From an uncultured Lentisphaeraceae bacterium (lineage in GTDB: Bacteria; Verrucomicrobiota; Kiritimatiellia; RFP12; UBA1067), in the NCBI GenBank assembly GCA_964557205.1, contig CAZKZI010000004.1, forward strand, positions 1 to 46,442: a DNA stretch of 46,442 nucleotides. Direction: 5' to 3'. Each line of letters begins with the position of its first letter. Position 1 is the stretch's first letter. A program made the translations under genes and the position numbers. A model generated the notes under the pieces. That model ran no database searches and was not told where the DNA came from. It was given only the letters and a program-made list of their open reading frames with translations. Positions 1-46,442 of this stretch are shown one piece after another.

Positions 1-123
1 AATGGGACATGGCGGCCACAGGCGCCCATCGGCAGCCGACTTTTTCAGCGCAACCTAAAGTCCAATTACGCCCCCCTTAGTGAACTAAGGGACAAGTTGT
101 TAGTGAACTCAGCTTTACTAGGT

Positions 124-741
124 TCATTCAGAGGCTGGAGTCAATGGTTTCGACAGCAGGCCGTGAATGACCGGGTCTTTAATTTTCACCTCGTCAGCGG
201 TCAGGCCTTCCAGCTCATGGGGGAACACGATCCACTCTTCGGTCTCCCTGACATGAAAGTCCGGTTTTAATGCGGTCTGGTTCTGTCCTGGCTTCCAGTA
301 TACCGTAGCGAGTCGCAAGTCGACTTTGAAAGGCGCAAGCTGGTCAAAAACAGCCTGCGCTGTGTTGCCGGTGTCGAAGACATCGTCGATCACCAGCAGC
401 CGGGAACCGGGCACAATCGAGCCGAAAATTTCATTGGCGTTCTCAAAGGTTATTTCGCCGCCGCGTTTTTTTATGCCCATATAAGATTGGCATTTAAGCA
501 CACGGTGACGCGGTCGCAGTCCATGGTAGTATAAAAATTCATGAACACTCACGCCGACCGGCGCACCGCCGCGCCAAAGGGCGATCAGATCATCCGGCAG
601 CCAGCCGGAATCAAGCACCATACGGGCCAGCCGGAAAGTGTCACGCAGATAATCATTGGCGGAAATATATATTTTACTAGGGATGCTGTTTTCCAGTTTC
701 TGGTTAATAGATTCCTGATGACTGCCGCTATAATCATACAT
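124..741 (-). CDS. Type I phosphoribosyltransferase (purine PRTase-like)
   Basis: PRPP-binding motif LLVIDDVFDTGNT, N-terminal ALWRGG, C-terminal WIVFPHE; AGGAG upstream of start. Confidence 0.85.
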   Translation of the reverse strand: MYDYSGSHQESINQKLENSIPSKIYISANDYLRDTFRLARMVLDSGWLPDDLIALWRGGAPVGVSVHEFLYYHGLRPRHRVLKCQSYMGIKKRGGEITFENANEIFGSIVPGSRLLVIDDVFDTGNTAQAVFDQLAPFKVDLRLATVYWKPGQNQTALKPDFHVRETEEWIVFPHELEGLTADEVKIKDPVIHGLLSKPLTPASE

Positions 742-813
742 CTGTTTGGTGCTCCTGCTTTGCCTGCACTTAGTCCCATACTTCGTCGGTTACACTTAGT
801 CAACCTGCTTAAT

Positions 814-1071
814 CGATCCCGCATAGAGCGGGATCGGCGGACGGTTCGGGGAACCATCCCCAGTAGCGTCCCATAGGACGCATAGGCTGTTAGCTTTTTA
901 GGCTGTAGGCTATTAGGTTAAATGCAACTGGCGCGTATGTTTCAATAAGCAAACGGTATTTTGTGTAAAAAAACGCATTTGCTTGTTTTGCGCATCAAAA
1001 CCGTTACTTTTGTACAAACCTAAACACCTCACAGTCTAAACACCTAAACTCCTGCATCCTATGGGATGCTA
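814..1071. repeat. Intergenic mosaic of palindromes, REP-like units and 8-bp tandem repeats
   Basis: Hairpins at 814-836, 839-859, 866-881 and 1054-1069; 864-920 and ~1016-1071 are imperfect inverted copies containing TAGGCTGT/CCTAAACA-type octamers. Confidence 0.65.
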
Positions 1072-1083
1072 ATGTTTTCAATT

Positions 1084-1938
1084 TTATCGTGCCATCAAGC
1101 CGAGATATAAGTTGATGATGGACTGACCCCAGAAGAGCCAGATCGCGGCTGCCGCTGATATGTACGGGCCGAAGGGTATGCGGCTTTGCATCTTGGCCTG
1201 GCCTAACGCGATCATCGCCAGACCGCAGACGCTTCCCAGCAGCGAAGAAATGAAGATGGTGAAGAGCACTGACTGCCAGCCAAGAAAAGCGCCTATCGCT
1301 CCCATCAGTTTCACGTCGCCGAAACCCATGGCCTCCTTTTTGAAGATTTTGGAGCCGATCCAAGCCACCGCGTAAAGCAGTCCGAAGCCGACGAAGAGTC
1401 CCACGCATGAACTAAAAAGGCCCTGCCACCAAAGTTCCTTGCCATGCAAGACCGGCACCAAGGCGCTGATAAGCGGCCCGGCCACCATACCGCCGATGGT
1501 CACCGAGTCAGGAATGATGAAGTGTTCAAAGTCGACGAAAGTGCCTAGGATCAGTCCGGCCAGAAACAGCCAGTACACCGGGATTAAGAGCGGGTGCGGT
1601 ATGGGCAACATTCTGGCGGCGGCGGGCGCGGCCCATTTCATGAACACCGCCAGAAAAAGCATGGCGGTAAACAACTCGACCAGCGTGTAACGGAAAGAAA
1701 TGGTCTCGCGGCATGATGCGCAGCGTCCCCGGAGGACCAGCCAGCTCAAGACCGGCACGTTGAGATACCAGGGTATCAGCGTGTTGCATTTGGGACAATG
1801 CGAACGTGGGGTTATCACCGACTCATCGCGCGGGATACGGTAGATGCATACATTTAGGAAACTGCCGACGCACGCGCCGAAAAAAGTCGCAAAAACGGCA
1901 AACAGCATCAAAAAAAACCGGATTTCCTGTTCACTCAT
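1084..1938 (-). CDS. pilD: Type IV prepilin peptidase (A24 family)
   Basis: GSFLNVCIYRIP, two CxxC motifs, FVDFEHFIIPD, MGFGDVKL, IPFGPY; many TM helices. Confidence 0.93.
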   Translation of the reverse strand: MSEQEIRFFLMLFAVFATFFGACVGSFLNVCIYRIPRDESVITPRSHCPKCNTLIPWYLNVPVLSWLVLRGRCASCRETISFRYTLVELFTAMLFLAVFMKWAAPAAARMLPIPHPLLIPVYWLFLAGLILGTFVDFEHFIIPDSVTIGGMVAGPLISALVPVLHGKELWWQGLFSSCVGLFVGFGLLYAVAWIGSKIFKKEAMGFGDVKLMGAIGAFLGWQSVLFTIFISSLLGSVCGLAMIALGQAKMQSRIPFGPYISAAAAIWLFWGQSIINLYLGLMAR

Positions 1939-2056
1939 AAGTGGTAAGTCTCACTCTCTTTCATTGATTCCATAATACAGATTGCCGATAATGGCCGCAA
2001 TGCGTATTTTTGACCGTGCCAGTCGCATTTGATGTCTCGGTTACGCGGACGGCACG

Positions 2057-2117
2057 GTAGCAACGCCTCCCCGAGGCGTCCGCATAGAGCTTCTGACTCC
2101 TGAATTCTGACTCCTGA
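2057..2117 (+). repeat. GTAG-type REP-like palindrome followed by a 14-bp tandem repeat
   Basis: GTAG-CA-ACGCCTC-CCC-GAGGCGT-CCG at 2057-2082, then TTCTGACTCCTGA twice (2091-2103, 2105-2117). Confidence 0.6.
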
Positions 2118-2172
2118 GCCGTTAAGTTTCCGCGCTATTTAAGACGGCTGGAAGAGCTCATTGCGGAGTTGC

Positions 2173-2200
2173 TTGACGTTAGCGCGATAACAGTTAGTAT
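2173..2200 (+). promoter_or_regulatory. Putative sigma70 promoter of the MBL-birA operon
   Basis: TTGACG-16 nt-TAGTAT. Confidence 0.5.
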
Positions 2201-2226
2201 GTTGAAACAAGAAAGGGATCAACGGA

Positions 2227-2841
2227 ATGCGTCAAGAGATTATGTCGGTTGGGGTATACGGGGCTAATTGCAACATATTGTGGGATGATCCGGCATGCGC
2301 TTGGGTGGTTGATCCGGGGGCGCGCGGCGCGGCGATTTTGGGCAGGCTGAAAAATTTGAATCTGCGTCCCGGCCTAGTGGTTTTGACGCACGGGCACTTT
2401 GACCACATATCTGCGGTGAATGATATTGTGGCGGAGTTTCCGGTGCCGGTGTATATGCATGCCGCCGACGAGGAGATGGCGTTCTCACCGCTTAATGCCA
2501 TGCCGCCTTACCCCGCGACAAGCAGGCCTTCGACGCTGATTACGGATAAGGTCGACGGCGACCGGATCGCCTGTGGCGGTCTGGAGGCGCGCATCATTCA
2601 CACGCCGGGGCACACGCCGGGCGGCTGGTGCCTGCTGTTCGAAAAAGACAACCTGCTGGTCGCTGGAGACACTCTTTTCGCCGGTTCAGTCGGACGCACC
2701 GATTTTCCGGGCGGCAACAGTCGGCATTTGTCAGCCTCCCTCCAGAAGCTCAAAGTGCTGCCGTTAGAGACGCAGGTGATATGCGGTCACGGTCCGATGA
2801 CCACAATCGAGCGCGAGCTACGCGATAATCCATATTTATGA
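2227..2841 (+). CDS. MBL-fold metallo-hydrolase (glyoxalase II/YcbL-like)
   Basis: THGHFDH, HTPGHTPG, GDTLFAGSVGRTDFPGG, GHG. Confidence 0.9.
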   Translation: MRQEIMSVGVYGANCNILWDDPACAWVVDPGARGAAILGRLKNLNLRPGLVVLTHGHFDHISAVNDIVAEFPVPVYMHAADEEMAFSPLNAMPPYPATSRPSTLITDKVDGDRIACGGLEARIIHTPGHTPGGWCLLFEKDNLLVAGDTLFAGSVGRTDFPGGNSRHLSASLQKLKVLPLETQVICGHGPMTTIERELRDNPYL

Positions 2842-3821
2842 AGTTGTCGGAAAAGATCGTGTCCATGCTGCGAGAGGCGGGTGGCGAGGAGGTCTCAAGC
2901 CAAGCCATTTGCGGGTGCTTGGGAATCTCGCGGGCGGTGGTTTGGAAACATGTCGAGACCTTGCGTGCGGAAGGTTATGTGATCCCGGCCTGCTCGAGGC
3001 GCGGTTATCGTCTGGAGCAGGCGCCGGACACTCCCAACGCGGCTGAACTTGTGCCGCTGCTGACCACCGTTCGGATCGGTCGCGACTGCCGTTATGTTAA
3101 ACAGACGGGGTCGACCAATCGCGACATGGTGCTGATGGCTGATGAGGGGGCGGGGGAGGGATTGATTTTAACGGCCGAAAGTCAGACCCAAGGTCGCGGG
3201 CGCATGGCGCGGGTCTGGCATTCGCCGCCTGGCGCCAATCTCTACTTTTCCCTGCTTTTGCGTCCGGCGGTTGAGCCCGGACAAGCAGTGTCTCTGCCGC
3301 TGGTAGTGGGACTGGCCGTAGCTGAAGCCATCATAGGCATTGCGCCGGAACTCGATACGCGTATCAAATGGCCCAACGACATCCTGATCGGCGGGCGCAA
3401 GGTATGCGGCGTTTTGTGCGAGATGCAAGCTGAGGCTGATAGTGTGCGCAGCGTCATTCCGGGTGTGGGCGTGAACGTCAACATGACCAAGAAAATGTTA
3501 CCCGCGCCGTTGCGCGAGACCGCGACTTCACTGCATATTGCGACGGGGCGGTTTTTTTCGATCGTTCAGACACTGGCGGCCATCATCAACCGTTTCGAGC
3601 CGCTTTATGATCTTTGGCGTGCCGAAGGCTTGAAGCCGCTGTTGCCGCGCATAGCTGAGCTTGATATCTTGTTTGGGAGAGAGATCAACCTAGTGCAGGG
3701 GCGTGAGCCGCTGCACGGTATAGCTGATGGCATTCAGGAGGACGGGGCTCTGCGCCTAACGTCCGATCAGGGGAATGTGACGGTTTATTCCGGCGAGGCT
3801 CATCTGGTGCGCGGGATTTGA
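2838..3821 (+). CDS. birA: Bifunctional biotin--[acetyl-CoA carboxylase] ligase / HTH repressor
   Basis: N-terminal HTH (ISRAVVWKHVETL), STN, QTQGRGR, KWPND, KVCGVLCE; ATGA overlap with upstream gene. Confidence 0.93.
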   Translation: MKLSEKIVSMLREAGGEEVSSQAICGCLGISRAVVWKHVETLRAEGYVIPACSRRGYRLEQAPDTPNAAELVPLLTTVRIGRDCRYVKQTGSTNRDMVLMADEGAGEGLILTAESQTQGRGRMARVWHSPPGANLYFSLLLRPAVEPGQAVSLPLVVGLAVAEAIIGIAPELDTRIKWPNDILIGGRKVCGVLCEMQAEADSVRSVIPGVGVNVNMTKKMLPAPLRETATSLHIATGRFFSIVQTLAAIINRFEPLYDLWRAEGLKPLLPRIAELDILFGREINLVQGREPLHGIADGIQEDGALRLTSDQGNVTVYSGEAHLVRGI

Positions 3822-3830
3822 GAGGGGGGT

Positions 3831-4634
3831 ATGTTGTATCAGCCGACACAAGAAAAAGTGGGTCTTATCCGCAGAGCTAGACGTATGCTGAACGGATTGG
3901 GTCGTTCACGCCGTTGCTGTGTCTGCGGCAAACGTTTTTTCCGCTTTTCCAAATACCGCGGCGGGTGGCAGTCTGTTTCGGATTATCTGAAAGCGGTTGA
4001 GTGGGTGGGTAGCGATTTTGACCAGTTCTGGTGTCCGTTCTGCCGGAGTCACGACCGCGAGCGTCATCTGATGCTATATTTTGACGCGTTAGGTCTGTGG
4101 GACAGCTTCAGGAACGCGTCGGTTTTGCATTTCGCACCCGAGAAGCACCTGATGTCAAAGATCGAGGCGTGTGCGCCTGCTATTTACGTCAAAGGAGACC
4201 TGTTTCCGTCACGTGCCGGTGTGACAAGAATGGATGTGACCGCCATACCGCATGATTCTGATGCGTTCGACTGGGTGCTCTGCAACCATGTGCTGGAACA
4301 TGTGCCTGACGACATTGCGGCACTGCACGAGTTGTGCCGGGTTTTGAAGCCCGGCGGACATGCGGTGCTGCAGACGCCATTTGCGAAGGGGCTGGCGTGC
4401 ACACGTGAAGGCGAGGCCGAAATAGTCACGGAGAAGGCCCGGCGAGAGTTTTACGGGCAGGAGGATCATATCCGGCTCTATGGCACTGATCTTTTCGGGA
4501 GGATCAACGCTGCGGGTTTGGAGTTAAGTCTGTTGGAGCACGCTGAAAGCCTTACGGGAATCGATGCCGCTGAGTATGGGGTCAACCGTAAAGAGCCGCT
4601 TTTTTTATGCGTGAAGCCACCAGCCCCGGTGTGA
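3831..4634 (+). CDS. Class I SAM-dependent methyltransferase with N-terminal Cys pairs
   Basis: CCVCG...CPFCRSHDRER, VLHFAPE, FDWVLCNHVLEHVPDD, RVLKPGG, GQEDHIRLYG. Confidence 0.8.
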   Translation: MLYQPTQEKVGLIRRARRMLNGLGRSRRCCVCGKRFFRFSKYRGGWQSVSDYLKAVEWVGSDFDQFWCPFCRSHDRERHLMLYFDALGLWDSFRNASVLHFAPEKHLMSKIEACAPAIYVKGDLFPSRAGVTRMDVTAIPHDSDAFDWVLCNHVLEHVPDDIAALHELCRVLKPGGHAVLQTPFAKGLACTREGEAEIVTEKARREFYGQEDHIRLYGTDLFGRINAAGLELSLLEHAESLTGIDAAEYGVNRKEPLFLCVKPPAPV

Positions 4635-4664
4635 TACTATCAATCCACAAATGGAGTATTTGAC

Positions 4665-5642
4665 ATGAGAGCTTTTAGGGCTTTTTCGATTTGCATCACG
4701 CTAATGATTATATGCGGTTTTGCTTTATCGGCGGCAGCCAAGGATAAGCAACCTAAGGTTTCTGAACTGCTCAAAGAAGCCAATGAACTGATGGCGCAGG
4801 CGCAGGAGGCTTATGTGTCCGGCGAGAGTAAGCAGGCTTTGGAGCTATACCGTAAATCTCTTGAAGAGATCGTGCGCGTGGAACGTGATAATCCGCGGCG
4901 AGTCTCGTCGTCCGAATTCGCGCCGGTACGGTTCCGCAAGGCGCTTTGTGAGACGGAAATCGACCGGATCATGCTGGATGATGTCAGTTCCAACGCCCGC
5001 ACTGTGGCGGTGACGGACACATCGGCATTAGAGGCCAAACGCGCGAAGCGCAAGAAGGCCGCCGAGACCAACAATGTGCCGGATTTGTCGGTCAATCTTA
5101 CAGCCAAAACAATCGACGGAGTACAGGAACCACCCGCCCCGGCGCCACAAGTAGTTGCGGATGTCGACGTCAAGGGTAACGTCAACATCAAAGAAGAGTT
5201 GGAATGGGCCAAGGACATGTTGTCGATGGACCGTTTCGACAATGCCGAGGTGTCCTTGTTAAAGGTGCTGAAAACAATGCCGGAGAACCGCGATGCCCGG
5301 CTCCTGATGGCGTTGTCACGTCTGCGGCAAGGCAAGCACAACGATGCCGCGGTTGTGCTTGACGATCTCTTAGATGACAATCCGCGTGACGAGACCACGC
5401 TGTTGCTGGCGGCCGGTGCGCATGTGGCGAACGGCAGCTACGCCAAGGCCATGGACGCACTGGACAAGGCCATGAAGGCCAATCCGCAGCGCCCGTCCGG
5501 TTATTTCAACATGGCATGGCTTCTGTTAGACATTAACCCGGGCAAGACTGACGGTGCGGAGTTGTACTACCGCAAGGCTGTTCAACTCGGTGGAGCCCGT
5601 GACCGCGATCTTGAGCGGCGTTTAGGAATCAAAAGCGAGTGA
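4665..5642 (+). CDS. Exported tetratricopeptide-repeat protein
   Basis: Signal peptide (hydrophobic stretch, AAA cleavage site); TPR-like helices such as [23 protein letters not shown]; GGAG RBS. Confidence 0.75.
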
Positions 5643-7295
5643 GGCACCCGAGCTGGCGTTGCCGACCATCATGGCGTAACGCTTCAACCAACCGCCTAGA
5701 TAACGCGGTTTCCATGCTGGCGCGGCGGCGCGGCGGCGTGCGATTTCAGCTTCGTCGACCAGCGCTTCCAGCTTGCGGCCGCTAATGTCGATCTTGATAC
5801 GGTCGCCGTCCTTTAGCAATCCAATCAATCCGCCTTCGGCCGCCTCGGGCGAGATATGGCCGATGCAGGCTCCGCGTGTGCCGCCGGAGAAACGGCCGTC
5901 GGTTATCAACGCCACTGATTCACCGAGGCCGGCGCCCATGATGTATGAGGTGGGGGCCAACATCTCCTGCATGCCCGGACCGCCGCGCGGGCCTTCATAG
6001 CGGATCACTACCACACTGCCGGGCTTGACCTTGCCGGCCAGGATGCCGTCGCAGGCCTCTTCCTGAGAGTCGAAACAGATGGCGGTGCCCTCGAACTGCA
6101 GCATAGAGGCGGCGACGCCGGCCTTTTTGACAACCGCGCCCTGTTTGGCTAAGTTCCCGCGCATGATCGCCAGACCGCCGTCCTGCGAATAAGCTTTATC
6201 GACGGGGCGAATGACCTGTTCATCCTTGATTTCTGCCGCCGCGATATTCTCGCCCAAAGTCTTGCCGTTGACAGTCGGGCATGAGGTGTCGATCAGACCG
6301 GGGATGTCAGCGATGCGTTTTAGGATGGCGTGTATGCCGCCGGCCTTATCGACATCTTCCATGTGATATGAACTTGAAGGCGAGACCTTGCAGACGTTGG
6401 GGCAGCGTTGCGAAATTGCGTTGATGCGGTCGAGGTCATATTCGAGACCGGCCTCACGGGCGATTGCCAGTGTGTGCAAGACCGTGTTGGTGCTACCGCC
6501 CATGGCCATATCGAGCGCGAAGGCGTTGTCCAGCGACGCGACTGTGATGAGATCGCTCGGTTTAGGAGTGCCGGCTTTGGCGAGTTCCACGGCGCGCATT
6601 GCGGCCTCACGCCAGAGTTCACGACGGGCAGGGTCTTCAGCCAGGATCGAACCGTTGCCGGGCAAGGCCAGCCCGATCGCCTCGCACAGGCAATTCATAG
6701 AGTTGGCTGTGAACATGCCCGAGCAGGAGCCACACCCTGGACAACCGGTTTTCTCGATCCGCGTGAGCTGTTCTTCGGTTATAGCGCCGTTCTTTAACTG
6801 GGCAACACCTTCGAAAACCGATATCAGGTCGACCGGCTTGCCGTCCAGACGGCCTGCGCGCATCGGCCCGCCGCTGGCGAAGATCGTGGGGATATTGACA
6901 CGAACCGCTCCTAGAATCATGCCCGGAATAATCTTGTCGCAGTTCGGTATACAGATCATAGCGTCGAAGCAGTGGGCCTTGACCATGGATTCCACACAGT
7001 CGGCGATAAGTTCACGGCTGGGCAGAGAATATTTCATGCCGGCATGTCCCATAGCGATGCCTTCACATATCCCGATTGTGTTGAATTCGAACGGCACACC
7101 GCCCGCTTCCCGGATGCACTGTTTGATCCATTCGCCGACCTTGTTGAGGTGGCAGTGGCCAGGTATGATATCGGTGTAAGAGTTGCAGACACCGATGAAA
7201 GGTTTGCTGAAATCCTCTCGTTTGACCCCGGTGGCCATGAAGAGGCTACGGTGGGGGGCACGTTGGAAACCGGTTTTGACTTGGTCACTGTTCAT
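5622..7295 (-). CDS. ilvD: Dihydroxy-acid dehydratase
   Basis: [55 protein letters not shown]. Confidence 0.96.
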
Positions 7296-7343
7296 TGTGT
7301 TGATTCCTTATGTGTGTTGTTTTACCATTCGATACGGGTAGTT

Positions 7344-7925
7344 TCAGAATTTTGAAGGGTTGGCGCGTGAAATGAACTCGCCAGTAGCGGTATCGACCAC
7401 AATCATTTCGCCTGTCTCCAGGTATTCTGGCACGTATACGGTCAGGCCTGTCTGGCATTTCGCGGGCTTGCTGCGTGAGACGGCGGTTGCGCCTTTCATC
7501 ACAGGGTTGCATTCAATCACTTTAAGTTCGACTTTCTGCGGCATTTCGACGGTAAGCATCTTACCGTCTGAAAGCAAGGCGTGTAAGCCTTCCATGTCCT
7601 CGACCAGATACAGTGTCTGTTCCTCGATGGCATCTCGCGGTAGCGAAAACTGCGAGAAATTTTCGGTGTCCATAAAGATGTAAATGTCCGCCTCACGGTA
7701 TAGATACTGCACCGGGCGGCGATCGAAGTCGATCTCTGCGAAAGTCTCGTCACCTTTGCAGGAGACATCCTGTTTGACTTTGGAGACGAGATTGCGGAAG
7801 CGGAAACGGTAGATGGATGCCGCGCCGCGGGCGCTGGGTGTGGAGACCTTGATATCTTCGACAACATGCGGCAGGCCGTTGATTCCCACCAAGCCGCCTC
7901 TTTTCAAATCACAAGCTTTAATCAT
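7344..7925 (-). CDS. efpL: Elongation factor P-like protein (EfpL/YeiP type, Arg at loop tip)
   Basis: EF-P family sequence with loop STPSARGAAS; C-terminal KGATA...KPA..TGLTVYVPEYL..GE.I.VDT. Confidence 0.85.
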   Translation of the reverse strand: MIKACDLKRGGLVGINGLPHVVEDIKVSTPSARGAASIYRFRFRNLVSKVKQDVSCKGDETFAEIDFDRRPVQYLYREADIYIFMDTENFSQFSLPRDAIEEQTLYLVEDMEGLHALLSDGKMLTVEMPQKVELKVIECNPVMKGATAVSRSKPAKCQTGLTVYVPEYLETGEMIVVDTATGEFISRANPSKF

Positions 7926-7957
7926 ATCATATTACTCCTGAAAACAGAGTGCTGATC

Positions 7958-9115
7958 TTAGCTCTTTACGGTATTCGCTGTCGAGATCAGGTGTCGTCGC
8001 GGGTATAATTGACGGTAAACCTCAAGGGTCTTGGCGGCGGCTATCTGCCAAGATAAACCGGCGGCGCGTTCAAGTCCCTTCTGGCGGTAAACATCATGCC
8101 AGTTGAGCGATACAAGCGCGGCGTCTATGGCACGTTGCCACTCCTGGCAGTCGGTCGGGTGGACGATTTTGGCCGCTCCGGCCGTGATCTCTTTCAGCAC
8201 GTTCAAGGCCGAACAGATGACCGGCGTGCCGCATGCCATGGCTTCCAGTACCGGGAAGGCGAACCCCTCCACCAGACTTGGGAAAAGCAGGGCGTGGGCG
8301 GCGCAATAGAGCGCCGGAAGATCCTTTTCAGGGAAATCATTGAGCCAGAATACACGTTGCTCAAGACCGAGTTGCTCAGCTTTCCGGCGCAGAGGGCTTT
8401 TGCTGCTGCCGTAACCTGCGACCACGAGCGGGACCGAGGCGGTCGGGTCAATCAGCGCCAGCGCGTGCAGTAGCGTGGTAACGTTCTTGTGCGGGCGGTC
8501 AGAGCCGAAGTAGAGCAGGAATTTGTCGGGCAGCGTGTATGTTTTACGCACGGCCGCAACTTTTTCGGACGATAACACATGAAAAGCCGGGTCGATGCCC
8601 GGCCGTATAACTATGCTGCGTCGCATGGCGCGTTTGCCGAAAAAGCGCAGGCCGGTCGTGACCGTGTCTTCGGATACGGCTATTAGTTTCCGGCAGTGCA
8701 TCAGCACACGCCGGACGTTGAGTTTCCAGAAAAGCTTTGTGTGCCAGTCGTTGCTGTATTGAGGGTGGGTGACGGGCATGAACTCATGCACGGTCAAGAC
8801 CAGCTTTCCGGGAACCCGCAAAGGTGTCAGGATGCAGGGGACGTGATAGACGTGCGGTCTGATGCGGTGCTCCAGCCTAAAGGTCTGCCAATGCGAACGG
8901 AAAGTGGTAATCCCGCAGTCGGTGGGGTGGGTGGCGACCTTGGGGTGGTCGAGGAAGTCGATCACCGTATCCGGCGGCAGGATCACATGCAATCGCTCGT
9001 CCTCGCGTAGCATCGGCAGCATGGCAGACAACAGCGAGCGTGTATAACGGTTTAACCCCGGATACTCGTTGGTGGCGGTGCGCGCATCGAAAAGAATAGT
9101 GTGATTTTCAACCAT
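7958..9115 (-). CDS. Glycosyltransferase family 4 (GT-B, MtfB-like)
   Basis: FDAR...GLNRY, LTVHE, AVSE, RPHKN, FPSLVEGFAFPVLEAMACGTPVICS (EX7E). Confidence 0.9.
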   Translation of the reverse strand: MVENHTILFDARTATNEYPGLNRYTRSLLSAMLPMLREDERLHVILPPDTVIDFLDHPKVATHPTDCGITTFRSHWQTFRLEHRIRPHVYHVPCILTPLRVPGKLVLTVHEFMPVTHPQYSNDWHTKLFWKLNVRRVLMHCRKLIAVSEDTVTTGLRFFGKRAMRRSIVIRPGIDPAFHVLSSEKVAAVRKTYTLPDKFLLYFGSDRPHKNVTTLLHALALIDPTASVPLVVAGYGSSKSPLRRKAEQLGLEQRVFWLNDFPEKDLPALYCAAHALLFPSLVEGFAFPVLEAMACGTPVICSALNVLKEITAGAAKIVHPTDCQEWQRAIDAALVSLNWHDVYRQKGLERAAGLSWQIAAAKTLEVYRQLYPRRHLISTANTVKS

Positions 9116-9252
9116 TGCAAAGCGTACGGTAAAAATTACGTAGTGACGTAACCGTTACGAAAGGCTATTTTGATATGGACTGTTGTACTCATAATGCGTC
9201 TGTACCAGTACAGACTTGGTCTGACAAATTTAGCTTATACCATATTCAGATT

Positions 9253-9819
9253 ATGATTCCAAGCCAGCAAAAAGAGGCTAGTGGCGACAAGGTCGTTGCC
9301 AGAAGAAGAGTGATTTTGTTGACCGGTGACGGTAAGGGCAAGACCACATCGGCCTTGGGCATGGTTCTGCGGGCGGTCGGCCACGGCTTAAAGGTCTGCG
9401 TGGTCCAGTTCATTAAAGGCCGACGTGACACCGGTGAGGCGCGTGCTTTGGCACTGCTGCCGGGTGTCGAGCTGCATGTTTGCGGCAGGGGGTTTGTCAG
9501 GGAACGTGAGGAGCCGGTTTTTGAGGTGCATGCTGAAGCGGCGCGGGATGGGTTGCGGCTGGCTGCCGCCCGGTTGCGGGATGTCGCGTACGGCATGGTT
9601 GTACTGGATGAGATCTGCGGCGCGGTGGCGTGCGGTCTGCTTGATGCGGCGCAGTTGCACGATGCTTTAGACGGGGCTTCAGACGGCATGGTGGTGGTGC
9701 TGACCGGTAGGGACGCCAGCCCCGAACTGATCGAGATGGCCGATACGGCCAGCCGCATCGAGAGCATCAAGCACGCTATGGAGACCGGCTGTCCGGCCCA
9801 AAAAGGTGTCGAATGGTAG
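9253..9819 (+). CDS. cobO: Cob(I)yrinic acid a,c-diamide adenosyltransferase
   Basis: TGDGKGKTTSALG, VVQFIKG, VVLDEI, VLTGR, AQKGVEW; ATG 9253 preferred over 9175. Confidence 0.92.
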   Translation: MIPSQQKEASGDKVVARRRVILLTGDGKGKTTSALGMVLRAVGHGLKVCVVQFIKGRRDTGEARALALLPGVELHVCGRGFVREREEPVFEVHAEAARDGLRLAAARLRDVAYGMVVLDEICGAVACGLLDAAQLHDALDGASDGMVVVLTGRDASPELIEMADTASRIESIKHAMETGCPAQKGVEW

Positions 9820-9905
9820 GCGTGTTCTTTTGATCGGAATTGACGGGATGGTTGCAAAATGGTTGAATCAACTGTGTCTTCAATACACATCTGAAGGGTG
9901 GTTTG

Positions 9906-12900
9906 ATGCGTAATTTTTATGGGTGGCTGGCGGTTTTTTATTTTGGTTTTTTACAATATGGATGGACCAGCGCTCCGCCGGAAGGGTTTATATTGGACCG
10001 TGACGCAGTCGTGCGGGCGGCTGTAAGCGTGACACGGGAGCGCTTTCCGGACGCGGACAGGGTGCTGGTCGATGACCGCGTGATGGAAGTTTACGAGAAG
10101 GACGGCACCTCGGTGCTATGGGACGATGAGTTCACAAAAGTGCTGACCGAGAAAGGTCGTCGCGAGGCATCATCGTATCAAATCAGTTTCAGTGCCAGTT
10201 ACGGCACGGCTTTCGTGCACCGGGCGGAGATCATCAAACCGGACGGCACGGCAGTGTCTGTCGACATGGATGTTTATGCGCGTGTCATGACCGATTCCGG
10301 ACAGATGGGGGCGAATATTTATGATCCCAACAACAAGGTTTTGAGTATCTCTATGCCCGGGGTCGAGATCGGCGATGTTTGCCGTCTGGTGACCTGCCGT
10401 CTGACCACCAAGACCCGCATGCCTGACACATGGTCGGATTATGCTGTGTTTGAATACGACCAGCCGATAGTGAGGCTGGAATACCTTGTCTCCGCCCCGC
10501 CGGAACTGCCGGTGCGGCGTATGGTCACACGCGACCCTGTGCCCGGCACGGTTGTTTACGCCGAAGAGCCGCAGCCGGACGGGCGGACAATGCACCGCTG
10601 GGTGATCCGTGATGTGCCGCAAATGTTTCCCGAGCCGGACATGCCGCCGCTGCACACTCAGGTTCAGCGGCTGATCATGAGTACGATCGAGGATTGGCAG
10701 ACGGTTTCCCGCTGGTATTGGGAACTTTGCCAGCCAGCCATGTCAAAGATAACGCCGGAAATGCGCAAGACGGTTGACGAACTGATCAAAGGTGCGGGAA
10801 CGCGCGATGAAAAAATCCGGCGTATTTTCAAGTTCGTTTCGCAGAAAATCCGTTACATGGGCATCACCCCCGAGGATACCGCCCCGGGTTATGAGCCTCA
10901 TGCGGTCGATCTGACCTTCAACAACCGCTACGGCGTGTGTCGTGACAAGGCTGTGTTGTTGGCGGCGATGTTGAAGCTCGCTGACATAACGGCTTATCCG
11001 GTGCTTATCCATGCTGGCGCCAAGATGGATCCGGAGGTGCCCTTGCCTTTCTTCAATCATGCGGTCACGGCGGTGGGCAAGCCAGACGGCGGCTATGTGC
11101 TTATGGATCCTACGAACGAAAACGCGCGCGACCTTTTTCCGGCGTATTTATGTAACCGCAGCTATCTGGTGGCACGACCGGAAGGTGAAACTTTGCTGGT
11201 CTCCGACGTATATCCGGCAGAGAACAATCTGGCGCGTATCGTGTCGAAAGGGACTCTGGATGAGACAGGCACACTGCTGTTGAAAGCCCATGTCGTTTTC
11301 GAAGGGATCAACGACAACGTATATCGCGGACATCTGGTGAGCCAGAAGGCCGAGCAACGCCGCAAGTTTTTTGAAAGGGTCGTTAAGAGCCGACTGGCCG
11401 GGGCGGAGATAGTGGAGTGCCAGATACAGCCCGAGGATCTGCAAGACACGGAAAAGCCGCTGGAGGTGGCGCTGACCATACGCGTGCCGGACTATCCTTT
11501 GCGCGGGAGTGGTCTCGACCAGGCTAACGTGCCGTGGCTGGGCATGACGCTCGGGTATGCTAATTTCGTGATCAGGCAGACCGGTCTGAAAGAGCGCCGG
11601 TACACATTGGACACAGGCATTACCTGCGGCATCGAAGAGAGTGTCAAGCTGGACATTAGCGCGGCGTTGGGGGAGGCGCATACTTTGCCGGACGCGCTTT
11701 CGATCAACCGTTCCGGCGTGCAGTTCCATATATCGCAAAGCGTACAGGACGGTGTGCTTGAAGGCGCGTTGCGCTACACGATCAACTCGCCTGAATTCTC
11801 GCCTCAGGAATATCTGGATTTGAAACGAACCTTGGCAGAGATCGAGGAGGCCAGTCGCCATAAGCCTCTGTTTGTGGCCAAAGACGCATTTGCGCATGAT
11901 GTCGAAGTTTTGCATAAGACTACGGAAACTTGTCTGATTTCGGCAAAAGAGTGGGTCACCACCAACACTTTGGTCAAGCGCGTGCTAACCTATGCCGGCA
12001 AAAAGAAACATGCTGAGCTGAAAATCGATTTCAACCCGGTCTGGCAGGATATTGAGATTGTCAGCGCGACGGTCTCTAACATAAACGGCATTGTGCATAC
12101 TGTCACGCCGATGGAAATGAATGTGATGGACGCCGGTTGGGTGGGTGCCGCGCCGCGCTATGCCCCTGCCAAAACCCTGGTGGTCAATCTGCCCGGCATC
12201 GAAGTCGGCAGCGTGATCACGGCCGTAACCTGTTTTCGGCAGAAAAACGGTTATTTTTACAGTCACTCGCGTGCTTTCGGGGGATTCGAGCCCGTGCGGC
12301 AGGAGCGATACAGTCTGACCTTTCCAAGGGATTTGGTTCCGGTTTATGCGGTGTATAACGGCGCTAAGCTCTGTTTCTCGGCAACGACCAATGCTTTGTC
12401 TGTGACTTTTGAGTGGAAAATGCCGGAACTGCCGGTTGTGTGGGCGGAGGAGCAGTTGCCGCCTTGGCATTTCTTTCAGCCAACCCTCTATGTCTCGTTT
12501 GGCGACTGGAAGAAGCACACAGCAGAGTTGCGCCGTGTCGCTAGTGAAGTGTCACGCGACAGTGCCGTTGCCCGTCGCCGCGCCAAGAAGCTGGTCAAGG
12601 GCATGCGCGACTCGCTCAAACGCATGCGTCTGGTGCGCGATGATGTGTTGCGCACGATACGTCCTGCGGGGCCGTCGTTTCTTGATCTGCCGGCTAATCT
12701 TTTTTCTGCGCCGGACCGCACACTAGCTGATCAATACGGTCATCCGGCCGACCGCGCCCTGCTGTTGGCGGAAATGCTGGATGCGGCCGGATTCGACACC
12801 GAGGTCATACTGGCATCCAGTGACATAACCGGCTATGACTTTTTCTCAAAGCCGCAACGCGATGTACCGCAGTTGCGGTATTACAGTTTTCCGCTGGTTG

Positions 12901-13697
12901 CCGTGCGGCACAAAGGCCGGACATTTTATTTGAATGACGGTGATCAGTATGACGAGCCGGGCGTTTCGGCGCTGGACAAGGCACCCGCTATCACGCTGCG
13001 TGGCAAGCAGTTCACTGTGGCAGTAGCTGAGGAAATGCGTAACCGGAACAGAAGCGAGTGGACAATTTGCCTGGATGACTCCGGCGACGCCCGGATCACG
13101 GTCACAAATTGGTTTTTCGGTACAAAGGCCGGGTCTTTCCGCAAACAGTATAAAGAGATGTTGCCGGAAGACCGCCGCAGACATCATCTTGATCTGGTTA
13201 ACTCCATTTCAAAGTCGGCGGAAGCGACGTCCGCTTTGGTGACTGAGACCGAGGCTTATCCGCCATACCGTGCGTATTCGATTGAGGCGCGCAAGTATGC
13301 TGCGGTTGCTGACGGCACCTTGACGCTGACTGTTCCGGAAGTGGCGGCGGCTATATTTCCGCTGCGCACTGACAAGCGTGAACACCCGCTGTTCATGAGC
13401 GAAGCCGATCCAGCCGCAGTGGATTGCCGGATATTGTTGCCGAAGGATTACACTCGGTTGGCTCTGGCGCCAGAATCCAGAGCGTGGGAGTTGCCGAACG
13501 GCTTGGGCAGGGTGACGTATGATGTGCGTTCTGAAATATGCGAGGATGGCAGGGCATCTGTTTATATCAGTCGCCGCGTCGAGCGCGAGAGCGGAGAGGC
13601 CGCGCCTGAACTGTATCCGGCGTTGCTGGAATATAACCGTCTGTCAACCCACCCGTCAGCGCGCACGCTGGTCTTTGAAAAAGTGAACGGCAAGTGA
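9906..13697 (+). CDS. Large exported protein with two DUF3857/transglutaminase-like modules
   Basis: Signal peptide; PGVEIGD and PGIEVGS DUF3857 motifs; module 1 has YGVCRDKA, FNHAV, LMDPT; module 2 has GHPADRA (no Cys). Confidence 0.8.
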   Translation: MRNFYGWLAVFYFGFLQYGWTSAPPEGFILDRDAVVRAAVSVTRERFPDADRVLVDDRVMEVYEKDGTSVLWDDEFTKVLTEKGRREASSYQISFSASYGTAFVHRAEIIKPDGTAVSVDMDVYARVMTDSGQMGANIYDPNNKVLSISMPGVEIGDVCRLVTCRLTTKTRMPDTWSDYAVFEYDQPIVRLEYLVSAPPELPVRRMVTRDPVPGTVVYAEEPQPDGRTMHRWVIRDVPQMFPEPDMPPLHTQVQRLIMSTIEDWQTVSRWYWELCQPAMSKITPEMRKTVDELIKGAGTRDEKIRRIFKFVSQKIRYMGITPEDTAPGYEPHAVDLTFNNRYGVCRDKAVLLAAMLKLADITAYPVLIHAGAKMDPEVPLPFFNHAVTAVGKPDGGYVLMDPTNENARDLFPAYLCNRSYLVARPEGETLLVSDVYPAENNLARIVSKGTLDETGTLLLKAHVVFEGINDNVYRGHLVSQKAEQRRKFFERVVKSRLAGAEIVECQIQPEDLQDTEKPLEVALTIRVPDYPLRGSGLDQANVPWLGMTLGYANFVIRQTGLKERRYTLDTGITCGIEESVKLDISAALGEAHTLPDALSINRSGVQFHISQSVQDGVLEGALRYTINSPEFSPQEYLDLKRTLAEIEEASRHKPLFVAKDAFAHDVEVLHKTTETCLISAKEWVTTNTLVKRVLTYAGKKKHAELKIDFNPVWQDIEIVSATVSNINGIVHTVTPMEMNVMDAGWVGAAPRYAPAKTLVVNLPGIEVGSVITAVTCFRQKNGYFYSHSRAFGGFEPVRQERYSLTFPRDLVPVYAVYNGAKLCFSATTNALSVTFEWKMPELPVVWAEEQLPPWHFFQPTLYVSFGDWKKHTAELRRVASEVSRDSAVARRRAKKLVKGMRDSLKRMRLVRDDVLRTIRPAGPSFLDLPANLFSAPDRTLADQYGHPADRALLLAEMLDAAGFDTEVILASSDITGYDFFSKPQRDVPQLRYYSFPLVAVRHKGRTFYLNDGDQYDEPGVSALDKAPAITLRGKQFTVAVAEEMRNRNRSEWTICLDDSGDARITVTNWFFGTKAGSFRKQYKEMLPEDRRRHHLDLVNSISKSAEATSALVTETEAYPPYRAYSIEARKYAAVADGTLTLTVPEVAAAIFPLRTDKREHPLFMSEADPAAVDCRILLPKDYTRLALAPESRAWELPNGLGRVTYDVRSEICEDGRASVYISRRVERESGEAAPELYPALLEYNRLSTHPSARTLVFEKVNGK

Positions 13698-13861
13698 CGC
13701 GGTATCCGTCAACCCAATGGCTGCCTCCGAGAGGATGTCCGTGTGCGGCGTCAAAACATATCACTGGAGCGGCGGAGCCGATCCGATCGAGATAGATGGC
13801 TCCCGTGACGGTATTCACCAACGTGCTTTGCTTACCTTTCCGGGTTTGCTATGATTTGGGA

Positions 13862-16147
13862 ATGAAACAAATTATAAAAATATTGGTGATCTTTTCATGT
13901 GCTTTGACCGTATGTGCGCTCGAGCCGGTTTGGATATTCAACAACGGGACGGATGCCGGACGGATATTGGTCGGCCAAGGGCAGCTCTACAGGGAAGTCG
14001 GGCTTACCAAGCTGATCCCAACCGGAACCGACATGACGTTGACTCTACCGCTGAAGGATGGAGGTGCGTTTTCAGCCAGCGAGCGGCCGTTCTTCGCCGT
14101 CCGCTACAAGTACCGCACATCGGTAAGACAGGCGGGGATTTTCTTCACGACAGACCATCTGACATTTTTGTCGGACAAGAGCTACTCGCAGTTCCCTGTC
14201 ATCGGCGACAACAAATGGCGGGCAGCGATAGTGGACATGCGCTCCTTCAAACACAAGAACTGGACCGGTAAAGTCACTGCGGTCAGATTCGATCCTACCA
14301 ACCCTAGCGAAACGGATGCCGTCCTTGAGGTTTCCCGGTTAGGGTTTTTCGCTTCCGAAGAGCAGGCGCAGCGGTTCCTGGATGCGGCCACGGACGCGCC
14401 TGATTACTCTCTGCCCACGCGGTTCAAAGACGGTTTTCAGAAAGTTCTGGTTCCCGGCGGGTGCCTGTTTGACGGGTTTGACCGTGCTGACTTCATGTTA
14501 CGGACTACAACCGTCGAAAACCCGTCTTTTAAGACTGTGGTCAAGTTCCAGCCTAAAGAGGCTGGCAATGAAGCGCGATTGGTCGTCTTCAGCCAGACCA
14601 ACAGCCGCGGCTTCACCCATTTCGTCGCGCGAAAGCCCGGATTATACACTCTGGACAATATGGACGTGAGGTTGGAGGACATTTCCGATATGCGGGGGAG
14701 CGAGCGCGAGGCCATTGAGTTTGTGGTCGCGCGGCAGTTGCTGGGTGCGGCAAACGCGCGCGAGTTCCGCCCGCTTGATCCGGTTTCGGACGCTGACTGG
14801 CACCGGGCTGTCGAGTTGCTGTCCGAGGCAGACATTGAACTGAAAAAGCTGCCGAAACCGGCCAGCCGTCGCGAAGCTGCCGTAGTTCTGACAGCAGCAA
14901 TCCAGAGCGTTTTGGGAACAGCCATCGAGTCGCCATACGAAAAAGCGCATTTTACCCGTGACCGCATCCGAACAGGGGCGTGGGTAAATCTGTGTACCGA
15001 TTCGATCGGTGACGATTTCATTGAAATTTACAGTTCCGCGGGTTTCGACTGGATTATAGCCCACGGGTCGCTGGCCGGGTCTCCCTATCGCCGGACTTTG
15101 CTGAGGGATTGTGACCGACACGGCGTGGAAGTGATCATGGGCGATGGCGGTTACAACAACGCCGCAGTTTCGACCGCGGAGTATTTCGACCATCCCTGTT
15201 TCGCCGGAACTTACGTTACCGACGAGCCGGGAACGGATCAGTACGAAAAGTTAGCCGAGATATGCAAGGCTTATATCCGGGATACCGGAGGCAAGCTGCC
15301 TTACATCAACCTGCTGCCGATGTACGCCAACGCCGCCCAGTTGAAGTTCGGCGCCAATGCCGCGGCCATCGAGTATTACGATCCTGATCCGGATTTATAC
15401 AAAAAGCACTGTGACCTTTTCTGCGAGATGTTCCCCGTATCGTACATCTGTACCGATATTTATCCGCTCAACTGGGTCAACGGCCGACGTAACACCTATA
15501 AAAACTATTGCGAATCGATCAACGTCATCGCCACTTCAGCGCGGGAGCACGGCAAGGACTTCTGGTGTCACATACAAACGTTCGCTTGGGTAAAGAGCAA
15601 GCGCACACCGACAGAATCTGAATTCCGCTGGCAGTCGTACTGCATGCTTTCCTTCGGTTGTAAGACCTTGATCTGCTGGACTTACGCAGGTCGCAAACCG
15701 GAGTTCCCGTCGCTGGTCTCGATCGACGGTCGGCGTTCAAACGCATGGTACGACGCCGCGACAGTTTTCAAAGAGATCCGCCACATTTCAGACGCCTTTG
15801 TCAGTTACAGGAATATCGGAGCCATGAGCCACAACTGCACTGAAGCGACGCCATACTTGCGGTTCAGCAATCCGGTCGAAAAGTTTGCCGCGATTGAAAC
15901 GATCGATTGCGAGCAGCCTCTGCTGATCGGCTGTTTCACAGCCAAAGAGGGACAGGGCAAAGCTTTTACCTTGGTAAACATGAGCGAGCTGGAAGCGGTC
16001 GAGACCGCACAGGTCAAGCTGCGGCTGTCAGGTTCAAAGGTTATCGCCTGGCCGCGCGGACGGCAGGTGACGCTGACAGCGGGAAGTGATGGAATGCACC
16101 ATCTCACACTCGCGCCGGGCGAGGGGATATTCGTGGAAATCAAGTGA
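13862..16147 (+). CDS. Secreted multidomain protein: CBM-like beta-sandwich, SLH-like region, putative glycoside-hydrolase-like barrel
   Basis: Signal peptide from MKQIIKIL; WTGKVTAVRFDP; YVTDEP, PYINLLP, CTDIYP, FWCHIQ motifs seen in uncharacterised GH-like proteins (recognised by eye). Confidence 0.55.
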   Translation: MKQIIKILVIFSCALTVCALEPVWIFNNGTDAGRILVGQGQLYREVGLTKLIPTGTDMTLTLPLKDGGAFSASERPFFAVRYKYRTSVRQAGIFFTTDHLTFLSDKSYSQFPVIGDNKWRAAIVDMRSFKHKNWTGKVTAVRFDPTNPSETDAVLEVSRLGFFASEEQAQRFLDAATDAPDYSLPTRFKDGFQKVLVPGGCLFDGFDRADFMLRTTTVENPSFKTVVKFQPKEAGNEARLVVFSQTNSRGFTHFVARKPGLYTLDNMDVRLEDISDMRGSEREAIEFVVARQLLGAANAREFRPLDPVSDADWHRAVELLSEADIELKKLPKPASRREAAVVLTAAIQSVLGTAIESPYEKAHFTRDRIRTGAWVNLCTDSIGDDFIEIYSSAGFDWIIAHGSLAGSPYRRTLLRDCDRHGVEVIMGDGGYNNAAVSTAEYFDHPCFAGTYVTDEPGTDQYEKLAEICKAYIRDTGGKLPYINLLPMYANAAQLKFGANAAAIEYYDPDPDLYKKHCDLFCEMFPVSYICTDIYPLNWVNGRRNTYKNYCESINVIATSAREHGKDFWCHIQTFAWVKSKRTPTESEFRWQSYCMLSFGCKTLICWTYAGRKPEFPSLVSIDGRRSNAWYDAATVFKEIRHISDAFVSYRNIGAMSHNCTEATPYLRFSNPVEKFAAIETIDCEQPLLIGCFTAKEGQGKAFTLVNMSELEAVETAQVKLRLSGSKVIAWPRGRQVTLTAGSDGMHHLTLAPGEGIFVEIK

Positions 16148-16156
16148 ACGGGGCAC

Positions 16157-16185
16157 TTGCCAAATCCGGCTCGAACCACTATACT
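16157..16185 (+). promoter_or_regulatory. sigma70 promoter of the rib operon
   Basis: TTGCCA-17 nt-TATACT directly upstream of the riboswitch. Confidence 0.75.
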
Positions 16186-16198
16186 TCTCACATCTTAA

Positions 16199-16339
16199 GC
16201 GTCTTCGGGGCAAGGTGATTCCGGGTTACCGGAAAATTCCTGACCGGCGGTAGAGCCCGCGACTGGCAAGCTGTTCCTGCCTGCCACTGACACGGTTAGA
16301 TTCCGTGGCCGACAGTAAAGTCTGGATGTTAGAAGGTGC
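16199..16339 (+). ncRNA. FMN riboswitch (RFN element)
   Basis: TCTTCGGGGCAAGGTGA..AATTCCTGACCGGCGGT..AGCCCGCGA...GATTCCGTGGCCGACAGTAAAGTCTGGATG..AGAAG; P1 GCGTCTTC/GAAGGTGC; upstream of ribBA. Confidence 0.96.
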
Positions 16340-16356
16340 TGAAATGTTGATGATTT

Positions 16357-16390
16357 GCCCCGGTCTGCTTTGGCCGGGCTTTTTTGTTTT
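16357..16390 (+). terminator. Intrinsic terminator of the riboswitch expression platform
   Basis: GCCCCGGTC-loop-GGCCGGGC followed by TTTTTTGTTTT. Confidence 0.8.
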
Positions 16391-16401
16391 GAGGAAAAGG
16401 T

Positions 16402-17610
16402 ATGCAGAAAGAAATGGTTTTCGATACTGTGGAAGAGTGTGTCGAAGCCTTCCACAGAGGCGATATGGTCGTCGTTGCCGACGATGAGAATCGCGAGAAT
16501 GAGGGGGATCTCATAATCGCAGCGGAGAAGGTGACACCTGAAGCGATAAACTTTATGATCACCAAGGCCCGTGGGCTGGTTTGTGTGCCGATGACCGCGA
16601 ATCGTCTGCGGAAGCTGGGGGTGGAGCGCGCCCCCAGCCGCAACCGTGGCGACAAATTCGACACAGCCTTCACCTGTTCGGTCGATGCCGCAGCCGGCGT
16701 TACCACCGGCATCAGCGCTGCCGACCGTGCGCGAACCGTGCAGGTGCTGATGGATGACGCGTCAGACACGCAGTCAATTGTGAGCCCGGGGCATGTGTTC
16801 CCGCTGGAGGCACGTGAAGGGGGCGTGCTGGTGCGCGCCGGCCATACCGAGGCTGCGGTAGATCTGGCGCGTCTTTCGGGAATGAAACTTGCCGGAGTGA
16901 TCTGCGAGATCATCCTTGACGATGGAACCATGGCGCGTCTGCCGGATTTGCGGGCGTTCGCTGCGGAGTACAAACTCAAGATGCTTTCTATCGCTGACCT
17001 GATACAGTACCGCCGCAAGCGGGAACGTCTGATTGATATGGCGGCGGAGGTAGATCTGCCGACTGCATACGGTCATTTCAAATTGCGCCTGTACACCTCC
17101 GCGCCTGACGGCATGCACCATTTGGCGCTGATCAAGGGAGATATTGCGGGCGGTCCCGCGCCTTTGGTGCGCGTGCATAGCGAATGTCTTACCGGCGATG
17201 TTTTCGGTTCCTGCAGGTGCGACTGTGGTAAGCAGTTGCATGCTGCGATGAGCATGGTGGAAAAAGAGGGACGCGGCGTGATCCTTTACATGCGGCAGGA
17301 GGGACGGGGCATAGGCTTGGCCAACAAGTTGCACGCCTACAAGTTGCAGGAAGGCGGACTGGACACAGTTGAGGCAAATATCAAGCTGGGGTTCGCACCG
17401 GATTTGCGGGATTACGGGGTTGGGGCTCAGATTCTGGCGGATATCGGGTTGAAAAGCATCAGGCTTATGACCAACAACCCCAAGAAACTGATCGGTTTGC
17501 AGGGGTACGGGCTTGAGATCATTGAGCGGGTACCCGTGGTGTTCGAGCCGGACGACCACAACCGTCGTTACCTGGAGACGAAGAAGGTTAAGATGGGGCA
17601 CATGCTTTGA
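16402..17610 (+). CDS. ribBA: Bifunctional 3,4-DHBP synthase / GTP cyclohydrolase II
   Basis: DDENRENEGD, RAGHTEAAVDL, RVHSECLTGDVFGSCRCDCG, QEGRGIGL, TNNPKK. Confidence 0.97.
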   Translation: MQKEMVFDTVEECVEAFHRGDMVVVADDENRENEGDLIIAAEKVTPEAINFMITKARGLVCVPMTANRLRKLGVERAPSRNRGDKFDTAFTCSVDAAAGVTTGISAADRARTVQVLMDDASDTQSIVSPGHVFPLEAREGGVLVRAGHTEAAVDLARLSGMKLAGVICEIILDDGTMARLPDLRAFAAEYKLKMLSIADLIQYRRKRERLIDMAAEVDLPTAYGHFKLRLYTSAPDGMHHLALIKGDIAGGPAPLVRVHSECLTGDVFGSCRCDCGKQLHAAMSMVEKEGRGVILYMRQEGRGIGLANKLHAYKLQEGGLDTVEANIKLGFAPDLRDYGVGAQILADIGLKSIRLMTNNPKKLIGLQGYGLEIIERVPVVFEPDDHNRRYLETKKVKMGHML

Positions 17611-17663
17611 TAGAATGATGGAGAAGGTTAAAACTTGGTAATGGTTGAGAAAGAGGTAGCGAG

Positions 17664-18125
17664 ATGAAAGAAATTGTAGGAAAGATGGACGCGGCGGGTA
17701 TGCGGATGGCTTTGGCGGTCAGCCGTTTCAACAGCTTCTTCACCGAACAGTTGGTGAAAGGGGCGGTGGACTGTTTTGTGCGACATGGCGGGGATGAAAA
17801 AAATCTGACCATCGTGCGGGTGCCGGGTGCGAATGAGTTGCCGACAGTGGCGCAGCGACTGGCCGTTTCTGGCAAGGTCGATGCTGTGGTGGCATTGGGC
17901 GCGGTGATTCAAGGTGCCACGCCTCATGCTGATCTGATCAACGGCACTGTGGCCCGAGCTTTATCGAAGATCGCGCTAGACAGCGGGGTGCCGGTTTTGA
18001 ACGGGGTGGTCTGCGCACAGAATCTTGAACAGGCCATCGAACGGGCTGGCTCCAAGCACGGCAACAAAGGCTGGGATGCGGTCGTGTCTGCCATCGAGAC
18101 CGTGAATGTGCTCAAGGCACTTTAG
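17664..18125 (+). CDS. ribH: 6,7-dimethyl-8-ribityllumazine synthase
   Basis: SRFNS, VPGANELP, GAVIQGATPH, QAIERAG.K.GNKG. Confidence 0.95.
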   Translation: MKEIVGKMDAAGMRMALAVSRFNSFFTEQLVKGAVDCFVRHGGDEKNLTIVRVPGANELPTVAQRLAVSGKVDAVVALGAVIQGATPHADLINGTVARALSKIALDSGVPVLNGVVCAQNLEQAIERAGSKHGNKGWDAVVSAIETVNVLKAL

Positions 18126-18152
18126 CGGCAGAGTTGGCGGCAGGCAGTGATT

Positions 18153-18178
18153 ATTTTGACCACGCGAGTGGTCAAAAT
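18153..18178. other. Perfect 11-bp hairpin with GCGA tetraloop between ribH and nusB
   Basis: ATTTTGACCAC-GCGA-GTGGTCAAAAT. Confidence 0.55.
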
Positions 18179-18284
18179 GACGAGGGTAAAAGGAAGAAAG
18201 TTGCAGCCGTCCGGGAAGGTATCGGGGGCTTGTGTCTTGGATACTGAGCATGGAATTTTTGAAGATGTGAACTAAGGAGTTCTC

Positions 18285-18776
18285 ATGGCGACACGTAGGC
18301 AAGGGCGTGAATGGGCTTTGCAGATGCTTTTTCAGGCCGACTTGAATCCGGGGATGGATTTGGACATGGCCATTCCTAAGTTTTGGCGGCAACAGTGGAC
18401 CTGCAAAGTAGAAGAGGCCGATGACAAGTCGATAGAGTTGAAGCACAAGGAGTCAAAACCGGTTGAGGACCGTGTGGCACCGCTCAAGATACGCGAGTTT
18501 ACCGAGAAGCTGGTGAGAGGTGTGCTAGGGCATCTGGAGGAGATAGACGAGAAGCTGATCTCTTACACGCAAAACTGGCCGCTGCACCGCATGGGGTCGG
18601 TAGAGCGCAACGTGTTGCGTCTGGCTTTTTACGAGATGATGTATTGCAGCGATGTGCCGCCGGCGGTGGTTCTGAACGAAGCGATCGACCTTGCCAAGTA
18701 TTTCAGCAACTCAGATGCCGGACGGTTTGTCAATGGTGTTCTCGACCGTCTCAACAAAGAACTTAATCGCAAATGA
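18285..18776 (+). CDS. nusB: Transcription antitermination factor NusB
   Basis: RRQGREWALQMLFQ, VERNVLRLA, NEAIDLAK, FVNGVLD. Confidence 0.95.
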   Translation: MATRRQGREWALQMLFQADLNPGMDLDMAIPKFWRQQWTCKVEEADDKSIELKHKESKPVEDRVAPLKIREFTEKLVRGVLGHLEEIDEKLISYTQNWPLHRMGSVERNVLRLAFYEMMYCSDVPPAVVLNEAIDLAKYFSNSDAGRFVNGVLDRLNKELNRK

Positions 18777-18793
18777 ATTGTGCTTAGGGCAGG

Positions 18794-19912
18794 GTGTTAG
18801 CGCGAATGACTTTTTCGGCTCAAGATCGGAAATGGATGCGGCGGGCAGTCGCTTTGGCGCGTTTGAGTGAAGGACACACACGTCCTAATCCGCCGGTCGG
18901 TGCAGTGGTCGTGAGCGGAGGGCACAAGCTCGGCGAGGGCCGTCACCGTTGCGCGGGCTACGCGCACGCGGAGGTAGAGGCATTGGACGCCTGCCGCGGT
19001 TCTGTCAAAGGCGCCACGCTGTATGTCACTTTGGAACCGTGTTGCACACACGGCCGTACCCCGCCCTGCACCGAGCGGATCTTGCAAGCCGGCATTGCCC
19101 GGGTTGTCGTAGGCTGTCTTGATCCCAACGGTTGCCATTGTGGACGCGGCATGGACTTTTTGGCGGCGCAGGGGGTTGAGGTGTTTTCCGGGGTATGTGA
19201 GGTTGAGGCTCGCGAACTGATCGTGCCGTTCACGAAACACATTACCACAGGCATGCCTTTTTTGAGCGTCAAACTGGCTATGACATTGGACGGACGTATC
19301 GCTGACCGCCGCCGCCAGGCCAAGTGGATTACGGGAACGCCGGCCCGTAACGAAGTTCAGCGCATGCGTAAACGTGCCGATGTGGTGATGGTCGGGGCCG
19401 GCACGGTCTGCGCCGACGATCCTTCACTGTTGTGCCGTCTGCCGGACAGCGGCACTCTGATGCGGGTAGTTGTGGACGCGACAGGGCGCACACCTGCCGG
19501 TGCGCAGGTTTACACCGACAGTGCGGCGAAGCGGACGATTGTGGCGACCACACCGCGCGGAGCGACACGCAAAGGAAATGCCTGGGTGCGCCACGGCGCG
19601 AAGGTTTGGAGCTTTGCGCCGAATAGCGCCGGGCGTGTGCCGCTCAAAAAACTGTTTAAGAAACTGGGTGCAGAAGGTTATCTCAATGTTTTGTGCGAAG
19701 GCGGCGGCATTCTGGCGGGCGGGCTTAACGATGCCGGGCTGGTCGACGAGTTCGCTGTCTTCTACGCCCCGGCGGTGTTGGGCGACATCCGGGCAGTCAG
19801 CGGCGTGGCCGGCAGCGGGGTCTTACTTTCAAACATGCCCAGGGGATCTTTTGCGGCTGTGAGACATTTCGGAGAAGATTTGTTAATATGCTACCGACTC
19901 AAACGGGCGTGA
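18794..19912 (+). CDS. ribD: Bifunctional diaminohydroxyphosphoribosylaminopyrimidine deaminase / reductase
   Basis: PNPPVGAV, HAE, TLEPCCTHGRTPPC, KLAMTLDG, EGGG; start may be ATG 18806. Confidence 0.96.
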   Translation: MLARMTFSAQDRKWMRRAVALARLSEGHTRPNPPVGAVVVSGGHKLGEGRHRCAGYAHAEVEALDACRGSVKGATLYVTLEPCCTHGRTPPCTERILQAGIARVVVGCLDPNGCHCGRGMDFLAAQGVEVFSGVCEVEARELIVPFTKHITTGMPFLSVKLAMTLDGRIADRRRQAKWITGTPARNEVQRMRKRADVVMVGAGTVCADDPSLLCRLPDSGTLMRVVVDATGRTPAGAQVYTDSAAKRTIVATTPRGATRKGNAWVRHGAKVWSFAPNSAGRVPLKKLFKKLGAEGYLNVLCEGGGILAGGLNDAGLVDEFAVFYAPAVLGDIRAVSGVAGSGVLLSNMPRGSFAAVRHFGEDLLICYRLKRA

Positions 19913-19926
19913 GGAAGGGGTGAGGT

Positions 19927-20565
19927 ATGTTTACCGGACTGGTGCAGCAGGTGGGTGTTTTGCGGCGGCTGGTGCGGACGGGTGGCGGGTGGTCGCTGGA
20001 GATCTCGCATGAACCGTGGCCGGACAGGTTGGTGCCGGGTGAGAGTGTGGCAGTGCAAGGAGCCTGTTTGAGCGTGACTGAGGAATCAGAAGGTTTTTTC
20101 CGGGCGGATGTGTTGGACGAGACTTTGAGGCGGACCGCTCTGCAGAAACTTGGGGCTGCCTCACGTGTCAACCTTGAACGTGCGCTGGCGGTTGGCGACC
20201 GACTGGGAGGCCACATCGTGGGCGGTCATGTTGACGAGCAGGGGGTTTTGAACGGAATTGAGCCGCGTAGCCGTGATGTGGCCTGGCGCATAGGTTGTTC
20301 GCGCGGATTGGCGCGTCTGATGGTTATGAAGGGGTCTGTGGCGGTTGACGGCGTCAGCCTCACTATTTCTGGCCTGGGTGATGACTGGTTTGAGATAAAT
20401 CTGATACCTCACACGCTGAGCATCACCAGTCTGGGTGACCGCAAGATCGGTGATCCGCTGAACTTGGAGGGGGATATGCTGGGCAAATATGTGGCCCGCA
20501 TATTAGGCAAAGGCAATCATTCAGAGATCACGGATGCGATGTTGTCCGAAAACGGGTTTGTTTGA
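19927..20565 (+). CDS. ribE: Riboflavin synthase (alpha chain)
   Basis: MFTGLV, VNLERAL, GGHIVGGHVD, KGSVAVDGVSLT, IPHT. Confidence 0.96.
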   Translation: MFTGLVQQVGVLRRLVRTGGGWSLEISHEPWPDRLVPGESVAVQGACLSVTEESEGFFRADVLDETLRRTALQKLGAASRVNLERALAVGDRLGGHIVGGHVDEQGVLNGIEPRSRDVAWRIGCSRGLARLMVMKGSVAVDGVSLTISGLGDDWFEINLIPHTLSITSLGDRKIGDPLNLEGDMLGKYVARILGKGNHSEITDAMLSENGFV

Positions 20566-20648
20566 GAAGCGATGATTAGAACCACGGATGGACGCGAATT
20601 AACACGGGATGATTGTTGTTATGCTAGTTAAAAAAAGGGGGAGTAGAT

Positions 20649-22112
20649 ATGAGGGATAAGTGCATTGCGGTGTTGTGTCTGATCTGTACAGCAGGCTTGG
20701 CTTCGGAGACTGACGAGGTTGAAGCCGGACTGTTGCGTGCGGCGCGGTTTTTCCGCGAGGAGGTTTCCACTGAAGGCGGTTACCTGTGGTCTTACAGTGA
20801 TGACCTCGCTTTGCGAGAGGGTGAGGGTGTGGCAGACGTCATGACCGTCTGGGTACAGCCGCCGGGAACCCCGAGTGTCGGATTAGCTTTCCTTAGAGCG
20901 TGGCAAGTCACAGGCGAGAGATACTATCTGGAAGCGGCGCTTGCGGCGGGGCGCTGTCTGGTGCGCGGCCAGATGCGGAGTGGCGGCTGGCAGTATAAAA
21001 TCCATTTTGACGAGAAGCGCCGCAAGGGGTACGATTTACGGATCGAGCCTTCTTCCAGCGAGAAAAAAGTGAGGCGTGACTCGACGCTTGACGACAACAC
21101 CACGCAGGAGGCTTTACGCTTCCTGGTTCTTTTGGACGAAGCATTAAAATTCGAAGATATCGGCATACATGAGGCGGCAGTTTACGGCTTGACGGCCTTG
21201 CTGAAAGTGCAGTTTCCCAACGGTGCTTTTCCACAGACCTTTCAACCGGATGCTGTCTATGACATCAAGGATTGTCCAATTAAGAAAGCGGAGTATCCGC
21301 CAGAGGGTGCCAAACCAACGCATGTCAGCCGCTATCAAGTTTTCTACACGCTTAACGACAACCTCCTGTACGATGTGAACCGGCTGTTATTGGCGGCTCG
21401 TGAAGTTTATACCAACGAAATATACTTGGCCGCAGCCAGAAGGGTAGGGGATTTCATCAAGCTGGCGCAGATGCCGGAACCGCAGCCAGCGTGGGCGCAG
21501 CAATATGATTTCGAAATGCGTCCCTGCTGGGCAAGAAAGTTCGAGCCCGCTTCTGTGACCGGCGGGGAATCGCAGTCGGCGATACGCGCTTTAGCCAAGC
21601 TTTTTATCGTGACGGGGGATGCCGCGTATCTTGAGCCGATACCGCGGGCTGTAGAGTATTTAAAACGTTCGCGCTTGGATGACGGCCGCCTGGCCAGATT
21701 CTACGAGATGCGGACAAACCGGCCTTTGTATTTCACAACCGACTACAAACTGACTTATGAGGATAACGATCTGCCCACACACTACAGTTTCAAGGTGCCG
21801 TTTAGGGTCAACGAGAAAGCGCTGGCGTCGATGGGAACGATGTCAGCCGATGACCGTGAACGAGAGAAGCGTAAGATAAGACAGGGCGGATACCGCGCGT
21901 TGGTGCCGTCTGCAAAAGGCTCAGCAAAAAAAACCCGCCGGATTTTGAAGGATTTGGACGCTAAAGGACGCTGGGTGCGCAATTTGAATATGCGGGCTGC
22001 GAAGGGGGAGAATGTGCGTGGTATTTCATGTGCGGAATTCGTCAGGAACGTGGCGGAGTTATGCGCCTACATCGAGGCGGAGAAGCGCAAAGAGAAGGCA
22101 GATCGGCGATAA
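20649..22112 (+). CDS. Secreted pectate lyase, PL10-like
   Basis: Signal peptide; STLDDNTT, QFPNGAFPQ, TLNDN, WAQQY, ARKFEP. Confidence 0.75.
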   Translation: MRDKCIAVLCLICTAGLASETDEVEAGLLRAARFFREEVSTEGGYLWSYSDDLALREGEGVADVMTVWVQPPGTPSVGLAFLRAWQVTGERYYLEAALAAGRCLVRGQMRSGGWQYKIHFDEKRRKGYDLRIEPSSSEKKVRRDSTLDDNTTQEALRFLVLLDEALKFEDIGIHEAAVYGLTALLKVQFPNGAFPQTFQPDAVYDIKDCPIKKAEYPPEGAKPTHVSRYQVFYTLNDNLLYDVNRLLLAAREVYTNEIYLAAARRVGDFIKLAQMPEPQPAWAQQYDFEMRPCWARKFEPASVTGGESQSAIRALAKLFIVTGDAAYLEPIPRAVEYLKRSRLDDGRLARFYEMRTNRPLYFTTDYKLTYEDNDLPTHYSFKVPFRVNEKALASMGTMSADDREREKRKIRQGGYRALVPSAKGSAKKTRRILKDLDAKGRWVRNLNMRAAKGENVRGISCAEFVRNVAELCAYIEAEKRKEKADRR

Positions 22113-22180
22113 AATTGCGCCAGGTATGTCAGTGATCAATAATGATCATGGAAATGAAAGCTTGTCCAGGAAGAGTAAAC

Positions 22181-23140
22181 ATGAATACGAAAAAAAAGGT
22201 TTTATGTTTGGGTCTGACACCGGTTTTGCAGCGCACGCTGGTTTTTGACAAGCTGGCGCTGGATGATGTGAACCGGGCGCGGATGGTGGTCGAGTCGGCT
22301 GCCGGCAAAGCGCTCAATAACGCCCACGCTTTAGCTGTGCTCGGCACTGCGGCACAGGTCGCGGGGTTCAACGGGGGCCAGAGCGGCCGTAAGGTGGAAG
22401 CTTTCGCGAGGGCATATGGTGTCAGGCGTTGTTTTACTAAAATGCGGGCGTCGACCCGAATCTGCACGACGCTATTAAGCGGGACGGATGGCAGCGCGAC
22501 GGAACTCGTGGAAGAAGCGCCTGATCCAGGAAAATCCGCTATCAAGTTATTCGTGCGGGAAAATCAGCGAAACACAACCCGGGCATCGCTGCTGGCGCTC
22601 AGCGGCACTTTACCGCCTTTTGCTGATGACACATTTTATGTGACGTTCGTGCGCGAGGCGGCCAGATCCGGAATTCCGGTTATGATTGACTCGCACAGGA
22701 CAGCACTCATTAATGTGCTTTTCGAGCGTCCGTTACTGGCAAAACTTAACGCGTATGAGCTGGCTGTGACTTTAGGCGAGCCCATGAATACTGAACTACG
22801 TATTTTGCGTGGCATGCGTGACTTGTACAGCATGGGTGCGAGTAATGTTTTTGTCACGCAGGGACGCGGGCCGGCATATCTGCTTAACAAGGGTGGCATA
22901 TGGCGCTTCGTTCCGCCTGAGGTGTCGCGCCGCTTGAACGCCATCGGCAGCGGCGACTGCACGCTGGCAGGCATCATCCATGCGTATTTACGCAGAAAAA
23001 ACTTTCCCGCCGCGGTACGGTATGGTGTGGCGTGCGGCAGCGCTAACGTCGAAAGTATGATTCCGGCGGATATTGATCCTAAGCGTATTCAAGCTTTATA
23101 CCGGCGGGTCAAGGTCGAAAAGGTTCAACATAAAGCTTAG
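22181..23140 (+). CDS. PfkB-family (1-phosphofructokinase-like) sugar kinase
   Basis: AAGKALN, TRIC.T, KLNAYEL, VTQG, NAIGSGD; ATG 22181 preferred. Confidence 0.85.
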   Translation: MNTKKKVLCLGLTPVLQRTLVFDKLALDDVNRARMVVESAAGKALNNAHALAVLGTAAQVAGFNGGQSGRKVEAFARAYGVRRCFTKMRASTRICTTLLSGTDGSATELVEEAPDPGKSAIKLFVRENQRNTTRASLLALSGTLPPFADDTFYVTFVREAARSGIPVMIDSHRTALINVLFERPLLAKLNAYELAVTLGEPMNTELRILRGMRDLYSMGASNVFVTQGRGPAYLLNKGGIWRFVPPEVSRRLNAIGSGDCTLAGIIHAYLRRKNFPAAVRYGVACGSANVESMIPADIDPKRIQALYRRVKVEKVQHKA

Positions 23141-23152
23141 CGAAGCTGTGCT

Positions 23153-23848
23153 TCAACCATTGTGAAGCACCCCCGTGTCGAGTTCCGGCACAAAGGGACG
23201 GCAGGTCCAGACGCCGTCCGGTGTTTCGGAAAGGGCGGCCCCGTGCAGGAAGCCGACCCAGTTATCGGCGGTGAAAGTCGCGGCATTGAGACCGGTCAGG
23301 AATGCTGCGACAAAGATATCATGGGTGACGTAAATGCCCAAAAGGGTGCTGGTTTGACGTTGCAGCCATTGGGCCAGTTCTGCGGTAGCCTGTCCGACGG
23401 GGCGCGAATAGGGAGCTGTGCCTTTGCGCAGGTATTCCAGCATGAAAGCCATGTAGCCCTGATCACGCATCATCTTCTGGACGGCACGGGAATCCTCATA
23501 ATAAAAACCGTGAACCCCCAACTGTTCGGCATCGTGAATTACAGGATCGGCAAAGCCCATGCCAGCAGCGAAATGTCGTGCGGTTAGTTGGCAGCGCAGC
23601 ATAGGACTAGCGAAAAAGATGGCGTCTTGGAAACCGCGCAGTATAAATCCTGAGTTGTAGGCGATTTCAGCGCCGAAAGCGGTAAGCCCCAAACTGCAAC
23701 CGAAATCAGCGTCGTCAGAACTGATGGGAGGGCGTTCGGCGTGTCTAATCAGCAACGCGGTCCGGTGTCCTTGTGCAAGTGCGAAACGTATTCCGGATAG
23801 ATTGACAGCCTCACGTGATATGCGCATTTTCGTTCGGTTCCGTCGCAT
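23153..23848 (-). CDS. Histidine phosphatase family protein
   Basis: LLIRHAER, ASPMLRCQLTA, VTHD; start ATG 23848 or 23827, just after the efp stop. Confidence 0.8.
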   Translation of the reverse strand: MRRNRTKMRISREAVNLSGIRFALAQGHRTALLIRHAERPPISSDDADFGCSLGLTAFGAEIAYNSGFILRGFQDAIFFASPMLRCQLTARHFAAGMGFADPVIHDAEQLGVHGFYYEDSRAVQKMMRDQGYMAFMLEYLRKGTAPYSRPVGQATAELAQWLQRQTSTLLGIYVTHDIFVAAFLTGLNAATFTADNWVGFLHGAALSETPDGVWTCRPFVPELDTGVLHNG

Positions 23849-23855
23849 GCAAAGA

Positions 23856-24422
23856 TCAGTTGGAACGCGCACGGTCGTTGTACTCTCCAGTGCGGGTGTC
23901 GATGCGGATGATGTCACCTTCGTTAATGAAGAGGGGTACGGCCAGTTCATAACCGCCTTCGACAACGGCCGGTTTAGTGACTTTGCCGGCCGCGGTGTTG
24001 CCCTTTGCGCCCACGTCGCAACTGATGACCTTGCGCTCGACAAGATTGGGCAGTTCCAGCTCAATCACCTCGTTGTTGAAAAAAAGGGCATCCACCGGCA
24101 TGTCGTCCATAAGGAAGAACTTATTGCGCCCGAGCACCTCATCGCTGACGGTTATCTCCTCAAATTCGTCATTGAGAAAAATGTACTGTCCCGCGTTTTC
24201 ATAAGAGAACCGGATTGTACGCTGGAGCAGCTCGGGTTTCTCAAAGCGATCGTTCGACCGGAAACTGCGGGTCATCGTGGATCCACTCAGCATATTTTTT
24301 AATTTACAATTGTAGATAGCCTGGCCTTTGCCGGGTTTACTGAAATCAAAATCAGTAATCAGATAAGGGGATCCGTCGATTTGGATCTTGAGCCCTTTAC
24401 GTAAATCTGATGCAGCAAACAT
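23856..24422 (-). CDS. efp: Elongation factor P (Lys-type loop)
   Basis: ASDLRKG, KPGKGQA loop, KGNTA, KPA, VPLFINEGD.I.IDTRTGEY; GAGGA RBS before ATG 24422. Confidence 0.95.
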   Translation of the reverse strand: MFAASDLRKGLKIQIDGSPYLITDFDFSKPGKGQAIYNCKLKNMLSGSTMTRSFRSNDRFEKPELLQRTIRFSYENAGQYIFLNDEFEEITVSDEVLGRNKFFLMDDMPVDALFFNNEVIELELPNLVERKVISCDVGAKGNTAAGKVTKPAVVEGGYELAVPLFINEGDIIRIDTRTGEYNDRARSN

Positions 24423-24454
24423 GGTATTCCTCTTAGATGTGAAAAAACGTGCGG

Positions 24455-24484
24455 ATTTTAAGCATTGGAATGAAGTTATGTCAA
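24455..24484 (-). promoter_or_regulatory. sigma70 promoter of efp
   Basis: TTGACA-18 nt-TAAAAT on the minus strand. Confidence 0.65.
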
Positions 24485-24606
24485 GTGTTTGAAAAAGCAG
24501 CATATCGGGTTATCAGCTTTGCGGCCGACAACAAACGGTCTTGACTCAATCAGCTTTTACATTGAAAATAGTATATCTTTTTTAAAAGGAAACAGGTGCT
24601 TTTTTT

Positions 24607-25344
24607 ATGCGTGTTAAAGGTGTTATCCCTTCACGGTGGGGTTCGACACGTTTTCCGGGCAAAAGCCTTTTTCCCATTTGCGGGAAACCCTTGGTACAGT
24701 GGGTTGTAGAGGCGGCGCAGCGTTCGCGGTCGCTGGAAGAGGTGATGGTGGCCACCGACGACCTTCGCATCGCCGACGCTATGGCTGGCATTGCACGGGT
24801 GGTTATGACGAGAAGCGACCATCCTTCCGGCACCGACCGGGTGGCGGAGGCGGCTTGCGCGGAAGACGACGATATAATCATCAATATTCAGGGGGACGAG
24901 CCGCTGATCGATCCTGCTTTGATTGACGCGCTGGTAGATCGCATGCGGGAAGATCAAGGTTGGGCGATGGCCACGGCGGCCTGTCCGGTAAAGTCAGCGC
25001 GTGATCTGGGGGCTCGGACGGTGGTCAAGACCGTGTTGGCGCGGGACGGCGGGGCGTTGTACTTTTCGAGGCTGCCTATACCTTGCCGCCGCGACGGAGA
25101 GGCTGATCTGACGTCTGGGCTTTATTTGCGTCATTTGGGCATTTACGCTTACAGGGGCAGTTTTTTGAAGCGGCTGGTAAATGAACCGCCGTGCCTGCTG
25201 GAACAGACCGAATGTCTTGAGCAATTGAGAGCGTTGTATATTGGCGGCCGCATTGCGGTGATCCAGACTGAGTCGCAGGGCGTTGGAGTTGACACGCCTG
25301 AGGATGTTGCGGCGGTTGAGGCCGTTTTGCGCGGCAGGCAATGA
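24607..25344 (+). CDS. kdsB: 3-deoxy-manno-octulosonate cytidylyltransferase
   Basis: IPSRWGSTRFPGK, SGTDR, NIQGDEP, ALYFSR, HLGIYAY, LEQLRAL, GVDTPED. Confidence 0.96.
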   Translation: MRVKGVIPSRWGSTRFPGKSLFPICGKPLVQWVVEAAQRSRSLEEVMVATDDLRIADAMAGIARVVMTRSDHPSGTDRVAEAACAEDDDIIINIQGDEPLIDPALIDALVDRMREDQGWAMATAACPVKSARDLGARTVVKTVLARDGGALYFSRLPIPCRRDGEADLTSGLYLRHLGIYAYRGSFLKRLVNEPPCLLEQTECLEQLRALYIGGRIAVIQTESQGVGVDTPEDVAAVEAVLRGRQ

Positions 25345-25379
25345 TGAGGCTGTAACACTTTTGGCGCTGGAGAATTTTT

Positions 25380-26201
25380 ATGATAAAGATCAAGCGGGTC
25401 AAGGTTGGCGGAGTTATTTTCGGTGGCAAGCGGTTGGCTTTCATTGCGGGGCCATGTGTGATCGAGTCGGCGGAAGGAACAATCGATTTGGCCGCGAAAT
25501 TGGTCGGCCTCGCGAATGAATTGAAGGTCCCGCTGGTTTTCAAGGCATCCTTTGACAAGGCCAACCGCACGTCCTCGGATTCATACCGGGGGCCGGGGCT
25601 GGAGGATGGTTTGGCTATTTTGCGGGAAGTGCGCGACCGTTTCGGAGTGCCGGTTCTGACGGACGTGCATGAGCCGTGGCAGGCTGAATATGCAGCCCGG
25701 GTGGTTGATATCATACAGATACCGGCTTTCTTGTGCCGCCAGACCGACCTGCTGACAGCCGTTGCCGCCACCGGCAAACCCGTGAATGTCAAAAAGGGTC
25801 AGTTCATGGCGCCGGAAGACATGATAAACGTTGTTGAAAAAATTACCCGGACGGGCAACGACAAGATCATACTTACCGAACGCGGCGCCAGTTTCGGGTA
25901 CCGCAATCTGGTCGCGGACATGCGCAGTCTGCTGATAATGCGTGAACTGGGCTATCCGGTGGTTTTTGACGCTACCCACAGTGTGCAGCGTCCTGGCGGG
26001 GCGGGCAAAATGAGCGGAGGCGACGGACGGTGGGCGCCGGCATTGGCACGCGCCGCCGTGGCGACCGGCGTTGACGGAGTTTTTATGGAGACGCATGTGA
26101 ATCCGGCAGAGGCCCTTTCGGACAAGGCTAACGCTGTGGCTTTCAAGGATTTGAAACGTTTGTGGAAAACTTTGGGGGCTATACATGATATGGTGCGCTA
26201 G
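25380..26201 (+). CDS. kdsA: KDO8P synthase
   Basis: [45 protein letters not shown]. Confidence 0.97.
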
Positions 26202-26736
26202 ACGGGAAAATTTGGTCGGCGGGCGCCTGACACTGATGATCTTTTGCCTGTATTTCCACGGGGCTTGGGCTGGGGCTGCAGACAACTCGGAAACGGACCG
26301 TTGGTTTGATCGTCACTCCGATGAAGGTTGGCGGAGGTTGGCGGAGCGCTGGCTACCTGTAAAAGAGTCGATGACATCTCCGGTGGAAAATCTTTTGCTG
26401 CCGCTGGATCACTTCCCAAACGGGCGGATCAAGGCTCAGCTCGCTGCGAAAAGGGCACAGATTTTTGTAGACGGGATCATTTTTGCCGAGGATTTGACGG
26501 TTGAGCTTTTCAATGAGACAGGTCAGTCCAACGGGCGTTTGACGGCAGAGGGGTGCATTTTCGACCGCAGCACTAAACACGGGTATTGTGAGGGGCTGGT
26601 CAGCATGGAAAAAGAGGGCGATCGCTTGAAAGGTCGCGGTATGTACTTTTCTTTTGATGAGCAATTCATTAAAATACTAGGCGAATGTGAAATACGCACG
26701 CGCCGTATCCGTAACAACTTTGGGAGGCTGAGATAA
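26185..26736 (+). CDS. lptC: LptC-like LPS export protein
   Basis: Position between kdsA and lptA; N-terminal hydrophobic segment and beta-jellyroll-like C-terminus; start uncertain. Confidence 0.55.
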
Positions 26737-26737
26737 T

Positions 26738-27283
26738 ATGATGAAGAAGTTTTTGTTGTTGCTGGCCGGACTGTTGGCGATGGTCAGCCATGTGATGTCG
26801 CAGGGTGGGGAAGGTGTTGCCGGACCGGCGGAGGGCGAAAACAGTGTTTTGACAAATGGTGTCGGGCAGGGACGTGAAGCCGTGATTACGGCGGAGCGTA
26901 TTGAGTTCGACAACAAAGAAGGTATAATTCTTTTTGACGAAAACGTTTTTGTGGATGATGCGCAGTTCATCATGCGTTCTGATCGTCTGTTGGTCTTTTT
27001 GGAGGGTACCAATGATGTTCAACAGATTATGGCGGTAGGCAGTGTTGTGATTACCAATGAGAACCGCACAGCCAGTTGCGATAAGGCGGTTTACACTAAG
27101 AAAGACGGTCAGATTGTGATGACCGGGAACGCGCGCCTGATGCGGCAGGGAGAGCAAGGTGGGGAAGTGACCGGCAGGCGCATTGTTTTCTGGTTAGACG
27201 ACGAACGCATGGAAGTGTCCCCGGGGCGGGTGGTGCTTCCGCCGGGCACATTCAAGAAGGCTGAGAAGTCTTTTATGCCCTAG
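26738..27283 (+). CDS. lptA: LPS transport periplasmic protein (OstA/LptA family)
   Basis: Signal peptide; ITAERIEFD, AVGSVVI, A.CDKAVY, MTGNARL, G.RI. Confidence 0.8.
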   Translation: MMKKFLLLLAGLLAMVSHVMSQGGEGVAGPAEGENSVLTNGVGQGREAVITAERIEFDNKEGIILFDENVFVDDAQFIMRSDRLLVFLEGTNDVQQIMAVGSVVITNENRTASCDKAVYTKKDGQIVMTGNARLMRQGEQGGEVTGRRIVFWLDDERMEVSPGRVVLPPGTFKKAEKSFMP

Positions 27284-27344
27284 CTAGTGCAAGGCAATGC
27301 GCAGGTTTGTGTTGATGCAGAACGTTAGATTTCGGGTTTGAGTT

Positions 27345-28103
27345 ATGATGCAAGACATATCGGAAAACAATATGCCGGACCGGCCGGACATACAGGCGGA
27401 AGACCTTGTAAAGCAGTATGGTAACAGGACGGTCGTTGATGGTGTGTCGTTGCATGCCAGTTGCGGCGAGATAGTCGGTTTGCTTGGGCCTAATGGCGCA
27501 GGCAAGACAACCACTTTTTATATGATAGTGGGGTTGGTCAGACCCAATTCCGGTTGCGTCTTTTTCCGCGACGAGGACATCACAAGAAAGCCGGTTTACC
27601 GTAGGGCACGCTTGGGGTTGGGATATTTGGCGCAGGAGGCTTCGGTGTTCCGTAAATTGACGGTAGAGGAGAACGTGCTGGCTATTTTGGAAACCATGGA
27701 GATGACCAAAGCCGCCCGCATGGAAAGGGCAGAGGAACTGCTATCGAGCTTAAATCTGATCAAAGTGGCCCGTCAGCGCGCCTACACGCTGAGCGGAGGC
27801 GAGCGCAGGAAACTGGAAATAGCGAGGGCATTGGTTCGCAAGCCGGCTATATTGATGCTGGATGAGCCTTTCAGCGGTGTTGATCCTCTGGCGGTGCATG
27901 ATATTCAAGAGATCATCAAAGGCTTGCGCAACAGCGGATTGGGAATTATTGTCACAGACCACAATGTACGGGAGACCCTATCAATAGTTGACCGTGCTTA
28001 TCTGGTTTATGACGGTGAGATTTTGTGTGAGGGCACGAGTGATTTTCTTGTTAACGACGAGACCGCCAGGCGTTTATACTTGGGGCACAATTTCAGGATG
28101 TAA
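27345..28103 (+). CDS. lptB: LPS export ABC transporter ATPase
   Basis: GPNGAGKTTTFYMIVGL, YLAQEASVFR, LSGGERR, DEPFSGVDP, TDHNVRETL. Confidence 0.97.
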   Translation: MMQDISENNMPDRPDIQAEDLVKQYGNRTVVDGVSLHASCGEIVGLLGPNGAGKTTTFYMIVGLVRPNSGCVFFRDEDITRKPVYRRARLGLGYLAQEASVFRKLTVEENVLAILETMEMTKAARMERAEELLSSLNLIKVARQRAYTLSGGERRKLEIARALVRKPAILMLDEPFSGVDPLAVHDIQEIIKGLRNSGLGIIVTDHNVRETLSIVDRAYLVYDGEILCEGTSDFLVNDETARRLYLGHNFRM

Positions 28104-28143
28104 GTAAGCAACAGCAAAGTAAAACCAAAGAAAGGATCAGCTT

Positions 28144-28464
28144 ATGTCAATAGAAGTCACCATCCGCCATCTTAATTCGGCACCCGGCCTGAAAGAGTAC
28201 GCCGAGGAACGGGCCAAAAAACTCATAGGCCAGTTTCCGCGGGTTGAGAGCGTGCATGTGATAATCGACGTTCAGCGCCATCTTTATGAGGCTGAGTTCA
28301 TTGTACAGCAGAAGGGTGTGACTGCGGTAGGAGCCAAAGAACATGCCGCCAGCGCCCGGGCGGTTATTGACATTGCCGCTGCCAGGGCAGAGAAACAGTT
28401 GAGAAAGACTATCAGCAAACGTGTTACAGCGCATGTGCGTAAAAATAAAAGCGCGAAAGAATAA
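28144..28464 (+). CDS. hpf: Ribosome hibernation factor (short HPF/RaiA)
   Basis: IEVTIRH...LKEYAEER, AVIDIAAARAEKQLRK; typical position after lptB. Confidence 0.85.
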   Translation: MSIEVTIRHLNSAPGLKEYAEERAKKLIGQFPRVESVHVIIDVQRHLYEAEFIVQQKGVTAVGAKEHAASARAVIDIAAARAEKQLRKTISKRVTAHVRKNKSAKE

Positions 28465-29426
28465 TGGCTTTGAGGCAAAACAGATCTGTGCAGCGTTCGC
28501 CGGTCACGGTGGGCGCTTTTCTGGAGGCCGGGCGTGAACGCTTGGGCTTGGAATTGATAGCTGGGGAAGCCGGACTCGGGCGTGTCATCGGGGAGCCTAC
28601 GGTTCACCGTCCCGGGTTGGCACTTTCTGGTTTTTATGGCCATTTCGCAAAAAAACGGATACAGGTGTTGGGCATGGCCGAGCACGCTTACCTGACATCT
28701 TTGCCGGAGGAGTTGCGCGTACAGCGGATCAATGAGCTTTTCGGGCTTAAAATCCCCTGTATGGTGTTCTCGCGCAATAAACGTGTTTTTCCGGAGGTTC
28801 CAAAAGCGGCGGAGCGCAACAACGTCAGCGTTTTGCGCACGGGCATGGTTACCCGACATTTTATACAGACTGCGACATTCGTGCTTGAGGATCTGCACGC
28901 TCCCCGCTGCAAAGCATATGGCACCATGATGGAGGTCGCCGGTGTTGGAGTTTTTATTGAGGGTGCGCCCGGCATGGGCAAGAGCGAAACGGCGCTGGGA
29001 CTGATCAAAAGGGGTCATGCGCTGGTAGCGGATGATTTGACTTTGTTACGCCAGGACAGTAATGGTAATCTGATGGGGTCGGCGTTATCTGTGACCAGAT
29101 ATTATATGGAGATCCGCGGCATCGGCATCATTCATGTGCCTTCGGTTTTCGGCGTGGCAGCAGTCCGCGGCGAGAAACAGGTGGATATGGTGATAACGCT
29201 CAAGCGGCAAGGTGAAGCTGATGCTGAATTGGATCGCACCGGCATGGACGAGTTACAGCGTGAGTTTCTGGGTGTGTCGGTGCCGCAACTGGTAATACCG
29301 GTGGCGCCTGGAAGGGACTTGGTGAACCTAGTGGAAACGGCGGCTCAAGAGCATAAGCTTCGTCTTTCCGGTTTCGTTGCGGTTCGAGAATTGGATTCAC
29401 GGATCAGGCAGCATCATGCCGTCTGA
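28464..29426 (+). CDS. hprK: HPr(Ser) kinase/phosphorylase
   Basis: HRPGLALSG, RIQVLG, GMGKSETAL, LVADD, MEIRGIGII, PVAPGRDL. Confidence 0.95.
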   Translation: MALRQNRSVQRSPVTVGAFLEAGRERLGLELIAGEAGLGRVIGEPTVHRPGLALSGFYGHFAKKRIQVLGMAEHAYLTSLPEELRVQRINELFGLKIPCMVFSRNKRVFPEVPKAAERNNVSVLRTGMVTRHFIQTATFVLEDLHAPRCKAYGTMMEVAGVGVFIEGAPGMGKSETALGLIKRGHALVADDLTLLRQDSNGNLMGSALSVTRYYMEIRGIGIIHVPSVFGVAAVRGEKQVDMVITLKRQGEADAELDRTGMDELQREFLGVSVPQLVIPVAPGRDLVNLVETAAQEHKLRLSGFVAVRELDSRIRQHHAV

Positions 29427-29439
29427 TGGGGAGTAGATC

Positions 29440-29736
29440 GTGGGACAGTCTGAAACAAATAAAGAAACGCGTGATTTTGTTTTGTTAAACAAATACGGAA
29501 TGCATGTCCGCCCGGCTGGGCTTTTTGCAAAAGTAGCTTCCCGGTATAATGCTGTCGTTGACGTAGAGAAAGACGGCAACATTGTGTCGGGGAAAAGCAT
29601 CATGGCATTAATGACCCTTGAGGCGGTGTGCGGATCGCGGCTTAGAGTGACTGCGTCAGGGCCGCAGGCTCGCGAGGTGTTGGACGATCTAGAGGCTTTG
29701 GCCGCGCGCAAATTCGATATACCTGATGAGCAGTGA
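29440..29736 (+). CDS. ptsH: Phosphocarrier protein HPr
   Basis: GMHVRPA (His15) and SGKSIMALMTL (Ser46). Confidence 0.93.
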   Translation: MGQSETNKETRDFVLLNKYGMHVRPAGLFAKVASRYNAVVDVEKDGNIVSGKSIMALMTLEAVCGSRLRVTASGPQAREVLDDLEALAARKFDIPDEQ

Positions 29737-31528
29737 GTCAGAGAACGTAAAAAAAGGTGTGTGCGATATGCGCATGCTGAACGGTTTGCCGGTTTCGCGG
29801 GGCTTTGTGTCCGGCCCAGTTTTTCTGTTTAGGTCCACTGGCTGTGAGCAGATACCGGAATACCGTATTGAGCCGCATCAGGTGGCACTTGAAAATGCTC
29901 GCCTGGCAAACGCATTGTCTTTGACAAAAAACCAGATACATTCTTTGGCCAATGAACTTAAAAAGCGTATCAGTGGTGATGAAGCCACTATTTTCGATGG
30001 TCACCTGATGATGCTCGACGACCCTTCGTTTACGGGGTCTTGCAACGATAAAATAAGCAAAGGGCTTTTTAATGCCGAAGCGGCTGTGGACGCTGTCGCC
30101 GAACAATATTTCTCGATTTTCGCGGCTATGGATGATGTGTACCTGAAAGAACGCGCCACGGATATAAGCGATATTGCAAAAAGAATCATACATAACCTTT
30201 CGGGACGCGGCGAAGTGATTATATCAAGGCTGGAAAGACCGTCCATAATCGTCGCAGACGAACTTTCCCCTTCAGAAACAATCGCTTTGCCGAGGAACAT
30301 GGTTTTAGGATTTGCTACCGACAGGGGCAGTGCCACTTCGCACGCATCTCTTTTGGCACGTGCTCTCGGCATACCGGCGGTTGCGGGGTTGGGCTCCATT
30401 TCAGAAACAGTCAAAACCGGAGACCTGTTGCTTTTAGATGGCACAAGGGGCAAGGTGGTTCTCAACCCTGGCAGGGAAGAGTTCGCGGCTTTCGATAAAA
30501 TGGCGGAACGGTCTAAAGCGATCGAAGCTAATCTGGAACAGGGCAAGTTGTCAAAAGGTGCCACCCGCGACGGCCATATGGTTCCTTTCCTTGCTAATAT
30601 CGACCATAGCACTCCGATAACTGATCTTTATGCTGTAGGGGCTGAAGGAATCGGCTTGTACCGTACCGAGTATTTATGGATGGCCTATGAACGCGAGCCC
30701 ACAGAGGAAGAGCAGGCGCACGCTTATACTACAGCGGTCAGGGCTATGCCGGAAGGTCTGCCCGTAACAATCCGTGTGCTGGATCTTGGCGGCGATAAAA
30801 TAACCAGCGATGCTGCCTCGCATAAGGAAGCAAACCCATTTCTCGGCAACCGTTCGATCCGGTTTCTGCTACGGAACAGGGATGTTTTCCGACGTCAGTT
30901 ACGGGCAATCCTGCGAGCAAGCGCACACGGCATTGTACAGGTAATGTATCCTATGATCGCCACTATTGAGGAGTTGCGGGCCGGGAATAGCGAGCTGCGG
31001 GCCTGCATGGCTGAGCTTAGGCAAGCGGGTATTCCTTTTGACGAGAATTTGCGGCGCGGTGTTATGATTGAAATACCGGCAGCCGCCATGATTGCCGATA
31101 CCTTGGCGAAAGAGGCGGACTTTTTCTCGATCGGAACTAACGACCTTATCCAATATGCGCTAGCTGTTGACAGGCTTAATGAAACCGTGGCGAGGCTTTA
31201 TCAGCCGACCCATCCCGGAGTTTTGCACTTGATCGATATCACCATACAAGCGGCACAACAGCACGGGTTGAAGGTTGCGGTGTGCGGTGAGACTGCGGCT
31301 GATCCGTTTCTGGCTGTTCTATTGGTGGGAATGGGTGTTGACGAACTGAGCATGTCTCCCAATCTGATACCACTTGTGAAAAAAGTTATCCGCCAAATCA
31401 CCCTTGACGAGGCCAAACTTTTGGCAGAAGAGGTGCGGCGCATGACTGGATTGCCTGCCGAAAAAATTTATGCTCATTGCCGTAACTCTATTCTAAAGTT
31501 CGTGCCTGATCTGATGTATATTCAATAA
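29726..31528 (+). CDS. ptsI: PTS enzyme I
   Basis: TSHASLLARALGIPAV, GIGLYRTEY, RVLDLGGDK, EANPFLGNR, FSIGTNDL.QY, CGE. Confidence 0.96.
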   Translation: MSSESENVKKGVCDMRMLNGLPVSRGFVSGPVFLFRSTGCEQIPEYRIEPHQVALENARLANALSLTKNQIHSLANELKKRISGDEATIFDGHLMMLDDPSFTGSCNDKISKGLFNAEAAVDAVAEQYFSIFAAMDDVYLKERATDISDIAKRIIHNLSGRGEVIISRLERPSIIVADELSPSETIALPRNMVLGFATDRGSATSHASLLARALGIPAVAGLGSISETVKTGDLLLLDGTRGKVVLNPGREEFAAFDKMAERSKAIEANLEQGKLSKGATRDGHMVPFLANIDHSTPITDLYAVGAEGIGLYRTEYLWMAYEREPTEEEQAHAYTTAVRAMPEGLPVTIRVLDLGGDKITSDAASHKEANPFLGNRSIRFLLRNRDVFRRQLRAILRASAHGIVQVMYPMIATIEELRAGNSELRACMAELRQAGIPFDENLRRGVMIEIPAAAMIADTLAKEADFFSIGTNDLIQYALAVDRLNETVARLYQPTHPGVLHLIDITIQAAQQHGLKVAVCGETAADPFLAVLLVGMGVDELSMSPNLIPLVKKVIRQITLDEAKLLAEEVRRMTGLPAEKIYAHCRNSILKFVPDLMYIQ

Positions 31529-31621
31529 CGTCGGGAACCGGGCTCTCGGAAACACGCGCAGGCAGGCCAGAGCATAGCGCAGGGCGTGAAGCACGGAGAT
31601 GAAAAACGGGAAAAAACGAGG

Positions 31622-31649
31622 TTGACTCTTTTCACTCCCTCCGTATACT
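31622..31649 (+). promoter_or_regulatory. sigma70 promoter driving the candidate small RNA (and perhaps the ROK gene)
   Basis: TTGACT-16 nt-TATACT; predicted start ~31656-31657 coincides with the first base of a long stem. Confidence 0.7.
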
Positions 31650-31656
31650 AGATATC

Positions 31657-31759
31657 AATGGTTGTCCTGTGCCGTGCTATTTCAGTTCAGCAGGGTGCTG
31701 AACGGGCGAAGGCAGACAGCCTCAGAGATCCGACGAACGCGGCACAATACACAACCATT
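31657..31759 (+). ncRNA. Unassigned ~103-nt structured RNA candidate
   Basis: Ends pair: AATGGTTGT/ACAACCATT and TGTGCCGTG/CGCGGCACA; internal hairpin GTTCAGCA-GGG-TGCTGAAC. Confidence 0.6.
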
Positions 31760-31853
31760 ATTACGCTCCCTGAATCACCCTTACAACAGCGGTGAGGGGC
31801 TTCAAAAAAAAGAAGGGCGAAGAGACGGACTCAACCAGGGGCTGAACCAGCAG

Positions 31854-32987
31854 ATGACGCGGCGGCTTAATAAGGTTGCGCTCTTGCGTCTTTTGCACAT
31901 ACACGGGCCGATGTCCCGCGTGGAGCTGGCCGCCAGCCTCGGTTTGAATACCAAGACCATGACCAACCTGTCGCGCGAGTTGCTGGAACGAGGGTTTGTC
32001 GAGTCGGCCGGCATGGCGATCTGCAGTCGTGGCCGACCTCGTGAAATGCTGCAATTGAGCACCTCTAAACTGAATGCGATCGGCTTGCATCTGGAAGAGC
32101 ACCAAATCAGCGGCGCTTTGGTCGGTTTGGACGGTTCGATCCGGGAGCGATGCCTCCTTCATCTTTCAGGAAAGGAAAGCCAGCGGCGCTTGAAGGATCT
32201 TGTCTCGGACATGGCTCTGCATCTGTCGGTCGCGGCTCAGGGTCAAACCGTCGGAACGGGGTTAACGATCCCCGGCGTGGTGGATCATCGTACGGGGCTT
32301 GTCGTAAAGTCCACACATTTGCCCGCTTGGGTTGGCGTGAACGTGGCGACCTTGTTGGACGGTGTGTGTAAGGGGGCAGTCCAGGTGGAAGCTTACACTC
32401 CGGCAAAGGCCCTGGCCGAACGCTGGTTCGGCGCGGGTACTGACGTGGACGATTTCATTCTTTTGGATGCCGGTGTGGGAATCGGGTGCGCCGTCGTGAT
32501 CCAAGGCCGTCTGCACATGGGACAGAGCCACATGGCCGGTGAGATCGGCCATGTGGTGGTCACGCCGGAGGGCGAAACATGCACCTGCGGTCGCAGAGGT
32601 TGTCTCGAAACCGTGGCGTCTTTGGGCGCGATGCTGGAACAAGCGGGACTTGCCTCTGAAAATGCTCGCGCCCGCCCCCAAGACCTCCTGGCTGAGCGTC
32701 TACACACGGGCGACAAAGCCGTGCAGCGAATCGTGGAGAATGCCGGTCGCAGCATCGGCCTCGTCCTGTCCGCCCTCGTCGCCGCACTGAACCCATCCCG
32801 TGTGGTGCTGACGGGCGACGCGTTGGCGCTGGATCCCCTTTTCACGCGGACGGTTCGCGACTCCGTGACGGCTTTCACGCTGCCACAACTGACCCGTGAT
32901 CTGACGGTCGTCCCCAGCCGGATCGGTCAGGACGCGGCGCTTCTCGGCGCGGCCGTGCTTGGCCTGCAATCGCTCTTCGATGTCTAG
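31854..32987 (+). CDS. ROK-family transcriptional regulator (NagC/XylR-like)
   Basis: N-terminal HTH (SRVELAASLGL), GRP, AERWFGAG, GVGIG, AGEIGH, CTCGRRGCLETVAS; start uncertain, TTG 31662 rejected. Confidence 0.9.
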   Translation: MTRRLNKVALLRLLHIHGPMSRVELAASLGLNTKTMTNLSRELLERGFVESAGMAICSRGRPREMLQLSTSKLNAIGLHLEEHQISGALVGLDGSIRERCLLHLSGKESQRRLKDLVSDMALHLSVAAQGQTVGTGLTIPGVVDHRTGLVVKSTHLPAWVGVNVATLLDGVCKGAVQVEAYTPAKALAERWFGAGTDVDDFILLDAGVGIGCAVVIQGRLHMGQSHMAGEIGHVVVTPEGETCTCGRRGCLETVASLGAMLEQAGLASENARARPQDLLAERLHTGDKAVQRIVENAGRSIGLVLSALVAALNPSRVVLTGDALALDPLFTRTVRDSVTAFTLPQLTRDLTVVPSRIGQDAALLGAAVLGLQSLFDV

Positions 32988-33101
32988 AACGTCAATCGGC
33001 GCAGATGCTTGCTGATCTCGTTTCATCCGCAGGGTCAACTCGCACACCGTTTTTCAAATGCTGTTTTTCGCACTTGCTTTTGTGCGGGATATATATCAGA
33101 C

Positions 33102-33117
33102 TGATTCCATTAAATCA
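33102..33117. promoter_or_regulatory. Candidate operator upstream of the SDR-transketolase operon
   Basis: Imperfect palindrome TGATTCCATTAAATCA ~20 nt upstream of the SDR start. Confidence 0.35.
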
Positions 33118-33137
33118 CCACACGGGAGGGTATTTGC

Positions 33138-33902
33138 ATGGCCGGGATCATTGAAAAATTCCGTCTCGACGGTAAGAAAGCTCTAGTTACCGGTGCCGGC
33201 CGTGGCATCGGCCGTGGTTTTGCCACGGCTCTTGCAGAGGCTGGAGCCGACGTTGCGGTCGTCGATATTCTTGAAGAAAACGCGATGCGCACCGCCAAGG
33301 AAATCGCCGACGCGACCGGTCGCCGCGTGTTCGGGATTCACGCCGATGTCGCACAAATCGAAGACGTCCGGCGTATGGTGACTGAAACCGTTTCCACCTT
33401 CGGTCGGCTCGACATCGCCGTCAACAATGCGGGCATCTCCATCCCGATAAAATCCGCGCTCGATGTGACCGGCGAGGAGTGGAAACATCAGTTCGATATC
33501 AATCTGAACGGAACTTGGAACTGCGTGCGCGAAGAGGCACGCGTGATGATCCCGAACCGGTACGGCAAAATCATCAACATTGGCTCGATCTGCGGGCACA
33601 TCATCTGGCCGACGCCCCAACTGCCCTACAGCGTATCGAAGGCTGCGGTACTCCACCTAACGCGGGCGGCGGCAGCGGAATTCATCCGCTACGGGATACG
33701 TGTTAATAGCATCAGTCCAGGTGTGACTAAGGTGGAAGACCTGTTTCCTGAGGTGATCGACACCTTCTTCAAGACCGCTCCGATCGATCGCTACGGCTCA
33801 CCGGAGGATCATCAGGGGGCGCTGATCTTTTTGGCTGGGCCGCTCTCGGACTTTATGGTCGGCCAGGATTTGGTGATCGACGGTGGCTATACCATCATGT
33901 GA
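33138..33902 (+). CDS. SDR oxidoreductase (polyol/sugar dehydrogenase-like, probably NAD-preferring)
   Basis: TGAGRGIG, acidic VVD after beta2, NNAG, YSVSK, RVNSISPG, DGG; GGGAGG RBS. Confidence 0.9.
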   Translation: MAGIIEKFRLDGKKALVTGAGRGIGRGFATALAEAGADVAVVDILEENAMRTAKEIADATGRRVFGIHADVAQIEDVRRMVTETVSTFGRLDIAVNNAGISIPIKSALDVTGEEWKHQFDINLNGTWNCVREEARVMIPNRYGKIINIGSICGHIIWPTPQLPYSVSKAAVLHLTRAAAAEFIRYGIRVNSISPGVTKVEDLFPEVIDTFFKTAPIDRYGSPEDHQGALIFLAGPLSDFMVGQDLVIDGGYTIM

Positions 33903-33923
33903 CAACGAATGGAGTAAACACTC

Positions 33924-34757
33924 ATGAAACTTGCTGAAACGGAGCTTGCCGACTGCAGGGAATTCGCTCGGAAAATCCGTCGGCACTGCCTGAAAATGGT
34001 TCACAAAGGCCAAAGCGGCCACATCGGCAGCATGTTGTCGATGGCCGACATCCTGTCGATCCTCTACACCAAAATTCTGAACGTATCCCCACAGGAACCG
34101 AATATGCCGGGCCGCGATCGATTTATTCTCTGCAAAGGTCACGGCGGCGCGGCGGTGCTGGCAACGCTGGCCGAACTCGGATTCTTCCCGCTCGACTGGC
34201 TCGGCACTTACTATCAAGACGCCGGTAAATTGAGCGGTCATATCTCCCATCATGTTCCCGGTGTTGAGTTTTCGACAGGTTCGCTCGGCCACGGCTTGCC
34301 GGTCGCTTGCGGAATGGCGCTGGCCGCCAAGCACGACAACGACCGACACCGGGTCTTCTGCCTGGTCAGCGACGGCGACTGTGACGCCGGCTCCACGTGG
34401 GAGGCAATCATGCTCGCGGGGCAGCACCACTGGGACAATCTGGTGATGCTGGTCGACTACAACCAGCTTCAAGCGCTCGGCTGCTCCAAAGACATCATCA
34501 ACTTGAATCCGCTCGCGCCGAAACTCGAACAGTTCGGCTGGGCTGCGATCGACGCCGACGGCCACGACCAGCAGGCGATTTTCAAAGCCTTGACCTGGCT
34601 GCCGCTTTGCCCCGGGAAACCCTCGGCGATCATTTTTCACACCACCAAGGGGAAAGGCGTGAGCTTTATGGAAAACAACTACAAGTGGCACTACGGAGGT
34701 CTCACCGACGAGCTGCTGACCCAGGCTTTGAAAGAGGTCGAGGAGGCTTCATTATGA
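33924..34757 (+). CDS. Transketolase, N-terminal (TPP-binding) subunit
   Basis: SGHIGS, RDRFILCKGH, STGSLGHGL, SDGD...GSTWEA...DYN, HTTKGKGVSFME, WH. Confidence 0.92.
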   Translation: MKLAETELADCREFARKIRRHCLKMVHKGQSGHIGSMLSMADILSILYTKILNVSPQEPNMPGRDRFILCKGHGGAAVLATLAELGFFPLDWLGTYYQDAGKLSGHISHHVPGVEFSTGSLGHGLPVACGMALAAKHDNDRHRVFCLVSDGDCDAGSTWEAIMLAGQHHWDNLVMLVDYNQLQALGCSKDIINLNPLAPKLEQFGWAAIDADGHDQQAIFKALTWLPLCPGKPSAIIFHTTKGKGVSFMENNYKWHYGGLTDELLTQALKEVEEASL

Positions 34758-35680
34758 GAAAAGCGTTCAATCAGGAGCTGTTGAAGATCGCGAAGGATAA
34801 TCCTCGCGTCTATATGATCCTTGCCGATATCGGCTACGGCGAGATCGAGGACTTCGCCAACGCCTTCCCGGACCGGTTCATCAACTGCGGCGTGGCCGAA
34901 CAGAACATGACTGGTGTCGCCTGCGGCGTTGCCATGGAGGGCAATATCGCCATCACGTACTCTATCGCGAATTTCCCGACTCTCCGCTGCCTCGAACAGG
35001 TCCGCAACGATGTCTGTTACCATAACGCCAACGTCAAGATCATCATCATCGGCGGCGGGATGGCCTACGGAGAACTCGGAATCTCCCACCATTCGACCGA
35101 GGATATCGCGATCATGCGCGCGCTGCCGAATCTCGTGGTGCTCGCGCCCTGCGACATTCTGGAGGCTCGGGCGGCGACTCATGCGATGATGGCCTACAAT
35201 GGGCCGGTCTACTTCCGCTGCGGCTACAAAGGTGAGCAGGATATCCATTCCGGGCCGGTCGATTTCCGGATCGGCAAGGCGATCACCGTGAAACCCGGCA
35301 CCGACGCGACCGTCTTCTTTACTGGCACCGTCGGCATCAATGCCAAGCACGCTGTCGAACAGCTCGAAAAAGAGGGTGTCAACTGCCGGCTGGTCAGTAT
35401 GCCCACGATCAAGCCGATCGACCGTGACGCCATCATCGGCGCGGCCCAAGAGACCGGCGCGATCGTAACCGTAGAGGAGCATAACCTCTGCGGAGGTTTC
35501 GGCAGCGCGGTCGCCGAAGTGCTGATGGATGCCAACTGCGGCAACGTGCCCTTCAAACGTCTCGCGCTGCCGGATGTCAACGTAACCTTGATCGGCAGCC
35601 AGCACTGGCTGCGCGACCAGTATGGGCTGGGCGTCAATCACATTGTCGAGGCGGTGAAAAAAATCGTCCGGTGTGAATAA
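34754..35680 (+). CDS. Transketolase, C-terminal subunit
   Basis: GVAEQNM, EQVRND, G.SHHSTED, TIKPID, TVEEH..GGFGSAVAE; ATGA overlap and GAGGAGG RBS. Confidence 0.92.
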   Translation: MRKAFNQELLKIAKDNPRVYMILADIGYGEIEDFANAFPDRFINCGVAEQNMTGVACGVAMEGNIAITYSIANFPTLRCLEQVRNDVCYHNANVKIIIIGGGMAYGELGISHHSTEDIAIMRALPNLVVLAPCDILEARAATHAMMAYNGPVYFRCGYKGEQDIHSGPVDFRIGKAITVKPGTDATVFFTGTVGINAKHAVEQLEKEGVNCRLVSMPTIKPIDRDAIIGAAQETGAIVTVEEHNLCGGFGSAVAEVLMDANCGNVPFKRLALPDVNVTLIGSQHWLRDQYGLGVNHIVEAVKKIVRCE

Positions 35681-36477
35681 TGAAAAGACTTGAAAACAAA
35701 ATCGTGATCATTACAGGCGGGGCTGGCGGCATCGGCGGTGCCGCTTCGGAAATCTTCGCCGGGGAAGGCGCGAGCGTGGTCATTGCCGATCTCGATGAAA
35801 AGGCTGGCATGAGCCTTCAGACGAAGATCACGGCAAACGGGGGAACCTGCATCTTTCGCCGTTGCGACGTCTCTCAAGGCGACGATGTCCGCTCCGTTAT
35901 CGATTTCTGCAAAAACAGACTCGGCGCACTCGACGTGATTTACAACAACGCCTCCGTTTATCTGGCAAAACTCGACGGACGTGTCACGGAGATTGAAGAA
36001 GACGTCTGGGAAAAAGTGATAGCGATCAACCTGCGGAGCATCTATCTGTTCTGCAAATACGGGATTCCCTTGATGATGAAAAAAGGCGGCTCGATCATCA
36101 ATACCGCTTCTAGCGCGGGAGTCATCGGCATTCCGAATTGCGACGCCTATACGGCGACGAAGGGCGCCACGGTTCAACTGACCAAATCGATGGCGGTTGA
36201 ATACGGCCGTTACGGCATCCGGGTCAACTGCATTGCGCCTGCGGCGATCATGACTCCGATGGTGAAAGAAAGCAATCCCTCCGATGGATCGGACCTGTTT
36301 GACGAGAGGGCGTTTCTGAATCTGCGCACACCCTTACGCCGCTACGGAACGCCGGAGGAGATCGCAAAGGTCGCATTGTTCTTGGCTTCCGATGAATCGA
36401 CCTATCTCAACGGTTCAGTTATCGTCGCCGACGGCGGAATCACGGTTTGCGGCGACCTTTCCAAGGTTCCGGGATAG
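35680..36477 (+). CDS. SDR oxidoreductase
   Basis: TGGAGGIG, NNAS, NTASS, YTATKG, RVNCIAP, DGG; TAATG coupling. Confidence 0.9.
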   Translation: MKRLENKIVIITGGAGGIGGAASEIFAGEGASVVIADLDEKAGMSLQTKITANGGTCIFRRCDVSQGDDVRSVIDFCKNRLGALDVIYNNASVYLAKLDGRVTEIEEDVWEKVIAINLRSIYLFCKYGIPLMMKKGGSIINTASSAGVIGIPNCDAYTATKGATVQLTKSMAVEYGRYGIRVNCIAPAAIMTPMVKESNPSDGSDLFDERAFLNLRTPLRRYGTPEEIAKVALFLASDESTYLNGSVIVADGGITVCGDLSKVPG

Positions 36478-36524
36478 CGGCACCCGCTTCCCGGGTTTTC
36501 GTGTCAGAGAAAAACAGGAGATTC

Positions 36525-38582
36525 ATGATGAATGTTCCGTATAAACATAGTCTGAAAACCATTGTTACGCTTTCGATTCTGAGCTTCCTGCCTTTGCTGG
36601 CAGATGCTGACAATCCTGTTCGCAAGGAAAACGTTAAGCCGGTGGTGATCCGGGTGCGGAGCCAACACCCGGCAGTTGACCTCGCGGCGGAGGAGTTGGC
36701 CCGCTACCTGGGTCAAATGGCGGGGGACCCCGGGGCCGCGGAGGTCGTGAGTGCCCTGCCGCCGGGCGGTGCCGCGATCGAGTTGGGTCTCTCGGGCGAT
36801 CTGGGGGTGTCCATCAAGGGACTTGCCGATCCCCGCCGTGACGATGCCATCCACATCGACGTGCGGGGCTCCAAAGGCGTGATTGCCGGTTCCAACCCGC
36901 GGAGCGTCCTGTTCGCAGCCTACCGCTTCCTCGAGGCCTGCGGGTGCCGATGGATCCGACCGGGCAAGGACGGCGATTACGTTCCCTCCCGTCCCGTGAA
37001 CGACCTCTCGGCACAGGTGGACGACAAGGCCTTCTACCGGTTCCGCGGCAACAACAACTGCGGCGCCTACTCGTTTGACCACCTGCTGGACAGAATTGCC
37101 TGGGCACCAAAGGTCGGGTTGAACACCTTCTTTTCTGAGTTTTTCCTGCCCCGTGGCCTCTACAACAATTATTACAACCGGGAGTATCCCAGTTTTAAGA
37201 ACCCTGAACCGCGCTCTGACGAGGAGATTCGCGCCTGTCATGAATTGAGCGTCCGCGAGATCAAGCGTAGGGGGATGTTCTACCATGCTGCCGGGCACGG
37301 CTGGACGGCGAAGGTGCTCGGGCTGCCGGAGTCGGAATCCGACCACTGGGCAAGACCCGCCGTGCCGCAGGGCAAAGAGTGGATGCTGGCGATGGTCAAC
37401 GGGCGGCGCGACCTGAGCCGCGGCCCGACCTTCACCGACCTCTGCTACGGGAACCCGGAGGTCCGGCGCCGACTCGTGCGGGGCGTCGCAGACTACGCGG
37501 AACAACATCCGGAAGTGGACTACCTCCACGTCTGGACCGACGACGCTATGAACAAAACATGCGAATGCCCGCTCTGCCGCGACATGCGGCTGAGCGATTT
37601 CTACATCGAGATCCTCAACGGGATCGACGCCGAGCTTTCTCGGCGCGACATCCCCACGACCATCGTATTCCTGATCTACCAAGACCTCCTCTGGCCGCCC
37701 GAGAAGCAGCGGATCAACAATCCCGGACGATTCACGCAGATGTTCGCGCCGATCTCGCGGCCGTACAACAAACCCTACGACCTCACCGCCACCGGCGAAG
37801 GGCTGCCGCCCTACCGGCTCAATCAAAACAAACAGCCAACCGACGAGCACGCCAGCATGAATGTCCTGCGGAGTTGGCAGAAGGTGTTCTCGAGGGAAGC
37901 GTTCGTCTTCGATTATCACATGGTCTGGCATCACTATTTTGACCCCGGATACATCGGCTTCACCGAGGTGATGGCCGAAGACATCCGCCGGCTGCCGCAA
38001 ATGGGGATGCAGGGGTTCGTGAGCTGCCAGAATGTCCGCGGCTCGTTCCCGCACGGTTACCCGAAGTACCTCCACGCGCGGCTGCTCTGGAAACCGAAGG
38101 CCGACACCGACGCGCTGGCCCGAGAGTATTTCGCCGGCGCGTTCGGCGAGGGCGCGGAGCAGGCCCGCGAATATGCTGTCACGCTTTCGCGGCTGTTTGA
38201 GCCGCTTTTTCTGAACAGCGGCGCGTTGTTCGCAAAAGACGGGGACAAAACGGCGGCGTTGGCAAAGCTGGCAGCGGTTCCTCGGGTAGTGGCCGCCTTC
38301 CTGCCGGTCATCGAGGGGCATCTGTCCGTCGGCGCTCCGGCACACCGCCAGTCGTGGAAATACCTGTCGCTGCATGCGGGGTTAGCCGTGAAGATTGCCG
38401 AGGCGGTGCAGGCCAAGGCCGGAGGCAACCAGAAAGAGGCCAACGCGCTTTGGGAGCAGGCGATCCAGCAGGTCGCGGAGGATGAGACGCAAACCGATCC
38501 GGTTTTCGATATCTACTACTTCGGCAATACTTATCGACGCTATTTCACCCCGGCCAAGCCGCCCCGCCCCGCGCAGCCGTGA
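36525..38582 (+). CDS. Secreted DUF4838-like protein (putative glycoside hydrolase)
   Basis: Signal peptide; AAEELARYL...IAGSNPRSVLFAAYRFLE..GCRW..PG N-domain, GHG, LCYGNP, D....CECPLC, FLIY; AGGAG RBS. Confidence 0.7.
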   Translation: MMNVPYKHSLKTIVTLSILSFLPLLADADNPVRKENVKPVVIRVRSQHPAVDLAAEELARYLGQMAGDPGAAEVVSALPPGGAAIELGLSGDLGVSIKGLADPRRDDAIHIDVRGSKGVIAGSNPRSVLFAAYRFLEACGCRWIRPGKDGDYVPSRPVNDLSAQVDDKAFYRFRGNNNCGAYSFDHLLDRIAWAPKVGLNTFFSEFFLPRGLYNNYYNREYPSFKNPEPRSDEEIRACHELSVREIKRRGMFYHAAGHGWTAKVLGLPESESDHWARPAVPQGKEWMLAMVNGRRDLSRGPTFTDLCYGNPEVRRRLVRGVADYAEQHPEVDYLHVWTDDAMNKTCECPLCRDMRLSDFYIEILNGIDAELSRRDIPTTIVFLIYQDLLWPPEKQRINNPGRFTQMFAPISRPYNKPYDLTATGEGLPPYRLNQNKQPTDEHASMNVLRSWQKVFSREAFVFDYHMVWHHYFDPGYIGFTEVMAEDIRRLPQMGMQGFVSCQNVRGSFPHGYPKYLHARLLWKPKADTDALAREYFAGAFGEGAEQAREYAVTLSRLFEPLFLNSGALFAKDGDKTAALAKLAAVPRVVAAFLPVIEGHLSVGAPAHRQSWKYLSLHAGLAVKIAEAVQAKAGGNQKEANALWEQAIQQVAEDETQTDPVFDIYYFGNTYRRYFTPAKPPRPAQP

Positions 38583-38583
38583 T

Positions 38584-38599
38584 CCTCGTCCGGACGAGG
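38584..38599. other. Perfect 16-bp palindrome right after the DUF4838-like gene
   Basis: CCTCGTCCGGACGAGG; no U-tract. Confidence 0.35.
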
Positions 38600-38771
38600 G
38601 GCATCACAAATTCTCAGGGAAACCCGACAAAAAGCCGTGGTACGCAAATTATGAACCGCGAACTCCGAACCCTTGTTCTTCTGCGAGTCAACAAAGGTGA
38701 ACCGCACCCGGAAGATAGCAGCAAAAGGGAAAATGTTGACGCATTTCCGGTTAACTTGATAAATTTACGTC

Positions 38772-41700
38772 ATGACACCATTTGACATATTGGTTGTGAC
38801 AGCGGCGAACGAAGCCCAGGCCAAAGGTTACCGCGAGCAATTGGCTTGGCGGCGCAGCATCGGCCTGCTCGCCCCGGCCACATGTTTTGAAGTGGTCGCC
38901 GATCCAGGCGGCAGGCGCGTAGGCTCGCTTGGCGCTACTCTGAACGTATTGGAAAAGTTGCGTTGCAAGCTCTCCGTCCGATCGGATCGAACCGCCTCCC
39001 CAAACGTCTTCGAAGGGCGTCGCATATTGATTTGTCACTCGGGCGGCGACAGCAGGCGAACGCCAGCCTACGCGGCGCAGGGCAAGGTGTTCACGCCTGT
39101 GCCTGCCGTAGTGGCAGACGGGGTGCCGGTGGCGCTTTTCGATTTGATTCTGAAAACGCTGCAAGAGATGCCGGCGCCTGATCACGGCCATGTGCTGGTG
39201 ACCTCGGGTGACGTGCTGTTGACCTTTGACTACGCTTCCGTCGATCTGTCGCGACCTGGCGTGACCGGGGTGGCCTATTTCGGGTCGGCCGAGCGCGGTT
39301 CACGCCACGGCGTGTATGTGCCCGAGGCGTTCACTGGCAGCCCTCTGCGCACCGAGTGTCTGAAGGTGGCGGATTTTCTTCAGAAGCCGTCGGAAGCCGA
39401 GGTGCGACGGTGCGGGGCGGCTGACCCGTTCGGGCATGTTGCGGTTGACACCGGCCTGCTCAGCTTCGATCCCGCCACATGTGTCAGGCTTTTGGATGCG
39501 GCCGCGCTGGCCGGTGGCCGCGACACCGGAGGAGTTTTGGGAGAAATGGCAAAAGGCCAGTGTCCGGCGATGGATCTTTATGAAGAGCTGACAATGGCTT
39601 TGGCACCGCGTTTCAACGAACAGCGTTTTGTCGATAGGGTATCCGCGACGCGAGGATCGGACAGCGGCCACAAGCGACGGATGCGGCGGTTCTATCGGGC
39701 AGTGCGCGACATTCCGTTTCAGGTCAACATTGTTCCTTATTGCGATTTTTTCCATATTGGCAGCAGTCGCGAGCTTTTGACGGGGTTTTCCAGCCTCTCC
39801 CGCACGGCGCGGCAGTATTGTTTCGCCAACGGCAGCGGTGCAAGTGTGGCCGGTGACGGCAACAGCGCCTTCATCTTCAACTCTTACGTCAAGTGTCCTG
39901 TGAAAGCCGTGAATGCCCTGATTGAAGGTGTTCACGCTGACCGTTGCCGCAAGGTGGAGTTGAAGGGAAAAAACATTTTGACCGGCCTGCCGCCGGAGGC
40001 GACAGTGCCGGTGCGTCTGGAAAAATGCTTGGGAATGGTCTGCCTGCCGGTCGGCAAAAACGGTTGGGCTGCGGTAGCTTATGGCTTGGATGATGATTTC
40101 AAGACGCCTTTCGGCGGTGATAAGCCTTGCCTGTTCCTCAACGCGCCGGTCAAGGAGTGGCTCGCAAGCAACAGGATCAGTCCCACGCGGTTGTGGAGGG
40201 GTGACGCGGAGCACGGGATGTGGCGCGCGCGGTTGTGGCGTGTCGGACCGATTGATGAGGTGGTTGGGGAGGCTGTGGCGCTGGCTCGGGGTGCGGGTTT
40301 TGCTGCGGGCGGGCGCGGGCGGCGCTACAGCATGGCGGATCTGGTGCCCATGGTTGATCACAACAGGCTTTTGGCGCTGCGCCAGGAGATTCGCCGCCAG
40401 GTCAACCTGTTTAAGGTGGCGGAACGCATTGTGGCGGATGACACTTTGCCGTCGCGTTTGGTCTGTGAAGACATCAAAAGCAGGCAAGACGCGGTCAAGA
40501 CATTGCGCCGCCTTACCGGACTTTTGGAAGACGAGGCGCTGCGCCAGCCGCTATTGCGGGCGCGCGTTTTGCGTTTGATGGCTATGATACAGTCAAAGTT
40601 CAAAAGCGTCGGCAAAGACAGTCAGGATGCGTTGACCGGTGCGTTCGCCGCAGTGGCCGAGGCTGTGGCGATGAGTTTCGAGCCGCATGACAGGCCACGT
40701 AAATCCGCCATTCTGCACGATCAGGTGGTTTGGGTGACCACCCCCGTGCGGATTGACTTCGATGGCGGCTGGTCGGACACGCCGCCGATATGCACGGAAC
40801 GAGGCGGCACGGTGCTGAACGCGGCAGTGACCCTAAACGGACTTTATCCGATCCAAGTTATGGCCAAGTTGAACACTTGTGGCTGTATCAGGCTGTCGAG
40901 CATTGACTTGGGTGAACGCAAAGAGATCAGGACCACGGCCGAGTTGCTTGACCACCGCGATCCGCATGACTGGTCGGCTCTGGCAAAGGCAGCTTTGATC
41001 TTGGCAGGCATCGGACCCTCACGCGCTTCTGCACCATTGTCCCAGTGGCTGCGTGTGCTGGGCGGGGGGCTGGACTTGACCATTTTTTCGGCGCTGCCAA
41101 AAGGTTCAGGCATGGGCACCAGTTCAATTTTGGGCGCGGCGGTGATCGCCTGCCTTGACCGTGTGCTCGGTGTGCCTTTCAACGCCGACCGGCTGATACG
41201 CATGGCCTCGATTCTGGAACAGCGCATGTGTACCGGCGGCGGTTGGCAGGACCAGGCCGGGGGCATCATGCCTGGTGTCAAACTGATCCAGACCCAGCCG
41301 GGACAAGACCAGACGGTGTCTTTGCGCTGGACGGTGTTTGACATGACTGAAGGTAGTGAGCTGAAACGCCGCAGTCTGTTGTATTTCACCGGACAGAAAC
41401 GCATGGCGCGAAACATTCTGCATAATGTCGTCGCGTCTTATCTTGCGCGCGACCCGCTGATTCTGCGGACACTGGAGGAACTCAAGGTTTCAGCGCTACA
41501 AACCAAGGAGGCTCTGGACGCTCGTGACATAGATGGTTTCGCGCGGGGCATAGACCGCTACTGGGAACTGAAAAAACGGATCGACCCGGGTTCAACCAAT
41601 CCGCTGATAGAAGCGCTGCTGAAAACTGCTAAACCTTACACACAGGCAGCTTTGCTGCCCGGCGCCGGCGGCGGCGGGTTCATTTTTATGATCGCAAAGA

Positions 41701-41816
41701 GCGCGGCTGACGCGGAGCGCATACGGCGTGTTTTTGAGGCTAAGCCGTTAAATTCCTACGCGCGGTTCTTCGACTTTGACATCGACCAAAATGGTCTTAC
41801 CGTCACCGTGTTGTGA
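38772..41816 (+). CDS. fkp: Bifunctional L-fucokinase / GDP-L-fucose pyrophosphorylase
   Basis: DPGGRRVGS.GATL, HSGGDSRR..Y...GKVF, HGVY, FLQKPS, FFHIGSS; GHMP kinase motifs PVRID..GGWSDTPP, PKGSGMGTSS, GGGWQDQ, GAGGGGF. Confidence 0.88.
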   Translation: MTPFDILVVTAANEAQAKGYREQLAWRRSIGLLAPATCFEVVADPGGRRVGSLGATLNVLEKLRCKLSVRSDRTASPNVFEGRRILICHSGGDSRRTPAYAAQGKVFTPVPAVVADGVPVALFDLILKTLQEMPAPDHGHVLVTSGDVLLTFDYASVDLSRPGVTGVAYFGSAERGSRHGVYVPEAFTGSPLRTECLKVADFLQKPSEAEVRRCGAADPFGHVAVDTGLLSFDPATCVRLLDAAALAGGRDTGGVLGEMAKGQCPAMDLYEELTMALAPRFNEQRFVDRVSATRGSDSGHKRRMRRFYRAVRDIPFQVNIVPYCDFFHIGSSRELLTGFSSLSRTARQYCFANGSGASVAGDGNSAFIFNSYVKCPVKAVNALIEGVHADRCRKVELKGKNILTGLPPEATVPVRLEKCLGMVCLPVGKNGWAAVAYGLDDDFKTPFGGDKPCLFLNAPVKEWLASNRISPTRLWRGDAEHGMWRARLWRVGPIDEVVGEAVALARGAGFAAGGRGRRYSMADLVPMVDHNRLLALRQEIRRQVNLFKVAERIVADDTLPSRLVCEDIKSRQDAVKTLRRLTGLLEDEALRQPLLRARVLRLMAMIQSKFKSVGKDSQDALTGAFAAVAEAVAMSFEPHDRPRKSAILHDQVVWVTTPVRIDFDGGWSDTPPICTERGGTVLNAAVTLNGLYPIQVMAKLNTCGCIRLSSIDLGERKEIRTTAELLDHRDPHDWSALAKAALILAGIGPSRASAPLSQWLRVLGGGLDLTIFSALPKGSGMGTSSILGAAVIACLDRVLGVPFNADRLIRMASILEQRMCTGGGWQDQAGGIMPGVKLIQTQPGQDQTVSLRWTVFDMTEGSELKRRSLLYFTGQKRMARNILHNVVASYLARDPLILRTLEELKVSALQTKEALDARDIDGFARGIDRYWELKKRIDPGSTNPLIEALLKTAKPYTQAALLPGAGGGGFIFMIAKSAADAERIRRVFEAKPLNSYARFFDFDIDQNGLTVTVL

Positions 41817-41866
41817 TTCTCGGCGCCTTCTTGTAAAACGTTGCGCAAGATGTGTATACTATCCGC

Positions 41867-42613
41867 ATGAAACCGAAAACAATGCAGAAACAGTTTCTTT
41901 CGCAAATAGGCAACCTGACACCTTTCCACCTTCTGATTGACCTTTTGCCTGACGTGAGTTTCTTCATGAAGGACAGCGGAGGACGTTTCATGCTGAACAA
42001 CTTGCGAGCTTGCGAGTTCTGCAACGCGAACAACGAAATCGAAACCATTGGCAAAACGGATTACGATTTCTTCTCAAAAGACCGCGCCGATTTTTATGTG
42101 CGTGGAGACCAGTCGGTCATGCAGAGCGGAGTGCCGGTCATTAACGAGATCGCGCCTGCGCCGGAACATTCTGACCGTCTCATGGTACACAGCAAATTTG
42201 CTGTTTACGATAAGAAGGGCAAGCCGATAGGGGTGGTAGGTTTCTACCGCATTATTGACGAGCTGCGTGACACTCCGCGCTGGCATGGGCGTTTTTCCGA
42301 AGTCATGGACCAGATACATTCGCATTACGGTGAGAGTCTCGACATCAAGCGGCTGGCGAAGCTGGCGGGTGTGTCACAGAGCCAGTTCGAACGACGTTTC
42401 AACCGGATATTCGGGACCACGCCTATTGAATATCTTTTGAGAGTACGCATCGCCGCAGCGCGAACCATGCTGGAGAACACTGACCGGACCATCGCGGACA
42501 TCGCGTGCGAGACCGGGTTCTACGATCACAGTCACTTTACACGCACGTTCAAAAAGATTGTCGGCATATCGCCGGGCAAATACCGCAAGAACCATTTGGA
42601 AGTCGGCATGTGA
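41867..42613 (+). CDS. AraC-family regulator with N-terminal PAS-like domain
   Basis: DVSFFMKD..GRFM, IGKTDYDFF; C-terminal double HTH with IA.ETGFYDHSHFTRTFK. Confidence 0.9.
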   Translation: MKPKTMQKQFLSQIGNLTPFHLLIDLLPDVSFFMKDSGGRFMLNNLRACEFCNANNEIETIGKTDYDFFSKDRADFYVRGDQSVMQSGVPVINEIAPAPEHSDRLMVHSKFAVYDKKGKPIGVVGFYRIIDELRDTPRWHGRFSEVMDQIHSHYGESLDIKRLAKLAGVSQSQFERRFNRIFGTTPIEYLLRVRIAAARTMLENTDRTIADIACETGFYDHSHFTRTFKKIVGISPGKYRKNHLEVGM

Positions 42614-42630
42614 CCGGCAAAGGGCGGCTT

Positions 42631-45600
42631 TCACTCAGAGGCGCGCATGGGGTCGGCATAAAGCCCGATCGCTTCAAGGCGCAGCGGTTGGAAAGCTGAG
42701 TTCAAGGTGATCGCTTCGATGTCGGGCAATTCATCAAAGGTCTGGTTGTCCCAGGCATCGGTGTTCTGGGGGTTTTTATGCAGCACGTTTTCAACTCCGA
42801 CAAACAGGTTGCGCCATACGCTGTTAATATCGGCTTTGCTGGCCAAATGGGCCAATTCAGGATAACGTTTACTGTAGGGCGGCAATCGGACGTTCACGTT
42901 TGTGAGCGTCATATAAGCGACTCTCTCACTCTTTAAATACTGTTCCCACCGGTTTTGTCCCCAAGGAGAAAAACTTATGCCGTGGCGGCAATCCACAAAA
43001 AGATTGTTATCGATTGTATTGTGGTGACCGCCGTGTATCTGCACCGCCCCGAAATTGCCGTTGGAGGTCCGCTCGAAAAGATTGCCGTAAACCAGCATGC
43101 CGCTGATGGCGTCGTCAAAGCGGATGGCTGCCTGTCCGCAAGGCGTGTGGTCTCCTCCTCCTATGTCGCGCCAGTGGTTGAAGCGGATCACCACTCCGCG
43201 ATATGAAGGGTCGCCATACATGTCAATGCCGCCCTGGTCGTCCGATTCCCGCACGACACGCTCGACAAGATTATACTCGACGAGGTGATCGTTGCCGCCG
43301 ATGATCATGGCACTGGATGGTCCCCTGTGAAAATGGTTGTGGGCCACGCGGGCGCCGCAACCTTCGAAATGCAGGGCCGGGTTATAGGTCCGTGAGCAGC
43401 GTCCGAAACGGTTGATGTTGTTGTTTTCGATGACCATCTGTCCGGATGTGAGATTCTTGCGGTTGCCGCCGCTGACGCGTATGCCGGTATGGCCGAGAGT
43501 GTGCATGATGTTGCCGTAGACCCGCAGGTTGGCACTCTGCAGGGCGGACAAGGCGGTGCCTCCGAAACGGCGTATGACATTGCCGGAGACAACAGTGTTG
43601 ACGCAACGCTCCAGCGTTATGCCGTGCTGTTGGCCATTTTGCAAAGTCAGGCCGTGGATCATCAGTTCACGCGTACCGGAGGCTATGATGAAAGGCTGGT
43701 GAAAACGGGATAGCGTTATCTCGCTGAACCAGGGGTGTTTCAAAGGCCACACGTATAAAATGCCGCTGTCGCGGTCTAAAAACCATTCACCGGGAGAATC
43801 CAGTTCTTCCAGAAGATTCAGCACATAGAAAGGTCGGTCAGCCTTAATTCCGTAATTACCCGGCTTTTCCTTGAGAGTCAAGGTGCCCGTCGCAGTGTCA
43901 GCCACGGCCGGGACGGTGCAGTGGGCCCACAGGTGGCACCAGTGGCCGCTGGCCAGCATGTCCTTGGCCTGTCCCCATCCGCTTATGCGCTTGCCGGAGC
44001 ATTCGAAGGTCAGGTTGGTGGGGTCGGTGACGCTGCCGGTCATTATTGTGCCGGTATTCGGCCAGCGCGCGGGCTGCAGCGGGATGCCGTCCTGATAGAG
44101 TTCCCTGACAATTTGGTTCATGATTCCGAAGCCGTAACCCTTAGGCGCTGATGACACGTCGTAGCCCTGAGCCTTGACATCAGCAGCGTAAACCTTGCCT
44201 CTTGCAGAAGGCGGCAAACGTTTAAGGGTGGCAGGGTTCTTGAGCTTCCTGAACCCTCTGACTCTGAAACCGCCGTCCAGCACTGGCTTCTCGCTATTCC
44301 ACGCGCGGTACACGACAGGTGCTCCGAAGTTTCCGGAGTCGATATCGGTCAGCGTGAAGGTTTTTTTGACATCGTACACGCCGCCGCGCAGGTACACGGC
44401 CGCGCTGCCTACGGGAAGTGTGCCACGGGTCTTTTGCGCACGGATAGCGTCGCGTGCCCGTTCAAGCGTTGCGAAAGGACTTTCTAACGATCCGTCGTTA
44501 TTATCTTTGCCATTTGGCGCGACGAAATAAACCACAGCCGGATCAGGCGGAATCCTCAGTCGCTGGCGGCTGGCTTCGGGATCATAAGCCGGCTTGCCGC
44601 CGGCGCGGGCGACACACTCCAAAGCACGCTGTTCAGCCTCCGCGCGCAAGTGGGCCGGGGTGTTGGTTATGGCCGCGGCTGAACGCAAGGCCTTCAGTGC
44701 GCCGTCAGGGTCGTTGTCGCGCACCCACATGTTTGCCAGAAACAAAGCGGCCATGCAGCGTGTGTGCGGCTGCAGAAGCGGGTTATCGCGTATTATGGCG
44801 GCTTGCGCGCGTGCGTCTGCCAAACGGTTTGCCGCGCATAGCGCGTGGGCAAACCGCATTCGCACCGCCGCTTCGCCCTGCGGCTCTCCGTCGAATTCAA
44901 GCAGTCGGTTAAATACGTTAACAGCCATGTCGCATTTATCCTCGCGGAGGTAGGCTTCCGCCAAGGCCAGTCCGAAGAAACGCTGTTCCTCCGCATCCAT
45001 TTCAATATGCTCGGGTATGCGTTCCAGCACAAAGCTGCAAAGGGTTCCGCCTTCTTTGGCCGCTTTGATTAGAAACCCGACGGCATGTCCGCGCAGATGT
45101 TCAAGAACGTCATGGTTTTGAAAGAGCGCTGTGCATGTCTGGATGTCAGCGTTTTTAAGTGCGGGCTTGGTGTCCAGGCCGACGGCCGACAAAGCTGCCC
45201 AGTTCCGCCAGGCGGGTGGGGCATCCGGATGGATTACAAGGCTCTGCAAGCACTTGCGAGCCTTTGCGCCTTTGTCCGTCAGCAGTCGCGCTGACTGCAT
45301 TTCGTTTATGATCGCGCGCAACGTGGTGTTCAACGGCACTCCGGGCATAGACAAGGCTGCGATTTCATCCGGCGGCAGGGCCCGGCCAAACGTGACCAGT
45401 TCATCGACGGCCATCCTTAATGACCCTACGCCGTGATCCGCGAAGCCAAGTCGCAGGGGACTTTTGGGCTGTGTGAAACCGCCTTCGTAAGCTTTTGCGG
45501 TTGACAGCATGCCGTTGATGTAAATTCGGAGGAAAGAGCCGTCCCAGGTGGCAGCCAGATGGTTCCATAAACCGGCGTTAAGAATGTCGGTGGCGCGCAC

Positions 45601-46104
45601 GGAGAACGCCCCGTTTGTTCCGCCGATCTCGATCGCGGGCTGACGGGTCGACCAGTTGTCAACAGCCATACGCCAGCCGTCGTAATAGCCGCTGCCATTA
45701 CAGACGATCATGCCGTTGGCCCGGCCGCTGTTGCCGGTTTGTGCGCCCATGCCGCGTGGGCGCAGCCAGAGTGCGCCCGTGAATGCATTTGCAGTGAATT
45801 CCAAGGCGTCGGTCGTGAAGCTCTCGCTGTCCAACAAGACTGCCGTCATGCCCGCAACACGCCCGGTTTCGCACTGCAAAACGGTGGTTTTGCCGCCGAC
45901 CTTGAATTTCATCTCGTAGGGCGATCCAGCCATGTCCGGCTGGGTTTCCAGATTATTCTTGAACGAGTAGAAACGCGTCAGGCCGGGCATCAGTTTGATC
46001 GTCTCGGTGTGGGCTTGCCATGCCTGGGCAGCAACCTGCCGAGCCTCGGCCGGCATCAAACAGACCGCCATTAAGAACGTCGCCGCAATCATCATCTTTC
46101 GCAT
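42631..46104 (-). CDS. Secreted LamG/ConA + TPR-like + right-handed beta-helix protein (GH141-like)
   Basis: Signal peptide; WNHLAATWDG..LRIYING; helical repeats; YFVAPNGKDNNDGS...PFATLERARDAIR, LRGGVY, ARWPN, ESDDQGGID. Confidence 0.75.
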   Translation of the reverse strand: MRKMMIAATFLMAVCLMPAEARQVAAQAWQAHTETIKLMPGLTRFYSFKNNLETQPDMAGSPYEMKFKVGGKTTVLQCETGRVAGMTAVLLDSESFTTDALEFTANAFTGALWLRPRGMGAQTGNSGRANGMIVCNGSGYYDGWRMAVDNWSTRQPAIEIGGTNGAFSVRATDILNAGLWNHLAATWDGSFLRIYINGMLSTAKAYEGGFTQPKSPLRLGFADHGVGSLRMAVDELVTFGRALPPDEIAALSMPGVPLNTTLRAIINEMQSARLLTDKGAKARKCLQSLVIHPDAPPAWRNWAALSAVGLDTKPALKNADIQTCTALFQNHDVLEHLRGHAVGFLIKAAKEGGTLCSFVLERIPEHIEMDAEEQRFFGLALAEAYLREDKCDMAVNVFNRLLEFDGEPQGEAAVRMRFAHALCAANRLADARAQAAIIRDNPLLQPHTRCMAALFLANMWVRDNDPDGALKALRSAAAITNTPAHLRAEAEQRALECVARAGGKPAYDPEASRQRLRIPPDPAVVYFVAPNGKDNNDGSLESPFATLERARDAIRAQKTRGTLPVGSAAVYLRGGVYDVKKTFTLTDIDSGNFGAPVVYRAWNSEKPVLDGGFRVRGFRKLKNPATLKRLPPSARGKVYAADVKAQGYDVSSAPKGYGFGIMNQIVRELYQDGIPLQPARWPNTGTIMTGSVTDPTNLTFECSGKRISGWGQAKDMLASGHWCHLWAHCTVPAVADTATGTLTLKEKPGNYGIKADRPFYVLNLLEELDSPGEWFLDRDSGILYVWPLKHPWFSEITLSRFHQPFIIASGTRELMIHGLTLQNGQQHGITLERCVNTVVSGNVIRRFGGTALSALQSANLRVYGNIMHTLGHTGIRVSGGNRKNLTSGQMVIENNNINRFGRCSRTYNPALHFEGCGARVAHNHFHRGPSSAMIIGGNDHLVEYNLVERVVRESDDQGGIDMYGDPSYRGVVIRFNHWRDIGGGDHTPCGQAAIRFDDAISGMLVYGNLFERTSNGNFGAVQIHGGHHNTIDNNLFVDCRHGISFSPWGQNRWEQYLKSERVAYMTLTNVNVRLPPYSKRYPELAHLASKADINSVWRNLFVGVENVLHKNPQNTDAWDNQTFDELPDIEAITLNSAFQPLRLEAIGLYADPMRASE

Positions 46105-46368
46105 CGCACTTCCCCCGTCGAGTTGATTGATTTTTTAATAGCACAAGGCATCATAAGAAGCAATCTGAATTCTGCGTGTGCTTCAACTATTATGAAACGT
46201 TCACCCAATCGTCTTGCGCGGGCACGGTAAACTCGCTACATTAAAAAAGAAATTGATCGGTTAAGATCATCGCGCATCATCATGTGATGAGCTGGAGAGA
46301 TCGCTCATTCACTTATTGGCGGAAGCCGCGCCTGAGCCTTGGCGTGTGTGTTCCGAGAAAGACGAAGA

Positions 46369-46442
46369 ATGAGGAAGTGCCCATTTTGTGGGTCACCTGT
46401 CAAAGTAAATGCTTCTAAAAGCGGGTCATCATGGCGCATAGG
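46369..46442 (+). CDS. Possible start of a zinc-ribbon-containing protein, truncated by the window end
   Basis: ATG 46369 reads MRKCPFCGSPVKVNASKSGSSWRI, open to the end of the window. Confidence 0.3.
   Translation, partial: MRKCPFCGSPVKVNASKSGSSWRI

Follow-up and report, generated by a model that had tools for sequence, protein, structure and literature searches.

A truncated IS701-like insertion sequence end with a predicted outward promoter precedes a ROK-family regulator gene in an uncultured Kiritimatiellia bacterium

Introduction

Insertion sequences can switch on neighbouring genes by means of outward-facing promoters, as is known for pOUT of IS10, for ISAba1 and for others, and IS10 also encodes RNA-OUT, which is antisense to the start of its transposase gene. 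The locus described here resembles the outward promoters in its layout: A complete promoter lies near the end of an element and in front of unrelated host genes, in our case 205 nt before a gene for a ROK-family regulator. It differs from them in that the copy at hand is a solo fragment rather than an active element, and in that its promoter is a predicted one. The arrangement is also unlike that of RNA-OUT: In a complete relative of the element (locus L238) the transposase gene is on the opposite strand with its start at 1568, and a distance of about 470 nt, without any overlap, separates this start from the outward promoter. The closest family is IS701 (IS4/IS701-type DDE), which the element resembles in its single DDE transposase of about 467 amino acids with IS701 NF049999 as the best NCBIfam match, in its short inverted tips, in the 8-bp target duplication that one of four elements with both flanks displays, and in its many truncated and solo copies. 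Unlike IS701 proper, it has an additional divergent DUF6788 gene, only one of five transposases reaches the NCBIfam cut-off, and this Kiritimatiellia element carries an outward promoter and a covarying fold of about 100 nt in one or both of its ends. We know of no description of such a combination of promoter and covarying folded end for the IS701 family.

Two published systems share features of this arrangement. Promoter reuse by putative mobile promoters, i.e. highly similar upstream regions in front of non-homologous genes across genera and families, has been described (PMC3575422); our units are similar in that copies of 78-86% identity precede diverse genes across genera, and different in that the vehicle is identified here as the end of an insertion sequence. 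In the PeSL cassettes of T4-type phages, a strong sigma-70-like promoter together with stem-loops is repeated at the borders of shuffled gene blocks, and the stem-loops are terminators in the phage genomes (PMC2839356). The likeness is one of arrangement only: Our units are chromosomal, bounded by a transposon tip, and have no T-run in 32 of the 33 copies. 6S RNA, too, is a strong fold behind its own promoter; it comes from a single stand-alone gene and forms a rod of some 180 nt that has a bubble in its centre, in contrast to a multi-copy unit of about 100 nt with two hairpins that has no Rfam match. From the known riboswitch classes the unit is set apart by the lack of an Rfam aptamer match, by unrelated downstream genes and by the absence of an expression platform. 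A search of articles without their supplements gave no publication that joins Kiritimatiellia with a promoter, leader, riboswitch, sRNA or RNA motif, and PMC11109978 makes no mention of PVC taxa in its main text.

The DNA analysed, hereafter the window, is a stretch of 46,442 nucleotides (positions 1 to 46,442 of contig CAZKZI010000004.1, assembly GCA_964557205.1) from an uncultured Lentisphaeraceae bacterium that is placed in the Kiritimatiellia.

Results

A predicted promoter and a strong fold in front of the ROK gene

A preliminary description had drawn attention to positions 31622 to 31759, with a near-consensus promoter, two 9-bp stems and an 8-bp hairpin, and had seen in them a stable stand-alone RNA or a cis-acting leader. 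The features of the region, as they result from the present work, are:

31553 to 31745, plus strand: truncated right-end fragment of an IS701-like insertion sequence, lacking the transposase, the second end and the last 7 tip bases
31553 to 31577, plus strand: remnant of the last DUF6788 codons with a TAG stop (31575-31577); aligns to L238 1973-1997
31622 to 31649, plus strand: predicted outward-facing sigma-70-type promoter of the element; -35 box TTGACT (31622-31627), C-rich spacer of 16 nt, -10 box TATACT (31644-31649)
31660 to 31721, plus strand: long 5' hairpin domain, conserved in the family, with the base GGUUGU...ACAGCC; helix 1 has changes on both sides in all of its 9 pairs
31685 to 31703, plus strand: 8-bp hairpin at the apex, with a GGG loop; no stem of the family is better conserved; 94.7% of cells paired, compensatory changes in relatives
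31729 to 31745, plus strand: degenerate remnant of the terminal-inverted-repeat hairpin, reduced to the CCG/CGG core and without the tip TCTCAAG
31742 to 31745, plus strand: fusion point GCAC between the insertion sequence end and the native ROK upstream region
31751 to 31759, plus strand: 3' arm of the closing stem, beyond the element in ROK-derived sequence; the stem is not conserved across the family
31854 to 32987, plus strand: ROK-family regulator gene (MarR-type HTH and ROK domain; Pfam ROK E 3.6e-45), the first gene downstream

The promoter scan recovered the described TTGACT-16-TATACT promoter at 31622-31649 with 10 of 12 consensus matches, and transcription is predicted to start near 31656-31658, about 7 nt past the -10 box. 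Since 2 promoter-like sites occur in 1.4 kb against 0.9 +/- 1.1 expected, the match is unremarkable on its own; it gains weight because related copies share it (22 of the 28 that have enough upstream sequence). The same scan found no terminator-like site between the element and the ROK start, and the reported absence of a U-tract after the 31759 region was borne out for the window copy.

The fold is as described: An outer stem of 9 bp joins AATGGTTGT (31657-31665) to ACAACCATT (31751-31759), a second stem of 9 bp with one G-U pair joins TGTGCCGTG (31668-31676) to CGCGGCACA (31738-31746), and 8 bp with a loop of 3 nt make up the hairpin at 31685-31703. The RNAfold minimum of 31657-31759 consists of exactly both stems and the hairpin (-41.0 kcal/mol; shuffles: mean -28.1, sd 3.5, z -3.71, 1 of 200 as good). 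The minus strand of the same stretch is equally stable (z -3.72), so that the strand cannot be read from the window copy alone. In Rfam 15 the stretch has no match at the gathering thresholds, and at E<=10 the region 31450-31950 gave three eukaryotic noise matches only; two intact copies of the unit were unmatched as well. The claim of a strongly folded, putatively transcribed stretch without a known family agrees with the Rfam search, and the 6S models among those searched gave no match at the gathering score or at E<=10.

The unit is the right end of an IS701-like element

The identity of the unit is seen in a BLAST comparison: Window positions 31553-31745 are 80% identical over 195 nt to positions 1973-2166 of L238 (E 3.7e-37), and L238, from a relative in the window's own family (G041), is a complete IS701-like element of 2031 bp (143-2173). 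A metagenome motif scan for the 3' end ...GGCACTCTCAAG gave at least 80 loci, of which 5 are true covariance-model matches; the rest are chance occurrences of the pattern or the tip motif only. In the repeat analysis, several of the listed metagenome loci had the tip motif twice, inverted and 2-3 kb apart, i.e. as terminal inverted repeats. Together with L238, four metagenomic elements with the same tips (L162, L199, L139 and L167) are complete, and terminal inverted repeats are present in all five:

L238, 165 to 1568, minus strand: transposase, 467 amino acids, DDE; Pfam DDE_5 and DDE_Tnp_1 above cut-off
L238, 1647 to 1997, plus strand: DUF6788 open reading frame, 116 amino acids; Pfam DUF6788 E 7.6e-11
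L238, terminal inverted repeat: 20 nt, 80%; the left repeat is short
L162, terminal inverted repeat: 23 nt, 91%
L199, terminal inverted repeat: 25 nt, 92%
L139, terminal inverted repeat: 103 nt, 94%
L167, terminal inverted repeat: 61-74 nt, 88-95%

At the right end of L238, the DUF6788 frame is followed by the outward promoter, by a folded stretch of about 100 nt and by the tip at 2173, which reads ...GGCACTCTCAAG. The conservation among copies stops exactly at this tip, and the 3' end is the best-conserved part of the unit. In L139 and L167, the promoter and the whole folded stretch lie inside both long inverted repeats (103-130 nt, 88-95% complementary). The transposases between the tips have 467-472 amino acids, belong to the DDE type and are 53-91% identical to one another; Pfam DDE_5 and/or DDE_Tnp_1 scored above cut-off for L162, L199, L167 and L238, the L139 frame (688-2088) being outside the Pfam set. 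IS701 NF049999 is the best NCBIfam match of all five (E about 1e-43 to 1e-52; 3e-43 for L238). As the NCBIfam cut-off of 170 bits is passed by L162 only (176 bits) and the other four score below it, we refer to the element as IS701-like. A perfect 8-bp target duplication flanks L199; none is clean at L238, L167 and L162, and L139 lacks one flank. Genome G020 holds a truncated copy that is 93% identical to the L238 element.

A transposase lies beside the unit at 4 of the 18 loci tested, and the other 14 have none within 1.5 kb; none was found in the genome of the window, an assembly of the MAG type, which would lose full repeats. That most assembled copies are solo could also mean host use or a host origin of the unit. 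The block conserved upstream of the unit corresponds to the terminal part of the element's DUF6788 gene.

Three other interpretations of the unit's surroundings were dropped. An apparent 472-aa DUF6788 protein upstream of the unit is an antisense frame of the transposase joined to the real DUF6788 frame of 116 amino acids, and a search with its L139 counterpart gave no homologues. A MITE does not fit, as no inverted tip was seen within 1.5-3 kb upstream of solo copies, L046 and L047 excepted (about 415 nt upstream). Finally, the conserved upstream block is not a degenerate earlier copy of the leader: Its local alignment to the leader is no better than that of shuffles (157-803 of 1000 as good).

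The window copy is fused to the upstream region of an apparently transferred ROK gene

Judged by these alignments, positions 31553-31745 are a truncated right-end fragment of an IS701-like insertion sequence, in which the folded stretch breaks off at GGCAC. On the outer side, its border is defined by a genome of another genus, G007, which has no insertion sequence end: The region upstream of its ROK gene aligns with window positions 31742-31853, beginning at GCACA[A/G]TACACAA. As this alignment starts at 31742 and the homology to the insertion sequence ends at 31745, the two sequences are fused at GCAC. Where the window has 31751-31759, G007 reads ACAAAAGTT, which indicates that the 9-bp complementarity of the outer stem was partly pre-existing and is partly new.

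The surroundings point to a transfer of the ROK gene. Synteny with genome G002 of the same genus (80% over 2.7 kb) does not extend past the ptsI stop (31528), after which four relatives have a convergent gene instead; moreover, the ROK protein is 89% identical to its ortholog in G007, and PtsI is 83-85% identical within the genus. The ROK gene appears, from these comparisons, to have arrived by horizontal transfer. The unit thus sits between hprK, ptsH and ptsI on one side and, on the other, ROK followed by two SDR genes, a split transketolase, DUF4838, a fucokinase/GDP-fucose pyrophosphorylase and an AraC-PAS regulator. In one lake metatranscriptome run, three contigs cover the ROK coding region from 31847 on (depth 2.5-2.8) and none covers 31553-31846; since contigs can show neither starts nor absence, they count neither for nor against activity of the promoter.

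At the G007 ortholog (L119, G007:C412), a tRNA-like 3' end with T-arm and CCA lies about 265 nt upstream of the gene (around 1150-1236); ARAGORN reports no tRNA gene at this position, and the sequence may be the remnant of an attachment site of an island.

Copies, distribution and neighbours

Two further copies were found by BLAST in the genome of the window, on contigs C7 (83% identity) and C113 (86%), and copies in other genera are 78-85% identical; every match ends at window position 31745. On the scale of L238, these two other copies start at 2016 and at 2081 and reach the tip, and the window copy starts at 1973. With a covariance model, the unit was detected in 11 of the 151 genomes of the family and in 8 of its 27 genera, a single genome having as many as 7 copies. 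A second model detected it in 5 of 52, 5 of 7 and 1 of 31 genomes in three families of the order, and gave none in 60 genomes of the eight other families of the order; nor was the unit found in 150 other genomes sampled across the class. Its range comprises these 8 genera of the own family and two further families.

The genes downstream of the copies are mutually unrelated, and the upstream genes differ too. Downstream we find ROK (window), an ECF sigma factor with FecR, an acetyl-xylan esterase, AraC, three PATR giants, LamG, LRR_5, a DpnI-like gene and DUF6915; between the unit and the following start codon there are 4-135 nt. The proposed check whether homologues stay beside ptsI or ROK genes had a negative outcome: No copy other than that of the window adjoins either. 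Contig edges, where collapsed repeats come to lie, account for 5 of the 33 copies, and a T-run follows the last hairpin in 1 of 33.

A two-domain fold covaries across the family

Laid over 21 copies, the structure noted for the window leaves 66.7% of cells paired and shows no excess covariation. The paired ends, which had been taken as a sign of a stable RNA, are private to the window copy, as the corresponding columns pair in 37.9% of cells. A two-domain model, in which a long 5' hairpin capped by the noted 8-bp hairpin is followed by a 3' hairpin, gives 86.6% paired cells in the same 21 copies; both sides are altered in 8 pairs, where shuffles give 3.3 (3 of 500 as high). With 33 copies including the divergent family, 86.9% of cells are paired and 18 of the 33 pairs change on both sides, against 10.3 expected from shuffles (55 cells against 14; 0 of 500 as high); this count, the strongest, comes from an alignment that had been fitted to the model. 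A structure-blind MAFFT alignment yields the same helices weakly (17 pairs, -7 kcal/mol). Covariation among relatives, which had been proposed as a check, supports the two-domain fold of the family and not the structure originally noted. Two very divergent copies fold on their own into the family shape (z -3.7 and -3.6), and four other divergent copies fold little or no better than shuffles (z -1.6, -0.65, 0.0 and +0.8).

The plus strand is the more stable one in 15 of 16 copies, by 8.2 kcal/mol on average, and G-U pairs outnumber A-C pairs by 85 to 22. Both observations suggest that selection acts on the structure in the outward transcript rather than on a palindrome in the DNA. For the window RNA up to 31745, the minimum is the 5' hairpin of the family (-29.9 kcal/mol), and the closed fold of -41.0 kcal/mol wins only once 31751-31759 is present. 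The equilibrium fold in the window hence differs from the family fold, and the best-conserved 3' motif of the family is absent.

Several functions of the RNA were considered and set aside. An rRNA-type boxA does not fit: The rRNA leader of a complete relative has GATCTTTTGACAA, and the CTCTCAAG of the element is no match and is base-paired. Docking of CsrA has no support, no CsrA gene having been found in the genome of the window (92.7% complete). As to antitermination by a NusG paralog, no copy of the unit lies near the second NusG-like gene, which is located at C15:25897-26112 (the housekeeping one is on C54). A leader peptide is not supported, since conservation does not extend to the ATG at 31658 and the frame is interrupted by indels. 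A search of the own genome for an intergenic trans partner complementary to the tip motif gave no convincing site.

Discussion

We consider it probable that the locus is the scar of an insertion sequence whose outward promoter now reads into the ROK sugar operon, rather than a dedicated small RNA gene. The right end of the complete element consists of the DUF6788 gene, a strong predicted outward sigma-70-type promoter and about 100 bases that can fold into two hairpins, the terminal hairpin of the outward transcript being formed by the inverted repeat that ends ...GGCACTCTCAAG. In the genome of the window, the transposase, the other end and the last 7 tip bases are missing, and the rest is joined to the ROK upstream region at GCAC, where synteny with close relatives breaks off. 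The surviving promoter would start transcription near 31656 and continue through bases derived from the insertion sequence into ROK and the sugar genes; we infer this read-through from the right orientation of the promoter, its distance of 205 nt and the lack of a terminator-like site in between. The window RNA would then be a 5' untranslated region of insertion sequence origin and not a gene of its own. The earlier idea of a cis-acting leader of the ROK cassette is correct as to the position before ROK; the unit itself is an insertion sequence end. Within intact elements, the fold is presumably selected on the outward transcript and serves the element; candidate functions are the provision of stable outward transcripts or the expression of the transposase across joined ends.

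A more modest reading is possible, though we give it clearly less credit: The scar may be inert, i.e. it may simply mark a rearrangement mediated by the insertion sequence, with ROK using its own promoter downstream of 31745. The window copy is indeed truncated on both sides and lacks the conserved tip, the C-run in its promoter spacer is interrupted, and positions 31746-31853 are homologous to G007, which has no insertion sequence end, so that this segment may hold a native promoter. Nevertheless, the promoter has kept its 10 of 12 consensus matches and the 16-nt spacer, and nothing that resembles a terminator separates it from ROK. Moreover, the promoter is maintained in most copies although their inner breakpoints differ, which suggests that it is the promoter-bearing part that is retained.

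A quite unlikely explanation is that the units represent a host-owned family of cis-regulatory leaders of a glycan-utilisation regulon, which was captured by the insertion sequence and whose RNA docks a factor or stabilises the mRNA. The 14 loci without a nearby transposase, the covarying RNA fold, the regulators and surface proteins among the downstream genes and the occurrence of the same promoter type, with other leaders, in front of about 20 other host genes, mostly for secreted glycan-degrading enzymes, would fit such a family. However, the tip of the insertion sequence is the 3' border of every intact copy, and this tip is common to elements of other lineages that have only inverted repeats of 23-25 nt. 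The supposed conserved upstream block belongs to the DUF6788 gene of the element, MAG assembly favours solo copies over full repeats, and the distance to the next start codon varies from 4 to 135 nt.

The stand-alone small RNA that had been proposed, whether 6S-like or trans-acting, we regard as most improbable. The strong and compact fold with paired ends, the promoter and the lack of a known family are properties of the window copy that speak for it; but there is no terminator, T-runs are all but missing after the copies, the paired ends are not conserved, the unit of about 100 nt with two hairpin domains is no 6S rod with a central bubble, and it is multi-copy, patchy in its distribution (11 of 151 family genomes) and placed before unrelated genes. 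A new ligand-sensing riboswitch, e.g. for a second messenger, is equally hard to defend: The presence of many copies ahead of various genes for surface and regulatory proteins, the conservation of an internal loop and of loops, and an alternative GUGCC/GGCAC pairing that is possible in most own-family copies can be cited for it, but there is no Rfam match and no expression platform (no terminator, and a variable distance to the ribosome-binding sites), the alternative pairing is absent in the divergent family, and the diversity of the downstream genes is explained by the insertion sequence origin.

The scar reading removes a false lead, as there is no new 6S-like or PVC small RNA at 31622-31759, and it documents an uncatalogued IS701-like element of the Kiritimatiellia whose ends contain a complete outward promoter together with an RNA fold that covaries. 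Remnants of it are found today ahead of genes for regulators, glycan-degrading enzymes and giant surface proteins; should their promoters be active, the debris of insertion sequences would be a source of gene rewiring in little-studied polysaccharide degraders. For the search for RNA motifs, it follows that multi-copy covarying leaders with sharp 3' borders and with many copies at contig edges should be tested first for being transposon ends. It is tempting to speculate, even if we think it rather unlikely, that the outward RNA is a new element encoded by the insertion sequence, which drives or gates expression of the transposase only when the two ends meet in a circle or tandem, or which shields the element from host read-through, and that solo copies have been domesticated as portable and, by their length-variable poly-C spacers, possibly switchable Kiritimatiellia promoters for genes of glycan-degrading enzymes and surface proteins.

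Related promoters and repeats

Several observations concern the promoter itself. The spacing between the -35 and -10 boxes ranges from 15 to 19 nt among the copies, solely by the length of the C-run (2-10), and near-identical promoters differ only by C7, C9 or C10 (e.g. L030, L028 and L033; L079, L080 and L076). Length variation of this kind would be typical of slipped-strand tuning or of phase variation; the C-run is interrupted in the spacer of the window copy. Around the -35 box there is an inverted repeat, GGGGTGAAAAG / CTTTTCACCCC (L028 1437-1489; window about 31594-31640), with matching changes on both arms in the window (GGAG/CTCC), which may be a protein site or a hairpin. At L079 and L080 (G035 C140 and C112, 100-400), two ends of the insertion sequence lie in tandem, the first promoter having an internal deletion, and a run of short GAAATGCT-like repeats follows the second copy of L080.

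The promoter type of the insertion sequence end (GGGGTTGACT, C-rich spacer, GCATAAT) occurs at about 20 sites in the genome of the window (G000), e.g. at C26:460-521, C53:15391-15465, C106:2408-2450 and C124:7222-7264. The genes behind these sites are mostly secreted and glycan-related (FGE-sulfatase, GH109-like, BNR sialidase-like, DUF4838 and beta-helix proteins). A strict form of the pattern gave 23 stretches in 185,579 species, nearly all of them MAGs of the Kiritimatiellia type. A fourth, very divergent folded copy of the unit is present at C106:2195-2241 (minus strand; L004 1195-1278; 17.8 bits, E 0.019), behind the same promoter type and ahead of a beta-helix glycan hydrolase-like gene. 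At most of the sites the promoter is followed by another leader, short (about 55 nt) and conserved, in which two ATGGGA boxes flank a covarying hairpin and whose end is CCTATGGGATGCTAGTGA; it has no match in Rfam. This leader and a longer variant with the same end occupy 12 and 4 sites in the own genome (e.g. C235:151-209, C13:102-145 and C57:10312-10372), with relatives at L098-L117; as many copies are at contig edges, it may be the end of another mobile element.

Two further features lie elsewhere in the window. The only Rfam match of the window above the gathering thresholds is an FMN riboswitch at 16197-16341 (plus strand; 93.9 bits, gathering score 66.2, E 1.8e-20). A repeat of about 90 nt at 983-1074 (plus strand), which begins with TTGTTTTGCGCATCAAAA and ends, like that leader, in the box CCTATGGGATGCTAATG, has about 20 copies in the genome and, in the window, points at the 3' end of a convergent gene; the box occurs 35 times in the genome, often less than 100 nt from a contig end.
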